Positions 1-64,000 of a stretch of DNA of 64,000 nucleotides are shown here, one piece after another. The number at the start of each line of letters is the position of its first letter. Within the stretch, counting starts at the first letter, position 1. The notes under the pieces were generated by a model that saw only the letters and a program-made list of their open reading frames with translations, was not told the origin of the DNA and ran no database searches. Position numbers and translations under genes: made by a program. This DNA comes from an uncultured cyanobacterium (GTDB taxonomy: Bacteria > Cyanobacteriota > Cyanobacteriia > CAKZMO01): NCBI GenBank assembly GCA_963719515.1, contig CAVRCJ010000010.1:96001-160000 (forward strand), in the 5' to 3' direction.

Positions 1-777
1 CGAGGCAAAGGCGGTCTGGGGCTGCTTGAAACGCTTCATCCAGCTAGAGCGGTGCCCCGAGGGGGGTGCCAAAATTAAGTCACCTTGGTAGCCGTGGGTT
101 TTGGGCACCGCTGTGGTGGGGATCGTTTGCCCCAGGTCGATGCCCTGCTGCCGGTAAATCTCATTGAGGACGGCGATCGCCCCGTGGACGTATACAGGTC
201 TATCGACCCCGGCGCGCTGGGTAATCTGGGCTAGCTCCGCCAGCACCCGCTGCGCCTTGCCAAAGGAATAGCAAAACAGCAGGGAGGGGCGCTCCGGGGC
301 CTGCTGCCACCAGTCGTAAATTTGCTGGGCGATCGCCGCGCCGGACTGCCAGCGATAGATAGGCAAACCGAAGGTGGCCTCGGTAATGAAGGTGTGGCAG
401 GGCACCGGCTCAAATAGAGTGCAGGTGGGATCGGCGTCTCGCTTGTAGTCTCCGGAGATCACCCACACTTCGCCGTCCACCTCCACGCGAATTTGCGCCG
501 ACCCCAGCACGTGGCCCGCCGGATGAAACGAGACGGTGGCCTCCCCCAGCTGGATGCGATCGCCGTAGGTCATCCCCTGGAAAGCGATCTCCTGCCCCAG
601 CCGCTTGCGCAAAATCCCTTCCGACTGGGACGTGGCCAGGTAGCGCTGCGCCCCGGTGCGGGCGTGGTCGGCATGGGCGTGGGTAATCAGCGCGCAGTCA
701 ACGGCGCGCCAGGGATCGATGTAAAAATCTCCGGCGCTGCAGTAGAGCCCTTCGGGGCGAATCGAAATTACGGCCAT
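1..777 (-). CDS. Ligase-associated DNA damage response exonuclease (metallo-beta-lactamase fold); 3' end runs off the window
   Basis: Not in the ORF track because it is truncated. Manual translation from ATG at 777: MAVISIRPEGLYCSAGDFYIDPWRAVDCALITHAHADHAR... with the THxHxDH MBL motif, then AGHVLG and SGDYK motifs. Confidence 0.9.
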   Translation of the reverse strand, partial: MAVISIRPEGLYCSAGDFYIDPWRAVDCALITHAHADHARTGAQRYLATSQSEGILRKRLGQEIAFQGMTYGDRIQLGEATVSFHPAGHVLGSAQIRVEVDGEVWVISGDYKRDADPTCTLFEPVPCHTFITEATFGLPIYRWQSGAAIAQQIYDWWQQAPERPSLLFCYSFGKAQRVLAELAQITQRAGVDRPVYVHGAIAVLNEIYRQQGIDLGQTIPTTAVPKTHGYQGDLILAPPSGHRSSWMKRFKQPQTAFAS

Positions 778-900
778 GGGAATGGAATAATAAAGTGCAG
801 CGCTGTGGGCCAATAGCAGGGTAACCTACACCCCATACACCCCGCTCTCTATCCATTGGCGAGGTTCAGCGCCTAACGTCCTGATCATATAGATAGGACT

Positions 901-3897
901 ATGGCCCTTGACCCGTCTACCCCGATTCACCAGCCCCGCATGATTCGACTCACCTCAAAATTCTCCCACCAGTGGCTCCGCTGGCTCAACCTCCGCCCCG
1001 AAGAAGCGCCCCGCACCCTGCTGATGCTGGCGTTCTACCTGTTTTCGTCCATAGGCATTCTGTGGTTTGAGTTCACGGCATCCGCGCTGTTTTTGGGAGA
1101 ATACAGCGCCAACGCCCTGCCCTGGGTCTACATCGCCAGCACCGTTATTGGCACTGGTCTAGGGGTGCTCTACTCTCAGCTGCAGCGGGTGCTGCCCCTG
1201 CGGCGGGTGATTACGGTAATCCCGCTGCTGATGGCGCTGCCCATTCTCTTCTTTTGGCTGGGGGTGAGGGGTGGGGTTGCATTCGGCTACAGCATATTTC
1301 TGATTCGGCTGTGGCTAGAGGCAATTCACACCCTCAACGAACTCAATACCTCCATCGCCGCTAACCAGCTGTTCAATATTCGCGAGATTAAGCGCACCTT
1401 CCCCATCGTCAGCAGCGGCATTTTGCTCGCCGACATTGTCAGCGGTTTCTCGATGCCGGTGCTGCGAAAGGTCATTGGCCTTGAAAACGTGCTGCTGGCG
1501 GCCTGCGTGCTGCTGCTGATTGGGGCGGCGATTTTGGCCTATATCAGCTCGGCCTATAAAGACTTCTTTCCCAACCTAGAGCGCCGCACAAGCGGCTCCT
1601 CATCCGCCCCCAGCGCCCAGCGCCTGCAGGGTCCCTTTCAAAAGTACGTGGTCTGGGTGGTGGTCTTTTTTGTCATGTCCCAAGTGCTGCTGCTGCTGGT
1701 GGACCTGCAGTATCTCAGCCAGCTGGAGCTGCGGCTCGGGGACCGGGAGGGCAGCATCGCCGACTTCATTGCCATATTTAGCGGCACCCTGGGCATTTTC
1801 GAGGTGATTACCCAGTGGTTCGCCTCCAGTCGGGCCATTGAGCGCCTAGGCATTTTTGTGGTGAGCGCCCTACTGCCGGTGTTGATCATCACCTGGAGCG
1901 GCCTCACCCTGATTGGCCTTGTCCCCGTTTTTGTGGGGGTGATTATCCTAAAATTTGCCGACGATCTGCTGCGCTACACGTTCATTGCCTCCACGGGACC
2001 CGTCATCTTTCAGCCGCTGCCCGCCCTCAGCCGCAACCACATCCAAGAGCAGGTGCGGGGACTCGCGGAGCCGATCGCCATCGGCCTGACCGGGGCGGGC
2101 ATTCTCGCCACAATTTGGCTGTGCCGGCTGCTGCTGCCCAACGCCTCTCCTAGCTTCGTCGCCGAGGTGCAGACGTTTGTATTCCTCGCTCAAATCATGG
2201 CTCTGGGTCTGGTGTGGCTGCTGGCGGTGTGGGTGCTGCGCGATCGCTACCTGGAGCTGCTAGTGCTGAGCGCCGAGCGTGGCCAGCTGGTGGCTACCCG
2301 CGATATGGATACCCGCACCTTTAAGCAGGCCATCATCGAAACCATCGAAAACCCGGCGGTGGAGGTGCATAAGCGGGCCGCCTGCATCGACCTGTTGGCC
2401 AACCTTGACCCCAGACAGGCGGGGGAAGTGCTGGCCCCGCGCCTGATCGAGCTGCCGGTGTCGCTGCAGCAGCAAAGTCTGGACGTCATGCTGCGCTATC
2501 CGCAGCTGGACTATATAGAGCATGTGCAGCAGCTGATCGCCCAAGTGCCGCTGCCGGAGGTGCTCACCGGGGCGCTGCGCTATATTGGCCTGATCGACAC
2601 CCACCCAGACATCAGCGCCCTGCAGCCTTACCTGCAGCCCACAACCGACCCCAGGGTGCGGGCAACGGCGGCGGCGCTGATGCTGCGTCGGGGAAATGCC
2701 CGCCAGCAGGCGGAGGCCACCGCCGCGCTGCGGCGCATGCTCACCGACCGGGAGGAGGAGCTAGAGCGGGTCAGCAGCTGCCGCGCCCTCAAAGATGCCC
2801 TTTACCTGCAGGCGCTGCGAATTCATATTCCCGGCCTGCTGCGCGATCGCTCTCTGCGGGTGCGGGCGGCCATTCTAGAAACTATTGCCTCGGTCAACCT
2901 GCAGGAGTACTATCCCTCCCTGGTAAAAGCCCTGGCCTACCCCTCCACCCGCAAGGCCGCCATGGGAGCCTTTGTGGAGCTGGGGGACGAGTCGGTGCCC
3001 CTGCTGGTGCGCATCGGCACCGACTCTTACCGGCCTAGCAACGTGCGGGCCAGCGCCTGGCGAATTTTGGGGCAAATTGGCAGCGCCACCGCCCTGCGAG
3101 AGATGGTGGAGCATGTGATGGTGGTTTGGGGAAAAGAGCGGCGGGGGGTGCTGCGATCGCTTCTACTGCTGTCCAAAGAAGACGGTATTGAGGCGGTGAA
3201 CGACTACCTAGGGCGGCGCGGCATCGAGCAGCTGATTGGGCAAGAGCTGTGCTTCATCGCCCAGATCTACGCCGCTGAGCTGGACATTAAGGCTCAGGAC
3301 TCTAGCTGGAAAGAGCACGGGGCGGCAGAGCTGCTGAAGCGATCGCTCCGGGATCAGCGCCTCGACGCCACCGGTCGCCTGTTCTTACTGATGCAGTTTC
3401 TCTACCCCGGCGACACCATCAGCGCCGCCGCCTTCAACCTCCAGTCTCAGTCTTCAGACAGCGTGGCCCGTGGACTGGAAATTTTGGATAACACTGTGGA
3501 CCTTTCGGTGAAGCAGGTTCTGCTCACCGTCCTCGACTCCCACCAGTCAACCTTAGAACAGGTGCAGGCGCTGTCGAGCCTAGTGGCCTACGAGCCCCTG
3601 CCCGCCAGCGATCGCCTCCGTCACCTGCTGGACCTGCGGCTGTTCCTCTCCGACTGGTCGGTGGCCTGCTGCTATCACTTGGCCAGCGACGCCCGCTGGA
3701 GCCTCAACCCCGACCAGGTGCTGTGGGGGGTGCGCCATCCGACGGGGTTTGTGCGCGAGGCGGTGCTCAAGTATTTGGAGGTGGCGTCGCCGGGGGCGCT
3801 GCGATCGCTGCTGCCCCAGCTACAAAACGACCCCGACCCCCTGGTCTCCCGGCAGGTGCATCAGCTCACCCAGCGGCTGTCCCGAGAGGTGGGCTAA
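901..3897 (+). CDS. Npt1/TLC-like MFS membrane domain fused to HEAT repeats
   Basis: 998 aa; about 12 TM segments with an ANQLFNIREIKRTFP motif, then HEAT-like helical repeats (LLRDRSLRVRAA, LQNDPDPLV). Confidence 0.8.
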   Translation: MALDPSTPIHQPRMIRLTSKFSHQWLRWLNLRPEEAPRTLLMLAFYLFSSIGILWFEFTASALFLGEYSANALPWVYIASTVIGTGLGVLYSQLQRVLPLRRVITVIPLLMALPILFFWLGVRGGVAFGYSIFLIRLWLEAIHTLNELNTSIAANQLFNIREIKRTFPIVSSGILLADIVSGFSMPVLRKVIGLENVLLAACVLLLIGAAILAYISSAYKDFFPNLERRTSGSSSAPSAQRLQGPFQKYVVWVVVFFVMSQVLLLLVDLQYLSQLELRLGDREGSIADFIAIFSGTLGIFEVITQWFASSRAIERLGIFVVSALLPVLIITWSGLTLIGLVPVFVGVIILKFADDLLRYTFIASTGPVIFQPLPALSRNHIQEQVRGLAEPIAIGLTGAGILATIWLCRLLLPNASPSFVAEVQTFVFLAQIMALGLVWLLAVWVLRDRYLELLVLSAERGQLVATRDMDTRTFKQAIIETIENPAVEVHKRAACIDLLANLDPRQAGEVLAPRLIELPVSLQQQSLDVMLRYPQLDYIEHVQQLIAQVPLPEVLTGALRYIGLIDTHPDISALQPYLQPTTDPRVRATAAALMLRRGNARQQAEATAALRRMLTDREEELERVSSCRALKDALYLQALRIHIPGLLRDRSLRVRAAILETIASVNLQEYYPSLVKALAYPSTRKAAMGAFVELGDESVPLLVRIGTDSYRPSNVRASAWRILGQIGSATALREMVEHVMVVWGKERRGVLRSLLLLSKEDGIEAVNDYLGRRGIEQLIGQELCFIAQIYAAELDIKAQDSSWKEHGAAELLKRSLRDQRLDATGRLFLLMQFLYPGDTISAAAFNLQSQSSDSVARGLEILDNTVDLSVKQVLLTVLDSHQSTLEQVQALSSLVAYEPLPASDRLRHLLDLRLFLSDWSVACCYHLASDARWSLNPDQVLWGVRHPTGFVREAVLKYLEVASPGALRSLLPQLQNDPDPLVSRQVHQLTQRLSREVG

Positions 3898-3922
3898 GCA
3901 AGGCGGTAGCGATCGCCGCAGG

Positions 3923-5338
3923 TTACGCCGCTGTCAGGGGCAGCATCACCGAGAAGCAGGTGCGCCCCGGCTCCGACTCCACCATCAGGTTTCCGCCGTG
4001 GCGGTTTTCTATGACGCGGCGCACTACGTCAAGCCCCAGCCCAGAGCCTTTGCCCATGGGCTTGGTGGTAAAGAAGGGCTCTAGGATTCGGTTCTTGAGG
4101 TTTTGGGGAATGCCGGGTCCGTTGTCCTCCACCTCGACGCGGATGCAGTCTTCCTTGCGGCAGGTGCGAATGGTAATCGTGGGAGACTCATCGTCGGGCG
4201 TCCCGTCGTTGAGGGCGTCGATGGCGTTGTCGATGAGGTTGGTCCACACCTGGTTTAGCTCGCTGCCAAAGGCCATAATTTGAGGCAGCTCGGTGGTGTA
4301 GTGGCGCTTCACCGTGACGCCATGCTTGAGCTTGAAGGCAAATAGCCGCAGGGTGTCTTCGATGCCGGTGTGGATGTCGATTTCCTGCTGGGCGGCGCGG
4401 TCCATGTAGGAATAGGACTTCATGGACTGCACCAGGGTGGAAATGCGCTCGGCCCCGTCTAGCCCACTTTTAATCAGCCCCATGACGTCGAAGGAGAGCG
4501 CCAGCCACCGCAGCCCCATGTCCCGCAGCTCGGTGGGGTCATCCCGCCAGCGGTCCATCATGGCGTTGAGGCGCTTCGGGTCCACTTCCCCAGCGGCTAG
4601 GGGTTCGGCCAGCTGCCAGGCGTTCTCCACGCCGTAGTCTTCCAGCCAGTCGGTGAGGGCGTCTTCGCGATCGCTCTCGGCTAGGGGGTCGTTTTTAGGA
4701 TGGGCGATCGCCTCAAAGCCTTCATCCCGAATATCCAGCCACTGCTGGGTGTGGGCCTCATCCACCTGACGCTGGCCGTACACCATATTCATCCGCTGCA
4801 GCTCCAGGATGGCGGGCCTCATGTCCTTGAGGACGCGCACCAGAGCGGCGGCGGGGTTGTTGAGCTCATGGGCCAGCCCGGCGGTGAGGGTGCCCAACGC
4901 CGCCATCTTTTCGCGATTGCGAATGAAGGACTCCAGCCCCCGCAGGCGCAGACTGACGGTGCGGAAAATATCGCGCTCGAACTCGCGGCAGCTGTGGAGC
5001 ACCTCTAGAAAGTCGGGACAGTTGAGCCGGTAGAGATCGGTGGGGCAGTCGGCGATGAGGGTGACGGGCACCACGTCTTCGGTGAGCACCTGAATTTCCC
5101 CAAAAAAGGAGGGGCTCTCGTGGCGGCCCACGGGCATGTCTGCGCCGTTGCTGCGCCGGTAGACGGTGATCTGACCGCTGACCTGGATAAAGAAGCCGAG
5201 GGCAGGGTCCCCCTCACGCACCAGGACCTCGCCAGCATCCAGGTGGATAGGCTCGGTGCGATCGCAAATCCACTCTAGCCGCTCGGGGGGAAGCGTCTGA
5301 AAGGGCTTCATCTGTAGGAGAGAGTCTGAACAGAGCAT
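3923..5338 (-). CDS. Sensor histidine kinase with N-terminal cyclic-nucleotide-binding domain
   Basis: cNMP domain (LVREGD, FFGEI), H-box AGLAHELNNP, N-box NLIDNAIDA, G boxes DNGPGI and GSGLGL. Confidence 0.92.
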   Translation of the reverse strand: MLCSDSLLQMKPFQTLPPERLEWICDRTEPIHLDAGEVLVREGDPALGFFIQVSGQITVYRRSNGADMPVGRHESPSFFGEIQVLTEDVVPVTLIADCPTDLYRLNCPDFLEVLHSCREFERDIFRTVSLRLRGLESFIRNREKMAALGTLTAGLAHELNNPAAALVRVLKDMRPAILELQRMNMVYGQRQVDEAHTQQWLDIRDEGFEAIAHPKNDPLAESDREDALTDWLEDYGVENAWQLAEPLAAGEVDPKRLNAMMDRWRDDPTELRDMGLRWLALSFDVMGLIKSGLDGAERISTLVQSMKSYSYMDRAAQQEIDIHTGIEDTLRLFAFKLKHGVTVKRHYTTELPQIMAFGSELNQVWTNLIDNAIDALNDGTPDDESPTITIRTCRKEDCIRVEVEDNGPGIPQNLKNRILEPFFTTKPMGKGSGLGLDVVRRVIENRHGGNLMVESEPGRTCFSVMLPLTAA

Positions 5339-5348
5339 AGCGACCTCC

Positions 5349-6998
5349 TTAAACCTGCGCTAAATGGCGATGGACAAACTGCACGCATATTGACCCCTCC
5401 CCCACGCCAGAGGCCACCCGCTTCACCGAGCCGTGGCGCACGTCGCCCACGGCGAAAATGCCGGGGACGCCCGTCTCCAGCAAAAAGCGATCGCGCTTTA
5501 GGGGCCAGGGGGTTTTCTCGGGCAGGTCCGGTCCGGTGTAGATGAAGCCGCGTTGGTCCCGCTTCACCACGCCGCCCAGCCAGTCGGTTCTGGGGGACGC
5601 GCCGATGAAGATGAATAGGGAGCTGGTCTCAAAGGTCTTGACTTCGCCGGTTTGCGAATCCTCTACCCGCAGCTTTTCCAAGCGATCGCCCCCCAGGGCT
5701 TCCACAACGCTGTGGTGGGTGAGCACGTCGATGTTGTCGGTGCCGTCAATTTGCTCAATCAGGTATTGGGACATGCTCGTGGTCAGCGATGCCCCCCGCA
5801 CCAGCATCCGCACCCGGCTGGCGTATTTGGAAAAGTACATGGCCGCCTGCCCCGCTGAATTGGCCCCGCCGACCACGTACACCTCCTCGCCTTTGCAGGC
5901 CGCTGCCTCGGTCTGCGCCGCGCCGTAGTACACCCCCGCGCCGCTAAACTGCTCCACCCCCGGCATGTTTAGCCGCCGCCAGGCCACCCCCATCGCCAGA
6001 ATCAGGGCGTGGCAGCTCACCTCGCTGCGGTCCGACAGGGTGAGGGTGTGGTAGCCCCCTTCGCTGCGGATGGCGATCGCCTCTTGGGGGGTCAAAATCT
6101 CCACGCCGAAGCGCTTGGCCTGGGTGACGGCGCGCCGGGCTAGGTCGCCGCCGCTCAGACCGACGGGAAACCCGAGGTAGTTTTCAATCCGGGAGCTGGT
6201 GCCCGCCTGACCGCCGGGAGCCTCTCGCTCCACCATGACGGTGCCCAGCCCTTCTGACGCGCCGTACACCGCCGCCGCCAGCCCTGCCGGACCGCCCCCC
6301 ACAATGACCAAGTCGTAAAAGGGGTTGGCCGCTTCGGTCTGCATGCCCACATGCTGAGCTAGCTCGGTGGGGGTGGGCTTCACCAGCTTTTCGCCGCTGG
6401 GCAGCAGCACCAGCGGCAGACAGGCGTCCCCGGCTCCGGCGTAGCTCACCAGCTGCTGGGCCTCTGGGCTGTGCTCAATATCCAGCCAGCGGTAGGGCAC
6501 CTGGTTGCGGGCCAAAAAGTCGCGCAGCTCGTGGGAGGCGGGGGACCAGCGATCGCTCACCATTTTGATGCCCTGGAATTCGGGCTTGAAGGTGGCCTGC
6601 CAGTCGTTGAGCAGGTCGTTGAGCACAGGGTAGAGCTTTTCTTCGGGCGGGTCCCAGGGCTTGAGCAGGTAGTAGTCGAGCCGCGCTGTGTTGATGGCGG
6701 CGATCGCGGCGTCGGTGTCGGCGTAGGCGGTGAGCAGCGCCCGCTTGGCGTCCGGGAACACCTGGGTGGCCTGGTCTAAAAACTCTACCCCGCTCATCTC
6801 CGGCATCCGCTGGTCGGCCAAGAACAGGGCCACCGCAGCGCCCCGCAGCTTCAGCTGCTGCACGGCTTCTATGGCGGTAGCCCCTGAGTCGGCCCGCACG
6901 ATGCGGTAGCGATCGCCGTAGTAGGTGCGCAGGTCGCGGGCTATGGCCTGCAGGACTGCGGGATCATCATCGACGGTCAGTATGACTGGCTTTTCCAT
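5349..6998 (-). CDS. Response-regulator receiver fused to thioredoxin-reductase-like FAD oxidoreductase
   Basis: REC (VDDD, DQRMP, LLKPW) followed by GGGPAGL, GGANSAG, GIFAVGDVR. GVYYGA occupies the position of the usual CxxC. Confidence 0.9.
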   Translation of the reverse strand: MEKPVILTVDDDPAVLQAIARDLRTYYGDRYRIVRADSGATAIEAVQQLKLRGAAVALFLADQRMPEMSGVEFLDQATQVFPDAKRALLTAYADTDAAIAAINTARLDYYLLKPWDPPEEKLYPVLNDLLNDWQATFKPEFQGIKMVSDRWSPASHELRDFLARNQVPYRWLDIEHSPEAQQLVSYAGAGDACLPLVLLPSGEKLVKPTPTELAQHVGMQTEAANPFYDLVIVGGGPAGLAAAVYGASEGLGTVMVEREAPGGQAGTSSRIENYLGFPVGLSGGDLARRAVTQAKRFGVEILTPQEAIAIRSEGGYHTLTLSDRSEVSCHALILAMGVAWRRLNMPGVEQFSGAGVYYGAAQTEAAACKGEEVYVVGGANSAGQAAMYFSKYASRVRMLVRGASLTTSMSQYLIEQIDGTDNIDVLTHHSVVEALGGDRLEKLRVEDSQTGEVKTFETSSLFIFIGASPRTDWLGGVVKRDQRGFIYTGPDLPEKTPWPLKRDRFLLETGVPGIFAVGDVRHGSVKRVASGVGEGSICVQFVHRHLAQV

Positions 6999-7437
6999 GA
7001 AGGTTGGGGCTCAGTTGAGCGAGACATTCCCCTTCAAAGGGTAGCAAGGATAGTGAGAGTTCAGCGGGCTCTGGGCTGACTGCTCTGGGCGACCTGCGCT
7101 CTACTTCTGGGCGTAGCGATCGCTCAGCTGCAGCAGTGTCGGGAATGATAGCGGTCTGGTAGATGGCTGCGAGGAGTCAGAGAGGATCAATCAGGGCAAG
7201 ATTTGGAGGGCGGAGGTATCGCTAACGCCAATTGCGGCTAGCCCCGCTCTCATAGAGGGTAATTCGCATGGGTAGGGACTTTCAGAACGCTAAACACAGA
7301 CCCAGCCCTCATCGCCCGCTGCCCCATTCCCCACCAGCGCTCGGCCATTCGCGGATCGCGCCTGCTTCGCTTATCTCAATCCGCCTTAAAATATCGGTAA
7401 TGCCCCTGGCCCTGTCCGCATCGCCCACCCGCACCCT

Positions 7438-10404
7438 ATGCCCTTCTTGATCAATCTCCTGATCCTAATTGCGGTCAGCATTTTGCTGGGCGGCCTCCCC
7501 CTCACCGGCTGGATTGTCGCTTGGCTGACGGGCCAAAAGCTAGCGCAAATCGGCACCAGAAACGTCAGCGTCTCCGCCGCTTTCTATCACGGCGGTAACG
7601 TCGTAGGCGTCTTAGCGGTGCTCGCTGAGGCAGCCAAAGGAATCGGGGCCGTGCTGCTGGCGCGATCGCTCTTTCCCCAAGAACCTGCCCTAGAGATCTT
7701 TGCCCTCATCATGCTGGTGGTAGGGCGCTACTGGATGGCCCGCGGGGCCGGGGTCACCAACGTCGTTTGGGGCTACTTCGTCCACGACTGGCGCGTGGCT
7801 TTCTTTGTTGGGCTAGTGGGGGGCATCAGCTTCACCATTTTCAGAGAGCAGCAGCGCGGACGACTCGTGGTGCTGTGCCTCTTGCCCCTAATTACCATTG
7901 CGCTGCACCCCACCGACGGACTGCGCGGTCTCATGGCGATGACCCTCAGCACGCTGATTGGCTTTATCTACTCCCGCATCCCCAGCGACCTAGACCTTTC
8001 CCCCCAAGACGCCTCGGATAGCTCCCGCCAAATGTTTACCTTTTTTCGAGGCGATCGCGCCCTAATCAGCCTAGAGTCTCTCCTGTCTGCCGACAAGGTG
8101 GGCAGCAAAGCCGCTACCCTCTCCCAGCTTAAACAGTGGAACTACGCCGTGCTGCCGGGGTGGGTGCTGCCCCCGGGAGACGACCCCGAACCCCTAGTCG
8201 AGCGCCTAGACCCAACGCCCGAGGCCCCGGTCATCGTACGCTCTTCCGCCAGGGGCGAAGACAGCGCCACCGCCACGGCTGCTGGCCAATACGACTCTAT
8301 CCCCAACGTCACCAGCCGCGCCGAGCTGCGAGACGCCATCCTGCGCTGCCAAGCCTCCTACAGCCGTCCCGCTGCGAGTCAATATCGCTCTCAGCGAGAT
8401 GGCGGAGCCGGAGCGTCTTCCGAGGGGGGCATGGCGGTGCTGGTGCAGCCCCAAATCAGCGGCGTCTTCTCGGGGGTGGCCTTTAGCCGCGACCCCATTG
8501 CCCGGCAGGGGGACGCGGTGGTAGTAGAAGCGCTGCCGGGGGATGCCGCCCCCGTAGTCTCGGGCAGAGTCACCCCCGAAACCTACCGGGTTTTGGTCAG
8601 CGACAGCGTTACTAACGTCGTTGACGATACGGGGCAGCCCATCCCTACCGAAATCAGCTTTCCCGTCGAGGGCAGCGGCGACGTGCCGCACCACATCATT
8701 CAGCAGGTGGCCGGCCTAGCCCGCCAAATCGAGCAGCGCTACCACGGCGTTCCCCAGGATATTGAATGGAGCTACGACGGCCAGCGGCTGTGGATTTTGC
8801 AGGCGCGCCCCATCACAACGCTGCTGCCCATCTGGACGCGCAAAATTGCGGCGGAGGTGATTCCGGGCACCATTCGCCCCCTCACCTGGTCTATCAACCA
8901 GCCTTTGACCTGCGGCGTCTGGGGAGATCTGTTTAGCCTCGTGCTGGGCGATCGCACCCGAGACTTAGACTTTATGCAGACCGCCACCCTGCACCACTCC
9001 GCCGCCTACTTCAACGCCTCCCTGCTGGGGGAAATCTTCAGACGTATGGGGCTGCCCGCCCAAAGCCTAGAGTGGCTCACCCAGGGCGCGCCCTTCACCA
9101 AGCCGCCCCTGCGGGCAACGCTGCGGGCTTTGCCGGGGCTGCTGCGGCTGCTGGGGCGCGAGTGGCTGCTCAAGGAAGACTTTGACCAAGAGTACCAGGA
9201 GCGGTTTGCGCCCCAGATGCAGGCCCTGCAGGAGCGGCCCGCTGACCAATGCTCAGACCTAGAGCTTTTAGAGCGCATCAACGCAATTTTAGCCACCCTG
9301 CAGCGGGTGACCTACTACAACATTTTGGCCCCTCTAGGCGCAGCCCTGCGGCAGTCCGTGATGCGGGTCAGCGACGACGAGCTGAACCAGGGCGCTGTCC
9401 CGGAGATTGCGGCCCTGCGATCGCTGCAGCGGATTGCTACCGACTGCCGCCACCTCTTGCCCAAGCTAGACGCCGACCACTGCTCTACCCCGGCGGTGTT
9501 TGCCACCATTGCTGAAGACGTCAGCGGCAGCGCCATTTTGCATCAGCTCGACCAGTTTATGGACCAGTACGGCTATTTGAGCGAGGTGGCGACCGACATC
9601 GCCGTGCCGCGCTGGGCTGACGACCCTCGCCCGGTGCGGGATCTGTTTGCTCGCTTCGTGTGCACCCCCCCGGAAGCGGCGGACGACAGCCCTGAGTCTA
9701 AGGCCTTGTCTAAGCACCTATCTCAGCCCTCTTGGCGATCGCGGCGGGTCCAGTCTCGGGTCGACGTAAAGGCCCAGGTGGCCGAGCTGTACAACCGGCT
9801 TTTGGCCGAGCTGCGCTGGAGCGTTGTGGCGCTAGAGGGCCACGGGCTAGAGCGGGACATGCTTCAGCAACCGGGAGACGCCTTCTTTCTAACGCTGGAT
9901 GAACTCAAGCAGCTAGTGACCCAACCTGACGCCCCCAGCGTCCCTCAGCTCGTGGCCCAAATCGAGGTGCGGCGATCGCAGTGGCAAAAGGACCAGGCCA
10001 ACACCAACCCCGCGCAGCTGGTCTACGGCGCTGACCCACCGGAGCCAAATTCGGTTACCCTAGTCAAATGGTCCGAGCCCGGACTCAGAACCCTCAGCGG
10101 CATTGGCGCTAGTCCAGGCCAAGCGGTGGGGCGAGTGCAGGTGCTTACTACGCTGGCGTCCCCTCTCCAGATCGACAAAGATACTATTCTGGTGGTTCCT
10201 TATACCGATGCCGGTTGGGCGCCTATCCTGGCTCAGGCGGGTGGCATTGTGGCCCAGGCGGGAGGGCGGCTTTCCCACGGCGCTATCATTGCCCGCGAGT
10301 ATCGAATTCCGGCGGTGATGAATGTCCCCAACGCCATGGAGCGGCTCAAGGATGGGCAGCGGGTTCAAATCGACGGACAGCAGGGAACAGTGTTAATCGT
10401 TTAG
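7438..10404 (+). CDS. PlsY-like membrane domain fused to PEP/pyruvate-binding (ATP-grasp) domain and phospho-His swivel domain (rifampin-phosphotransferase-like order)
   Basis: N-terminal LLGGLP..GTRNVSVSA..EAAKG; middle VGSKAATL, IVRSSARGED, PQDIEW, LQARPIT; C-terminal GIGASPG and GGRLSHGAIIAREY. Confidence 0.85.
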   Translation: MPFLINLLILIAVSILLGGLPLTGWIVAWLTGQKLAQIGTRNVSVSAAFYHGGNVVGVLAVLAEAAKGIGAVLLARSLFPQEPALEIFALIMLVVGRYWMARGAGVTNVVWGYFVHDWRVAFFVGLVGGISFTIFREQQRGRLVVLCLLPLITIALHPTDGLRGLMAMTLSTLIGFIYSRIPSDLDLSPQDASDSSRQMFTFFRGDRALISLESLLSADKVGSKAATLSQLKQWNYAVLPGWVLPPGDDPEPLVERLDPTPEAPVIVRSSARGEDSATATAAGQYDSIPNVTSRAELRDAILRCQASYSRPAASQYRSQRDGGAGASSEGGMAVLVQPQISGVFSGVAFSRDPIARQGDAVVVEALPGDAAPVVSGRVTPETYRVLVSDSVTNVVDDTGQPIPTEISFPVEGSGDVPHHIIQQVAGLARQIEQRYHGVPQDIEWSYDGQRLWILQARPITTLLPIWTRKIAAEVIPGTIRPLTWSINQPLTCGVWGDLFSLVLGDRTRDLDFMQTATLHHSAAYFNASLLGEIFRRMGLPAQSLEWLTQGAPFTKPPLRATLRALPGLLRLLGREWLLKEDFDQEYQERFAPQMQALQERPADQCSDLELLERINAILATLQRVTYYNILAPLGAALRQSVMRVSDDELNQGAVPEIAALRSLQRIATDCRHLLPKLDADHCSTPAVFATIAEDVSGSAILHQLDQFMDQYGYLSEVATDIAVPRWADDPRPVRDLFARFVCTPPEAADDSPESKALSKHLSQPSWRSRRVQSRVDVKAQVAELYNRLLAELRWSVVALEGHGLERDMLQQPGDAFFLTLDELKQLVTQPDAPSVPQLVAQIEVRRSQWQKDQANTNPAQLVYGADPPEPNSVTLVKWSEPGLRTLSGIGASPGQAVGRVQVLTTLASPLQIDKDTILVVPYTDAGWAPILAQAGGIVAQAGGRLSHGAIIAREYRIPAVMNVPNAMERLKDGQRVQIDGQQGTVLIV

Positions 10405-10529
10405 CTACTAGACAGGAAGCCCCGCGCTCTACCCGTCAGGGTGAGCGTCGGGATGAGAGTCGCGCTAGCCGAAGTGCGCCCGCAAAATGATGCACAGCGG
10501 ATAGTGCGCTCAGCGCTGAGGCTAGCAGT

Positions 10530-10538
10530 TGGTATGAT
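10530..10538 (+). promoter_or_regulatory. Candidate extended -10 promoter (TGnTATGAT) upstream of a structured leader and the HAD gene
   Basis: TGGTATGAT at 10530-10538. Confidence 0.35.
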
Positions 10539-10818
10539 AGAGATAGCAAGGTGATACACCCCGCAAAGAGTGTGACGGGCCCGTAGGCGAAAGCTGCAAG
10601 TCACCCGTTCCTCAGTTTGCAAATGTATCTGCGACACATAGTGCGTATCCTCCCTCGCGGAGATGAAAATTCAAAACTCTGCCGTGGGGCATCAGGCGGA
10701 GTATAAACCTATCTCAGGATATGTCTCGGCAATAGCTGGGAGTCACTGAGGAAGCCCGCGCTGTACAGCTTGCTGTCAGCGTCGGGAGGATGTCACTTAT
10801 ACCGGTTTAATTGCGACT

Positions 10819-11454
10819 GTGATTATTTTTGATTTTGATGGAACAATTGCAGATTCTTTAGGGGCGCTGGTCACGGCGTCCAATCGTTTAGCGCGCGAAT
10901 TTAACTACGCTGAGATCAGCTATACCCAGGTCAAACATCTGCAGACCCTCAGCTCTCGGGAGATTATTCAGCAGTCTAAGATATCGGTGTTCAAGGTTCC
11001 TTTCTTAATGAAGCGTCTGCGGACGGAGATGGGCCAGGAGATGAAAACCGTAAAGCCCATAGACGGGATTGAATCAGCGCTGGCCCAGCTGAAAGAGCTG
11101 GGATATTCTTTGGGAATCGTCACCTCTAACTCCACCGAAAACGTCGACGAATTTCTTTACCACAACCACCTGACAGACACCTTTGACTTCACCCATTCAG
11201 CGGCGACTCTATTTGGAAAGCACCGGATCCTTAGGCGCTTAATTCGCGATCGCCAGCTCGACTTAAAGTCGACAATTTATGTGGGAGACGAAACGCGAGA
11301 CATCGTCTCGGCCAAGCGCATCCCCATCAGCGTCGTCGCTGTAAGCTGGGGCTACAACGCCAAAGAGATCTTGCAGCAGCACCAGCCCGACTACCTGGCC
11401 CATCACCCCAATGAACTCGCGGCGGCGGTGCATCAGCTTGACCCACGAAGCTAG
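10819..11454 (+). CDS. HAD-IA family hydrolase (phosphoglycolate-phosphatase-like)
   Basis: IIFDFDGTIADS motif I, VTSN motif II, YVGDETRD motif IV. Confidence 0.9.
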   Translation: MIIFDFDGTIADSLGALVTASNRLAREFNYAEISYTQVKHLQTLSSREIIQQSKISVFKVPFLMKRLRTEMGQEMKTVKPIDGIESALAQLKELGYSLGIVTSNSTENVDEFLYHNHLTDTFDFTHSAATLFGKHRILRRLIRDRQLDLKSTIYVGDETRDIVSAKRIPISVVAVSWGYNAKEILQQHQPDYLAHHPNELAAAVHQLDPRS

Positions 11455-13906
11455 GGGCGCGGGCGCGGTCGACCTACAGTCCGTCCTCGACTGGTTCAAC
11501 CGCCAAGGCTGGCAGCCTCTTACCTTTCAGCAGCAGACTTGGCAGGCTTATCTGGCGGGGCGCAGCGGGCTGATTCAGGTGCCCACAGGGTCCGGAAAAA
11601 CCTACGGAGCCGTTATGGGGCCTATTGCCCGCATGCTGGGCGACCCCGGTGGCGGCCTCCGGCTGCTCTACATCACGCCGCTGCGATCGCTCTCCCGCGA
11701 CATCGAGCAGTCTATTCTGCTGCCCATTGAGGCGATGGGCTGGCCGCTGACCGTACAGTCCCGCACGGGAGACACCTCTTCTGCCCGCAAGGCAAGGCAG
11801 CTCAAGGCCATGCCCCACATTTTGATCACCACTCCAGAATCCCTGACGGTGATGCTCTCTTACAAAGCCGTCCGGAACTGCTTCGCTGCCCTAGAGACCG
11901 TGGTGCTGGACGAATGGCACGAGCTGCTGAGCAGCAAGCGAGGCACCCAGCTGGAGCTGTGCTTGTCCTATCTGCGCGCCCTGCGGCCCCAGCTGCAAAC
12001 CTGGGCCATCTCCGCTACCCTGGGCAATCTGGAAGAAGCGGCCCAAACTGCCGTGGGCTTGGGCACCGATCCGGTTATCGTGCAGTCGAATCTACGGCGA
12101 GAAACCATCATCCGCAGCGTGCTGCCCGCCAGCGTCGACGCCTTTCCCTGGGCGGGGCATCTGGGCCTGCGGCTGTTTCAAGAGCTGGTGGACGCCCTCG
12201 ATATTGCCGCCTCAACGCTGATTTTCACCAACACCCGCTCCCAGGCGGAGCGCTGGTATCAGGCCCTGCAGTACGCTATGCCGGAGCACGGCGATCGCAT
12301 TGCTCTGCACCACGGCTCGGTGGATGCCAAAGCGCGCTCGGCGATTGAGGCGGGGTTGAAAACCGGGGACATTAAGTGGGTGGTCTGCACCTCGTCTTTA
12401 GACTTGGGGGTAGACTTCCAGCCCGTGGAGCGGGTGGTGCAGGTGGGCAGCGCTAAAAACCTGGCGCGGCTGCTGCAGCGGGCAGGGCGCTCGGCCCACG
12501 TCCCGGAGGGAACGTCTGAGCTGGTGTTTTTGCCCACCAATGCGCTGGAGCTAGTGGAAATCTCGGCCTTTCGGCGGGGGCTGGCGGCGGGGGCGATAGA
12601 GTCTCGCCGTCCTCTGCGCTGTCCCTACGACGTGCTGATTCAGCATTTAGTGACCCTGGCCTGCGGGGAGGGATTTGAGGCGCAGGCGACGCTGGCGCAG
12701 GTGAGGCGAACGGCGGCGTTTGAGTCACTCACGGACGAGGAGTTTGACTGGATCCTCACCTTTATTGAGCAGGGGGGCAAATGCCTCAGCGCCTATCCCC
12801 ACTACCGCAAAGTGGTTCGAGAGGCCGATGAGCTTTCGGCAGCGGGTCATCGCTACCGCATCGCCGACGCCAAGCTGGCCCGCATGCACCGCCTCAGCAT
12901 CGGCACCATCACCTCTAATTCCCTGGTGCGCATCGCCTACACCAACCGCAAGCCCATCGGCACCGTAGAGGAGAACTTCATCTCCCGCCTCAAGCCGGGG
13001 GACGTGTTCTTTTTTGCGGGGCGGCAGCTGGAGTTTTGGCGCATGCGGGATATGGTGGTCTACGTGCGCAACACCCGCAAAAAGTCCACCGTCACCCCCA
13101 CCTGGCGGGGCAGCACTCTCGCCTTTTCCGATACCCTCAGCACCTACCTGCGTCAGGAGCTAGATGCGGCTCGCGACAGCCCATTGGCGAACGAAGAGCT
13201 AGAGTGCGTTTCCCCCATCTTAGAAACCCAGGCCTACCTCTCCCACCTGCCCGCCAAAAGCGAGCTGCTGATCGAAACCTGCAAAACTCGGGAAGGGCAG
13301 CACCTGTACGTGTTCCCCTTGGAGGGGCGAGCGGTGCATGAGGGGCTGGGCTTTTTGTGGGGCTACCGCTTTGCCCAGCAGCAGCGGGCCACCTTTACGA
13401 TTTCTGTTAACGACTACGGCTTTGAGATTTTGGCTCCCAAGGGCTACCCGTTTCAGGAGCTGTTTAGCGAAGATTTCTTTGACCGCAGCACCCTAGAAGC
13501 CGACATCAAGGCCTCCCTGAATATCTCAGAGCTGACCCAGCGGCGCTTTCGCGGCATTGCCCAGGTGGCGGGGCTGGTGTTTAAGGGCTACCCCTCTTCT
13601 CGCAAAACGGCCAGCCAGCTGCAGGTGAGTTCCTCCCTGCTGCATGAGGTATTTTGCAAGTATGAGCCGGACAATCTCCTGCTGCGGCAGGCGGAGCAGG
13701 AGGTATTGCAGCAGCAGCTTGACGGCGATCGCCTGGCTCAGACCCTAGAGCGCCTGCAGGGGTTTACGGTGGTGTGGCAGCAGACCCGCCGCCCGTCGCC
13801 GCTGGCTTTTCCGCTGCTGGTGGAGCGCCTCAGTTCGAAGTTGTCGAATGAGAGCCTGATGCAGCGCATTGAGCGAATGAAGCAGCAGTGGGACAAATCG
13901 CGGTAG
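11411..13906 (+). CDS. Ligase-associated DNA damage response DEXH-box helicase (Lhr-core family); exact start uncertain
   Basis: PTGSGKT, DEWHE, ISAT, TSSLDLGVD, QRAGRS motifs; C-terminal SPLAFPLLVERL typical of the family. Confidence 0.9.
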   Translation: MNSRRRCISLTHEARGAGAVDLQSVLDWFNRQGWQPLTFQQQTWQAYLAGRSGLIQVPTGSGKTYGAVMGPIARMLGDPGGGLRLLYITPLRSLSRDIEQSILLPIEAMGWPLTVQSRTGDTSSARKARQLKAMPHILITTPESLTVMLSYKAVRNCFAALETVVLDEWHELLSSKRGTQLELCLSYLRALRPQLQTWAISATLGNLEEAAQTAVGLGTDPVIVQSNLRRETIIRSVLPASVDAFPWAGHLGLRLFQELVDALDIAASTLIFTNTRSQAERWYQALQYAMPEHGDRIALHHGSVDAKARSAIEAGLKTGDIKWVVCTSSLDLGVDFQPVERVVQVGSAKNLARLLQRAGRSAHVPEGTSELVFLPTNALELVEISAFRRGLAAGAIESRRPLRCPYDVLIQHLVTLACGEGFEAQATLAQVRRTAAFESLTDEEFDWILTFIEQGGKCLSAYPHYRKVVREADELSAAGHRYRIADAKLARMHRLSIGTITSNSLVRIAYTNRKPIGTVEENFISRLKPGDVFFFAGRQLEFWRMRDMVVYVRNTRKKSTVTPTWRGSTLAFSDTLSTYLRQELDAARDSPLANEELECVSPILETQAYLSHLPAKSELLIETCKTREGQHLYVFPLEGRAVHEGLGFLWGYRFAQQQRATFTISVNDYGFEILAPKGYPFQELFSEDFFDRSTLEADIKASLNISELTQRRFRGIAQVAGLVFKGYPSSRKTASQLQVSSSLLHEVFCKYEPDNLLLRQAEQEVLQQQLDGDRLAQTLERLQGFTVVWQQTRRPSPLAFPLLVERLSSKLSNESLMQRIERMKQQWDKSR

Positions 13907-13936
13907 AACAAATCGCGGTAGGACAAGTCGGCCTGG
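13892..13936 (+). repeat. 15-bp tandem triplication spanning the helicase stop codon
   Basis: gacaaatcgcggtag / aacaaatcgcggtag / gacaagtcggcctgg. Confidence 0.75.
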
Positions 13937-14043
13937 GCCTTTGCCCTTCTCAGCCATAGGCTCTACAGAGCAGAGGAATACAACCCGCCCACGTCAAGCC
14001 CGCTGACCCGAGCGCCGGTACCACCCGACGGCATGCCGTGGCG

Positions 14044-14148
14044 CTACTCTTCGCTGCCCTGGAGGCGCAGCAGCAAGAAGCCCAGGGCTAGCCCCACCAA
14101 AATGAGGGTGGAGGACAAAATAGCGGCGTTAAAAATTTCACTGTTCAT
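14044..14148 (-). CDS. petM: Cytochrome b6f complex subunit PetM
   Basis: 34 aa MNSEIFNAAILSSTLILVGLALGFLLLRLQGSEE; divergent from pdxA as is common in cyanobacteria. Confidence 0.92.
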   Translation of the reverse strand: MNSEIFNAAILSSTLILVGLALGFLLLRLQGSEE

Positions 14149-14227
14149 GGCGTTCAATAAAGCGTTTCTACATCCGTCTGCATACCGTATTCTAGAGCAG
14201 TTCGTGACACATTGAATTGGATTCACT

Positions 14228-15307
14228 ATGGAGCCCTCCCCTTCGCCTCAGCTCGCCGTTCCTTTGGGCGACCCCGCCGGGATAGGCACTGAAGTTGTGC
14301 TGAAAGCCCTCGCCGACCCCGAAATTCAGCCGCTGCTGCCCCACATCACCTTGGTGGGCGATCGCCGCCTGCTGCACCGCACCTACGAGCAGCTCTGCGA
14401 CACCCTGCGCTCAGCCGGGCGATCGCCCGATCTGATTGCCCCGACGGCCCTAGCCGTACTGGACGTGGATATCGCGCCTCAGCTGACCGCAGACATTACC
14501 CTAGGTCAGGGCAACGCCGCCAGCGGTGAGGCCAGCTTTCAGTTTTTGCAGGCGGCGCTGGACGAGACGATCGTAGGGCGATTTCAGGGGGTGGTGACGG
14601 CCCCCATCGCCAAGTCAGCCTGGGCGGCGGCGGGGCATTTGTATCCGGGACAAACTGAGCTGCTCGCTGAGCGAGGCGGCAGCAGCCGGGTGGGGATGAT
14701 GTTCGTGGCGCGATCGCCCCACACCGGCTGGACGTTGCGCGCCCTGTTGGCCACCACCCACATTCCCCTACGACAGGTTTCTAGCGCTCTGACGCCCGAA
14801 CTGCTGCTTGGAAAACTGGCGCTCTTTATCCAGTCCCTGCAGCAGGACTTTGGCATTGACCAGCCGCGCATTGCCCTAGCCGGGCTGAATCCTCACAGCG
14901 GCGAGGCGGGGCAGCTGGGCCGAGAAGAGCAAGACTGGATTACGCCTTGGATTCAAACCGCCAACGACAGCTTGCCGGGGGTGCAGCTTCAAGGGCCGGT
15001 GCCTCCCGATACGATGTGGGTGAGCCCCGGACAGGCCTGGTACGGCATCGGTGACCCCGCTCCCCACGACGGCTACATCGCTCTATACCACGACCAGGGG
15101 CTAATTCCTGTCAAGCTGATGGCCTTTGACCGGGCCGTGAACACCACCATCGGCCTGCCCTTTGTGCGCACGTCCCCCGACCACGGCACCGCGTTCGACA
15201 TCGCGGGGCAGGGGGTTGCCGACGCCACGAGCTTTAAGGCGGCGCTGCAGCTCGCCGTGGAGCTAGCCCACCGACGCTCAGGGCTGCCTCAGGCAGTTGT
15301 GCAGTAA
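14228..15307 (+). CDS. pdxA: 4-hydroxythreonine-4-phosphate dehydrogenase
   Basis: [43 protein letters not shown]. Confidence 0.97.
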
Positions 15308-15367
15308 TCGATTTATCTTTGGTTAATGCCGCCTTGAGTAAATTTTGCTTCCCGAAACCGTCTCCCT

Positions 15368-16795
15368 ATGCAAGCCCCACCTCACAATTCTGCGCCCCAG
15401 GACTCTGCGCCACCGTTAAGCGTCTGGACCAAACTGGCCTACGGGGCCGGGGGCATTGGCAGCTCTGCCACCGGCAGCATGCTGGTGTTCTTCTTTCTAT
15501 TTTTCCTGACTGACGTTGCCGGACTGTCGGCGGCATTGGCGGGCAGCGTCCTGATGCTGGGGCAAGTCAGCGACGCCATCAGCGACCCGCTAGTGGGGCT
15601 GCTGAGCGATCGCACCCAGTCCCGCTGGGGCCGCCGCTACCCCTGGATGGTGCTAGGCGTTGTTCCCTTCGGACTGGCGTTTGCGCTGCTGTGGTTCATT
15701 CCCACTGCCAATCCCTGGGTCATGTTTGCCTATTACAGCATCGTTGGTATCGTCTATAAAACGGCGCTCACGGCGGTGTATCTGCCCTATGTTTCTCTCA
15801 CCCCCGATTTGGCGCAAGACTACAATGAGCGCACAAGGCTCAACAGCTTTCGCTTTGCCTTTTCTATTGGCAGCAGTATTCTTGCGCTCGGGCTGGGGGC
15901 GCTGTTGTTTGGCGCGATTGACGATGTGGCGGCTCGATATCGGGCTCTGGGGGTCGTTGGCGGGGCGCTGTGCATCGTCGCGCCGCTGCTGTGCATTTGG
16001 GGCACCTACCCCCGCGCAATGGCGGCAGAGCGGCAGCGCCAAAAGCGGGCCGTCCCTCCCCGAATGCCGATGCTCAAGCAGCTGAGGGTGGTGTTCTCTA
16101 ACCGCCCCTTTTTGCTCGTGATGGTTATCTATCTTTGCTCTTGGCTCGCCGCCCAGCTGACGGCGGTTGTAATGCAGTATTTCGTGGTCAGCTGGATGCA
16201 GCTTCCCGCTAGTCGGTTCACTCAGTTTGCGATCTTGGTCCAGGGGACGGCGCTGCTGATGCTGTTTGTGTGGAGTTGGGTGAGCCAGCGCATGGGGAAG
16301 CGGTTTGTTTACTTTATGGGCAGCGGGCTGTGGGTGGTGGCTCAGTTTGGCTTTTTCTTTTTGCAGCCAGGACAGGTGGGGCTGCTGCTCGTGCTTGGGG
16401 TGATGGCGGGCTTCGGCGTCTCGACCGCCTACCTGGTGCCCTGGTCAATGCTGCCGGATGTGATTGAGCTAGATGAGCTAAACACAGGCCACAGACGAGA
16501 GGGAACCTTCTACGCCTTTATGGTCATGCTTCAAAAGGTGGGGCTGGCGGCGGGGCTATTTGTTGTGGGGCAAGCGCTAGAGTGGGCAGGCTACCTAGAG
16601 ACGGTCGCCGGAGAGCCGAGCGCGGTACAGCCCCAGGCGGCGCTGCTGGTCATTCGGCTGGCCATCGGGCCGGTGTCGGCGCTGATTCTTTGCGTAGGGC
16701 TGGTGGCGGCCTATCTCTATCCCATCACTCAAGAGGTCCATGCTGAAATTGTGCTGAAGCTGCGATCGCAGCGAAATCAGCTGAACAACGGCTAG
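15368..16795 (+). CDS. GPH/MelB-family MFS sugar:cation symporter
   Basis: DAISDPLVGLLSDRTQSRWGRR, ERTRLNSFR, MLPDVIE...RREG motifs; about 12 TMs. Confidence 0.9.
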   Translation: MQAPPHNSAPQDSAPPLSVWTKLAYGAGGIGSSATGSMLVFFFLFFLTDVAGLSAALAGSVLMLGQVSDAISDPLVGLLSDRTQSRWGRRYPWMVLGVVPFGLAFALLWFIPTANPWVMFAYYSIVGIVYKTALTAVYLPYVSLTPDLAQDYNERTRLNSFRFAFSIGSSILALGLGALLFGAIDDVAARYRALGVVGGALCIVAPLLCIWGTYPRAMAAERQRQKRAVPPRMPMLKQLRVVFSNRPFLLVMVIYLCSWLAAQLTAVVMQYFVVSWMQLPASRFTQFAILVQGTALLMLFVWSWVSQRMGKRFVYFMGSGLWVVAQFGFFFLQPGQVGLLLVLGVMAGFGVSTAYLVPWSMLPDVIELDELNTGHRREGTFYAFMVMLQKVGLAAGLFVVGQALEWAGYLETVAGEPSAVQPQAALLVIRLAIGPVSALILCVGLVAAYLYPITQEVHAEIVLKLRSQRNQLNNG

Positions 16796-16921
16796 GGCCT
16801 ATCGCATCAGGGGCCGAAAATGCCCCGCGCCAGTCCGTTTGACCTGCAACAACGGCCACAGAAAATCTGGGCTGCTGCCGATAAGCTAGCGGGAATGTGC
16901 AGAGATAGAGGACTTAGAAAA

Positions 16922-17947
16922 ATGAGTGGATTGGGCGGTCTTAATAAAACCCCAAACGGCGTTGTTTTGGGCATGGTACAGATGCAGCTTCCCAACGTGG
17001 CCACCCCAGAGGACCTCTCTGCTCAAACCCAGCGCATCTGCGACATGGTGGCTAAGGCACGCCGCAACATGCCCACCCTAGACCTGGTGGTGTTTCCAGA
17101 ATACTCGCTGCACGGCCTGTCGATGGCCACCCAGCCCGAAATCATGTGCCGGCTTGATGGCCCCGAAGTAGAAGCATTTCGCCAAGCCTGTATCACTCAC
17201 CACATCTGGGGCTGCTTCTCCATCATGGAGTACAACCCTGACGGCAATCCCTACAACAGCGGCATTATTATTGATGACAAGGGCGAGCTGGCCCTCTACT
17301 ACCGCAAGCTGCACCCGTGGGTCCCCGTCGAACCTTGGGAGCCCGGCAACATCGGCATTCCCGTCTGCAGCGGCCCCAACGGCAGCAAAATCGCTCTCAT
17401 CATTTGTCACGACGGCATGTTCCCGGAGATGGCCCGCGAATGCGCCTATAAGGGGGCAGAAATTATGATTCGGACGGCGGGCTACACGGCTCCGATTCGC
17501 CACAGCTGGCGCGTCACCAATCAGGCCAACGCCTTCTGTAACTTGATGGTGACCGCGTCGGTGTGCATGTGCGGCAGCGACGGCACGTTTGACTCCATGG
17601 GTGAAGGCATGATCGTCAACTTCGACGGAGAGCCGCTAGTCCTGGGGAGCCACCGCCCCGACGAGATTATTACCGCCGAGGTCCGCCCCGATCTGGTGCG
17701 GGAAGCGCGCAAATACTGGTCAGTAGAAAACAATATCTACCAGTTTGGCCACCGGGGCTACACGGCGGTCAAAGGCGGCGCGCAAGACTGCCCCTACACC
17801 TACATGCAGGATATGGTGGCGGGCAACTATCGCCTCCCTTGGGAGGATGAGGTGGTGCATACCGACGGCACGTCCTGTGGTTTTGACGCGCCCACCCGGG
17901 AGTATCAGGGAGAGGGCTCTGATGCGGTCTTGAGCCAGGTCGAGTGA
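16922..17947 (+). CDS. Formamidase (nitrilase superfamily, AmiF-like)
   Basis: Starts MSGLGGLNKTPNG; catalytic E (FPEY), K (YRKLHPW), C (ICHDGMFPE). Confidence 0.9.
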   Translation: MSGLGGLNKTPNGVVLGMVQMQLPNVATPEDLSAQTQRICDMVAKARRNMPTLDLVVFPEYSLHGLSMATQPEIMCRLDGPEVEAFRQACITHHIWGCFSIMEYNPDGNPYNSGIIIDDKGELALYYRKLHPWVPVEPWEPGNIGIPVCSGPNGSKIALIICHDGMFPEMARECAYKGAEIMIRTAGYTAPIRHSWRVTNQANAFCNLMVTASVCMCGSDGTFDSMGEGMIVNFDGEPLVLGSHRPDEIITAEVRPDLVREARKYWSVENNIYQFGHRGYTAVKGGAQDCPYTYMQDMVAGNYRLPWEDEVVHTDGTSCGFDAPTREYQGEGSDAVLSQVE

Positions 17948-17980
17948 GCCGCTTTGAGGCGGTAGTGCCACTCTGCTGCG

Positions 17981-19235
17981 TTAGCTGGAGACGCGAAACA
18001 GCAGCAGCTGGGTAAACTGGTCATCGCTAAAGTTATCGTCGCTGATCATCAACAGGCTACGGCTGCCGTCCGCCAAACGGGGCCCAAAGCTCATGCCCTC
18101 AATGTTATCTAGCGCAATGCCTAGCTCCGACAAATCCAGCGCCAGCCGTTTGCGAATGGGCTGAATTGAATTGACGGAAGCAGAAAACCGCTCAATGCCT
18201 GAGGTGTCGGTCGCCCCGCCCGTCGCGATTTGAAACAGTTTAATGCCGCTGCCCCCCAGCCCGAAGGATCGCTCTATGCTGAGGAAGTGACCGGGGTCTA
18301 GCGGCAGCAGCTCTACGAGGCCATTGTTAAATGCGCCAAACGGCTTTGGCTCAATGGGGTAGAGGTGCTCGGCGATCAAGAGCGTTTGATCTTCTCCCAC
18401 AAGATAATGCATCAGTCGCCCCTGAGCCGGTTCGTCTGGCGATTCCCCTTCGGGCATGTCCTGAACTAGGGGTTCCTCGATCGCCGCGAACACCCGAAAC
18501 GGCTCCATCAGCCCCGTCCCCAGCCGCTCGGTCACGATGGTGAGGGCCTCAAATCCCCGGTTGTCCTGCACGCCCTGGGACACGACCTCTTCATTGGGCT
18601 GCGGACTTGCGGTGCTGGTTTGCAGGACGGCCTGCTGCGGAATGTAGCGCTCTGGGATAGGCAGCTGCCCCACGCGCTGACCGCCGAGGTCAAACTCGTC
18701 GATGAACGGGGGAATGCGGTCCCGGCTGACGCCCTCGCTGGCGATGAACAGCGTGTCTCTGGGGGAGAGGGCGATCGCTTCTGGGTCGAGGCTGCCGGGG
18801 GGGAACGGCTCGCCGGTTTCGTCCTTTAAAAAGGTAACGGCTTCGATATCGAGGCGGGTGATGCTGGGCGTCTTCGGGCGAGATTTGCAGCTGCGCGGTG
18901 TAGAATCTGGCGGGCGATCGCTCGCTGCGGTCGTCGGAAAGCAAATAGAGGCGATCGCGCTCTCGGTCGTAGCTGAGGGCGGAGAGTCCGCGCACGGGGG
19001 TGCCGTCAAATTCTTCCGTTGAGGGCAGGCGGTATTCGTCCAAAAACTCGACAGAGACGGGTAGAAAGAGTCGGTCTTCGGCGCTGACCCGGGGGATGGC
19101 GCAGCCGGCGAGGGGGATGAGTAGGGCGAGGAGGCAGAGGGCTCGCCCGAGACGTCGGGTAACGGCCTCGAAGAGGCTCGACTTCGGCAGCCCGCGCTTC
19201 AGCTGCGGGCGAAGATGCTGATAAGACCTGACCAT
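17981..19235 (-). CDS. Esterase-like activity of phytase family lipoprotein, split by one frameshift near 18866-18869
   Basis: N-half (LIPLAGC lipobox, GLSALSYD, LSDDRS, ARFYT) and C-half (DPEAIAL, NRGFEAL, DNIEGM, SDDNF) lie in different frames, joining at GAC GCC C|AGC in a C run. Confidence 0.8.
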
Positions 19236-19312
19236 TGCCAACCTCTCCGCACACCGGTGTTCAAGTCTCATATTATCTGCACTCCTTTGAGGTTGTGTGG
19301 CGATCGCCCGCT

Positions 19313-22300
19313 TCACTCCGCCCCATGAGGTTTCGCCAAGTTGCGGAAGCGGGTGTACTGCTGCTCAAACAGCAGCTTCACGGTGCCTACCGGGCCGTTG
19401 CGGTGTTTGGTGATAATTAGCTCGGCGATGCCGCGATCGGGGCTGTCAGGATTGTAGTACTCATCGCGGTATAGCATCAGGACTAAATCTGCATCCTGCT
19501 CGATAGATCCCGAGTTGTGAGAGACGATGCCGTCCGCCATCCAAGACGACGGCCCTGGAACCGTCAGGTCGTAGACGGTCTCTTGCCCAAGCGGCTCGAT
19601 CGAAACGACCTCATCCCAGAAAATGTCAGAGTTCACGACTTCTTCTAGGTCTGAGCTCTCTAGAATTTCGGCATAGCTAAGCACCGTTTCCCGAGTGGGT
19701 GCGAATTTGAAGTGGGATGAGCCGCCGTAAGACGTTCCTCTTGATGTGGCCATACGGCGATGAGAAATCCCTTGGACTTTCATCTCCTGCTTGACAATAT
19801 CAAAGACTTCAATGGGAAGCGTGTCTCTATTGGGATTTGGCTTGCCTCGGCGTAGAAGCTCAGCCCTGGCTGCTTCAGCAGGCTGTACTCGTGGTGGCAT
19901 ACGATTGGCTACGGCGAGGCGATCGCCCGCTTTAAGCTCCTGAACCTGTCGCCAGCCGTCAAACGTATAGAGGCGGTGCTTGCCGGTGGCTTTGATTTTT
20001 TTACCGCTTGCAGTAGTCAGAGCATAAACGGGCTTTTCGCCAACTTTCCAAATCAAATCGGCTTGAGCTTTCACGAGTCGCCCTTGTTCATTCATGCTGA
20101 CAACTTCAGGTGTTTGACCGACTAGCGCTGCAATAGGTAAACGTCTGCCGTCTGCCAGCCAAACCAACGTATCTTCCGTGACGCACTCCCTCAGGTCAGA
20201 CATCATCGGTCGCTTGTTCGTCCGCGACTCCACCCCTCGACTCAACTGCGACAGGGCAATAATCGGCACGCTCAGCTCCCGCGCCAGCGCCTTGAGCGAT
20301 CGCGTTACCTTAGAAAGCTCCTGCACCCGGTTATCGCTACCGGTGCCCTCCATCAGCTGCAGGTAATCGATCAGCACTAACCCTAAGGCTCCTCCCTGCT
20401 CCGCCTGCAGCCGCCGCGCTTTCGAGCGCATCTCGGTTACTGAAATACCTGCCGTATCATCAATAAAAATGGGGAGCTGAGACAGGGTATTGATGGCGTT
20501 ACCCAGCGGTCCCCACTCGTTTTGCCCCACTCGTCCGCCCCGCAGGCGACCGCTCTCAACTCGGGCCTCGCTGGAGAGCAGGCGGTAGACGAGCTGCTCT
20601 TTGGACATCTCTAGGCTGAAGACCGCTACCGGTAGCTTAGGCGTGGCTCCGGCGATGTTGCGGGCGATGTTGAGCACGAAGCTCGTGTTGTGGACACAGA
20701 TATCGTTGGCGACAAAGTTGTGGGTCTCTGGAATGGTTAAATCGTAAACTTGCTTGATGTCAACAGGCTCAATCGCGACAATTTTGTCCCAGTAAACGTC
20801 GCTGGTGGCAAGATGTTGGAGGTCTTGATTCTCTAAAGCAGTGGCCAGTGCGAAAAGGCGATCGCGGCTCAGCGCCCGCTTACCGACGTGAATATTGCTT
20901 GTTCCCTTTAGTCCGGCCTGGGTTGCGAGAGATTTCCAGGTCTGCTGGCCTTTGGCCTGCTGCAGCGTCTCCCAAATCTCGACGGGAATTAGGTCTCGAT
21001 TGGTTTGATAGCGCCGGTTACTCAGAGCCGCTTTAGCCTTCTCAAGGGCCTGCTCCTTGCCAAAAATCCCGATCTCGTCAATAAAAGTCTTAATCGAAAG
21101 CGCGTCTGTGATGTCGAGCTGGTAAGCAGGACGGCGATGGTCTTGGTACTTCACCGAACGGGTTTTGAGACGAGCAATGACCCCAAACCGCAGCAGCAGG
21201 TGCTGTACCTGTTGGGCCAATTTCTTACAAACCGTTGCAAACCCGAGCTGAACTTGACCACTCGCCAAAACGCTAGCCCAGCCATCGGTAGCAAAAAGGC
21301 GGTTTAAGAAGATTGCGAGCTGTGGCTTTGGTAGCTTAAATACGCAGGCTGGAACCCTCTTCTGATGGGCCGATTTTCCCCATAAGCCATGCTCCTGCAG
21401 CCACAGGGTTACGGAATTCTGACTGTCGGAGACCACAAAAAAGGACGGCGTTCTTGTGCCGCTAGAATCTTCCCGTCGGACCGTTACCCCAGGAAACTCT
21501 AAGGCTGAGTCCACAAACTCGCTTTGGATCGCTGGGTTCTCATTTGTGAATCCCGGTGATGTCCTCGTCAGTGAGCCGTCGCCGATGAAATAGCCCAGCA
21601 GCTTCACCTGGGATTCAGGCAACGTCTCGGTTCCAAAAATAGGTAGGCACCTCGGAACAGCAATTTTTTGCCCTGCCTGCAGGTCTTCTAAGGGTCGCCA
21701 TCCTTGAATAGTCAAAAACGGGTGAGACAGCGTGGTCTCGATAGTCCTTCCCGAGCTTGTCTCGACGCGAAAGACGCGCTTCAAGCCATCATCGACGTAA
21801 GCGCTTGGCTGGGTGAGCTTTAATCGCCAGTCGGTGTCTAAAGTCAGGAGAGAGGCGTTCTGCCCAACGTAAACTTCTTCAATCGTTTTAACGCTCCCGT
21901 CACCCACCACAATTTCAGCGTCAGCGCTGAGGCATTTACCCATGGAGGGACGCCCCGCCGCAATGATCAGATCTGATCGCTGGAATCCCTGGGTCATGGC
22001 GTCTAGGTCGTAAAAGCCAGAGGGAATCCCCGGCAGCACCAAACCCTCGGCCCGATTCTCAATGTCGGCAAAGGTGGAAATCAGAATTTCGGAGGTGGGA
22101 GAAAGCCCCTGGGTGGGCCGGTCTTGGGTGACGGCGAACAGCTGCTGCTCCGCCTGATCGACCACCGTCTCAAGGGTAGAGCGCGTGTCGTAGCCCATCT
22201 GGGCAATCTCATGGCCGGTTTGAATCAGCCGCCGCCGCAGGGCCTTATCGTTGACCAGCTGCGCGTACTGGTCGACGTTGACGGCGCTCACCGTGCGGTC

Positions 22301-22594
22301 CACCAGCTGAATGAGTCGCCCCTGTCCCCCTACCTTTTCTAGGGTGCCGTTGTCTCGAAGTGCGGTGGCAATGCGCATCAGATCCGTCGGCTGGCCTTGG
22401 GCAAACAGCGCTAGAGCCGCTCGGTAGATCTCTTGATGAGCGCCAATATAAAACGATTCGGGGCGCAGGGTATCGATAATGCGGCCCAGCGCCTCGGGGT
22501 CCAGCAAAATACCCCCCAGAATCGCCTCCTCCGCATCAATGTTTTGGGGAGGGAGGCGATCGCTGTAGGACTCAAAAACGGGCTCGCTGACCAT
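19313..22594 (-). CDS. dnaB: Replicative DNA helicase DnaB containing two inteins
   Basis: [65 protein letters not shown]. Confidence 0.98.
19514..20185 (-). mobile_element. DnaB intein 2 (224 aa), no LAGLIDADG motifs
   Basis: Begins CVTEDTLV after SDLRE and ends ADGIVSHN before SGSIEQD; block B TGKHRL. Confidence 0.95.
20687..21934 (-). mobile_element. DnaB intein 1 (416 aa) with LAGLIDADG homing endonuclease, inserted in the Walker A P-loop
   Basis: Begins CLSADAEI after GRPSMGK and ends [12 protein letters not shown] before T. LAGLIDADG blocks [10 protein letters not shown] and [11 protein letters not shown]; block B TLSHPF. Confidence 0.95.
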
Positions 22595-22631
22595 TAGCTC
22601 ACCGATAGTAGTGTTTTTGTACTACTAGCAA

Positions 22632-23090
22632 TTATAGAGCAGCTACGTGAATTTCCACCGTCGCCGTCACTTCAGGATGCAGCTTGATAGTGGCGTTGTA
22701 GAAGCCGAGCTTGTTGATATCCGGCACGGTAATCACGTGGCGATCGATTTCGCGGCTGGTGCTCTCTTGAATCGCGTCGGCGACCTCCCGGTCGGTGACG
22801 GTACCAAAGATAGCCTCGCCTTCGCCCACCTGCTTCTTCACCATGAACCGGCTCACGGTCTCCAGCGCCGTCTTAATCGTTTCGGCCTGGGCCTTCTCCT
22901 CAATCAGCCGCTGGCGCTCCTCTTCCCGACGGCGCTCTACCTGCTTCAAAATGCCGGGGGTGACGCGCACCGCTAAGCCTCTCGGCAGTAAAAAGTTACG
23001 GGCGTAACCTGGAGCTACCTCGACGAGATCGCCGTTTTGCCCCAGCTTGCGAACGTCCTCTCGAAGGACGATTTGAACACGTTGTGCCAT
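22632..23090 (-). CDS. rplI: 50S ribosomal protein L9
   Basis: [28 protein letters not shown]; rplI-dnaB synteny. Confidence 0.98.
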
Positions 23091-23225
23091 CTGCTGAACC
23101 TATCTGCTAAATCTTTTGCGCTTGAGTCAGTCTACTATGTTATCCGATTCACGAAACCCTAGCCAGATCATCATCAAGCCTCTCTAAAGATATAGGAACG
23201 AATGCCCTAGGCGGCGATCGCGGAC

Positions 23226-23274
23226 TGAGGGGCGATGGTTAAAGGCCGGTCCTCCGGGGGCCACCGCTCCTCAG
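23226..23274 (-). terminator. Imperfect hairpin downstream of the 121-aa gene
   Basis: ctgaggggcgatgg ... ccaccgctcctcag, 14-bp arms with 2 mismatches. Confidence 0.4.
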
Positions 23275-23299
23275 ATTATCTCAGTCGCCCACCGGAAGA

Positions 23300-23665
23300 C
23301 TAGGTGGCTGGCTGTGGTGCTTCGGAGGGGGGACTATAGCGCCGCCGCTCGGGCCGCCGGGTGCCGCCTGCCATCTCGTATTCTGAGCTCTTGCGGCCAT
23401 AGGCGGCGGCGATCGCGCTGAGCATTCTCTCGGACCGTTCAGCGACCCGCTTTTCGGTGGCTAGCATCTCGTTGTATACGTTGTCGACGTTGGACAGCAG
23501 CCGGTTGTAGGCGTTTTGCTGCAGCCGCATCTCGTTGATCTCGGTTCGAAAGGCGTCGAGGGTGAGGTCGTTGCCGAGGTCGAGATCGACGTCGATGGAT
23601 TCCATGCCGGCAATGCGGCGCTCGGCATTTTGCAGGGTGATGGAGGTGCGTTTGGCGCGTGCCAT
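23300..23665 (-). CDS. Conserved hypothetical all-helical protein (MARxKR...YGRKSSEYEMAGG family)
   Basis: 121 aa with AGAGGA RBS; resembles a recurrent unannotated cyanobacterial family ending YGxDSxEYEMAGGxRKSER (recognised from memory). Confidence 0.85.
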   Translation of the reverse strand: MARAKRTSITLQNAERRIAGMESIDVDLDLGNDLTLDAFRTEINEMRLQQNAYNRLLSNVDNVYNEMLATEKRVAERSERMLSAIAAAYGRKSSEYEMAGGTRRPERRRYSPPSEAPQPAT

Positions 23666-23945
23666 GGGGTCAATTCCTCTAAAGGTCTGTTGGGTGTTTG
23701 TGTGAGCCGAATGAATTGTTGGCTCAGGTTTAGAGTGGACCTGGCAGGGGCCAAACTCGCTGCTCGCAAAGGAATCGCTATGGAAGCTTAAAGCTATGGC
23801 ACAGAAGGCTTTAAGCGCGAGCGGTGATTTTATCCGGATGCTGTTGAACTGGGGGTTATGGCGGGCTGGCGGGCTCTCAGTTGGGTGATATTTACGGGAT
23901 AATGCGGATGGCGCGGTGGCTGCGATCGCTGTGAGGACTGGAGAG

Positions 23946-24176
23946 CAGCTTTGGAGAACGGCTGAGCTTGTTGGCAGAACTAATTAGCTGCTTGACAGAG
24001 TTGCTGAGCAACTCATTAGAACTGATAGGCTACTTGGCAGAACTGTTAAGCAGCTTGGCAGTTCTGATGGACCGCTGCTGCAAACTTGCAGCCTGCTGTG
24101 ATGACGGTATGAGAACCTATGGCCTACTGCTGGCCAGATTATTGAACGTTTTCGGCAAGCTGGTACTTTGGCCAAT
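23946..24176. repeat. Degenerate 21-bp tandem array, about 11 units
   Basis: Units at 23946 cagctttggagaacggctgag, 23967 cttgttggcagaactaattag, 23988 ctgcttgacagagttgctgag, 24009 caactcattagaactgatagg, 24030 ctacttggcagaactgttaag, 24051 cagcttggcagttctgatgga, followed by decaying units. Confidence 0.8.
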
Positions 24177-24183
24177 AGGCATC

Positions 24184-24221
24184 GTTGAGGTCCTAAGCTT
24201 TGCAGCGCTCAGGACCTCGGC
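24184..24221 (-). terminator. Hairpin immediately downstream of the 122-aa gene
   Basis: gttgaggtcctaagc-tttgcagc-gctcaggacctcggc. Confidence 0.5.
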
Positions 24222-24225
24222 GCGG

Positions 24226-24594
24226 TTAGCCGGTGGGCGCGTCAAATGCCCGTAGCCGCATTAGGTAGGCGAGCATTTGCCCTTGCTCTGGGGTGATGTG
24301 GATGCCGCTGGGGCCAATTTCGATGGGGCCGGTCCACTGGGGGTGCTCGACGTAGCGGAGCATGTGCAGCCGGTATATGGTTTCGCGGATGGCTTCGGGG
24401 GAGCCGACGATGATGTGGCGGATGATTTCGCCGCTGGGGCCAGGGTAGGAAATGGGTTTGTCGGGGCAGGTTTGGTTAGCAGGTTTTGGCGATGGGAATA
24501 ACGGCTTTTGCAAAACCTGCCCGTACGCGGGGGTAGCTTCGGTCAGCGGGTTCTGTGCGGCCTCGTGAGGTCGCTGAGAATGTTGAAATGTCAT
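24226..24594 (-). CDS. Cyanobacterial hypothetical protein (RHIIVGSPEAIRETIYRLHMLRY family)
   Basis: 122 aa from ATG 24594 preceded by AGAGAG; disordered N-half and a conserved-looking C-terminal domain. Confidence 0.75.
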   Translation of the reverse strand: MTFQHSQRPHEAAQNPLTEATPAYGQVLQKPLFPSPKPANQTCPDKPISYPGPSGEIIRHIIVGSPEAIRETIYRLHMLRYVEHPQWTGPIEIGPSGIHITPEQGQMLAYLMRLRAFDAPTG

Positions 24595-24766
24595 GGGTTT
24601 TCTCTCTTTGTTTGGTAAGAAAACCCAAAAATTGGCCATCCCTTTTCTTGGGCGTCTGGGATGGCTGCAGCCGCTGAAATACAATGGCTACAGCCCGGAG
24701 ACAGCTCACATCTGTCTAAGGGTCAGGGTGCGATCGGTGCTGCTAACACCGGTCGTACCCGTTTTG
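24594..24766. ncRNA. Candidate structured leader or antisense RNA: five consecutive hairpins
   Basis: tgggttttct/agaaaaccca; gccatccc/gggatggc; ggctgcagccg/tggctacagcc; gacag/ctgtc; gggtgcgatcggtg/caccggtcgtaccc followed by gtttt. Confidence 0.55.
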
Positions 24767-24895
24767 ACCAAATTTTTGGGGTTGTTCGATCAAGCTGCTA
24801 TCGGTAAACAGCTTCTGAACAGGTAATCTACCGCATTTGGGGCACGGAAGCAAGGGCAGATTTTGTGTCAGCACATACCGGCAAACCAATTGTGC

Positions 24896-25036
24896 GTAGG
24901 GTGGGCACCGCCCACAAAACGTTTACACATGTGGGATAGACCAACGCGCGGGACGGGATACACGGCATGGACAATGTGGGGTGGGTGATAATTCGGTGGG
25001 CAATAAACAATATGTAGTGGGCATTGCCCACCCTAC
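24896..25036. repeat. Inverted pair of GTAG-class REP sequences (REPIN-like)
   Basis: GTAGGGTGGGCACCGCCCAC at 24896-24915 and GTGGGCATTGCCCACCCTAC at 25017-25036; each is GTAG plus a GTGGGC/GCCCAC palindrome. Confidence 0.88.
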
Positions 25037-25554
25037 GGGCATCGACATGCCCAATCGATTCGATAATGTCCGTTATTGACCCATTTTTGAAAACTGGAAT
25101 AGGGCCATTGATGCGGGCAATTCGCCCACCCATGCTTCACCGGGTTGTAGTGAATATAATTGAGGCAGCGGGCCAATTCTTCTTCTGTGCGGATGGTACG
25201 TTCCCAAAAGCGACGCTGCCACACATCGCTTTCGCGGTGCTTTCGCCGGGACTCAGAAATGTCATCAGGCTGAACATTCTTGCCCCTCAGCGACTGAGTG
25301 AATAAGACTTTGATGCGTCCGACTCGTTTTGAGTAGTTGCTGTCGCTATCGGGCAATGTCCAGACGAAATGAATGTGATCGGGCAAAACGACGGCGGCGA
25401 CGATATCGAATGGGTCTTCGGCTTTGATTTGGCTGACGGCTTGGCGGAGGCGAGTTACGTTGTCGGCATGCTTGAAGAGCGGAGCGCGCTGATGGGTAAC
25501 CCAGGTGAGGAAGACGGTGCTACCAGGAATGTAGAGGCGGCGGTAGTTGGGCAT
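25033..25554 (-). mobile_element. REP-associated tyrosine transposase (RAYT, HUH Y1 family)
   Basis: MPNYRR, VVLPDHIH (HUH), VWQRRFWE, NYIHYNPVKHG (catalytic Y), WPYSSF; adjacent REPs. Confidence 0.93.
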
Positions 25555-25667
25555 GCAGGTTATGAGAAACGCTCGACCTGCTTAAGGTGCCCTGACGCAA
25601 GCTCGCCCGACTAACTTTCCTTTTGCTAGATTGTGGGTACAGGAAGATACCGGCAATATCGATGTCT

Positions 25668-25997
25668 ATGGACAACATCCAGCTTGAAATTGAGGGCCAG
25701 GGCGCGATCGCGGCGGCAGAGGACCTGCTGCAGACCGAGGGCATCCAGGGGCAGCTTGAGCCTATGGACGATGAGCCCGAGCGGGATTTAGCGATGGTTA
25801 CCGCGATCGCCACTATCGTCAGCCTGGCGCTGAACGCTATCGAGCTGGCGGAGAAGATTCACGGCTGGTACCGGGCCTATCGCCAGCGCAAGGATGCTGA
25901 CAAACGAATCGAGAAGGTCCTGCTGATTGGCAAGGACGGGCAGCGTATTCTGTTGGCAGATGCTTCGGTGGAGCAGATTCGCCGCATTCTCGAATAG
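25668..25997 (+). CDS. Small protein with central hydrophobic helix, EACC1-like putative partner of the downstream CHAT protease
   Basis: 109 aa: acidic N-part, linker EPERD, hydrophobic LAMVTAIATIVSLALNAIELA, W-containing basic helix, C-terminal GKDGQRILL..SVEQIRRIL; 27 bp from the CHAT gene. The family label is inference. Confidence 0.7.
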   Translation: MDNIQLEIEGQGAIAAAEDLLQTEGIQGQLEPMDDEPERDLAMVTAIATIVSLALNAIELAEKIHGWYRAYRQRKDADKRIEKVLLIGKDGQRILLADASVEQIRRILE

Positions 25998-26024
25998 CCC
26001 TGACCTCTATCGTGCTGCGCCGCC

Positions 26025-29000
26025 ATGGATATGGACATCCTTTACGTTGATCTGCTGCCTGCTGATGACGGCTATGTGACGCTGCGCTATGGAAAAGACC
26101 CTGATGATTGGGCCTCGGCGGACCGGCGACTGGCCCTTAGCGATATTCAAGCGCTGATTGACCACGACAAGCTTTTTTACTTCACCCGTCGCCCCGACTT
26201 TTGTAGTGTAGGTCAGCAGCTTTACGCCTGGCTGGATGGGGAGCAGCGCTGGCTGACGACAGAGATTGAGCGCTGCAGCGCTTCGGAGCTGGTGTTGATG
26301 ATTGCGGCGCGGGGGAAGCTGGCCCACCTGCCTTGGGAAGTGCTGCATGACGGAGACGAGTTTTTGACCCAGGCCATGACCCCTGTGGTGCCGGTGCGCT
26401 GGGTGGAGGGAGCGGCAAAGCCCCAGCCTCCCCAGGCGCGATCGCTCAGCGTGCTGTTCATGGCAACTTCGGTGGTGGGGGAGCAAGCCCTAGATTTTGA
26501 GCAGGAAGAGGCCAAAATTCTTGAAATCACCAACGATTTTCCGCTGAGCCTGCGGGTTGAAGAGAGCGGCTGCGTCACCGAGCTAGAGAAGCTATGGAAG
26601 CGCCACGACGAGGGTAGCTTTGATGTGTTTCACCTGACGGGGCACGCCGGGATTACCAAAGCGGAGCCGCCAACGCCATTCTTTATTACGGAAACTGAAA
26701 CGGGCGATCGCCGCGACGCCACCGCCAAAGATTTGTTTCGCGTTTTCAGGCGCAGACGCCCGCGGCTGGTGTTTCTTTCAGGCTGTCGCACCGGGCAGGC
26801 AGCCCAGGATGGCACAGTCAGCTCCATTGCCCAAGAGCTGGTGTCCTACGGTCTCCCGGCGGTGATGGGCTGGGGGCAGTCCGTGCGCGATCGCGACGCT
26901 ACCCTAGCGGCCCAAAAGCTGTATGAGTTTCTAGCGGCGGGCTATTCCCTGCCGGGGGCCTTTAGCGAAACCATCCAGCACCTGCAGGAAGAAGACGCCC
27001 GCGATTGGCACCTGCTGCGGCTGTACGCCCGCACCGATATGCTGGGGCCGCTGGTGCAAGCCGGTTCAACAGGGGTCTACCTGCCGCCCCTCGAAACGAC
27101 CCAAAGCTACTTTTTAGACGACGAGCAGCAGGTGCGCGTGGCTGGCCCGGACAAGTTTGTGGGGCGGCGACGGCTGCTGCAGCGCTGCCTAGGGCACCTG
27201 CGGGAGCGGGGCAAAGTTGGGGTGTTGCTGCATGGTCTGGGGGGCAACGGCAAGAGCACGGTGGCGGCGCGGCTGCTGGACCGGCTGCCGGGCTACACCC
27301 CCGCCGTGGTCTACCGGCGGTTAGACGAAGCCTCTCTGCTGCGATCGCTAGCGCGACAGGCCACAGACAAAGCGGGCCAGCCCATTCTAGATGCCGACGC
27401 CCCGCTAGAGCAGCGGCTCACCGACTTTTTGCGCTACCACCTGCAGCGGGGGCAGCGGTTTTGCCTGGTGCTGGATGACTTTGAGGCCAACCTGGAGCTG
27501 CTGCCCAACGGCCAGCCCGCCTTCAAGGCAAAGGCCGCCGCCAGCGCTAGCGCCGCCCTTTCCCCCCCAGAGGTGCTGACGGCTCTGATGCGATCGCTCC
27601 GGGCCACGGCAGAGCACCGCCTAATCATCACTAGCCGCTATGAGTTTACGCTGCCGGAGCTGGATTCCTACGTGGCGCGGGCATCGGTGCCGGCGCTGAG
27701 CGGCGCAGACTGGACTAAAAAGTGCGATCGCCTGGACGCCTTTAAGCCCCAGTCTGAGGTGGATCAAGACCTGCAGCAGCAGGCCAAAGACATCGCCAAC
27801 GGCAACCCCCGGCTGCTGGAATGGCTGGACGACGTGTTGCTGGCCCCTGACCTGGATAAGGCCGCGATTCTAGAAGCGATGGCGGCAAAGGAGGATGACT
27901 ACCGGGAAAGCATCTTAGCTGAAGCGCTGCTGGAGCAGCAGGTGCCAGCGGTAAGCCAGCTGCTGGCGCGGGGGCTAATCTATCAGCTTCCGGTGCCGGA
28001 GGCGGCGCTGGCGGCGGTGTGTGATGGGATGGAGAACTTCGCCCAGCATCGCGATCGCGCTGGGGCGCTGGGGCTGCTGGAGCTGAGCCAGATTCAGGGG
28101 GAGCCGCATTACCGGGTGTCGCGGCTGCTCGAAGAGCTGCTGCCCCAGGATGAGGCCACCGAAGCGCGGTGTGCTGCTGCTGCGGAAACGCTGTATGAGG
28201 TGTGGTGGACAGCGGCAAAGTCAGCTTCTGAGGAGCGATTACTGGAGATTCACCGGCTGGCGGTGGCCGGAAAACAGCCGGAAATTGTAGCTGCATTGGG
28301 GAGGGTTCTCACCGACCAGTGGAATACCCACAGCCGCTTTCGCGATATTGTTCGACTCTGTGAAACCAGTAAAACAATTGCGTCAGATGCCCGAGTGATC
28401 TATCCGCTAGCTCAAGCAGAGTTTGCTTTGGGTAATGTTGAGACTGCTCAGAGTCACTATCAAGGAGTTTTGGGACTTCCTAAAGCCGAGGGAGATGAAG
28501 AATATAGAGCCGCCACCCAGCATGAGATAGCGCGCATTTACGCTCAGCAGGGACAGGTACAACAGGCATTGGACTTCTACCACAAATCTCTTGAAGCTAA
28601 TGAAGCGATCGGGAATGTGAAAGGCGAAGCTGCCACCCGGCATGAGATAGCGGGCATCTGTGCTGAGCAGGGATATACGAAACGGGCCCTAGACCTCTAC
28701 AAAAGGTCTCTTAAGGACTTTGAAGTAAGTGGGGATGTGAAAGGCAGAGCTGACGCGATGGCAAATATGGCTACTATCTACGCCCAGCAAGGAGAGATGC
28801 AACAGGCCCTAGACCTCTACCAGCAGTCCTTTGAAAGCAATGAAGCAATTGGGAATGTACAAGGCAAAGCCGCCACGCTGCATCAGATGGCAGGCATCTA
28901 TGCCCAACAGGGAGAGGTGAAACAGGCCCTGGATCTCTACCAGCAGTCCTTTGAAAGCAATGAAGCAATTGGGAATGTACAAGGCAAAGCCGCCACGCTG

Positions 29001-29534
29001 AACAATATGGCTACTCTTACACTTGAGACAGGTGAGCGCGATCGCGCCTTGGAGTTACTAAAACAAACGGTGGAGGCAGTCTTCCAATCTGGAGACTATT
29101 TCAATGCAGTCGTAGTCCTCTCCAATGTCGCCGCCGCCTCTGAAGATGGCAAAATTGCCTACTTCGCCCAGGCCCTCTGGCTTGCCCTGCGAATAGAAAC
29201 GCCCTTGGACAGCCTGATGCGCCGCCTCTCCAATCTCTTCAACGCCCTCCCCAAAGGCGACCCCCTCGAACCCCTCCTCGCCGCCACCGCCCTCTACCAC
29301 TGTGCCCAACAGTCCAACCACCCCAATATCGAAGCCCTGCAAAAGCAGGCCCTCGGCATGCTCGGCTACGTCGCCAGCGCTCAAGGCATCGAAACCCAAG
29401 AAGCCCTACAACCCTGGATGGCCCAAAGCGGCCTCAACGACCCCAGCCAGTTTCTCCCCCGCCTCACCCAGGAACTAGAGGCCCGCATCGGTGGCACCTG
29501 GCTCTTCAACCCAGAGGAGCTGCGACGCCCATAG
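26025..29534 (+). CDS. CHAT (caspase-like) protease - STAND/NB-ARC-like NTPase - TPR protein (NLR-like architecture)
   Basis: LPWEVL, FHLTGHAG (His), LVFLSGCRTG (Cys); FVGRR, GLGGNGKS Walker A, LVLDDFE Walker B, IITSR, GNPRLL; 40-aa TPR repeats at about 28380-29150. Confidence 0.92.
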   Translation: MDMDILYVDLLPADDGYVTLRYGKDPDDWASADRRLALSDIQALIDHDKLFYFTRRPDFCSVGQQLYAWLDGEQRWLTTEIERCSASELVLMIAARGKLAHLPWEVLHDGDEFLTQAMTPVVPVRWVEGAAKPQPPQARSLSVLFMATSVVGEQALDFEQEEAKILEITNDFPLSLRVEESGCVTELEKLWKRHDEGSFDVFHLTGHAGITKAEPPTPFFITETETGDRRDATAKDLFRVFRRRRPRLVFLSGCRTGQAAQDGTVSSIAQELVSYGLPAVMGWGQSVRDRDATLAAQKLYEFLAAGYSLPGAFSETIQHLQEEDARDWHLLRLYARTDMLGPLVQAGSTGVYLPPLETTQSYFLDDEQQVRVAGPDKFVGRRRLLQRCLGHLRERGKVGVLLHGLGGNGKSTVAARLLDRLPGYTPAVVYRRLDEASLLRSLARQATDKAGQPILDADAPLEQRLTDFLRYHLQRGQRFCLVLDDFEANLELLPNGQPAFKAKAAASASAALSPPEVLTALMRSLRATAEHRLIITSRYEFTLPELDSYVARASVPALSGADWTKKCDRLDAFKPQSEVDQDLQQQAKDIANGNPRLLEWLDDVLLAPDLDKAAILEAMAAKEDDYRESILAEALLEQQVPAVSQLLARGLIYQLPVPEAALAAVCDGMENFAQHRDRAGALGLLELSQIQGEPHYRVSRLLEELLPQDEATEARCAAAAETLYEVWWTAAKSASEERLLEIHRLAVAGKQPEIVAALGRVLTDQWNTHSRFRDIVRLCETSKTIASDARVIYPLAQAEFALGNVETAQSHYQGVLGLPKAEGDEEYRAATQHEIARIYAQQGQVQQALDFYHKSLEANEAIGNVKGEAATRHEIAGICAEQGYTKRALDLYKRSLKDFEVSGDVKGRADAMANMATIYAQQGEMQQALDLYQQSFESNEAIGNVQGKAATLHQMAGIYAQQGEVKQALDLYQQSFESNEAIGNVQGKAATLNNMATLTLETGERDRALELLKQTVEAVFQSGDYFNAVVVLSNVAAASEDGKIAYFAQALWLALRIETPLDSLMRRLSNLFNALPKGDPLEPLLAATALYHCAQQSNHPNIEALQKQALGMLGYVASAQGIETQEALQPWMAQSGLNDPSQFLPRLTQELEARIGGTWLFNPEELRRP
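28530..29010 (+). repeat. 120-bp intragenic tandem repeats encoding TPR units
   Basis: 28815-28880 is identical to 28935-29000 (66 bp); weaker copies lie at 120-bp spacing upstream. Confidence 0.9.
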
Positions 29535-29564
29535 ATTATGTCCCGAGTGGCATCCTAGCCGACG

Positions 29565-30521
29565 CTAAATTCCCCACTGCTCCCGATGCCACCGCAACCC
29601 CTCCAAACTCGGCCAACTTCTCTCTTCCCTCGGCAACCCAATCGCCTCTCCCCGAAACGCCCCCATCTCCCGACTCCCCACCGCAGCCTCCTCCGTAAAC
29701 CGCTCCCCCGGCACCAAAATCCGATACCCATCATCTACCCCAAACCACCCCCGATCAAACGCCCAGTGATGGTTCTTACACAGCGCCATCCCGTTCACAA
29801 ACCGATCATCCCGAAACTCCGAAAACGGCTTGATATGCGCCCCATCCACAATATCCTGCCCCTCCACCCCAATAATCCTCAATCGGCAGAACGCGCAGCG
29901 CTGCTCATATAGCGACACCACAATTTTGCGGAACGCCCCATTGCGCACCACAACATTCTCCTCATCCTTCAAATCTTCGACGCTATAGGTCGCGCCCCCC
30001 TCTCGCAGCAGCCCCGCCTTCACCTGCTCAAATTCATCAATCAGCGAAAGCTGCTCTACATCCCGCGATCGCCCATCAAACCAGCTATCCACCAGCACCC
30101 GCAGCAATATCAATCGCTGCCCTGGGTCCTGCAAAATTGCAAACAGCTCCGGGTCCAGCCACGCATACTGCACCATATTTTGAACCGCCCTAACGCCGCG
30201 ACGCCCCAACGTCGTCGCCGTCGTCGCCTCACTATCCGGGTAAAACGACAGGTGCCAAAACTTATCCCCCGTCAAATGCACAAACGGCAGGGAAATATCC
30301 GAGCGGTGATTGCTGCTCACCAAGCTGCGCCAATACTTCAAAAACGTCGAAATTAGCTCCGGTGACAGCGGCACCCGGTTCGCCCGAATCTTGCCCTGCT
30401 CCATCATCTCAATCACCGACATCAGCAGCACAGGCTTGTGCGGCGCAGGCCCGCGCTCCTTGTGCCGGTTCACACTGAGCTTCGCAAACTTCTTGACGTA
30501 GTGTGGCAGGTCTTTCGTCAT
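29565..30521 (-). CDS. HNH restriction endonuclease with N-terminal SBD-like (sulfur-binding) domain
   Basis: APHKPVLLMSV...LPFVHL..DKFW N-domain; RNGAFRKIV..Y...CAFC, AHIKPF, NGMALCKNHHWAFDRG HNH domain. Confidence 0.88.
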   Translation of the reverse strand: MTKDLPHYVKKFAKLSVNRHKERGPAPHKPVLLMSVIEMMEQGKIRANRVPLSPELISTFLKYWRSLVSSNHRSDISLPFVHLTGDKFWHLSFYPDSEATTATTLGRRGVRAVQNMVQYAWLDPELFAILQDPGQRLILLRVLVDSWFDGRSRDVEQLSLIDEFEQVKAGLLREGGATYSVEDLKDEENVVVRNGAFRKIVVSLYEQRCAFCRLRIIGVEGQDIVDGAHIKPFSEFRDDRFVNGMALCKNHHWAFDRGWFGVDDGYRILVPGERFTEEAAVGSREMGAFRGEAIGLPREERSWPSLEGLRWHREQWGI

Positions 30522-30742
30522 CCTGGAGCAGTTCTCAGGCCCAATTTGGCAGCGTCCTTCCCCCAAGTATGGAAAGCCCAAACGCGATCGCCCCCTACCG
30601 TAAAGAAACGTTACAGCTCGGCTTGACCACACCTTGCTGCGCTGACAGCATCCACTACGCGCAGCTTTGATGAATATTCAGGGATTGAACTATCCAGAAT
30701 CAGAGCTACGATTGCTAGCATCACCCCTCCAATGCTTTTGCT

Positions 30743-31090
30743 ATGGTCGCCTTGCCGTCACTAGAAACCAACATTCATTTAGCGAATAATCTGAAACAGG
30801 TTTCCGTCAATCCCGAGCAGCTAGACAAACTCTGCCGAGAACACCCGATTCGTAAGCTTTCGCTCTTTGGCTCCATCCTACGGGCCGACTTCACGGGCAG
30901 CAGCGATGTCGATTTTCTAGTTGAGTTCAACCCAGAGGCTAAGATTGGCTACTTCAAGCTAGTTCAAATGGAGCAAGAACTCACTGAACTTGTTGGCCGT
31001 AAGGCTGATCTCCGTACACCCGGCGAATTGAGCCACTACTTCCGCCAAAACGTCCTCAACGAGGCGATCGCTCTGTATGTCAAAGATTGA
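30743..31090 (+). CDS. MNT (minimal nucleotidyltransferase) antitoxin
   Basis: LSLFGSILRADF..SDVDFLVEF (GSx10DxD), GRKADL. Confidence 0.92.
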   Translation: MVALPSLETNIHLANNLKQVSVNPEQLDKLCREHPIRKLSLFGSILRADFTGSSDVDFLVEFNPEAKIGYFKLVQMEQELTELVGRKADLRTPGELSHYFRQNVLNEAIALYVKD

Positions 31091-31417
31091 CGACCAAACC
31101 CGGCTTCGCCATATGCTGGATGCGGCTCAAAAAGTAAGCCAGTACATTCAACCCGAGACTCGGCATCCCTTGAAAAGGACGAAAAACTTGCCTTAGCGCT
31201 CGTCCGCCTGCTTGAGATCATCGGCGAGGCAGCGGCAAATGTGAGTCAAAAGAAGAAGGCTGCGCTTCCTCAAATTCCCTGGAAGCTGCTAACTGGAATG
31301 CGAAATCGAATCGTTCACGCATACTTTGATGTTGACTATGACATTGTCTGGGATACCGCGACTGACGATATTCCCGTGCTTGTCTCCCAATTGAAAAGCG
31401 CCCTTGCCAAAAGCTAA
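31077..31417 (+). pseudogene. HEPN/DUF86 (HepT-like) RNase toxin with a 1-nt deletion near 31162 (real or sequencing error)
   Basis: ATG 31077 gives MSKIDDQTRLRHMLDAA..ETR. Restoring one G gives ASLEKDEKLALALVRLLEIIGEAA..IPWKLLTGMRNRIVHAYFDVD..SALAKS* with Rx4H motif. Span is 341 nt. Confidence 0.88.
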
Positions 31418-31523
31418 TCATCTACTTCGACCACCAAGCCGCAACTTTTGCTCTGAGAGTTGTCAAAAAATCCTCTACGCCACGACTATAGGCTTCGGTA
31501 ACGCTTGCAGCTTCGGCACGACC

Positions 31524-31600
31524 GCCTACGATCTTTCGGTGAACTACACAGCCAGCCGCCCCCACCGCCGAATCTCTCAGCGGCAGAGGCAAAACTGTAC
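31524..31600 (+). pseudogene. Possible remnant of a DUF4058-like C-terminus
   Basis: Two frames combine to AYDLSVNY..QPPPPPNLSAAEA, resembling the YD..IDY..PPPP.LS..DA ending of that family. Confidence 0.35.
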
Positions 31601-31643
31601 GGGCAAGTGGCTGCCCCGATGAGAACTGACAGACGCCGCTACC

Positions 31644-33742
31644 TTACCGCACCGCCTCATACTTCTGCGTCAGCTTATCCAACTGCTGCACCAGCAGACT
31701 CAAGAACAGGCCCACATCCGTCACCACCCCCACCGACTCCACCGAGCCGCGATCGCTCAGCTTCGTCACCACCGCCGGGTTAATGTCCACGCACACCATC
31801 TTGACGCCTGAAGGGGTCATATTGCCCGTGCCGATGGAGTGCAGCATGGTGGAGAGCATCAAAATCATGTCCGCCCCCTCGATTAAGCGGGCGTAGTCTG
31901 CCTGAGCTTTGAGCAGGTCCATCTCGGTGTCGGGCAGCGGCCCGTCGTCGCGAATGGAGCCCGCCAGAGAAAACTCCGCCCCGTTGCGGACGCATTCGTA
32001 CATGACGCCGCTGGTGAGGACGCCCTGCTCCACTGCCGCCGCAATGCTGCCGCAGCGGCGAACGGTGTTGATAGCCTTGAGGTGGTGGCGGTGGCCGCCG
32101 TGGACGGAAATGCCCCGCTTCATGTCCATCCCTAGAGAGGTGCCCATCATCGACTGCTCAATGTCGTGGACGGCGATCGCGTTGCCCCCCGAGCAGGACG
32201 TTCACGTAGTTCTCGCGAATCAGCTTGGCCAGAGTGGCTGCCGCCGCCCGTATGGATGACTACCGGACCCGCCGTCACCACCACTTTGCCCCCCCTATCG
32301 CGGATGCGGCGCAGATCCCAGGCGATTTGCTCCACGACGATTTCCACGCGCCGCTCGCTGGAGACGCCGGAGCCCATAAAGCTGAACTCCTCGGCGCTGC
32401 GCTTTTCTCGCGACTCGGCCTTACGGACCGTCCGCAAACCCTCAACGCCCACCACCACGCGATCGCCTTCTTTTAGGTCCCGCAGCAGAGCGCAGTAGGG
32501 CTGTCCCGCTGTAGGCACCACAATGGCAGCGTCCATACGCTGCCCCGTCACCCGGTGCCAATTGCCGCTGATGCGCACCTCGGTGGGGTAGATGGTGGTG
32601 ACGTAAAAGTCGTCGGGGGCGACTCCGTTTTGAGCGACGGTGTCTAGCTTTGCCTCGGCGTCGCTGGCGGTGGCGATCGCCCCCATGTCGATCAGCTGCG
32701 ACATGATCTCCGCCATCACCTCATGGCTGGGGGCAGAGACGCGGATATTGGCAACGGAGGTGTCCTGGCGCTGGTTGCCCAAGTCGAAGTTGAGCACCTG
32801 GAAGCTGCCGCCCCCCTTAACGACGGAATCTAGGGCGCGGTTGATCAGCCCAGAGTCGAGCAGGTGACCCTCTAGCTTCACGTTGCGGCTCTCGACGGCG
32901 GCGCTGGAGCTAGAGCTAGGCATAATGGGCTCAGTGGTGCGCAGCGTCAGACATTTTGCCGCACCGCCCGCTTTAAGAAATTCCGTCAGCGGCGTCTCGA
33001 CAAGGGTAAATCCCGCCTCGCCCATGCGCTGCTTCAGCTCGTCGGTAGCCTGATTGACGACCACCGTCTTGTTGACGTCTACGGCGTTGCAGGCGAAGTT
33101 CACGGCGTCGACTTCGCTGATGGGAATACGCTTTTCAGCGGGGACGCGCATCTCAATGAGACGGTTAGAGTAGGCGTCAAAAGCGGGAGGATAATACAGT
33201 AGATAGCCGTCGCTCAAGGGGCAAAAGCAGGTGTCGAGGTGGTAAAAGCGCTCGTCGGTCAGCCGCAGCGATAGCACTTCGATGTCCAGCCACTCCGCCA
33301 GATAGGGATGGGAATCGAGTTCAGAGCGGAACCCATACCCCGCCCACAGCCAGCGACCGCCCCGGTCTAGCAATGCGTCCCCTGCCCCCTCAAACGGCAG
33401 TCCTCTGGGCAGCTCATGTACCGTATAACCCTGCTCTTCAAACCATCGCTTAAAGTGAGGCTCTTCCCCCTGGCGCTCGGGATGGAAAAAGTGGCTGAGC
33501 ACCACCGTTTTGCCCAGCATCAGCCCGGCATTGGCCGTGAACACCATGTCGGGCCAGCCCTGCTGCGGTTTTACCAGGTCTACGGTGGCGTACTGCGTGA
33601 GCACTTGGTAAAGCTTGTTCCACTGCTCCTCAGCGCGATCGCGAGAAGAGCGGTGAACATTGCCCTCCATCCAAGGGTTAATGACGTAGTCGACGTCATA
33701 GTGGTGCGGAGGGCACATAAGGATGTGGACCGGTTGAGTCAT
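31644..33742 (-). CDS. argZ: Arginine dihydrolase ArgZ/AgrE (amidinotransferase domain + LOR/SDH TIGR00300 domain), interrupted by two +1 indels
   Basis: YVINPWM, PDMVFTAN, FEGAGD, FYHLDT, GGAAKCL, then GHLLDSG, APDDFY, GVSSER. Removing an extra T near 32232 and an extra G in the 32185-32190 run restores [35 protein letters not shown] and a 698-aa protein. Confidence 0.93.
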
Positions 33743-33904
33743 GATGATGCCTGAATTTGAGCGAGGGGTGGTTGCGTTGGAAAGCCAGTAGATGATTATA
33801 GGGTACTGCTGGGTTAAGCCGACATCAATCGTCAGGATTTCTAGACAGAATTGGCGAATACTCAGGGAATAGCCGATGCCCCCTAGCTCTGTCGTTCTAA
33901 TCCG

Positions 33905-33918
33905 GTACGCTACGTTAC
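33905..33918. promoter_or_regulatory. Possible NtcA box (GTA-N8-TAC) between argZ and psaC
   Basis: GTACGCTACGTTAC; no correctly spaced -10 box was found. Confidence 0.3.
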
Positions 33919-33927
33919 GTTCTTTGA

Positions 33928-34395
<468 letters not shown>

Positions 34396-34535
34396 GCGCT
34401 GCCCCTGTCCCGTCCGGCGATCGCGGTCCTTTGTGCCTTGATGAATGGGCTACGCCAACGCTAAAGAGAGGCTAAGCGCGATAGACGGGGAGAGTCCCTA
34501 CAGCGATTACAAAGTTGGCTTACATCGATTCGCGT

Positions 34536-34569
34536 CGGGGACAAGGTGCTGTACCTTGTCCCCGTTTTT
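34536..34569 (+). terminator. Rho-independent terminator after psaC
   Basis: cggggacaaggt-gctgt-accttgtccccg followed by ttttt. Confidence 0.85.
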
Positions 34570-34687
34570 GCGCCAATCCGCAACGTGACCCCACGCTATA
34601 GCGTTCGTCATTCCAGGTAGGATCAAGGCAAAGGGGACAGGCCGCCTTTCTCAGGCAGACCCCAGTTCACCCGTATTCATCTAGCCC

Positions 34688-35206
34688 ATGGACATCAAAA
34701 CCTTCTTCGAAAAGAGCTGCGGCAAGTGGTTTTGCCAATGTACTAGCCAGCACCTCGGCCACAGCCAAAGCGAATGGCGGCGTACCGATACTTGGATCAC
34801 CCTTTTACCCTCCGACGACAGCTCAGTTCTGAGTCTGTGCGAGCAGTTCGCCACAGACCCCGCCCTTGTGGTCTGTGGCCTTTCCGCCCGATGGGAAGGG
34901 ACCGTGGGCGCAGACCCCGATAAAAAGACGGGAAACTCTTTACTGGTGGCGATCGCTGACGCAGGCGCAGCGGGTCAGGGCACCCTGCTGCGGCAGAGCG
35001 CCCCCGACAATGTGGCCACCACGGCCTGCTACATGATTGAGCCTAACGAGACGCTGGTGGTGATGTCGGAGCAAAGCGGCCTTGAAACCCAGGAGCGAAT
35101 CTGGTTTGCTAGCCCCAAGCTCCGCCTCCGCAACAGCATCTTGAAGCGCCCTGATGACTTCAGCACAACGTCCTTCTTCTCAGAAATCCGCGTGGGTGAC
35201 GCCTAA
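34688..35206 (+). CDS. Phycobiliprotein lyase, CpcS/CpeS (S/U-type) family
   Basis: FFEKSCGKWF, ERIWFASPKLRLR, SFFSEIR. Confidence 0.88.
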   Translation: MDIKTFFEKSCGKWFCQCTSQHLGHSQSEWRRTDTWITLLPSDDSSVLSLCEQFATDPALVVCGLSARWEGTVGADPDKKTGNSLLVAIADAGAAGQGTLLRQSAPDNVATTACYMIEPNETLVVMSEQSGLETQERIWFASPKLRLRNSILKRPDDFSTTSFFSEIRVGDA

Positions 35207-36636
35207 CTTTCCTGCAGGCGCTGGCTCTTGAGCGGCTGAGACGGCATTAGCCACACCCCGATCAGATAGCCTAAGCAGCAGATGAGCAGCCCGTAAACGT
35301 TGACTCCAAAGTCTTCGGCATATTTACCGGCTCCGATACTAATCCAGGCGGGAAAGATCGCCGTCTGGGCCACGTTTTCCACCACGCGCAGCACGCCGAA
35401 CAGCAGCCCAGGCCAAAACGCCAGATGAAAGCTGAGGGCCGCGCCGCGCAGGAAGGACAGCAGAAAAATAGGGGCTAGCCCCATCACCATGGTGCCGCTG
35501 ATGGTGGTGGCCGAAATGATGGCGGGACCGACCTGGTCCCCCAGGTAGATGCTCAGCAGGGGCAGGTTACCCAGCACGGCGATCGCCACCATGGCCCAGC
35601 GTCCGATGTAGGCTTGAGACTCGGTGGGGGAGCCGTGGCGGTTGGACCAGTCTCGCCCTGCCAGCTTGGCTACGCTAGAGAAGGTTGAGTCGAGGGTGGA
35701 GCCGGCGCTGGTGAGCATGATGCTGTTGAACACCAGCAGCATCGGCAAACCAAACAGCGCGGGGACCGCCAGAGTCGGCTGTCCCTCAACCGTGAACCGC
35801 AGCGCATACAGCCCCACTACGCTAAACAGCAAAATGAAGCCCCCGCTGAGCAGGCCTGCCAGCACAAAGCCGCGCACCATTCGCTGGGGTGAGGTGATGA
35901 ACCCCCGGTCTGTGAGAACGGGGTCATGGAAGGGATAGCTGAAAACCTGCACAAAGGCCAGCCCGCAAAAGGTGAGGCCCGCCCAGCGGGTGGGCTCATC
36001 CACCACCGGGAGCCCGCTCGTGACCAGCCCTGGCCCCAGCTGCGCCAAAATTACCACCAGCAGCACCGCCGCCAGCAGCATTTGCGCCCCGTCTGTCAGT
36101 AGGCTGCTGCGCAGTCCTCCCAGCAGACTGTAGTAGACCGTAAACAGGGTCACCAACAGCGCCGCAACCCAATAGCCGGCGCTGCCTTCAGCTCCAAAAT
36201 AGAGAGAGAACACCTTGGTGTTTGACCACACCTCATTTAGCAGGCGTACGGCGATCGCAATCAAAAACAGCTTGGCGCACAGCGGTCCGTAGCGCCCTAC
36301 TAAAAATTCAGGCAGCGAGCGGTAGCCGCCTCGGCTGCGGATAAAGTAGATGGCGATCGCCGCGGTGATAAAGCTGAGATAGTAGATGGCGTAGCCGATG
36401 CCGCCCGCGATACCAAAGGCGTTGGAGAGGCTAGCGGCATTGTCGATGGATTTGGCAAAAATCCAGGAGATGGCGGCACTCGACACCAGCAGCCATAGTC
36501 CAGGACTTTGCTCCCCGGAGCGCCCTTGGAAAAAAGCCAGCGCAGATACTTTGTCGGGCGTCGTGCGCTGAACAACGCGGTAGATAAAAAAGCCGTAGCC
36601 CAGCAGCAGCGTCCAGGTCAATGTAATTGTGAGCAT
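35203..36636 (-). CDS. Sodium:solute symporter family protein
   Basis: About 13 TMs; SLPEFL..RYG, YSLLGGLRSSLLTD..Q, YPFHDPVLTDRGF, SAGSTLDS. Confidence 0.88.
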   Translation of the reverse strand: MLTITLTWTLLLGYGFFIYRVVQRTTPDKVSALAFFQGRSGEQSPGLWLLVSSAAISWIFAKSIDNAASLSNAFGIAGGIGYAIYYLSFITAAIAIYFIRSRGGYRSLPEFLVGRYGPLCAKLFLIAIAVRLLNEVWSNTKVFSLYFGAEGSAGYWVAALLVTLFTVYYSLLGGLRSSLLTDGAQMLLAAVLLVVILAQLGPGLVTSGLPVVDEPTRWAGLTFCGLAFVQVFSYPFHDPVLTDRGFITSPQRMVRGFVLAGLLSGGFILLFSVVGLYALRFTVEGQPTLAVPALFGLPMLLVFNSIMLTSAGSTLDSTFSSVAKLAGRDWSNRHGSPTESQAYIGRWAMVAIAVLGNLPLLSIYLGDQVGPAIISATTISGTMVMGLAPIFLLSFLRGAALSFHLAFWPGLLFGVLRVVENVAQTAIFPAWISIGAGKYAEDFGVNVYGLLICCLGYLIGVWLMPSQPLKSQRLQES

Positions 36637-36693
36637 TCAGAGCGGCACCTTTCCTTCAGTTTTGACGACGTCTAGATGGCCCCCCGCTCCCTT

Positions 36694-36735
36694 TGACACC
36701 GCTGAGGTGACACCGCTGAGGTGATACCGCTGGCG
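36694..36735. repeat. 14-bp tandem triplication in the symporter leader
   Basis: tgacaccgctgagg twice, then tgataccgctggcg. Confidence 0.85.
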
Positions 36736-36925
36736 GAAGGCTCGTCTTGTAATGTTTCCAGTGTTCCACCACACGAAGAAGTCTCCCGCCTTGGGATGCC
36801 CGTCAAGAGCAATAAATTAGGGGATTTGAGAGGGCCAATGCGTAAATGCTATATCTATATCAACTCTTAGACAGGGCCGCATTAACCAAGGCTGAGATTT
36901 TGGTTAGAGTGCTAGGTTTGGAGTG

Positions 36926-37669
36926 CTAGGCAATGCCCTGAGTTCTGAAGGTGACGTTAGTCCCATCGCTGAGCTGCTCTAGCACCAGCAGAGGGGTTGG
37001 CTTGGCAGATTGGTCCCAGCTAATGGTGACGATTCGCCCCTGCAGCGTGGGCTGCCACCGGGCGTGGTCAGTCGTGGGGCTCATGTAGGCTTCTAAGCAA
37101 TCGACCACCTGCTTCACGGTCACTGAGGTTGCCTGCATGGGCAGCTTGAAAAGGCGAATTTGGATGCGGAACAGGACGCCGTTTTTAGTCTTCTTTTTAC
37201 CGCGCAGGCTGTACTCAACGTCAAAGGTGCAGTTGACCTGCCGCCCCGTGCTCGCAATGCCAATCACCCGCTGGGGCTGGCTTTCCCGCAGGGCCAGCGC
37301 GATCTGCTCTTTGACTTTGTTTTTCACCTGATTGACAATCGCGTTGTGAAAGCTGGCCTCTGCCATTCGCAGGCGCAGATAGTCTAGGTTGAATTCCCGA
37401 GAGTGAATGAGGTCGGGATTCGTCTCCATCTTGCGGAGAGTCTGCAGCGCCATCTGCAGCTTTTGGGCCAGCTCCCGGTTTTTGAACTGCTCAAATCGCG
37501 TTTGCTTTTCAAGGGTTTTGACCTGGCGCTGTAGGCGAAGAATGGCTACAGCGCTCGCGGTCGTCACTGCGGCCGTAAGTGCTGGCCAGCCGTAAGCCTG
37601 CAGCCAACCGATAACGCTGGGTTGGGCTGTTACAAGGGGGAGTAAAGCGGAGTGAGTCAGAACGCCCAT
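36926..37669 (-). CDS. Hypothetical protein with N-terminal TM and coiled coil
   Basis: 247-aa ORF; TM, then heptads, then a globular domain (NPDLIHSREFNLDYLRLRM). Confidence 0.8.
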   Translation of the reverse strand: MGVLTHSALLPLVTAQPSVIGWLQAYGWPALTAAVTTASAVAILRLQRQVKTLEKQTRFEQFKNRELAQKLQMALQTLRKMETNPDLIHSREFNLDYLRLRMAEASFHNAIVNQVKNKVKEQIALALRESQPQRVIGIASTGRQVNCTFDVEYSLRGKKKTKNGVLFRIQIRLFKLPMQATSVTVKQVVDCLEAYMSPTTDHARWQPTLQGRIVTISWDQSAKPTPLLVLEQLSDGTNVTFRTQGIA

Positions 37670-38052
37670 AGTGGCATCTAAGAGTCGGTGGTGCTGAAGA
37701 GGCAGGGTAGATAGAGGTAAGAGCTATGGCGGTCTTGAGGTCTCAGGGCAGCTGCGCGCTCTATCGCCCGGTGGGCACGGTGGCCCAGATCAGCAATTCT
37801 GTTCTAAGCGGCGTGGCCAATGAATATAGGTGGGGCTGTCAGTATATCTTTATGCTTCGAGGACGAGTTAGCGAAAGCCGGACAATCTGGAGACCTTACA
37901 CGAGAGGCTCATAGAAGGCTTAAGTAGGGTCATCGCCCCGAGCAAAACCGCGATAAATCTAGCGCTGGCGAATAACGGTACGAATTGCCAGCGTTGCATA
38001 AGCTCAAAGTTAGGAGGTAGGGTGGCGCTCTATTTCCCTTGGGCCCCCACCA

Positions 38053-38240
38053 AAATACGAATATATTGACGGTCAAGTCTACGCTAGGGATGGCGGCAGC
38101 GCTAATCACAGCCGCATCGCCGTCCGCCTAACTGCCTTGCTCGACGCCCCCCGAGCAAACGCCGACTGCATCACCGGCAGCTCAGCCCTGAATGTCAGCG
38201 CTAGCCCGCACTTAGATTGACCTACACAAACGCCAGCCGA
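38053..38240 (+). pseudogene. Uma2-family endonuclease remnant
   Basis: Translates KYEYIDGQVYARDGGSANHSRIAVRLTALLD..CITGSS, then stop; matches the Uma2 N-terminal EYIDGxVYAMAGGSxxH pattern; no start codon. Confidence 0.75.
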
Positions 38241-38306
38241 CGCTCTCAATACCGCTTGCAAAAAAGCGATCGCCCAAGCCATAGATACCGCAGAAGATAA
38301 AAGCCA

Positions 38307-38339
38307 AGAACCCCGGCCCTTTAAAAGGGCCGGGGTTCT
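38307..38339 (-). terminator. Perfect 16-bp inverted repeat terminator after ahcY
   Basis: agaaccccggcccttt-a-aaagggccggggttct. Confidence 0.85.
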
Positions 38340-38363
38340 GACATATTGGGATCTTCTAGGGTA

Positions 38364-39665
<1,302 letters not shown>

Positions 39666-39953
39666 TTAGAGAGGAGCGATGTAGCGATGGAGCAATGGGT
39701 GCTATTCAACCCATCATCCTCAAGAGATATTTACTATCTTTGTAATGTTAACTATTTCTGCCGATTGCGGCAGGCCAATCGCGTCGGCGCAATCCAGCAG
39801 CGACGCTGAATGGGGGTAGGCGATCGCCCTGGCAACAGCATCAATGCCGTAGGGTGTAGCCCCTGCCCGGAGTTGACGTGAGCCCTATAGGGAAACGGCA
39901 TAGAATGTTACATTAACACCCAGATTACTACCCCATTCTTTCTTGATGCCGCC

Positions 39954-40331
39954 ATGGAGCCTTTGACCTCTGCGCAGATCGCCCAGTACCGCTCTGCGCT
40001 TGCCACCGTACCCGATGCTCTTTTAGCCCTAGATATGGTTGAGGACTGTGAGGGAGATCTGGAAGACGCGGCGATCGCCCTGGCGCTGCAGGTGGGACAG
40101 GAGCCGGACCGCTCGGACCAGTGGCTTGAGGGACTGGCGAAACGCTGGCGGGTTACTCTCTGCGATACCAATGTGCAGGCTTATATCGACTCAGACCGAC
40201 TCGCTGCCGCAGCGCAAACCTTAGTGAATGCCGTCAACCTCTCGCCTCGTTTGGTGACGCTGATCATTATCTATGCGCACCAGTACGGAATTGCCAAATT
40301 TTGTCAGGTTCTCAACGTCACTCAAGACTAG
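39954..40331 (+). CDS. Conserved cyanobacterial hypothetical protein
   Basis: 125-aa ORF with ALDMVEDCEGDLEDAAI motif. Confidence 0.8.
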   Translation: MEPLTSAQIAQYRSALATVPDALLALDMVEDCEGDLEDAAIALALQVGQEPDRSDQWLEGLAKRWRVTLCDTNVQAYIDSDRLAAAAQTLVNAVNLSPRLVTLIIIYAHQYGIAKFCQVLNVTQD

Positions 40332-40376
40332 TTCTATGAAGAGAACCCTTGCGGTGAAGAATCTCACAGTATGTAT

Positions 40377-40424
40377 GTGAAAGAACATGTAGGCGAAAGA
40401 GCATGTGGGTGAAAGAGTGCACAG
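40377..40424. repeat. 16-bp imperfect tandem triplication
   Basis: gtgaaagaacatgtag / gcgaaagagcatgtgg / gtgaaagagtgcacag. Confidence 0.7.
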
Positions 40425-40733
40425 GATCCTAACTCATAGCAGGACATCTATCGCTGTAGGGGCTAGTGCGCCTCTAGCACGCTTCGCTATCAATAATTTC
40501 TCCACTAAGCTTACAGTCCTTTAATAGAGATGTCCGTAAGTTCACGGAAAATTAATAGCTGTAAAAGTAAAGTCGAGGTAGTATTAGCGCGTAAACCGCT
40601 AGTGCCTCAAGATACCTATTTCTTAGCAGGTTCAATTGACTTAGATTTTGAGGCGTTGTAGGTCATCTCACAGCAAATGCCCTGCGCATTGAGGCATTTG
40701 CCATACACCCCAAAGCAAGGAGCCTGTTTCACC

Positions 40734-41591
40734 ATGCTGCGTCAATTTCAACTGAGAAGCGCTGCCTTTTCGGCAGTCTGCACCCTGTCTGCCGTCTTTT
40801 CGGCAGCTCCGGCCCAGGCGATTGCCTTTGCCGAATCTCAGGGGCAGATTCTCTTCACTGGGTTTCGCCAAACCCCGATATCTACCACCACAGTGACTGA
40901 CACCGATACGGACACCTTTTCAAGCCGAGGAATTGCCGCCGCTGACGCAGGTGCTGACGCCTTGTTTCCTGATAGTGAGGTTTTAGGCGAGAGTCCTGCG
41001 TTTGGTTTCAACACTATTTTTAGTGAAGCATTCGTCGACGGCGTTGGGGTTGCAGATGCGTTTAGCGAAGCCTCAGTTGTAGGCGACTTTTTGGTTGATG
41101 GCTCTAGAGATACCCCGGTAGCGTTCTCTTTCGATTTTCTCGCGTCCCTCAGCACGTTTGGGCAGGTTGATTCTTCCGTTACGGAACAGGCTAGCGCATC
41201 GGCGAGCGTTGTCTGGGCGCTTGTGGAGCGGTCGAACGCTCAAACTAGCATCCTTGACGCTTTCAGCCTCAGCGCGGCAGTCGATACGGCAAGCGATCGC
41301 GATTTCCTTTCTTTAGAAACCACCCCTAATGTCGACCTGTCCGCGGCGCTGCCCTTGCTAGCGAACAGCTTCGGCGGCAGCAGCGAAAGTGCTGCCGCAG
41401 TGGTATCAGGGCGTTATCAACGTAGGTTTGACGAACCTCGGTCTTTGCAGCTGGTGGAAGTCAAGCAGGGGCACGCTTCTGCCACTGCCGTGCCGGAGCC
41501 TTCTACAATTTTGGCGAGCGTCGGTTTGGGGCTGGCTATTTTGAGACGAGCGCAGCAGCGACAGGCTGCGACTGAGTCTCGGGAGGACTAA
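40734..41591 (+). CDS. PEP-CTERM sorting domain surface protein
   Basis: Signal peptide ending APAQA; S/A/D/T-rich body; C-terminal VPEPSTILASVGLGLAILRR. Confidence 0.9.
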   Translation: MLRQFQLRSAAFSAVCTLSAVFSAAPAQAIAFAESQGQILFTGFRQTPISTTTVTDTDTDTFSSRGIAAADAGADALFPDSEVLGESPAFGFNTIFSEAFVDGVGVADAFSEASVVGDFLVDGSRDTPVAFSFDFLASLSTFGQVDSSVTEQASASASVVWALVERSNAQTSILDAFSLSAAVDTASDRDFLSLETTPNVDLSAALPLLANSFGGSSESAAAVVSGRYQRRFDEPRSLQLVEVKQGHASATAVPEPSTILASVGLGLAILRRAQQRQAATESRED

Positions 41592-41666
41592 CGGCTCGTC
41601 GTCCTTGGCGATTGCAGCAGCCTGTCTCAGCTGACAGGTTAAAGTAGGTCACAGCCCCCAAATGCG

Positions 41667-43289
41667 GTGACCCCGATGATGGAAAGCCCGTGGATCCAAA
41701 GGTCTGCTTTGCTGTGGCTGCGGGATGAGCGACCGCAGCCACGGCGGTCATTTGCGATACTCCAAGTCGCGCTGCAGCGGTGCTGGTGGGGTATCGCGGC
41801 TGGACTTGGCCTAGCGGCTGTGGTGCCGACGCCAGGCAGTGCCGCCGTGGCCCAGCCCTCCCCACCCAGCTGCCCCGCTCAGTTGGGAGAGACCCTAGAG
41901 GCGATCGCCGCGGCGTCGCTTGGTCCTCAAGCCCGGTGGGGGGCGCTGATTCAGCCCCTAGCGGAGGTCGCCCCGCCGCCCCTCTATGCTCACAACCCTC
42001 GGCAGTATTTCACCCCCGCTTCTAACGTCAAGCTGCTCACCGCCGCCGCCGCTCTGGCTCAGCTCGGATCAAACTTTCGCATTTCCACGTCGGCCTATGC
42101 CGCTGCATCCCCAGCCGCCCCGCCAGGATTTGAAGGAATTCAAAGCTCGGTCGATTTGTGGGTGGAGGGTGGAGGAGATCCCAGCTTTGATAGCGGTGAT
42201 CTGCAGCGGCTAGCCCAACAGGTGAAGCGCTCTGGCATCACCCAGATCAATCACCTGATTGGGAATGAGCGCTATTTGGGCGATCGCTTCGTCAACCCCA
42301 CCTGGGACTGGGAGGACGCGCAGGCGGGCTACGGCGCGCCCGTCAACAGCCTTATCCTGGATGAAAACGCGATTGGGGTGCGGCTGTTTCCTCAGGCTGT
42401 TGGGCAGCCGCTACGGCTGGAGTGGGAGCAGCCCCAGCGCGCGGACCGCTGGCAAGTGGTGAATGAGTCGGTGACGGTGGCAGGGCCTGAGCCAGAGTTT
42501 GTGCGGGTGGGCCGCGAGTGGAGCGCTCCGGTGCTGCATATTCGGGGGCAGCTGCGGGCAGGGGCGGCTTTGGATCGCTCTGCGGTAGCGGTAGCAGACC
42601 CCGGCAGACAGTTTTTGGAGCAGTTTGAACTGGCGCTAGAGGCTGCGGGCGTGACGGTCAGTCAGTCAAGTTTAGAGCAGTCTATAGGGCAGCAGCCTCC
42701 GCTGGACTTGCGACGCGAAGTTGCCAGGGTGGTCTCACCGCCCCTAGCCGAGCTGCTAACCGTCACCAACGCCGACAGCCGTAACCTCTACGCTGAAGCC
42801 CTGCTGCGGCATCTGGGACGCGCCGCTAGCCCCGATGAGGGGGACGCAGAGGCGCTGTGGCTAGCGGGACTGGCTCAGATGGAGACGACCCTGGCGGCTT
42901 TGGGCGTTACGGGAGCCTACCAGCTGGCCGATGGCTCCGGACTGTCGCGGCGCAACCTAGTGACGCCGGAGGCCTTTGTGCAAACCCTGCAGGCTATGGC
43001 TCAGCATCCCCATGCTGAAGTTTACCGGGACTCCCTCGCGGTGGCAGGGGAGAGCGGCACCTTGCGCTCGCGCTTTCAAGGGACTCCGGTGGCGGGGCGC
43101 TTTTGGGGCAAGTCGGGGGGGCTGACCGGCGTATCATCCCTGTCGGGCTACCTATATCCGCCCGGCTACGACCCCGTGGTGCTCAGCATTTTGATCGACC
43201 ACTCCGACCAGTCGGGCGCGGCGCGGCGGCAGACCATCGACGCTATGGTGGAGGCGATCGCCCGCTTCACCCCCTGTCCATCGAGCTGA
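41667..43289 (+). CDS. dacB: D-Ala-D-Ala carboxypeptidase/endopeptidase (PBP4, S13)
   Basis: PASNVK (SxxK), GGGDP, SRN, DGSGLSR, KSG; start uncertain. Confidence 0.93.
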   Translation: MTPMMESPWIQRSALLWLRDERPQPRRSFAILQVALQRCWWGIAAGLGLAAVVPTPGSAAVAQPSPPSCPAQLGETLEAIAAASLGPQARWGALIQPLAEVAPPPLYAHNPRQYFTPASNVKLLTAAAALAQLGSNFRISTSAYAAASPAAPPGFEGIQSSVDLWVEGGGDPSFDSGDLQRLAQQVKRSGITQINHLIGNERYLGDRFVNPTWDWEDAQAGYGAPVNSLILDENAIGVRLFPQAVGQPLRLEWEQPQRADRWQVVNESVTVAGPEPEFVRVGREWSAPVLHIRGQLRAGAALDRSAVAVADPGRQFLEQFELALEAAGVTVSQSSLEQSIGQQPPLDLRREVARVVSPPLAELLTVTNADSRNLYAEALLRHLGRAASPDEGDAEALWLAGLAQMETTLAALGVTGAYQLADGSGLSRRNLVTPEAFVQTLQAMAQHPHAEVYRDSLAVAGESGTLRSRFQGTPVAGRFWGKSGGLTGVSSLSGYLYPPGYDPVVLSILIDHSDQSGAARRQTIDAMVEAIARFTPCPSS

Positions 43290-43290
43290 G

Positions 43291-43581
43291 CTAGCTCCAG
43301 TCGTCTCGCTTGGCGTTGACGTGGCGGTAGACCTGCCCCACCGCGTGGATGCGGCGGGTCTGCTCGAATAGGGTTTCTTCCGTCAGGTTCCAGGTCTGCA
43401 GCACCTGGGCCAGGTCTTTTTGAATGTCGCGAGCGCCCGGAAAAGTTTGATAGCGGATATAGAGGCGGGCCACCTCGGCTAGCCCCTGCTCCGACGGTGG
43501 GTTTTCTCGCATCAGAGCGCTAACAATGTCGCGATCGCGCCTGTACTGAGGGTGCTGTTGGTCTTGCTGGGTTTTGCTCAT
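43291..43581 (-). CDS. DUF3288 family protein
   Basis: DQQHPQY..DR, ARLYIRY..FPGARDIQ, ends DWS. Confidence 0.85.
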   Translation of the reverse strand: MSKTQQDQQHPQYRRDRDIVSALMRENPPSEQGLAEVARLYIRYQTFPGARDIQKDLAQVLQTWNLTEETLFEQTRRIHAVGQVYRHVNAKRDDWS

Positions 43582-43688
43582 GGACTAGGTGACCTTTGCT
43601 GTGAAGCTGACGCGGTTCGTTTGGAGCATAGGTATTCGCAGGGCGTGGCTCTGCCCTGTCTCTACGACTGAATCTAATTGGGCGACGT

Positions 43689-45002
43689 TCAAAAGCCCCA
43701 GGTGCGGCGGGGGCCAATGTCGAGGTGAATAATATTAGGGAACTTGCTGTAGATGCCCACTCCGCCAGGCCACCACAGCAGGACTTCGTTCGCCACTTCC
43801 CGTCCGCTAAGACCGTCGACGTCAATGTCGGTGGCCATCCCGAACAGGTGATAGCTCTGAGAGGCTCCCCCCACTGCGGCGTTGATGGCAGGAGGACGGT
43901 ACCAAGAGGTGATGAAGAAGGTGCGTCCCAGCTGGTCGCGAGCCTGCTGCAGCTGTCGGGCTAGCTGAATAATATTGTCTACGATATTAACCGACGCGGG
44001 AATTCGGCTGGCTTCTTTAGTGGCCTCCCCCCAAGTGAAGTTGCCGCCGGGAATGATGGGCTGATCGGTGAAGAAGGTGCTGGTGTTACCGGGGAGGCTA
44101 AAGGGAATGCCGTTGAAGCGCGTCGACGTGGATTGGATCGGCTCTGGGGTAGGGATAGGGAAGAGGATCCTCCCCTGGCGCTCAATTTGGGCGTGGCCCT
44201 GGTACACATACCAGGTGTTGAGCCCGCGAATGTAGTCTTTAGGATACTCAAACGCGATCTTGAGATGGCCATTGAAGCGATTGCCCTGAGGATCTCGGTA
44301 GGCGTAAGAGTTTAAGGGCACCAGCGTCCCCTTTTTAATCGCCTGCAGCTTGTCTGGTGAGAGGGTGGAAGCCTGGTCAGGCTCCCGCTTGAGCAGCGTA
44401 TCTTCGGTGATTCTCAGTCGGGGTAAGTTGGGGTTTTCCGTCGGATAGACCACCTTGCCGTCGTACTCGACGTAGGCGTGGCGATCGTATACAAACCAGG
44501 TGCTCAGGTCGTCAATGTAGTCCTGCGGGTAGCGTAGGGATACTTTGATATGGCGGCCAAAGCTGCCCTGAGAGTCGGCGTAGGCGTAGGAATGTAGCGG
44601 GAAGGTTTTTCCCTGGGGAACCGAACTCACCTCATTGGAGGGCAAAATGGAAGCCTGAAGCGGACGACGCTTAAAAACCGTACTGCGCGTCACTTTGAGA
44701 ACCTGTAGCGCTTCTTGATCTTCGTGGGGGTAAACGACGCGACCGCTGATTTCGATTTGGGCGTGCAGGCTGTAGATATACCAGGTGTTGCGTCCCCGGA
44801 TAAATGAATCCTTGAGCGCAAACTTAATGTGGCCGTTAAAGTCTCCTCTAATAGCGTCGGCGTAGGCATAGGACTGAATGTCAAAGGTTGTGCCCGCTGC
44901 TACCTCATGGATCTCTTCTTCAGCCAGCTCAGACACCTGGAGGGGACTAAGTTTAAGGACGGTATTGGCTTTAACCAGGAGAACTTGACGCGCCATGACC
45001 AC
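43689..45002 (-). CDS. Peptidase M15A (Zn D-Ala-D-Ala carboxypeptidase-like) with three N-terminal ~90-aa repeats
   Basis: C-terminal TSWYRPPAINAAVGGASQSYHLFGMATDI...IHLD; repeats share LK..P.Q.S.L, SYAY.D, H.K, TW.VY..HA. Confidence 0.88.
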   Translation of the reverse strand: MVMARQVLLVKANTVLKLSPLQVSELAEEEIHEVAAGTTFDIQSYAYADAIRGDFNGHIKFALKDSFIRGRNTWYIYSLHAQIEISGRVVYPHEDQEALQVLKVTRSTVFKRRPLQASILPSNEVSSVPQGKTFPLHSYAYADSQGSFGRHIKVSLRYPQDYIDDLSTWFVYDRHAYVEYDGKVVYPTENPNLPRLRITEDTLLKREPDQASTLSPDKLQAIKKGTLVPLNSYAYRDPQGNRFNGHLKIAFEYPKDYIRGLNTWYVYQGHAQIERQGRILFPIPTPEPIQSTSTRFNGIPFSLPGNTSTFFTDQPIIPGGNFTWGEATKEASRIPASVNIVDNIIQLARQLQQARDQLGRTFFITSWYRPPAINAAVGGASQSYHLFGMATDIDVDGLSGREVANEVLLWWPGGVGIYSKFPNIIHLDIGPRRTWGF

Positions 45003-45129
45003 TCCACTCGAATTTCGGCTTTTGTCCTATGATTTTAGGCTAAGCTGTCGCTGCAGAAAGCGAAAAGAGCCTTAAAAGCGAAAAGAATTTGCTCGGCGAT
45101 TGCATTTTGAAGCCGCGTCTCACCTAGCT

Positions 45130-45636
45130 TTAGCTGCTGCGGGCCAAACGCCGCTGTAGATCGCGTAGGTGCATCGCTCGGCTCGCGATGGTGAGCTGGT
45201 TGTCGTCCTGCTGCACATAGACACGCCCTGATAGCAGCTGGCGGAGGGGTGACCTGACATAGACCCTCAGCGGCGAATCGAGGCTGACATCAACCGAGGC
45301 GGAGTCAGCCTCGTCAAGGTGGTAGCCCATTTCGTCTAGGACGCCGTTGACCTGCGCCAGCGACGCGGAGCCGGGCGGAGCAGAGATTGATATGGCTGCA
45401 GTGCGGTTGAAATACCCTCCCAAGCCCCCCGCGACTAGACCGACAGCTAGGCCAAGCTGCTGAGGCAGGCCGGTGCCGAAGCTGAGGTTCAACCCTCGGG
45501 CGGCGACTAGGGTCGCTAAAAGGGTAGCGCTAGTGAAATAGTACAAAAACGTGGCGGTAAAGCCGGGGCCGACGTCTGTGGCTTCTAGCGTCGTCGGGGC
45601 GGTTGACTTGGTCTCAAAACGGGGTGATTTAGTCAT
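45130..45636 (-). CDS. Hypothetical two-TM membrane protein
   Basis: ORF with FLYYF and GLVAGGLGGYFNRT TM segments; start uncertain. Confidence 0.75.
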   Translation of the reverse strand: MTKSPRFETKSTAPTTLEATDVGPGFTATFLYYFTSATLLATLVAARGLNLSFGTGLPQQLGLAVGLVAGGLGGYFNRTAAISISAPPGSASLAQVNGVLDEMGYHLDEADSASVDVSLDSPLRVYVRSPLRQLLSGRVYVQQDDNQLTIASRAMHLRDLQRRLARSS

Positions 45637-46114
45637 TGGCGGGCTCGCTGTCCTCATGACCATTAAATAGCATCAGTGCCTGACGACAGAACCGCTTTAG
45701 CTTTTCCTGTAGCTCGGGCACGGGGGTGGAGTCCCCCAGCACCTGCCACTGGTCGATGGTAGAGAGCTGCCACTGCTTGCCGCGGTGGTCAAATCCGGCG
45801 ATTTCTAGGCCGATGGCTCGGTAGCGATCGCCCAGGCCCTTTCCCTCATCCTTTGCCTCCGCTCCCCCGCTTAGCTCGTCTTGGTAGAGGCGAATCTGTA
45901 CCAGCAGGCTGCGGCCCTGAAGCTTGCGGCTGTAGCCGGGCATGTGAAACCCAATGTCTATAGAATCTGGGTCGACGAGGGCTTGAGTCTCGCTATCATT
46001 GGCCCAAGGCTTGAGGTCGGATCTGGCGTCAGGAAACTCTGATTTGAAGTGGGTGATCACTGCCGCAATTTTACTAGCGGCATCCACAGATTTCGCTTGT
46101 TCAGCAGCGTTCAC
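45629..46114 (-). CDS. Conserved cyanobacterial hypothetical protein
   Basis: Likely GTG start (MNAAEQA..SKIA..F..EFPDARSDLKPW..DPDSIDIGFH). Confidence 0.8.
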   Translation of the reverse strand: MNAAEQAKSVDAASKIAAVITHFKSEFPDARSDLKPWANDSETQALVDPDSIDIGFHMPGYSRKLQGRSLLVQIRLYQDELSGGAEAKDEGKGLGDRYRAIGLEIAGFDHRGKQWQLSTIDQWQVLGDSTPVPELQEKLKRFCRQALMLFNGHEDSEPAND

Positions 46115-46339
46115 TGGCATCCATACTCCGTAGCGGTTATCAGGCCCACTTACCAGCGGTCCGGCCGATAAGCGTTCGACCATTCTAATTCAGTTCCCCA
46201 AACGATTTTGATAGCGGCAGCAACAAACTTAGGTTTGGACCGCAGCCTTTTTCCCTGTGGTTTTATGCGGCTTCCCCACTTCTCAAAAGGGTTTTGGTTT
46301 ATCATCCAGACGTAGGCGCTCCTCGCAACCGTCTGCGGT

Positions 46340-47761
46340 ATGCCCTCTAAATCTCTAAAAACCACCTTCAAACTGCCGTCGCCCAGCTTGGACGAGGCCG
46401 TTGTTTACCTCTCTGAGCGGTTCTTACGCGCGGCGCGGGGGCTGCGCGTGGTTAAATCACCCAGCGAATTTTGCCTGCTCACTTTATGCCGCCCTTTAGT
46501 AGACCGCTGGTTTGGGGGTCAGCTCTCTTACAGGCCGGGGCAGGTCACCCTAGTTTTCCACGACGACGCGCTCTCATCGGCGGCGGATATTTTGATGTAT
46601 GTGCCTGAGCGAGGCGATCGCTTTTTGTACACCAAGCCCCACCTTGATCCCCCTCTTGAGGCCCCGCATGACGCGCCGTCCGATGCCTTCGCTCTAGAGT
46701 CCCTACTCCGCAAATTAGAGCAGCTCGAATCTTTGGTTGCAGCCGCTATCTCTCCGCCCGCAGAGCCGAGTTCAACTGCCCCGAATGACCCAGAGGCCCT
46801 GTTGGGAGCTTTGTCCCAAGCCTTTCAGTCTTCTAGTCGGCCCATGCTCAGCGCTGTGGCCCAGCTCACCGACCGCGTTCAGCGCGTAGAGGCGATGACC
46901 CAAGCCCTTTCTACTCAGCAGCAGGCCCTTGCGCCGCAGCTGCAGCAGATTTTGAGCCAGCTTGTGGCCCTCAGCGACGCGGGCCCCCCCGTGCCGCAAA
47001 CCGATGATGAATGGCGATCGCGCATCGAGGACACTCGGGGGACTGTGGGAGACTACGAGACCTACAGCGCCGCCTACCGAGAGATGCATGGCGATGCCCC
47101 CCTATTCGATACGCCTGACTGGGTCATGCTGTGCGAATTTGACTGGGCACAGCGGCTGTGCCCTACCCTCGCCGATCTGTATAAACTGCTTTATGGTGCC
47201 GATGGTGTTGGCGATGAGGGCGCAGATATCTTGCAGCAGTTCGGGGCTCACTGCCGGGGGGCGGAGCGATATTACCTCTACGAAGAGCGCGGCTACCAGG
47301 CGGAAGCTGCCCTGCAGGAAATTGCTCACCACCCCGACTACGCCTGGCTACCTATCTTGCGTCAGCTTTGGCAAACGCCTAAAGCGTCGGTCCAAGATAT
47401 CCTCGACCTTTTTGGCTGGGAGGCTGCTGCTGTAGCGGCGCTAAAAGACCTTGCCACCCCATCTCGCTACCAAGACGACAACGGTAACTCTGGCCGCAGC
47501 CCATCAGGACGGCCGCCGAGCGACGACTCAGCCCACCGGGAGCAGTGGTCAACTGCGCCTGTAGAACCTTCGCTACAGGACCATCAGGCCCGTCTCAACA
47601 TCGGTCCCTTTGCTCCTCTGACGGCAGAGACGGTCAAACGGGCCTACCGGCGGGAGATGAAAAAAGCCCACCCCGATTCGGGCGGCAGCACACACCAGGC
47701 CCAGCAGGTTAATGAGGCCTACCAGGCAGTGATGCGGCATTATTTCCCGGATAGGATCTAG
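46340..47761 (+). CDS. Protein with C-terminal J domain
   Basis: VKRAYRREMKKAHPDSGGS..AQQVNEAY; central coiled coil. Confidence 0.85.
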   Translation: MPSKSLKTTFKLPSPSLDEAVVYLSERFLRAARGLRVVKSPSEFCLLTLCRPLVDRWFGGQLSYRPGQVTLVFHDDALSSAADILMYVPERGDRFLYTKPHLDPPLEAPHDAPSDAFALESLLRKLEQLESLVAAAISPPAEPSSTAPNDPEALLGALSQAFQSSSRPMLSAVAQLTDRVQRVEAMTQALSTQQQALAPQLQQILSQLVALSDAGPPVPQTDDEWRSRIEDTRGTVGDYETYSAAYREMHGDAPLFDTPDWVMLCEFDWAQRLCPTLADLYKLLYGADGVGDEGADILQQFGAHCRGAERYYLYEERGYQAEAALQEIAHHPDYAWLPILRQLWQTPKASVQDILDLFGWEAAAVAALKDLATPSRYQDDNGNSGRSPSGRPPSDDSAHREQWSTAPVEPSLQDHQARLNIGPFAPLTAETVKRAYRREMKKAHPDSGGSTHQAQQVNEAYQAVMRHYFPDRI

Positions 47762-47791
47762 GCCATTTTCTAGGGGGTTCCCCCTAGTCGC

Positions 47792-49090
47792 TTAGATAAC
47801 CGTCCCATCGGAGATAACGGCGTTTTTCAGAATCACCGTGACGCCAGTTCTGATGTAGAAGCCCAGCTCCTCTTTGTTGGACTCCTCCACCCGGTCTTTG
47901 TTGATGATCTGTACGTTCTGTCCAATACGAGCGTTTTTGTCGATGATGGCCCGCTGGACAGTTGTGTTAGCCCCAATCCCAAGCGGAACGTTGTCGAGAG
48001 CCGCACGACGAGACTTCTGACTGTCTTCGAACTGCTCGTAGTAGTCTGCACCCATGATCAGTGAGTCACGGATGGTGCAGCCTCCGTCGACACGGCTCCG
48101 AATGCCCAGCACAGAGTGATGAATTTGACAGTCCTTTAGAACACAGCCGTCGCCGATAAGCGATTCGGTGACATGACAATCTAGAAGCTTGGTGGGCGGC
48201 AGGTAGCGAGGACGGGTGTAGATGGGGGCGCTTTCGTCGTAGAAGCTAAAGGCAGGGTGAGGCTGCGCTGTCAACGCCAGGTTGGCGTCGTAGAAAGCCT
48301 CAATGGTTCCAATATCTTCCCAGTAGTCATCAAACAGGAAGGCCTGTACGTTGAGATCCCGGGCGGCGCTCGGAATAATTTCCTTGCCAAAATCGGTTTG
48401 CTCCAGACTTTTCCGCAGCAGGTCTGCCATCACCTCTCGTTTGAAGACATAAATTCCCATGGAGGCGATGTAGGGCTTTTCTTTGGCCTGCTCTGGCGTC
48501 AGTCCCAGGGTTGTGGTGTCTACCTGCATTTCCTTCAGGGCGTCACCCTTGGGCTTTTCCATGAAATTGGTGACGCGACCTGTTTCATCATCGATGCTCA
48601 TCAAGCCGAAGCTTGACGCCCGCTTCTCAGCAATGGGCACTACCGAAATAGTGATGTCGGCGTTGGTGTCGCGGTGTCGCTGCACAAACTCACGATAGTC
48701 CATGCGATAGAGGTGATCTCCGGAGAGAATCAGGTACTCATCTACATCTGCAGATTCCATGAGCCACAGATACTTGCGGACTGCATCCGCCGTGCCCTGA
48801 AACCAGCTCGGATTGTCAGGGGTTTGCTGTGCCGCTAGAATTTCGACGAAGCCATCAGTGAAGCTTGGAAACTCATATGTTCTGGAAATATGTCTGTTGA
48901 GTGAGGCTGAGTTGAACTGAGTCAACACGTAGATTTTGTTGATCTCCGAGTTGATACAGTTGCTCACCGGAATATCGATCAACCGGTACTTTCCTGCTAG
49001 AGGTACGGCTGGCTTCGCTCGCTGTTTCGTCAATGGATAGAGTCGGGTGCCGGCCCCCCCCCCCAGGATAATCCCAAGTACTCTTTTCAA
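47792..49090 (-). CDS. glgC: Glucose-1-phosphate adenylyltransferase
   Basis: [45 protein letters not shown]. Confidence 0.98.
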
Positions 49091-49172
49091 GAGAATCCCC
49101 CGTCACTGCCTGTAGGTGTCACCACCAGTGTCTGATTGAGGGGAGAAGTTTGCAAGGGGAGAGCTAAGGTTT

Positions 49173-49646
49173 TTATAAGGTTTTCTCCACCAAAATGGAC
49201 TGGGGACGGTAGTCAAGCCGTTGATAGAGGCTGCGGGCAGCCCTGTTATCGCAGAATACATGCAGCCCCAGCTTTTGGTAGCCTTGTTGCCTGGCCCAGC
49301 TCTCGGCCTGTGAGAGAAGGGCGGTGCCAAGGCCTCGGCGGCGATATTCTGATATGACGTGGACTAAAAAGATATAGGGATGGCGATCGCCTCTAGCGGG
49401 ATCTACGGTATAGCCCAACCAAAGGCAGCCCACAGGTCCAGGCTGCCCTAGGCTAGTCGCCCACCAGACCCGGTGGTCAGTGCTTAAGTACTGGTCGACA
49501 AAGTTGCCCAGGTCGGCGCTTACTGATTGAGAAAACTGCTCCTCATAGGACCAGGCTAAAAACTGCCTTAGGGCAGCAGGACTAACCTGACTCCCTGGCT
49601 GACAGGTGTAAACCCACGGGGACGGTTGGGAGGAATCCGAGCTCAA
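49173..49646 (-). CDS. GNAT family N-acetyltransferase
   Basis: V..EYRRRGLGTALL, LHVF..N..ARSLY. Confidence 0.88.
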   Translation of the reverse strand: MSSDSSQPSPWVYTCQPGSQVSPAALRQFLAWSYEEQFSQSVSADLGNFVDQYLSTDHRVWWATSLGQPGPVGCLWLGYTVDPARGDRHPYIFLVHVISEYRRRGLGTALLSQAESWARQQGYQKLGLHVFCDNRAARSLYQRLDYRPQSILVEKTL

Positions 49647-49653
49647 CGGGGGC

Positions 49654-49935
49654 CTAGTCTATGGAGAACTGGCCAATGCAGAACTGGCCAATGTAGAACT
49701 GGCCAATGTAGAACTGGCCCAAATGGAATTGACCAATGTAGAACTGACCGAGGTGGAGCGGTTCGCTTCCTTCTACTAGCTTGTCCTGGGAAACTAGCCC
49801 AACGGGCTCGCCTTCAATAGGCGCAGGGGCCGCCATATCACCCGGTAAGAAGGAGCGGGCGCTAGCAGCCACTAAAGCCACTAAAAAGACCACCAGAATT
49901 AAAGCGGGAACAACATATTGACGGAATATAGACAC
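49654..49935 (-). CDS. Small conserved single-TM protein with a repeat-derived (GQFYI)n tail
   Basis: GTG start SIFRQYVVPALILVVFLVALVAASARSFLPGDMAAPAPI. Confidence 0.75.
   Translation of the reverse strand: MSIFRQYVVPALILVVFLVALVAASARSFLPGDMAAPAPIEGEPVGLVSQDKLVEGSEPLHLGQFYIGQFHLGQFYIGQFYIGQFCIGQFSID
49666..49755. repeat. 15-bp tandem repeat, six units
   Basis: gaactggccaatgca, gaactggccaatgta x2, gaactggcccaaatg, gaattgaccaatgta, gaactgaccgaggtg. Confidence 0.9.
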
Positions 49936-50439
49936 GACTCTAGCCTCAAAATACGGTAACGATAGGGTTTTTGGGTTCGTCAAACTGACTTACTGACGTG
50001 CAGACTGTCGCTAATCGAACCCCCCAGAAGGGAGTGAGTGGCTTGGTTACTCGATCTTTTCCCGAATACGGCGAAGTGTTGTGCTATTCGCTACGTAATC
50101 TTGCTTGTGTAGACAACTCTAAGCAATTACTTATGAACTTGAAAAGGATGTACCACTTACTTAACCAAAATACATCTACCGCAATATTCTGCCCTTATCC
50201 TAATCAGCATGCTTGATACGATAGTACATAGACCTGCAGAGTTTTTTGCCAAACTGCGGTCTGCAGTCCTCAGTGCTGAGGGATAGCCCTGTCCTGAGGG
50301 CTGAATCTTCGGTCGTTGCCGGCAGTGCGAAGCCTCTAACTCGCTAAAATGACGACTGTCTCCTACATTTACATCTCAGCATCCTACGTTTCAGCCTTTA
50401 GCTTAGAGTTCTGTTTATCAGTGATTTAGAGTCCGGCCT

Positions 50440-51654
50440 ATGCAGCAGTCTACCCGCTGGAATCCTTGCCGCTTTGTTAAGACGCTCGCCTACTTTGGCG
50501 CTGTCCCTATGCTTGGTGGGGCGGGATGGCTGCAGCAGCTGCTCGGTCTGCCAATGCCCCCTCTAGAGAATGGACTACAGGCAATGACAACAGACCAGAT
50601 TGTGCTCACTGCCGCCGATACCGCCATGGCTGGCCTACTGGATCAAGCGTTGGTTGAGCAGGGCTACCGGGCCTATGCATTGCCTCCCGACCGGCTCCCT
50701 GAGGCGATCGCCCAGCTTCCAGATGAGGTCAGGCGTGAAGTTGTGGGGGCTATTGGTGTAATTTCCTCAAGTGAACTCTCGCCCACGGGGCCGAGTGCGA
50801 TCGCCGACCTGCTGGCCCAGGTGCCACAGCGGCGGGTGATTTTCGACTTTCGTCAGCCTGTAGCCTTAGACTCGCTTTGGGGTCCAGTGGACGATGTGGT
50901 GATGGGGGGGGTGAGCGAGAGCCGCATTGAGAAAGTTGCCACAGGCGCGCTGTTTTCGGGCAGAGTCTCCACCGAAAACTCGGGCGGATTCGCCTCAGTC
51001 CGAACCCGCAACCTCGACCCGCTCGATCTATCGGCCTATGAAGGGATTCAGCTGCGGGTTCGGGGCGACGGCAATCGCTATAAGTTTTTGCTGCGGGACA
51101 GCGATCGCTGGGATGGGGTGGCTTACTCTGCCTCTTTCGATACCGTGCCCAATGATTGGATGACGGTGCAGATTCGATTCGATGAACTAGTGCCCGTATT
51201 TCGCGCCCGCACCCTCGAAGAGTCGGACGGCATTAACCGCCAGTCGGTGCGGGCGTTTCAGGTCATGTTAAGTAAGTTTGAGTATGACGGTGAACTCAAT
51301 CCCCGGTTTGAGCCCGGTCCGTTTGAGCTAGCGATCGAGTCGATTGAAGCGTACGGCGATGCGTCGCGGGCCGTTTGGCTAGCTCCCGGTTTGTCTGCCC
51401 CTCAAGTTCATCTAGAGCTTTCAAGTACGGTACTTCGCGTCGCGGCCATTGGCGATAATGATTCTTCTCTAATCGCGCTGACAGCGTCTGATGAACCTAG
51501 CGGCACCCTCTCCCCTACGCAGGCCGCAGAACTCTGTGTCCGAGCCCTAGAGACCCCTGCGCTGCGCTATCAGACCGTGGCGGTGCGGCTTGGGGTCGGT
51601 CAGCCTTTAGCAAACTGGCAGGGGATTCTGAAGGCTTATGCCCAGCCTGCGTAA
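50440..51654 (+). CDS. CIA30 family protein
   Basis: WGPVDDVVMGGVSES, GGFASVR, RGDGNRYKF, MLSKFEYDG.LNP. Confidence 0.9.
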   Translation: MQQSTRWNPCRFVKTLAYFGAVPMLGGAGWLQQLLGLPMPPLENGLQAMTTDQIVLTAADTAMAGLLDQALVEQGYRAYALPPDRLPEAIAQLPDEVRREVVGAIGVISSSELSPTGPSAIADLLAQVPQRRVIFDFRQPVALDSLWGPVDDVVMGGVSESRIEKVATGALFSGRVSTENSGGFASVRTRNLDPLDLSAYEGIQLRVRGDGNRYKFLLRDSDRWDGVAYSASFDTVPNDWMTVQIRFDELVPVFRARTLEESDGINRQSVRAFQVMLSKFEYDGELNPRFEPGPFELAIESIEAYGDASRAVWLAPGLSAPQVHLELSSTVLRVAAIGDNDSSLIALTASDEPSGTLSPTQAAELCVRALETPALRYQTVAVRLGVGQPLANWQGILKAYAQPA

Positions 51655-51856
51655 AATACTTTATTGTGCACTTGGTATCTGACGGCAATAGAGCGTATAA
51701 TGAGTTTTCTGAGCAGGTAAAGCTGGGTGATGAGTGCTTGGCCTTGGCGAAATGCCGGGAGTAGGCTGAAAAGCTACTTGAAGTGCCCAATGGTGAGAGG
51801 TAGCCCAAACTTTAACGCAGTATCACGAACGGAGATAGGTATCAGGAACAGCCCGC

Positions 51857-52840
51857 ATGGTGGAACAAGCAGAAAAAGAACAAGACAGCTTAACTAACAT
51901 TGGCTTCACCCACGAAGACTTTGCAGCTTTGCTCGATCAATACGACTATCACTTTAGTCCAGGCGACATTGTCGCCGGGACGGTGTTTAGTCTGGAGCCG
52001 AGGGGCGCACTGATTGATATTGGGGCTAAGACCGCTGCATACATTCCTATTCAGGAAATGTCTATCAACCGCATCGACGGTCCTGAAGAGGTGCTGCAGA
52101 CGGACGAAACGCGTGAGTTTTTCATTCTCACTGACGAGAATGAGGACGGCCAGCTAACGCTGTCAATTCGTCGCATTGAGTACATGCGCGCCTGGGAACG
52201 GGTTCGCCAACTCAAGGCCGAAGATGCGACCGTTCGCTCCGCTGTGTTTGCGACTAACCGAGGGGGTGCGCTGGTTCGCATCGAAGGGCTACGGGGCTTT
52301 ATTCCGGGGTCTCACATTAGCACTCGGAAGCCGAAGGAAGACTTGGTTGCTGAAGAGCTTCCCCTTAAGTTTCTAGAGGTGGACGAAGATCGCAATCGCC
52401 TGGTCCTAAGCCACAGGCGTGCTTTGGTTGAGCGGAAGATGAACCGTCTTGAGGTGGGCGAGGTCGTTATCGGTAACGTTCGCGGCCTTAAACCCTACGG
52501 TGCCTTTATCGACATCGGCGGCGTCAGCGGCTTGCTTCACATCTCAGAAATTTCTCACGATCACATCGACACGCCCCACAGCGTGTTTAACGTGAACGAC
52601 GAGATTAAGGTCATGATTATTGACCTTGATGCGGAGCGGGGCCGGATTTCCCTATCGACGAAGCAGCTTGAGCCTGAGCCTGGCGACATGGTCAAGAACC
52701 CAGATTTGGTCTATGACAAGGCCGAAGAGATGGCTGAAAAGTACCGCGAGCGGGTGCTGCAGCAGTCTCAGGGTTCTGATCTCAACGGAGCCTCAAGTGA
52801 AGATGAGAGCGTTGATGAGGCTGTTGCAGTTCCGGAGTAA
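51857..52840 (+). CDS. rpsA: 30S ribosomal protein S1
   Basis: GFTHEDFAALLD.YDYHF; three S1 domains. Confidence 0.97.
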   Translation: MVEQAEKEQDSLTNIGFTHEDFAALLDQYDYHFSPGDIVAGTVFSLEPRGALIDIGAKTAAYIPIQEMSINRIDGPEEVLQTDETREFFILTDENEDGQLTLSIRRIEYMRAWERVRQLKAEDATVRSAVFATNRGGALVRIEGLRGFIPGSHISTRKPKEDLVAEELPLKFLEVDEDRNRLVLSHRRALVERKMNRLEVGEVVIGNVRGLKPYGAFIDIGGVSGLLHISEISHDHIDTPHSVFNVNDEIKVMIIDLDAERGRISLSTKQLEPEPGDMVKNPDLVYDKAEEMAEKYRERVLQQSQGSDLNGASSEDESVDEAVAVPE

Positions 52841-53044
52841 ACTGCTAACGAAACAGCCTGCCAATGGAACTCGCTATATCAGCAACCTGCTAGCGCAATA
52901 GCCTGCTGGTATAGCGGACTAGCTGCTCGCACAGTGCGCTATAGGGCGCTCGCCTTTGAGAGGCTGTTGCGCCCGAGCAGCTACAGGTTCAAGACGTTTG
53001 CTGTCTTGTCTAAGAGATTGTTTGACGTCTATGGAGCTTCAGCC

Positions 53045-53833
53045 GTGATTTCGGTTCGCTGCGACCAACATAAATTTGACGATATTCGTGCCGTTCTGTT
53101 TGACAAGGACGGCACGCTTGCTGATTCCGGAAATTTTTTAGCCCGGCTGGGTCGTCGCCGGGCCCGGCTGATCGACGCGCGTATTCCCGGGGTGCAAGAG
53201 CCGTTGCTCATGGCAATGGGAATATCGGATGATGGCACTGATCCTGCTGGGCTGATGGCGGTGAGTAGCCGTTGGGAAACTGAGGTTGCCGCTGCGGCCT
53301 ACGTGGCTGAGACGGGGCGAGGCTGGCGTGAGGCTTTGACTATTGTCAGCGCCAGTTTTGCAGAAGCAGACGCTGATTGGGGGGGCAAGGCAGCCCATAC
53401 CCCTCCCTTTGGAGATGTTTCGGCCTGTCTGCAGCATTTGCGCAAGTCGGGGCTTAAGCTCGGCATCGCTTCCGCAGACACGTCGGACAACGTTAGGGAA
53501 TTTGTTGAGCATTACGGGCTGTCCTCATACTTTGACCTAGTGCTGGGAAGTGATCTGCCGCTGGGAAGTGAGGGGCAGCTGCCTACTTTTGACGGCGATC
53601 GCCAGGCGGTCAAACCAGAGGCGGCATTTTTGGAAAAGGCCTGCGACCTCTTGAAAGTAGCGCCGTCGCAGCTGCTCGTCGTTGGAGATTCGCTGGCTGA
53701 CGTCGAACTGGCGCGTCAGGCAGATACGGCAGGCTGCATTTTGATCGATCGAGGCGGGGCCGATAGTGAAGCGATCGCCGCCGCCGCCGTGACCTTACCG
53801 ACGCTGACAGCGCTGCAGGCTCACCTGAGCTAA
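53045..53833 (+). CDS. HAD family hydrolase
   Basis: VLFDKDGTLADS, IASAD, KP, VVGDS; likely GTG start at 53045. Confidence 0.9.
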   Translation: MISVRCDQHKFDDIRAVLFDKDGTLADSGNFLARLGRRRARLIDARIPGVQEPLLMAMGISDDGTDPAGLMAVSSRWETEVAAAAYVAETGRGWREALTIVSASFAEADADWGGKAAHTPPFGDVSACLQHLRKSGLKLGIASADTSDNVREFVEHYGLSSYFDLVLGSDLPLGSEGQLPTFDGDRQAVKPEAAFLEKACDLLKVAPSQLLVVGDSLADVELARQADTAGCILIDRGGADSEAIAAAAVTLPTLTALQAHLS

Positions 53834-54022
53834 ACGCTACGCTAGACTTCAGTTACAGCCCCGCATTCCTACAGCGCTAAAGCGATTAAGTGCTAGGCGA
53901 TTTATTTTCAGAGCCACGACCGGGTAGAATCAGTCAAGAATAGCGCCAGCGGTATAAGCCGTTGGGCCGATATCCGTCACGTTCGAGACTGTAAACCTTA
54001 AGTAAACTGTGAGGCCGTTTCC

Positions 54023-55282
54023 TTGCCGCGTCGTTACCTTTTTACATCCGAGTCCGTTACCGAAGGTCATCCCGATAAAATCTGTGACCAAATCTCAGAT
54101 ACGATCGTCGATGAATTATTGGCACAAGATGTCGGTAGCCGCGTTGCCGCTGAGGTTGTCGTCAATACTGGCCTTGTTCTAATTACCGGTGAAATTTCGT
54201 CATCTGCCCAGGTCAACTACGTCGATTTGGCCCGTCGCAAAATCGCTGAAATTGGCTACACCGACGCAAACAACGGGTTCTCTGCAGAGAGCTGCTCTGT
54301 GATTGTTGCCCTTGACGCCCAATCCCCCGACATTGCGCAGGGGGTTGATACCGCCCAAGAGATGCGGGAGGATTCGAGCGATGAGGCTCTCGACCGCATC
54401 GGGGCCGGCGATCAGGGGCTTATGTTTGGATTTGCCTGCAGCGAGACTCCTGAGCTGATGCCGCTGCCCATTAGCTTGTCCCACCGGGTATCCCGCAAGC
54501 TGGCGGCAGTTCGCAAAAGCGGAATGTTGCCCTATCTCCGCCCTGATGGCAAGACCCAGGTGACCATCGCCTATGAAGAGGGTCAGCCCGTCGGCATCGA
54601 TACCATCCTGGTCTCCACGCAGCACGCGCCCACCATTGAAGAGATCAGCGATGGCGCTGCCGTTCAAAACCGCATCAGAGATGACCTTTGGGAGCATGTC
54701 GTTCAACCCGTGCTGGAAGGCCTTGATGTAAAGCCCGAAACGAGCACGCGGTTTTTAGTGAATCCTACCGGAAAATTCGTCATTGGTGGCCCCCAAGGGG
54801 ATTCTGGCCTGACCGGACGCAAGATTATCGTCGATACCTACGGCGGCTACTCCCGCCACGGTGGCGGGGCTTTTTCTGGAAAAGATCCCACTAAGGTCGA
54901 CCGCAGCGCCGCCTATGCCTGTCGATATGTGGCGAAGAATATTGTGGCTGCAGGGCTGGCCGACAAGTGCGAAGTACAGCTGAGCTACGCCATTGGGGTG
55001 GCCCGTCCGGTGAGCATCCTCGTGGAAACTTTTGGCACTGGCCGCGTTGAGGATGATCACCTGCTGACGTTGGTAAAGCAGCACTTCGAGCTGCGTCCGG
55101 CGGGCATCATCCAAATGTTTAACTTGACCCGGCTTCCCCAGCAGCGCGAAGGTCGCTTCTACCAAGACGTCGCCGTCTATGGTCACTTTGGTCGGTCTGA
55201 TCTAGACCTGCCCTGGGAGAAGACCGACAAGGCCGAGAAGCTGCGTTCGGATGCGGCATCCCTGTTTGGGGCAAGAACTTAG
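54023..55282 (+). CDS. metK: S-adenosylmethionine synthetase
   Basis: [28 protein letters not shown]. Confidence 0.98.
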
Positions 55283-55344
55283 CCTGGAATAAAAACCTAG
55301 CTTGGTGCTGCCCGCTTGGCGCTAAAAGTCGGCGTCGGTCCGGG

Positions 55345-55680
55345 CTAGTCCACCTGCGCCGCCAGCCAGCTGAGATAGTCCGGTGAGCCGTCCACGATGG
55401 GTAGGGCAATAATCTCGGGCACCTCATAGGTGTGTAGGCGGCGCACGAGGATTTCGATTTCAGGAAAGCGAGCCTGACGGGTTTTAATCGCCAGCTGCCA
55501 CTCTTGGGCCTGCTCCACTTTCCTTTGCCAGCGATAAAGGGACTGGATCGGGGTGATAGCAATACAGGCAGCGAGTTTTTGCTCTACTAGCGCAGAGGCG
55601 ATCGCCTCTGCGCTGGCTTTTGATGGGGTTGTGACCCAGACGATAATCAGGGACGCCGCGGGAAAACCGGGTGTGTGCAT
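55345..55680 (-). CDS. cutA: Divalent-cation tolerance protein CutA
   Basis: LVEQKLAAC, SLYRW, E..LAIKT, HTYEVPEIIALP, YLSW. Confidence 0.93.
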   Translation of the reverse strand: MHTPGFPAASLIIVWVTTPSKASAEAIASALVEQKLAACIAITPIQSLYRWQRKVEQAQEWQLAIKTRQARFPEIEILVRRLHTYEVPEIIALPIVDGSPDYLSWLAAQVD

Positions 55681-55720
55681 TGTTATTGTCTGCACCAGAA
55701 GATCTGAGCCCAATATAGCG

Positions 55721-56464
55721 TTAGGCCTGTAGCCAATGGAGCTGCGCTTCCCCTGGAGCTGCAGCCAATGCCAAGTACTGTTGGGCTCGCATCTCTGTCC
55801 TCAGCTGAGCAGTTGCGTCGTCCTGGCGAACTGACGAGGACGTTGACCTTTCCGCTGAGAAGCCATCCCCGCCGTCATTTCGATCAAGCGTAGATCTCAG
55901 CGCTGAGGGGCTGAGGCTGACGTCCCGCAGATCTAGGGTGCCGATATGGGCTCCCTTCAGATTGACGTCGGTCAAGAATGCTCCAGCGAGGCGCGCTTCA
56001 CCCAGTCGAGACGCCGCCAGATTCGCCCAGTTGAGATTGGCCTGACTGAGATCGGCGCTGCGCAAGTTGCTGCCCAGCAGATTCGCGCCGCAGAGATTTG
56101 CCCGTTGCAGCAGCGCTCCCCGCAAATTCGTATGGCTCAGATTCGCGCCGCTAAGCTCTGCGCACAGGCAATTCGACTTCACCATAAACGCACCGCTAAG
56201 ATCGGCTTTCGTCAAATTTGTGTTCTCAAGGCAGCCGTCACTCAGCTTGCTGAAGCGCAAATCAGCCCAGTTGAGAGCAGCTCCAGAGAAATTTGTGCCC
56301 GTCAGAAAGGCGCGGGATAAGAGCGCCCCTGTAAGGTTAGCGCCCGTTAGATTGACGCCGATGAGCGTGACGCCCCTTAGGTCAGCACCCTCTAGGTTGA
56401 TGCCCCTAAAGTCGCGTCGCCCTGACTCGTAGGCATTGAGTAGAAATGCAGCGTCTATGCCCAT
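55721..56464 (-). CDS. Pentapeptide repeat protein
   Basis: Y..GRRDF start and many A(D/N)Lxx repeats. Confidence 0.93.
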   Translation of the reverse strand: MGIDAAFLLNAYESGRRDFRGINLEGADLRGVTLIGVNLTGANLTGALLSRAFLTGTNFSGAALNWADLRFSKLSDGCLENTNLTKADLSGAFMVKSNCLCAELSGANLSHTNLRGALLQRANLCGANLLGSNLRSADLSQANLNWANLAASRLGEARLAGAFLTDVNLKGAHIGTLDLRDVSLSPSALRSTLDRNDGGDGFSAERSTSSSVRQDDATAQLRTEMRAQQYLALAAAPGEAQLHWLQA

Positions 56465-56641
56465 ACTTTAGTAATCTCTAGTGCTCCTGTCCCTCCCCTA
56501 CTAGACACTATGAAGCATTTCTGGATAGTTTCAGCCATCTGTAATCTAGGTTGGTTCATAGGTACAAAACAACATGTAGCGACATAGTTAGCAACGTGTG
56601 TAGGAGTGCTAGCATCAAGGTACACGTTACGTAGCATAGGT

Positions 56642-57319
56642 ATGGCACGGCGGCTTTTGTTTATCGTCCTCTGGCTGGGGCTAATCGGCTATGCGCTTGT
56701 TCTGGCCCCTCCAGATCAGCCCGACACCCTATCGCTGATTAAAAATCTGTCCTTCGGGAACTGGGGCGACATCAATCCCATCATCATTGCCCTGTTTAAC
56801 CTCATGGGGGTGTGGCCAATGCTATACAGCAGCCTCATGCTGGTGGACGGGCGATCGCAGTCGGTCCCCGCTTGGCCCTTTGTCGTCGCCTCCTTCGGCG
56901 TGGGTGCGTTTGCGGTATTGCCTTACCTAGCGCTGCGTCGTCCCAACTCAACATTTCCCGGAAACCGGGATTGGCAACTGAGGCTAGTAGATTCTCGCTG
57001 GCTCGGCGGGCTGGCGGCGATCGCCATCGTGGCTTTGGTGAGCTATGGCCTGGGCTGGGGCAACTGGGGAGCCTTTTGGGAGCAGTGGCAGACTAGCCGC
57101 TTCATCCACGTCATGAGCCTCGACTTTTGCCTGCTGTGCCTGCTGGTGCCCGCCCTGCTGGGCGATGACATGGCTCGCCGGGGCGTGGGGCCGTGGGGCT
57201 GGCTAGCCGCTGTCCTACCAATGCTGGGGCTGGCGCTCTATATTGGTTTACGTCCTCCTCTAAACTCTACAGAGACTGCGGAGAGCTTAGGCGATGGCCC
57301 ATTAGGGGCCGGTCTTTAG
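56642..57319 (+). CDS. DUF2834-like membrane protein
   Basis: LFNLMGVWP, PYLALR, SRFIHVMSLDF; multiple TMs. Confidence 0.75.
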   Translation: MARRLLFIVLWLGLIGYALVLAPPDQPDTLSLIKNLSFGNWGDINPIIIALFNLMGVWPMLYSSLMLVDGRSQSVPAWPFVVASFGVGAFAVLPYLALRRPNSTFPGNRDWQLRLVDSRWLGGLAAIAIVALVSYGLGWGNWGAFWEQWQTSRFIHVMSLDFCLLCLLVPALLGDDMARRGVGPWGWLAAVLPMLGLALYIGLRPPLNSTETAESLGDGPLGAGL

Positions 57320-57351
57320 GCTATTGCGCTTCAACCTAAACAAGCTGACCC

Positions 57352-58092
57352 ATGGAAAACACAACGGCCCAGAAAGTCTACGAGGGTAAGGCCAAAATTC
57401 TCTATACCACCGAAGACCCCGACGTTCTTCTGACCCATTTCAAGGACGACGCCACCGCTTTTAATGCCCAAAAGCGGGGCACTATTCAGGGCAAGGGCGA
57501 GATGAACTGCGCCATCTCTACCCACCTGTTTCAGCTGCTGCAGTCTCAGGGAATCGCTACTCACTGGATCGCGTCGCCCTCTCCGAACACGATGCGGGTC
57601 CGCAACGTTACAATCATTCCTCTAGAGGTGGTGGTGCGCAACTTGGCGGCGGGGAGTCTGGTGCGGGAAACAGGACTACCCGTGGGGCAGTCCCTCTCGC
57701 CGCCCCTAGTCGAGTTTTACTACAAGAGCGACGATCTGGGCGACCCCCTGCTGACCCGCGATCGCATTGCGGCACTGGCGCTGGCTTCTGAAGCGCAGGT
57801 GGCTCGGCTCGACGCTCTTGCCCGCCAGATCAATCAAGTGCTGCAGGCTTTCTTTGAGCGCTGCGGCATCGCCCTAGTTGACTTCAAGCTGGAATTTGGC
57901 ACTGACAAGAGCGGTCAGCTGCTGCTGGCAGACGAAATCAGCCCTGACACCTGCCGCCTGTGGGATCAAAGCGTTGCTGACCCCAAGCAGCGGGTGATGG
58001 ACAAAGACCGCTTCCGCCATGACCTGGGTCAGGTGGAAGCGGCCTACAAAGCCGTTATGAAGCGGGTTCTAGCTCAGCCCGCCTCGCCTTAG
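57352..58092 (+). CDS. purC: SAICAR synthetase
   Basis: YEGKAK, FKDDATAFN, VDFKLEFG, ADEISPDTCRLWD. Confidence 0.98.
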   Translation: MENTTAQKVYEGKAKILYTTEDPDVLLTHFKDDATAFNAQKRGTIQGKGEMNCAISTHLFQLLQSQGIATHWIASPSPNTMRVRNVTIIPLEVVVRNLAAGSLVRETGLPVGQSLSPPLVEFYYKSDDLGDPLLTRDRIAALALASEAQVARLDALARQINQVLQAFFERCGIALVDFKLEFGTDKSGQLLLADEISPDTCRLWDQSVADPKQRVMDKDRFRHDLGQVEAAYKAVMKRVLAQPASP

Positions 58093-58124
58093 TACTGTGC
58101 GCCGGGAAAGTGCTATGCGTTGCG

Positions 58125-59102
58125 CTATGCACTGGGAACCGACTCTTTGAGCGCCGCCAGCACCGTATCGTGAATGGCGCTGTTGCTGACCACCACGCCC
58201 TGATTGTCCACCAGCTTGGACCCCTTCGAGAAGTCGAGGGGTTTGCCGTGCATATCGGTCACGCGACCGCCGGCCTCTTCCACCACGATCACGCCTGCTG
58301 CGTGGTCCCAAATTTTCTCGCGGTAGTTGGGAGATTTGGGAGACGGCAGCCGTAGATAGAGCGCTGCTTGCCCTGCGGCCACCGCGCCGTACTTGGCCTG
58401 ACTGTCCATCTTCAGCGCGGACGCGGTGAAGCCGCAGGCGCTAGCCACCGCCTGCTGACGGCCCTGATCCCCGTGGCCGGACTCGACGCTCTCGACAAAA
58501 CGCAGGGTGGCTGTGTCATCTCCCACCACGCGAATTGACTGCTCAGCGCCGCCGCTCAGAGGCCGCATAGTTGCCCCTTCCCCCCGAACGGCGACAAACA
58601 GCAGCCCTTCTTCGCTGGCGTCGTCAAACTTGAGGGCGGGGCAGGCGAGCACGCCCACCTTGATTTCGCCTTCCTCTAGCAGCGCGATCGCCACCGCATA
58701 TTGATCATTGCGCAAAAAGCCCTTGGTGCCGTCGATGGGGTCGAGGGTCCAGAAGCGCTCAGCGGCCTGGCCGTTGCCCCGGTCGATCCAGTCCATCACG
58801 GCTCCCGGCGTCGCCTCAGGCTCGATGCCCTGAACAAACTGGGTCACCTGCTCTAGCTTTTCCTTCATCTCCAGCGATCGCAGCTGGCCCGCGTCTTCTT
58901 CGCCCACAATGGGGTCATTGGGAAAGGCCACGTCTAAGGCGTGACACACTAAAGCCTGGGCCCCATAGTCGGCGATGGTGACGGGGCTTTTGTCCTTTTT
59001 CTCGATTGCCTCGGGAGAAATTTGGTTTCGCACCTGCTGACAAAGCTTAGCTGCCGCGATCGCGGCTTCAATCGCTACGTCTTTCTCACGCTGATATGCC
59101 AT
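58125..59102 (-). CDS. 3'(2'),5'-bisphosphate nucleotidase, HAL2 type
   Basis: SPVTIADY, LDPIDGTKGFLR, DSQAKY, EKIWDHAAG. Confidence 0.92.
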   Translation of the reverse strand: MAYQREKDVAIEAAIAAAKLCQQVRNQISPEAIEKKDKSPVTIADYGAQALVCHALDVAFPNDPIVGEEDAGQLRSLEMKEKLEQVTQFVQGIEPEATPGAVMDWIDRGNGQAAERFWTLDPIDGTKGFLRNDQYAVAIALLEEGEIKVGVLACPALKFDDASEEGLLFVAVRGEGATMRPLSGGAEQSIRVVGDDTATLRFVESVESGHGDQGRQQAVASACGFTASALKMDSQAKYGAVAAGQAALYLRLPSPKSPNYREKIWDHAAGVIVVEEAGGRVTDMHGKPLDFSKGSKLVDNQGVVVSNSAIHDTVLAALKESVPSA

Positions 59103-59354
59103 AGAAATTCCTGTAATTTTATAGATCTGCTGAAAATTTACGACTTGCCTTTGCGCTTAGGCAGCACAAAGTTTGTCTACTATACCGACTTTCGTCAATC
59201 GGCCAGCCTGGACCGGCCAGCGTTAAATTGGTCGTTCTAAGTCGGTCGCTCTAAGGATGATACTTAATCTACGCGGCAAGTGATGATACCGCTGCGACAG
59301 CTTTACGCCACCTTTGCGTTGCCTTTACGCCAGCGCTGATGCCGCTTAGTCTGT

Positions 59355-60275
59355 TTAATCGTATTGGCTCATCCACTGACGCGTGCCAAAGGTGGTGCAG
59401 GCCAATGCCGCGACTTGAGCAGCCTGCTGAAGCGCTGCGATCGCCTGCGACGAGGCAAGTTCCGTCTCTTGCAGCTTTAGGTCATTGAGCGCTGACGTCA
59501 GGGCGTGGCAAAAGACCCCGTGAAAAATATCGCCTGCCCCCAGAGTATCCACGGCCTCAATGGTGGGCACGGCAATTTTCCAGCAGCGATCGCCGCGCCA
59601 ATAGAGGATCGGTTCACTCCCCCGCGTCATTGCTACGTGAGGCACCCCTAGCCGCTGAAGATAGCTCACGCTCTCTTGGGCAGTTGCGCAGCCGGGAGGC
59701 CTAAACTGGGCTGAGCAAATCGCGCAGTCGGTCCAGCGCAGCACTTGGTCAAAATTGGGCTTCCAGCTGCCGCCGTCTACCACGACGGGAATTCCCTGTG
59801 CTTGGGCCCGCTGGGCTACGGCAGCTCCAAGCGCCATCTGGTGCCCATCAATCAAAACCACGCGACAGCGCGGCAGCAGATCCATCACCTCGGCGGGAAC
59901 CTGAGCCGAGACCTGATGACGGCGGGCGTTGAGAGACACCACGGCGCGATCGCCCGTGGCGCGGGTGACTAAAATTGAGGAGACTGGGGGCGGCTCAGGA
60001 TGGGACGGCGCGAGGTCAATCAGGGTAACCTGGTGGGCTGCCAGCTCAGCCGCGACGTGCTGACTCAAAGGGTGATGACCCAGTACGCTCACCAGAACGG
60101 CGCTTTGGTTAAAATGGCGGTATGCGATCGCGGCGTTTGCGGCGGGGCCACCGGCAACGGCCAGATAGTCTGAGGCAACGAGCTTCTCGTTAGGTGCAGG
60201 CAGTCGCTCGACATGGTAGATCAAGTCGAGGGTAAGCAGTCCTACAAACAGTCCTTGACGCGGGAGTTGACTCAC
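59355..60275 (-). CDS. PfkB family carbohydrate kinase
   Basis: GGPAANAA, DGGSWK, VDTLGAGDIFHG. Confidence 0.92.
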   Translation of the reverse strand: MSQLPRQGLFVGLLTLDLIYHVERLPAPNEKLVASDYLAVAGGPAANAAIAYRHFNQSAVLVSVLGHHPLSQHVAAELAAHQVTLIDLAPSHPEPPPVSSILVTRATGDRAVVSLNARRHQVSAQVPAEVMDLLPRCRVVLIDGHQMALGAAVAQRAQAQGIPVVVDGGSWKPNFDQVLRWTDCAICSAQFRPPGCATAQESVSYLQRLGVPHVAMTRGSEPILYWRGDRCWKIAVPTIEAVDTLGAGDIFHGVFCHALTSALNDLKLQETELASSQAIAALQQAAQVAALACTTFGTRQWMSQYD

Positions 60276-60322
60276 GATTAGCGTTGTCCGGGTCTATATA
60301 CGTTGATACCAGTAGAATTTGC

Positions 60323-61255
60323 ATGCCACAGCCCACTGTACCGCAGCCTCCTATGCCTCAAACGTCTGCGCCACTGCAGCCTAATGGATTGCCCCAACAG
60401 ACCTCTAGCGCCGACGTCACGCCAGGGACGCTGTACATCGTGGGGACTCCCATTGGCAATCTAGAGGATATGACCTTTCGGGCCGTTAGGATCTTGCGTC
60501 AGGTCGACCTGATTGCCGCTGAGGATACGCGGCACACCGGCAAGCTGCTGCATCACTTTCAAATCGATACGCCCCAGATGAGCTACCATGCCCACAACAA
60601 TCGCTATCGCGTCCCGGAGCTCCTGCAGCGACTTCGGGATGATGGGACTATTGCCCTGGTGAGCGATGCGGGTATGCCGGGAATCTCAGATCCCGGCTAT
60701 GAGCTAGTGCGGGCCTGCCGGGAGGCTGGCGTCGCCGTCAGTCCTATCCCCGGCCCGAGCGCGGGCGTCGCGGCACTCAGCGCTTCTGGTCTGCCTACGG
60801 ACCAGTTCGTATTCGAGGGGTTTCTGCCCGTCAAAGGAGCACCCCGTCGCGATCGCCTCGCAGCCCTCAAAGCTGAGCCGCGCACCCTGTTGCTCTACGA
60901 AGCGCCCCATCGCCTCCGCCAAACCCTAGGTGATCTCAAAGAAATCTTAGGATCTGAGCGCCGCCTGATTCTTGCCCGTGAGCTGACAAAGCGGTATGAA
61001 GAGTTTTGGCAGGGCAGCATCGCCGCCGCTGTTGAACGCTACACTGAGCAGACTCCTCAGGGAGAATTTACGCTTGTAGTTGCCGGTGGGGAGTCAAAAG
61101 CGCCAGCGCTCAGCGAAGCCGACATTACCTCCGAACTGCGGCGGCTTTTGGCTCAAGGCCTCTCTCACTCCGATGCCAGCCGCCAGCTGGCGCAGCAGGC
61201 AGACCTGCCTCGTCGTCATGTTTACCAGCTCGCCCTCAGCTTAAAGCAACAATAA
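60323..61255 (+). CDS. rsmI: 16S rRNA (cytidine1402-2'-O)-methyltransferase
   Basis: LYIVGTPIGNLED, AEDTR, SDAGMPGISDPG, ARELTK; start uncertain. Confidence 0.96.
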   Translation: MPQPTVPQPPMPQTSAPLQPNGLPQQTSSADVTPGTLYIVGTPIGNLEDMTFRAVRILRQVDLIAAEDTRHTGKLLHHFQIDTPQMSYHAHNNRYRVPELLQRLRDDGTIALVSDAGMPGISDPGYELVRACREAGVAVSPIPGPSAGVAALSASGLPTDQFVFEGFLPVKGAPRRDRLAALKAEPRTLLLYEAPHRLRQTLGDLKEILGSERRLILARELTKRYEEFWQGSIAAAVERYTEQTPQGEFTLVVAGGESKAPALSEADITSELRRLLAQGLSHSDASRQLAQQADLPRRHVYQLALSLKQQ

Positions 61256-61261
61256 GTAACT

Positions 61262-61963
61262 ATGACAAGACACGTCCTACAGCAGTGGCCCGCCTTGGCG
61301 ATCGCCCTTGTGATCGTGGCCGGCTGTGGCCAATCTTCCGCCGAGCTTGAACCCAGCCCTACGCCGCAGCCGGCGTCTGTGGTCTCTGAGGCTCCCGAAC
61401 CGCCGCCTCCCGCCGAGCCCGACAATCAAGAGATTTCGACCCACGGCATTGGTCCGGCTCAGCTCGGGCTTACCCTGGGGGAACTCAAGCAGCTGCTGGG
61501 ATCAGAGGCGTCTTTTACTCCCCAGTCCCCCTTCCTCGCTGAATTTGACGCGATCGCCGTGCGTCAAGGTAGGGAAATCTTGTTTCACATCTTGCATTTG
61601 CCTGGCGAGCCAATCGCCGATGGGGACGTCATTCAAGGTGTGTTGACCACTAACCCGGCCTTTGAGACCGCTGAGGGCATCGGCGCGGGAACCTCCATCG
61701 CTGAGGCCGAAGCGACCTATGGTAGCGCCACCCTGTCGCACCACAAGGCCAACGCCTCTCTAGAATATGTCCGCTTTACTACCCCTCCGGCTGACAACGT
61801 TTCCTTTGGCACTTGGGCTAGGGAACCCGGCGCGGCGACTCCGGACTACGCTGGCATCTATCCCCAGGAGGCTGGGGACTACCGGGAGACCACGGAGTAC
61901 GACCCGGAGGCCACCATTAAGTCGGTGTTGGTGGTTTGCCTGACTGAGATCTGCGCGAGTTAG
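61262..61963 (+). CDS. Hypothetical lipoprotein
   Basis: Lipobox VAGC, Pro-rich linker, GIGPAQLG and TAEGIGAG motifs. Confidence 0.8.
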   Translation: MTRHVLQQWPALAIALVIVAGCGQSSAELEPSPTPQPASVVSEAPEPPPPAEPDNQEISTHGIGPAQLGLTLGELKQLLGSEASFTPQSPFLAEFDAIAVRQGREILFHILHLPGEPIADGDVIQGVLTTNPAFETAEGIGAGTSIAEAEATYGSATLSHHKANASLEYVRFTTPPADNVSFGTWAREPGAATPDYAGIYPQEAGDYRETTEYDPEATIKSVLVVCLTEICAS

Positions 61964-62202
61964 TGATGAAAGGGATAGTAACGCTGCTTCTGTCGGTCTT
62001 GTTGGCGAGCTGGATTTTAGCGATCGCCATTCTATCGGTGCAAAATGCCTTTATCGTCACCCCCGACGGTCCGACGCTGGTTTCGCTGCAGGTTTTAGGC
62101 CGGCAGCTGCCGCAGCTGCCCTTTGGCGTGATCTTGGCCGCAGCGGCGGCGCTGGGGGCCGTAGCCATGGGTGGGGCGATCGCGCTACAGCGGCTGCGGT
62201 AA
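61963..62202 (+). CDS. Small LapA/DUF1049-like membrane protein
   Basis: TM-SVQNA...LPFGVIL-TM. Confidence 0.7.
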   Translation: MMKGIVTLLLSVLLASWILAIAILSVQNAFIVTPDGPTLVSLQVLGRQLPQLPFGVILAAAAALGAVAMGGAIALQRLR

Positions 62203-62356
62203 GTCTCCCTTGCCTCTATTCTTTGGGGCGGCTCAGCAGATCGCTTCAGTAAACCGGCTGCTTGAGTTACGTCCCCTTACTTCCTAGAATGAGGCAATAG
62301 TTTGTGACGAAGCACCAGAGCGTGCGTCTCAGCAAGCGCCATATCCAGGAGAAACT

Positions 62357-63304
62357 ATGTCAAGCCGCCCCATAATACTCGGTATTGTTGGCGATAGCGC
62401 TGCCGGAAAGACAACCTTGACGCGGGGCATTGCCCAAATCCTGGGGGAAGACAACGTTACCGTGATCTGCACGGATGACTACCACCGCTACGACCGTCAG
62501 CAGCGGGCCGATATGGGGATTTCAGCGCTCCATCCAGACTGCAACTACCTGGATATTATTCAACAGCATCTAACGCTACTGCGGACCGGTCAGCCGGTGC
62601 TCAAGCCCATCTATAACCACACTACTGGAGCCTTTGACGCCCCGGAATATATCGAGCCTCAGCGCTACGTCATCGTTGAGGGGCTGCTGGGTTACTCCAC
62701 GCGCGGCATGCGTGACGCCTATGACGTCAAGGTCTACCTGGCACCTCCTGAAGAGGTGCGCTTTGGGTGGAAGGTAAAGCGCGATACCCGCAAGCGGGGC
62801 TACACCGAAGAGCAGGTCCGCGAGCAAATGAGTAAGCGGGAGTCTGATTCGGAGTCCTTCATTCGCCCGCAGCGGCAGTGGGCTGACGTGGTGGTTACCT
62901 TTTATCCCCCCAGCAGCGAGCCCGTCAACGAAACCCTGCTCAACGCTCGCCTGGTGCTGCGGCCTACAATCCCGCACCCAGACTTTACCCATATTCTCAG
63001 CCCCAACGGAAGCCACTTAGGAGAGGCCATCCGTCTTGGCCTTGATCGCGATATGGGCAAGCCCGTAGACGTACTTGAGATCGACGGTCACGCTACCGAT
63101 GAGCAAGTCAAATCCCTAGAGCGAGTGCTTTGCAACGAAATTCCCTACTTGGGTCCATTCTGCAGCCTAGAGGGCAATCAAAACTTGGGTAAGGTGGTCG
63201 GCACAACGGGAGAGACCCTGCAGAGCTATCCGCTGGCTTTGACACAGCTGATGATTACCTACCACATGCTCAAAGCTGCAAACATTATGGTTGTCCGGAC
63301 TTGA
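62357..63304 (+). CDS. prk: Phosphoribulokinase-family protein (non-canonical paralog)
   Basis: GDSAAGKTT, DDYHRYDR, KPIYNH.TG, EGL, WKVKRD..RG, FIRPQRQWAD. Confidence 0.85.
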   Translation: MSSRPIILGIVGDSAAGKTTLTRGIAQILGEDNVTVICTDDYHRYDRQQRADMGISALHPDCNYLDIIQQHLTLLRTGQPVLKPIYNHTTGAFDAPEYIEPQRYVIVEGLLGYSTRGMRDAYDVKVYLAPPEEVRFGWKVKRDTRKRGYTEEQVREQMSKRESDSESFIRPQRQWADVVVTFYPPSSEPVNETLLNARLVLRPTIPHPDFTHILSPNGSHLGEAIRLGLDRDMGKPVDVLEIDGHATDEQVKSLERVLCNEIPYLGPFCSLEGNQNLGKVVGTTGETLQSYPLALTQLMITYHMLKAANIMVVRT

Positions 63305-63318
63305 AGATCGCTTGGGCG

Positions 63319-63891
63319 CTACGGCTCTTTCGAATCTGCCGCCAATGAAACGTTGCGTCGTCGCTGCTGCCACGTGCCTGAGCTGCGAATCGCTAGCCAC
63401 AGCAAAAATAGCGCGATTAGGCCTCCTTGACGCGGCGCATCGAGGGCGAGAAACACGAGCACGACGCACAGCACATCCTGAGTCAGGATGAACCACAGCG
63501 GCAGCCCCCTAAGCCGGTAAAACCAACCGAGCTGTACGAGCCGTAGAACGAAGGCCAATGACGCGCTGACTGCCCCGATAATGCCGAAAATCAGAGCCGA
63601 ACTGCCGACGGTACTCACAACGGCAATGCCAGCGATCGCCCCTACCACCGGACTTAGAAATAGCTCCACCGTCTGTAGCGCTCTATGCCCCACGCGATCT
63701 TTGGAGATCACGAGCTCCAGGAGTGACCAGCTGACCAAGATCCCCAGCACGGTAGCGGGGCGAAGCATAGAGAGGAGCGGCACTTGGCTCCACAGGTCGT
63801 CACCGCTCAAAATGCCGAGAATCAGGAGCGGCAGCGCCAGTCTCAGGCCCGCTGCAGCTCCAATGGAAAGTGCAGCTAGGAGTTCAAACAT
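63319..63891 (-). CDS. DUF4126-like membrane protein
   Basis: LS..AAAGLR.ALPLL start; multiple TMs. Confidence 0.75.
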   Translation of the reverse strand: MFELLAALSIGAAAGLRLALPLLILGILSGDDLWSQVPLLSMLRPATVLGILVSWSLLELVISKDRVGHRALQTVELFLSPVVGAIAGIAVVSTVGSSALIFGIIGAVSASLAFVLRLVQLGWFYRLRGLPLWFILTQDVLCVVLVFLALDAPRQGGLIALFLLWLAIRSSGTWQQRRRNVSLAADSKEP

Positions 63892-64000
63892 GGCTCAGGG
63901 AATTGGCGTAACTGCGGTTTCCACAAAAGACTGGTTCACTAGCGAAAACACGTGACATCCTCCCGACGCTGACAGCAAGCTGTACAGCGCGGGCTTCCTC

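Follow-up and report, generated by a model that had tools for sequence, protein, structure and literature searches.

A divergent EACC1-like gene paired with a CHAT-STAND-TPR gene in cyanobacteria as a predicted protease-effector module

The stretch of DNA analyzed here (the window, 64,000 nucleotides from an uncultured cyanobacterium) contains a small gene and a gene for a CHAT-STAND-TPR protein that together form a genuine two-gene unit of cyanobacteria. By comparison with characterized systems, the pair appears to be a divergent form of an anti-virus suicide module described not long ago in bacteria. The protease, which resembles an immune receptor, probably cleaves its small partner and thereby frees a membrane-damaging fragment. 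We consider it likely that the two genes encode a suicide module in which, as with EACC1, a protease acts on an effector, the protease here being a CHAT of the Csx29/separase type.

The gene pair and its linkage

The small gene (25668..25997, forward strand) encodes a protein of 109 aa, for which the open reading frame, comparison with Pfam and the Atlas, and structural modeling suggest a divergent EACC1-like latent effector. It is followed after 27 nt, on the same strand, by the CHAT-STAND-TPR gene (26025..29534), in agreement with the arrangement given in an earlier note on this DNA. The product of the latter is 1169 aa long, or may be 1167 aa if translation starts at position 26031, since the start of the closest relative is at this second methionine. 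Compared to the closest relative, the small gene carries 29 synonymous and 12 non-synonymous codon changes, and it is under purifying selection. Sequence shared with this relative is limited to positions 25615-29539 of the window, with different neighbors there, and the gene pair moves as a unit. Scans for promoters and terminators gave counts at chance level.

Among the best 80 of 216 small-gene loci, 77 have a CHAT homologue within 6 kb, and in 76 the CHAT gene lies downstream on the same strand. A CHAT partner is also present at 26 of 30 further loci, and in a reciprocal search of a sample of 301 cyanobacterial genomes the small gene was found upstream of all top CHAT matches (29/29; one partial, at a contig end). 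The linkage to a protease implied by the earlier note is thus borne out, and is near-obligate for the cyanobacterial-side loci that these counts cover. The host genome contains 22 CHAT matches and only two small genes, both preceding this CHAT-STAND subtype.

The small protein and its relation to EACC1

The small protein is, as far as profile similarity indicates, a remote relative of EACC1 (PF19953) that falls below the Pfam cut-off. The copy in the window has no EACC1 match at E ≤ 1. Among its 108 homologues EACC1 is nevertheless the top Pfam family, matching 23 of them at E ≤ 1 in a collinear fashion, with a best score of 21 bits; none reaches the gathering score of 23.6 bits. The longer matches cover most of the profile, the best spanning positions 13-22 to 103-106 of 107, and the next Pfam family reaches 10 members over a short stretch only. 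In the Atlas, 27 of 30 named clusters have EACC1 in part of their members (top score 0.92), at 10-30% of members in the three clusters for which we give this proportion. The similarity assessed here is one of sub-threshold sequence-profile and Atlas matches. At the cut-off, PF19953 is found in 0 of 201 sampled genomes of the phylum. The EACC1-like assignment of the earlier note is therefore supported as remote similarity to a collinear top family, and not as membership at the cut-off. Pepco and Trypco are absent from the first 25 of the 84 Pfam families listed for the 108 members; in their described activation a β-barrel loses its C-terminal tail, and the helix-rich anatomy and N-terminal loop found here do not fit this description.

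The genetic arrangement resembles the two-gene EACC1 conflict system (Kaur et al., 2020; PMC7159879) as well. In both, the 5′ gene is small and has a single hydrophobic segment with a patch of small residues and short α+β flanks (seen here in the family consensus and the model), and the 3′ gene starts with a caspase-superfamily peptidase, followed by variable C-terminal domains that include STAND and repeats. The described system is common among actinobacteria and occurs sporadically in proteobacteria, with as many as 50 types of C-terminal domain, whereas the clade studied here is mainly cyanobacterial and its partners are nearly always of the CHAT-STAND-TPR type (58/60 C-termini), with a GUN4-like partner on two Nostoc plasmids. 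A separate, non-homologous family, alike in size and hydrophobic segment through convergence, would suit the sub-threshold level of every EACC1 match, the 85 of 108 members without a match at E ≤ 1 and the commonness of the ferredoxin-like fold. We consider it very improbable, given the collinear, near full-length matches, the limited reach of the next Pfam family, the EACC1-bearing clusters returned independently by the Atlas, and a gene order and partner class shared with EACC1 systems.

Residues 1-40 of the small protein have a net charge of -11, so that the acidic N-terminal part recognized earlier stands. The hydrophobic segment (residues 41-60; 25788..25847, forward strand) is a candidate membrane-inserting element on the basis of hydropathy (best 19-residue window starting at residue 43, mean 1.84) and the family consensus. 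The latter is rich in Gly, Ala and Thr (IATIVGIxxG); the copy in the window is without Gly and has Ser, Leu and Asn at these Gly positions. Structural modeling predicts a soluble, closed ferredoxin-like fold, with a β-α-β N-terminal part, a flexible acidic loop, the hydrophobic segment, an amphipathic helix ending in the conserved Trp67, a β-hairpin and a last helix, and with N- and C-terminal strands joined in a sheet. Instead of the long hydrophobic membrane helix proposed previously, the model has a β-strand (residues 45-51) and the amphipathic helix (57-72). Model confidence is lowest at residues 31-40 (mean pLDDT 63), overlapping the acidic loop (residues 33-40; 25764..25787, forward strand). 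This loop ends in Arg39-Asp40, the predicted cleavage site, which is suggested by the low pLDDT and the conservation of the pair: of the CHAT-linked proteins examined, 68 of 68 have [K/R][E/D] where the loop ends ahead of the hydrophobic segment, and K/R occupies the Arg39 position in 96% of the 108 homologues.

Fold searches with the model returned common ferredoxin-like folds only (Z up to 7.4), and Foldseek had none to offer at E ≤ 0.001. The PDB yielded nothing significant for the small-protein family, by sequence or by profile. Gasdermin is absent from the listed sequence and fold matches of the small protein. Prediction of a complex between the CHAT module and the small protein scored 0.30, against a mark of 0.32, and we count it neither for nor against the pairing.

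A different role has been proposed for EACC1 (Kaur et al., 2020; PMC7159879): associated with the membrane as a sensor, anchor or inhibitor, the small protein would control the CHAT protease, and the latter would kill or signal through other substrates. In a sister clade of CHAT-STAND proteins the small gene is absent in 7 of 7 places and the catalytic dyad is kept in 6 of 7, indicating that proteases of this kind need not have an effector gene beside them. The small gene and its partner also diverge together (Mantel rho 0.84), a correlation that fits any partnership and that we do not take as proof of co-evolution, as kin share both genes. The only EACC1 tested is however both a substrate and a toxic effector (PMC12642450), the [K/R][E/D] pair, conserved while the rest of the loop varies, resembles a cut site, and the fold predicted by the model is soluble and closed, unlike a membrane anchor. 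A regulatory role is for these reasons unlikely, and a cleaved effector is the reading we prefer.

The partner protease, its sensor and distribution

The N-terminal CHAT module (26025..27059, forward strand) consists of an α/β part and a caspase-fold domain. Pfam places CHAT (PF12770) at residues 62-326 (E 1.5e-19; 71 bits against a cut-off of 24), and the His-Cys dyad is intact as noted before, with His207 in HLTGH (26643-26645) and Cys254 in SGC (26784-26786). Neither residue is substituted among the partner open reading frames that span the region; their invariance in alignment A3 is not counted as evidence, since A3 was filtered on these motifs. Asp289 may correspond, by motif, to Asp2151 of separase. 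In whole-length alignments the module matches Csx29 (Z 23.5, rmsd 3.4 over 296 residues) and separase (Z 21.3, rmsd 3.6 over 294 residues). These fold matches back a caspase-superfamily fold, and we predict that the partner is an active CHAT protease of the Csx29/separase type.

The CHAT module is followed by a STAND-type NTPase (27153..27884, forward strand), in which the motifs listed in the earlier note are all present: Walker A (GLGGNGKS, 27234-27257), Walker B (LVLDDFE) and GNP. Pfam assigns AAA_16 to residues 377-509, and gives a weak NB-ARC match (E 0.002) below the cut-off. Together with the TPRs, which Pfam likewise recovers, this is the effector-NTPase-repeat architecture, with Walker A, Walker B and GxP, of STAND/NLR-like (Avs) proteins. 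PADLOC (2023) recognized the 1169-aa protein through a generic TPR model only, and sequence and profile searches of the PDB with the CHAT module and the NTPase gave nothing significant.

The TPR sensor changes fast. At its start lies a hypervariable patch (residues 701-900; 28125..28724, forward strand) with 49-56% identity to the closest relative, compared to 82-91% for residues 1-700, and with a third-position GC of 0.51 (0.70-0.78 on either side of it within the gene). The TPR array (28392..29114, forward strand) comprises about six units of 40 aa and includes a 120-nt tandem repeat of 4.1 copies (28508-29000). The C-terminal 139-aa region (29115..29531, forward strand) belongs to no known family; of the 46 long partner proteins compared, only 3 have it. 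Partner proteins range from 727 to 1516 aa, 16 of 77 partner genes are disrupted, and the small-gene family is patchily distributed, in 39 of 301 cyanobacterial genomes; these properties fit a fast-turnover conflict system.

The HNH gene reported in the earlier note is present in the window, as is the MNT antitoxin gene of its toxin-antitoxin pair, but the HEPN-like toxin gene that follows the latter carries a frameshift in this assembly. Of the remaining neighbors in the window, none recurs in 80 related loci, which together with the frameshift leaves the suggested defense island unsupported. Across the 80 loci the neighbors are mostly housekeeping genes, the same ones being common to 12-21 loci, so that no defense-island signal is apparent.

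This chromosomal housekeeping context, common to many Nostoc loci and without recurring defense neighbors, would suit a system in which cleavage occurs as proposed but the trigger is not phage: in filamentous cyanobacteria, cell death would be induced by stress, be developmental or be triggered by non-self. Relatives are moreover concentrated in one family (20 of 35 genomes with a match, against two weak matches among the 165 genomes of the last-listed families), and none was found in viral contigs. Stress sensing has been raised for EACC1-DnaK fusions (Evans et al., 2025; PMC12642450). Conversely, a sensor that turns over fast, genes that often decay and a patchy distribution are what one typically sees in an arms race, and thirteen further STAND families tested in E. 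coli are reported to have sensed phage proteins (PMC13581612). We regard a non-phage trigger as quite unlikely, and favor an invader as the trigger. Actinobacterial-type members served as queries for two metagenome scans, neither of which gave a match.

Proposed mechanism and related systems

The closest characterized system is EACC1-caspase-Avs12 of Ktedonobacter racemifer, in which KrEACC1 is cut at Asp49 to give a toxic C-terminal fragment that disrupts liposomes (Evans et al., 2025; PMC12642450). There too, a small gene (114 aa there, 109 aa here) lies upstream of a gene for a cysteine protease-STAND-sensor protein. By eye, both small proteins have a loop ending in Asp (position 49 there, 40 here) followed by a hydrophobic stretch, with a Trp further along (24 residues there, 27 here). 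The flexible loop before the hydrophobic segment and the sheet of N- and C-terminal strands in our model also have their likeness in KrEACC1, where the N-terminal piece is modeled to form a sheet with two C-terminal strands (PMC12642450). In contrast, KrAvs12 is described as caspase-like and by eye has no CHAT-type motifs, whereas the partner here has a Pfam CHAT domain and a Csx29/separase-type fold; the small family here lies below the Pfam EACC1 cut-off, and K/R is conserved just before the acidic residue, which suggests a basic P1.

Based on this comparison, the TPRs would bind an invader protein, probably phage-derived, upon which the STAND domain would oligomerize and switch on the CHAT domain. 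The protease would then cleave its small partner within the loop of residues 33-40, a cut after Arg39 being likelier than one after Asp40. Once the acidic N-terminal piece is lost, the hydrophobic segment would be exposed, and the slightly basic C-terminal fragment of about 70 residues may oligomerize in the membrane and kill the infected cell; the last two steps are modeled on the Asp49 cut and toxic fragment of KrEACC1. The linker cleavage and membrane-active C-terminal fragment postulated in the earlier note gain plausibility from this match. In the literature we found no experiment on any member of the small-gene family.

Csx29/Csx30 TPR-CHAT (Craspase), SAVED-CHAT/PCaspase and separase share with the partner the protease fold across the whole N-terminal module, and are sensor-activated and cleave a dedicated partner protein, as proposed here. 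They differ in that the system described here has no CRISPR effector or cyclic-nucleotide sensor, the protease would be activated by the STAND NTPase fused to it and the substrate is a predicted pore former. In the case of bacterial gasdermins, the latent membrane toxin lies next to a caspase-like or CHAT protease, which strips it of an inhibitory piece. The logic of removal by a protease is alike; here the protein is of 109 aa and the inhibitory piece would be N-terminal.

A more far-reaching picture can be drawn, which we consider less likely than not. An unannotated, mainly cyanobacterial branch of EACC1 would serve as dedicated substrate of separase-type CHAT NLRs and be cut after Arg/Lys in an acidic loop, upon which a soluble ferredoxin-like protein would refold a core strand into a membrane pore. 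With its TPR sensor renewed by segment swapping, this would amount to an inflammasome-like sacrifice of single cells in filamentous cyanobacteria, and the variable receptor repertoire may answer more than phage.

The surprise is moderate, as the general mechanism has already been demonstrated for one EACC1. Cyanobacterial genomes are rich in CHAT proteases, as the 22 matches in the host genome illustrate, and in the literature we found no substrate described for this CHAT-STAND subtype. The gene pair supplies a candidate substrate, a two-residue candidate cut site and a predicted toxic fragment. It would extend the EACC1 pore-former module to a phylum in which Pfam EACC1 reaches the cut-off in none of 201 genomes and the small-gene family is present in 39 of 301, and would pair an EACC1-like effector with a different class of protease, CHAT rather than the caspase-like enzyme of the characterized system.

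The two genes and their linkage

Both open reading frames of the module proposed in the earlier note are present in the window, where the small gene (25668–25997, + strand; 109 aa) is followed after a gap of 27 nt by a large partner gene (26025–29534, + strand; 1169 aa). The large protein contains all the motifs that had been named for it, and Pfam identified a CHAT domain (residues 62–326, 71 bits), an AAA_16 domain (residues 377–509) and TPRs. As the large gene of the closest relative starts at the second methionine, the protein may in fact be 1167 aa long. No significant match to the small protein was found in Pfam, PADLOC or NCBIfam. Its nearest relative (89% identity) is encoded in a cyanobacterial MAG, which marks the window as cyanobacterial, and a profile-free search at E ≤ 0.001 returned 133 representatives, from which some long repeat proteins, few in number, were set aside. 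Together with the 29 synonymous against 12 non-synonymous changes between the small gene and its closest relative, these representatives show that the small gene is a real gene.

A gene-neighborhood survey, as suggested in the earlier note, bore out the linkage to CHAT genes. Scanning one genome per species yielded 216 relatives of the small gene; among the best 80 of these 216, a CHAT-module homologue lies within 6 kb in 77, and it is downstream on the same strand in 76 and divergent in one (L002). One of the three loci without a CHAT homologue stops 260 nt past the small gene. A phylum-wide sample of 301 genomes contained matches to the small family in 39, several of these matches being fragments or weak, and a CHAT gene was found within 1.5 kb in 26 of the 30 small-gene loci returned; the other four are at a contig end or have split or partial small genes. 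Conversely, a CHAT alignment matched 30 genomes of the same sample at E ≤ 1e-40, and the small gene is directly upstream in 29/29 places with E ≤ 1.3e-121 (one partial, at a contig end), a top group that is the paired clade by construction, since the alignment was made from paired genes.

CHAT matches number 22 in the host genome, which carries the small gene twice, each time 5′ of a CHAT-STAND gene of this subtype. The second copy of the pair (contig C3, 789579–792331; L085, L128) is 42% identical to that in the window in the small protein and 45% in the CHAT module, and its partner stops at 837 aa and looks truncated. The closest relative shares just window positions 25615–29539, and its pair is flanked by RecQ-like and Mrp-like genes (names read from the sequences). 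This conservation between different neighbors indicates that the small gene and its partner move as a unit.

Several loci depart from this arrangement. A sister group of seven weaker CHAT-STAND places (L143, L144, L146–L150) has no adjacent small gene; the catalytic His and Cys are kept in six of the seven proteins and the dyad is lost in L150. At L151:4700–6139 (from G180:C6), a homologue of the small gene, aberrant at its C-terminus, is located directly 3′ of a Peptidase_C14 caspase gene, and a CHAT gene is absent from the 8 kb fetched. In L025, L034, L035, L051, and L057, the small gene and its partner are separated by further small genes, which by their sequences look like toxin-antitoxin or DUF433-type genes. 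The homologue P0064 (368 aa, no Pfam match) carries the small-protein domain at its C-terminus (residues 268–366).

Surroundings in the window

The proposal that the pair lies in a defense island fails, because none of the HNH, MNT and REP-associated transposase genes recurs in the 80 loci, the recurring neighbors (common to 12–21 of 80 loci) are of housekeeping type, and the HEPN-like toxin is frameshifted. This HEPN/DUF86-like toxin gene (approximately 31077–31415), located 3′ of the MNT antitoxin gene, has its start and its RNRIVHAY-bearing part in different frames in this assembly. The REP-associated tyrosine transposase (24895–25554; NF047646, above cut-off) has a 21-nt inverted repeat pair at its 3′ end (24895–24915 and 25017–25037). 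The HNH nuclease (29565–30632, − strand), which scores 97 bits with NF045808 (cut-off 180), is related to phosphorothioated-DNA-binding restriction endonucleases. Further upstream are a 1093-aa DnaB helicase (19313–22594, − strand) with two apparent inteins read from its translation, and a 121-aa coiled-coil-like gene (23300–23665, − strand) beside a 21-nt tandem repeat (23971–24068); a similar-looking gene is found upstream of the orphan CHAT-STAND gene in L148.

Family and fold of the two proteins

Among 108 full-length homologues chosen from the homology search results, the Pfam family matched most often is EACC1 (PF19953), with 23 members (best E 3.4e-4) against 10 for the next family. Rescanning 27 proteins, picked mostly for an EACC1 match, gave matches in 24, at 13–21 bits and thus all under the 23.6 cut-off; they are collinear, and the longest cover most of the 107-position profile. 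In the Atlas, 24/30 hits have no common family and 6/30 have EACC1; among named clusters only, EACC1 occurs in 27/30, at 10–30% of members in the rows shown. At its cut-off, PF19953 was found in 0/201 genomes of the phylum. The EACC1-like assignment of the earlier note thus holds as the commonest and collinear match, not as formal Pfam membership, and the small protein very probably represents a divergent EACC1 branch.

The long membrane helix that had been claimed for it was not supported. The model of the small protein (mean pLDDT 87.6) comprises strand 4–9, helix 13–21, strand 27–33, a low-confidence loop, strand 45–51, helix 57–72, strands 83–87 and 93–95 and a last helix, and is similar to the common ferredoxin-like arrangement (best Z 7.4, rmsd 2.5 over 79 residues). 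On this prediction, the hydrophobic segment belongs to a soluble domain and does not form a ready-made membrane helix. The loop (residues 33–40) is variable apart from its end, where 96% of the 108 homologues have K/R (position 39) and 72% have E/D (position 40); [K/R][E/D] is present in 68/68 CHAT-linked small proteins examined. Residues 1–40 have a net charge of −11 and residues 41–109 of +3.

The model of residues 1–350 of the large protein (pLDDT 87.8) matches Csx29 (Z 23.5) and separase (Z 21.3) along its entire length, and SAVED-CHAT (Z 21.1) in its catalytic half; for caspases and metacaspases, Z is at most 12.5. Of 77 partner genes, 49 are complete (727–1516 aa), 12 run off a contig end and 16 are disrupted, some of which may be assembly errors; no loss of His or Cys was seen in ORFs spanning the catalytic region. 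The C-terminal region consists of TPRs in 58/60 proteins scanned and is GUN4-like on two Nostoc punctiforme plasmids. Identity to the closest relative falls from 82–91% (aa 1–700) to 56% and 49% (aa 701–900), third-position GC is 0.51–0.52 over aa 701–1030 and 0.70–0.78 in the rest of the gene, and a 120-nt unit is repeated 4.1 times, from which we infer that the sensor segment has been exchanged or is fast-evolving.

A candidate cleavage mechanism

Evans et al. (2025; PMC12642450) demonstrated cleavage of Ktedonobacter EACC1 (KrEACC1) by its caspase-Avs12 partner, with Asp49 as the cut site in the authors’ model; only the C-terminal fragment of KrEACC1 is toxic, and only the cleaved protein disrupts liposomes. 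Since gene order, size and anatomy are the same in the present pair, a mechanism of the KrEACC1 type is its best explanation and a probable one, for which we infer every step, from ligand binding and oligomerization to cleavage and killing. The main rival readings are that the small protein is regulatory (Kaur, 2020; PMC7159879) and that the trigger is something other than phage.

Under the KrEACC1-type mechanism, the small protein would more likely be cut after Arg39, as K/R is the best-conserved loop residue and the loop of the window’s protein has E-x-x-R, the separase motif. An acidic residue at position 289, after the conserved Trp283 motif, is present in 66/67 aligned CHAT domains. This residue is a candidate equivalent of separase Asp2151. 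In separase, Asp2151 binds the P1 Arg of the E-x-x-R motif (PMC9729208). Cleavage may instead follow Asp40, on the KrEACC1 pattern.

Among the papers returned by EACC1 and CHAT searches, bacterial EACC1 is mentioned only in Kaur 2020 (PMC7159879), Kaur 2021, Evans 2025 (PMC12642450) and, once, a ParA preprint. We found no description of the CHAT-paired cyanobacterial clade in the accessible parts of the EACC1 and CHAT literature, including PMC13581612, and the Nostoc accession numbers are absent from the searchable portion of these papers’ supplementary data, an incomplete set. As Evans et al. (PMC12642450) report that their effectors are present in cyanobacteria, this clade may already be part of their PSI-BLAST set. 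Compared with the described EACC1 system, the present pair has a different protease class, and its TPR sensor is fast-changing. Copies are carried by the Nostoc punctiforme plasmids pNPUN01 and pNPUN02 (L083, L084), where the small upstream gene is annotated ParG, and these provide tractable named models.
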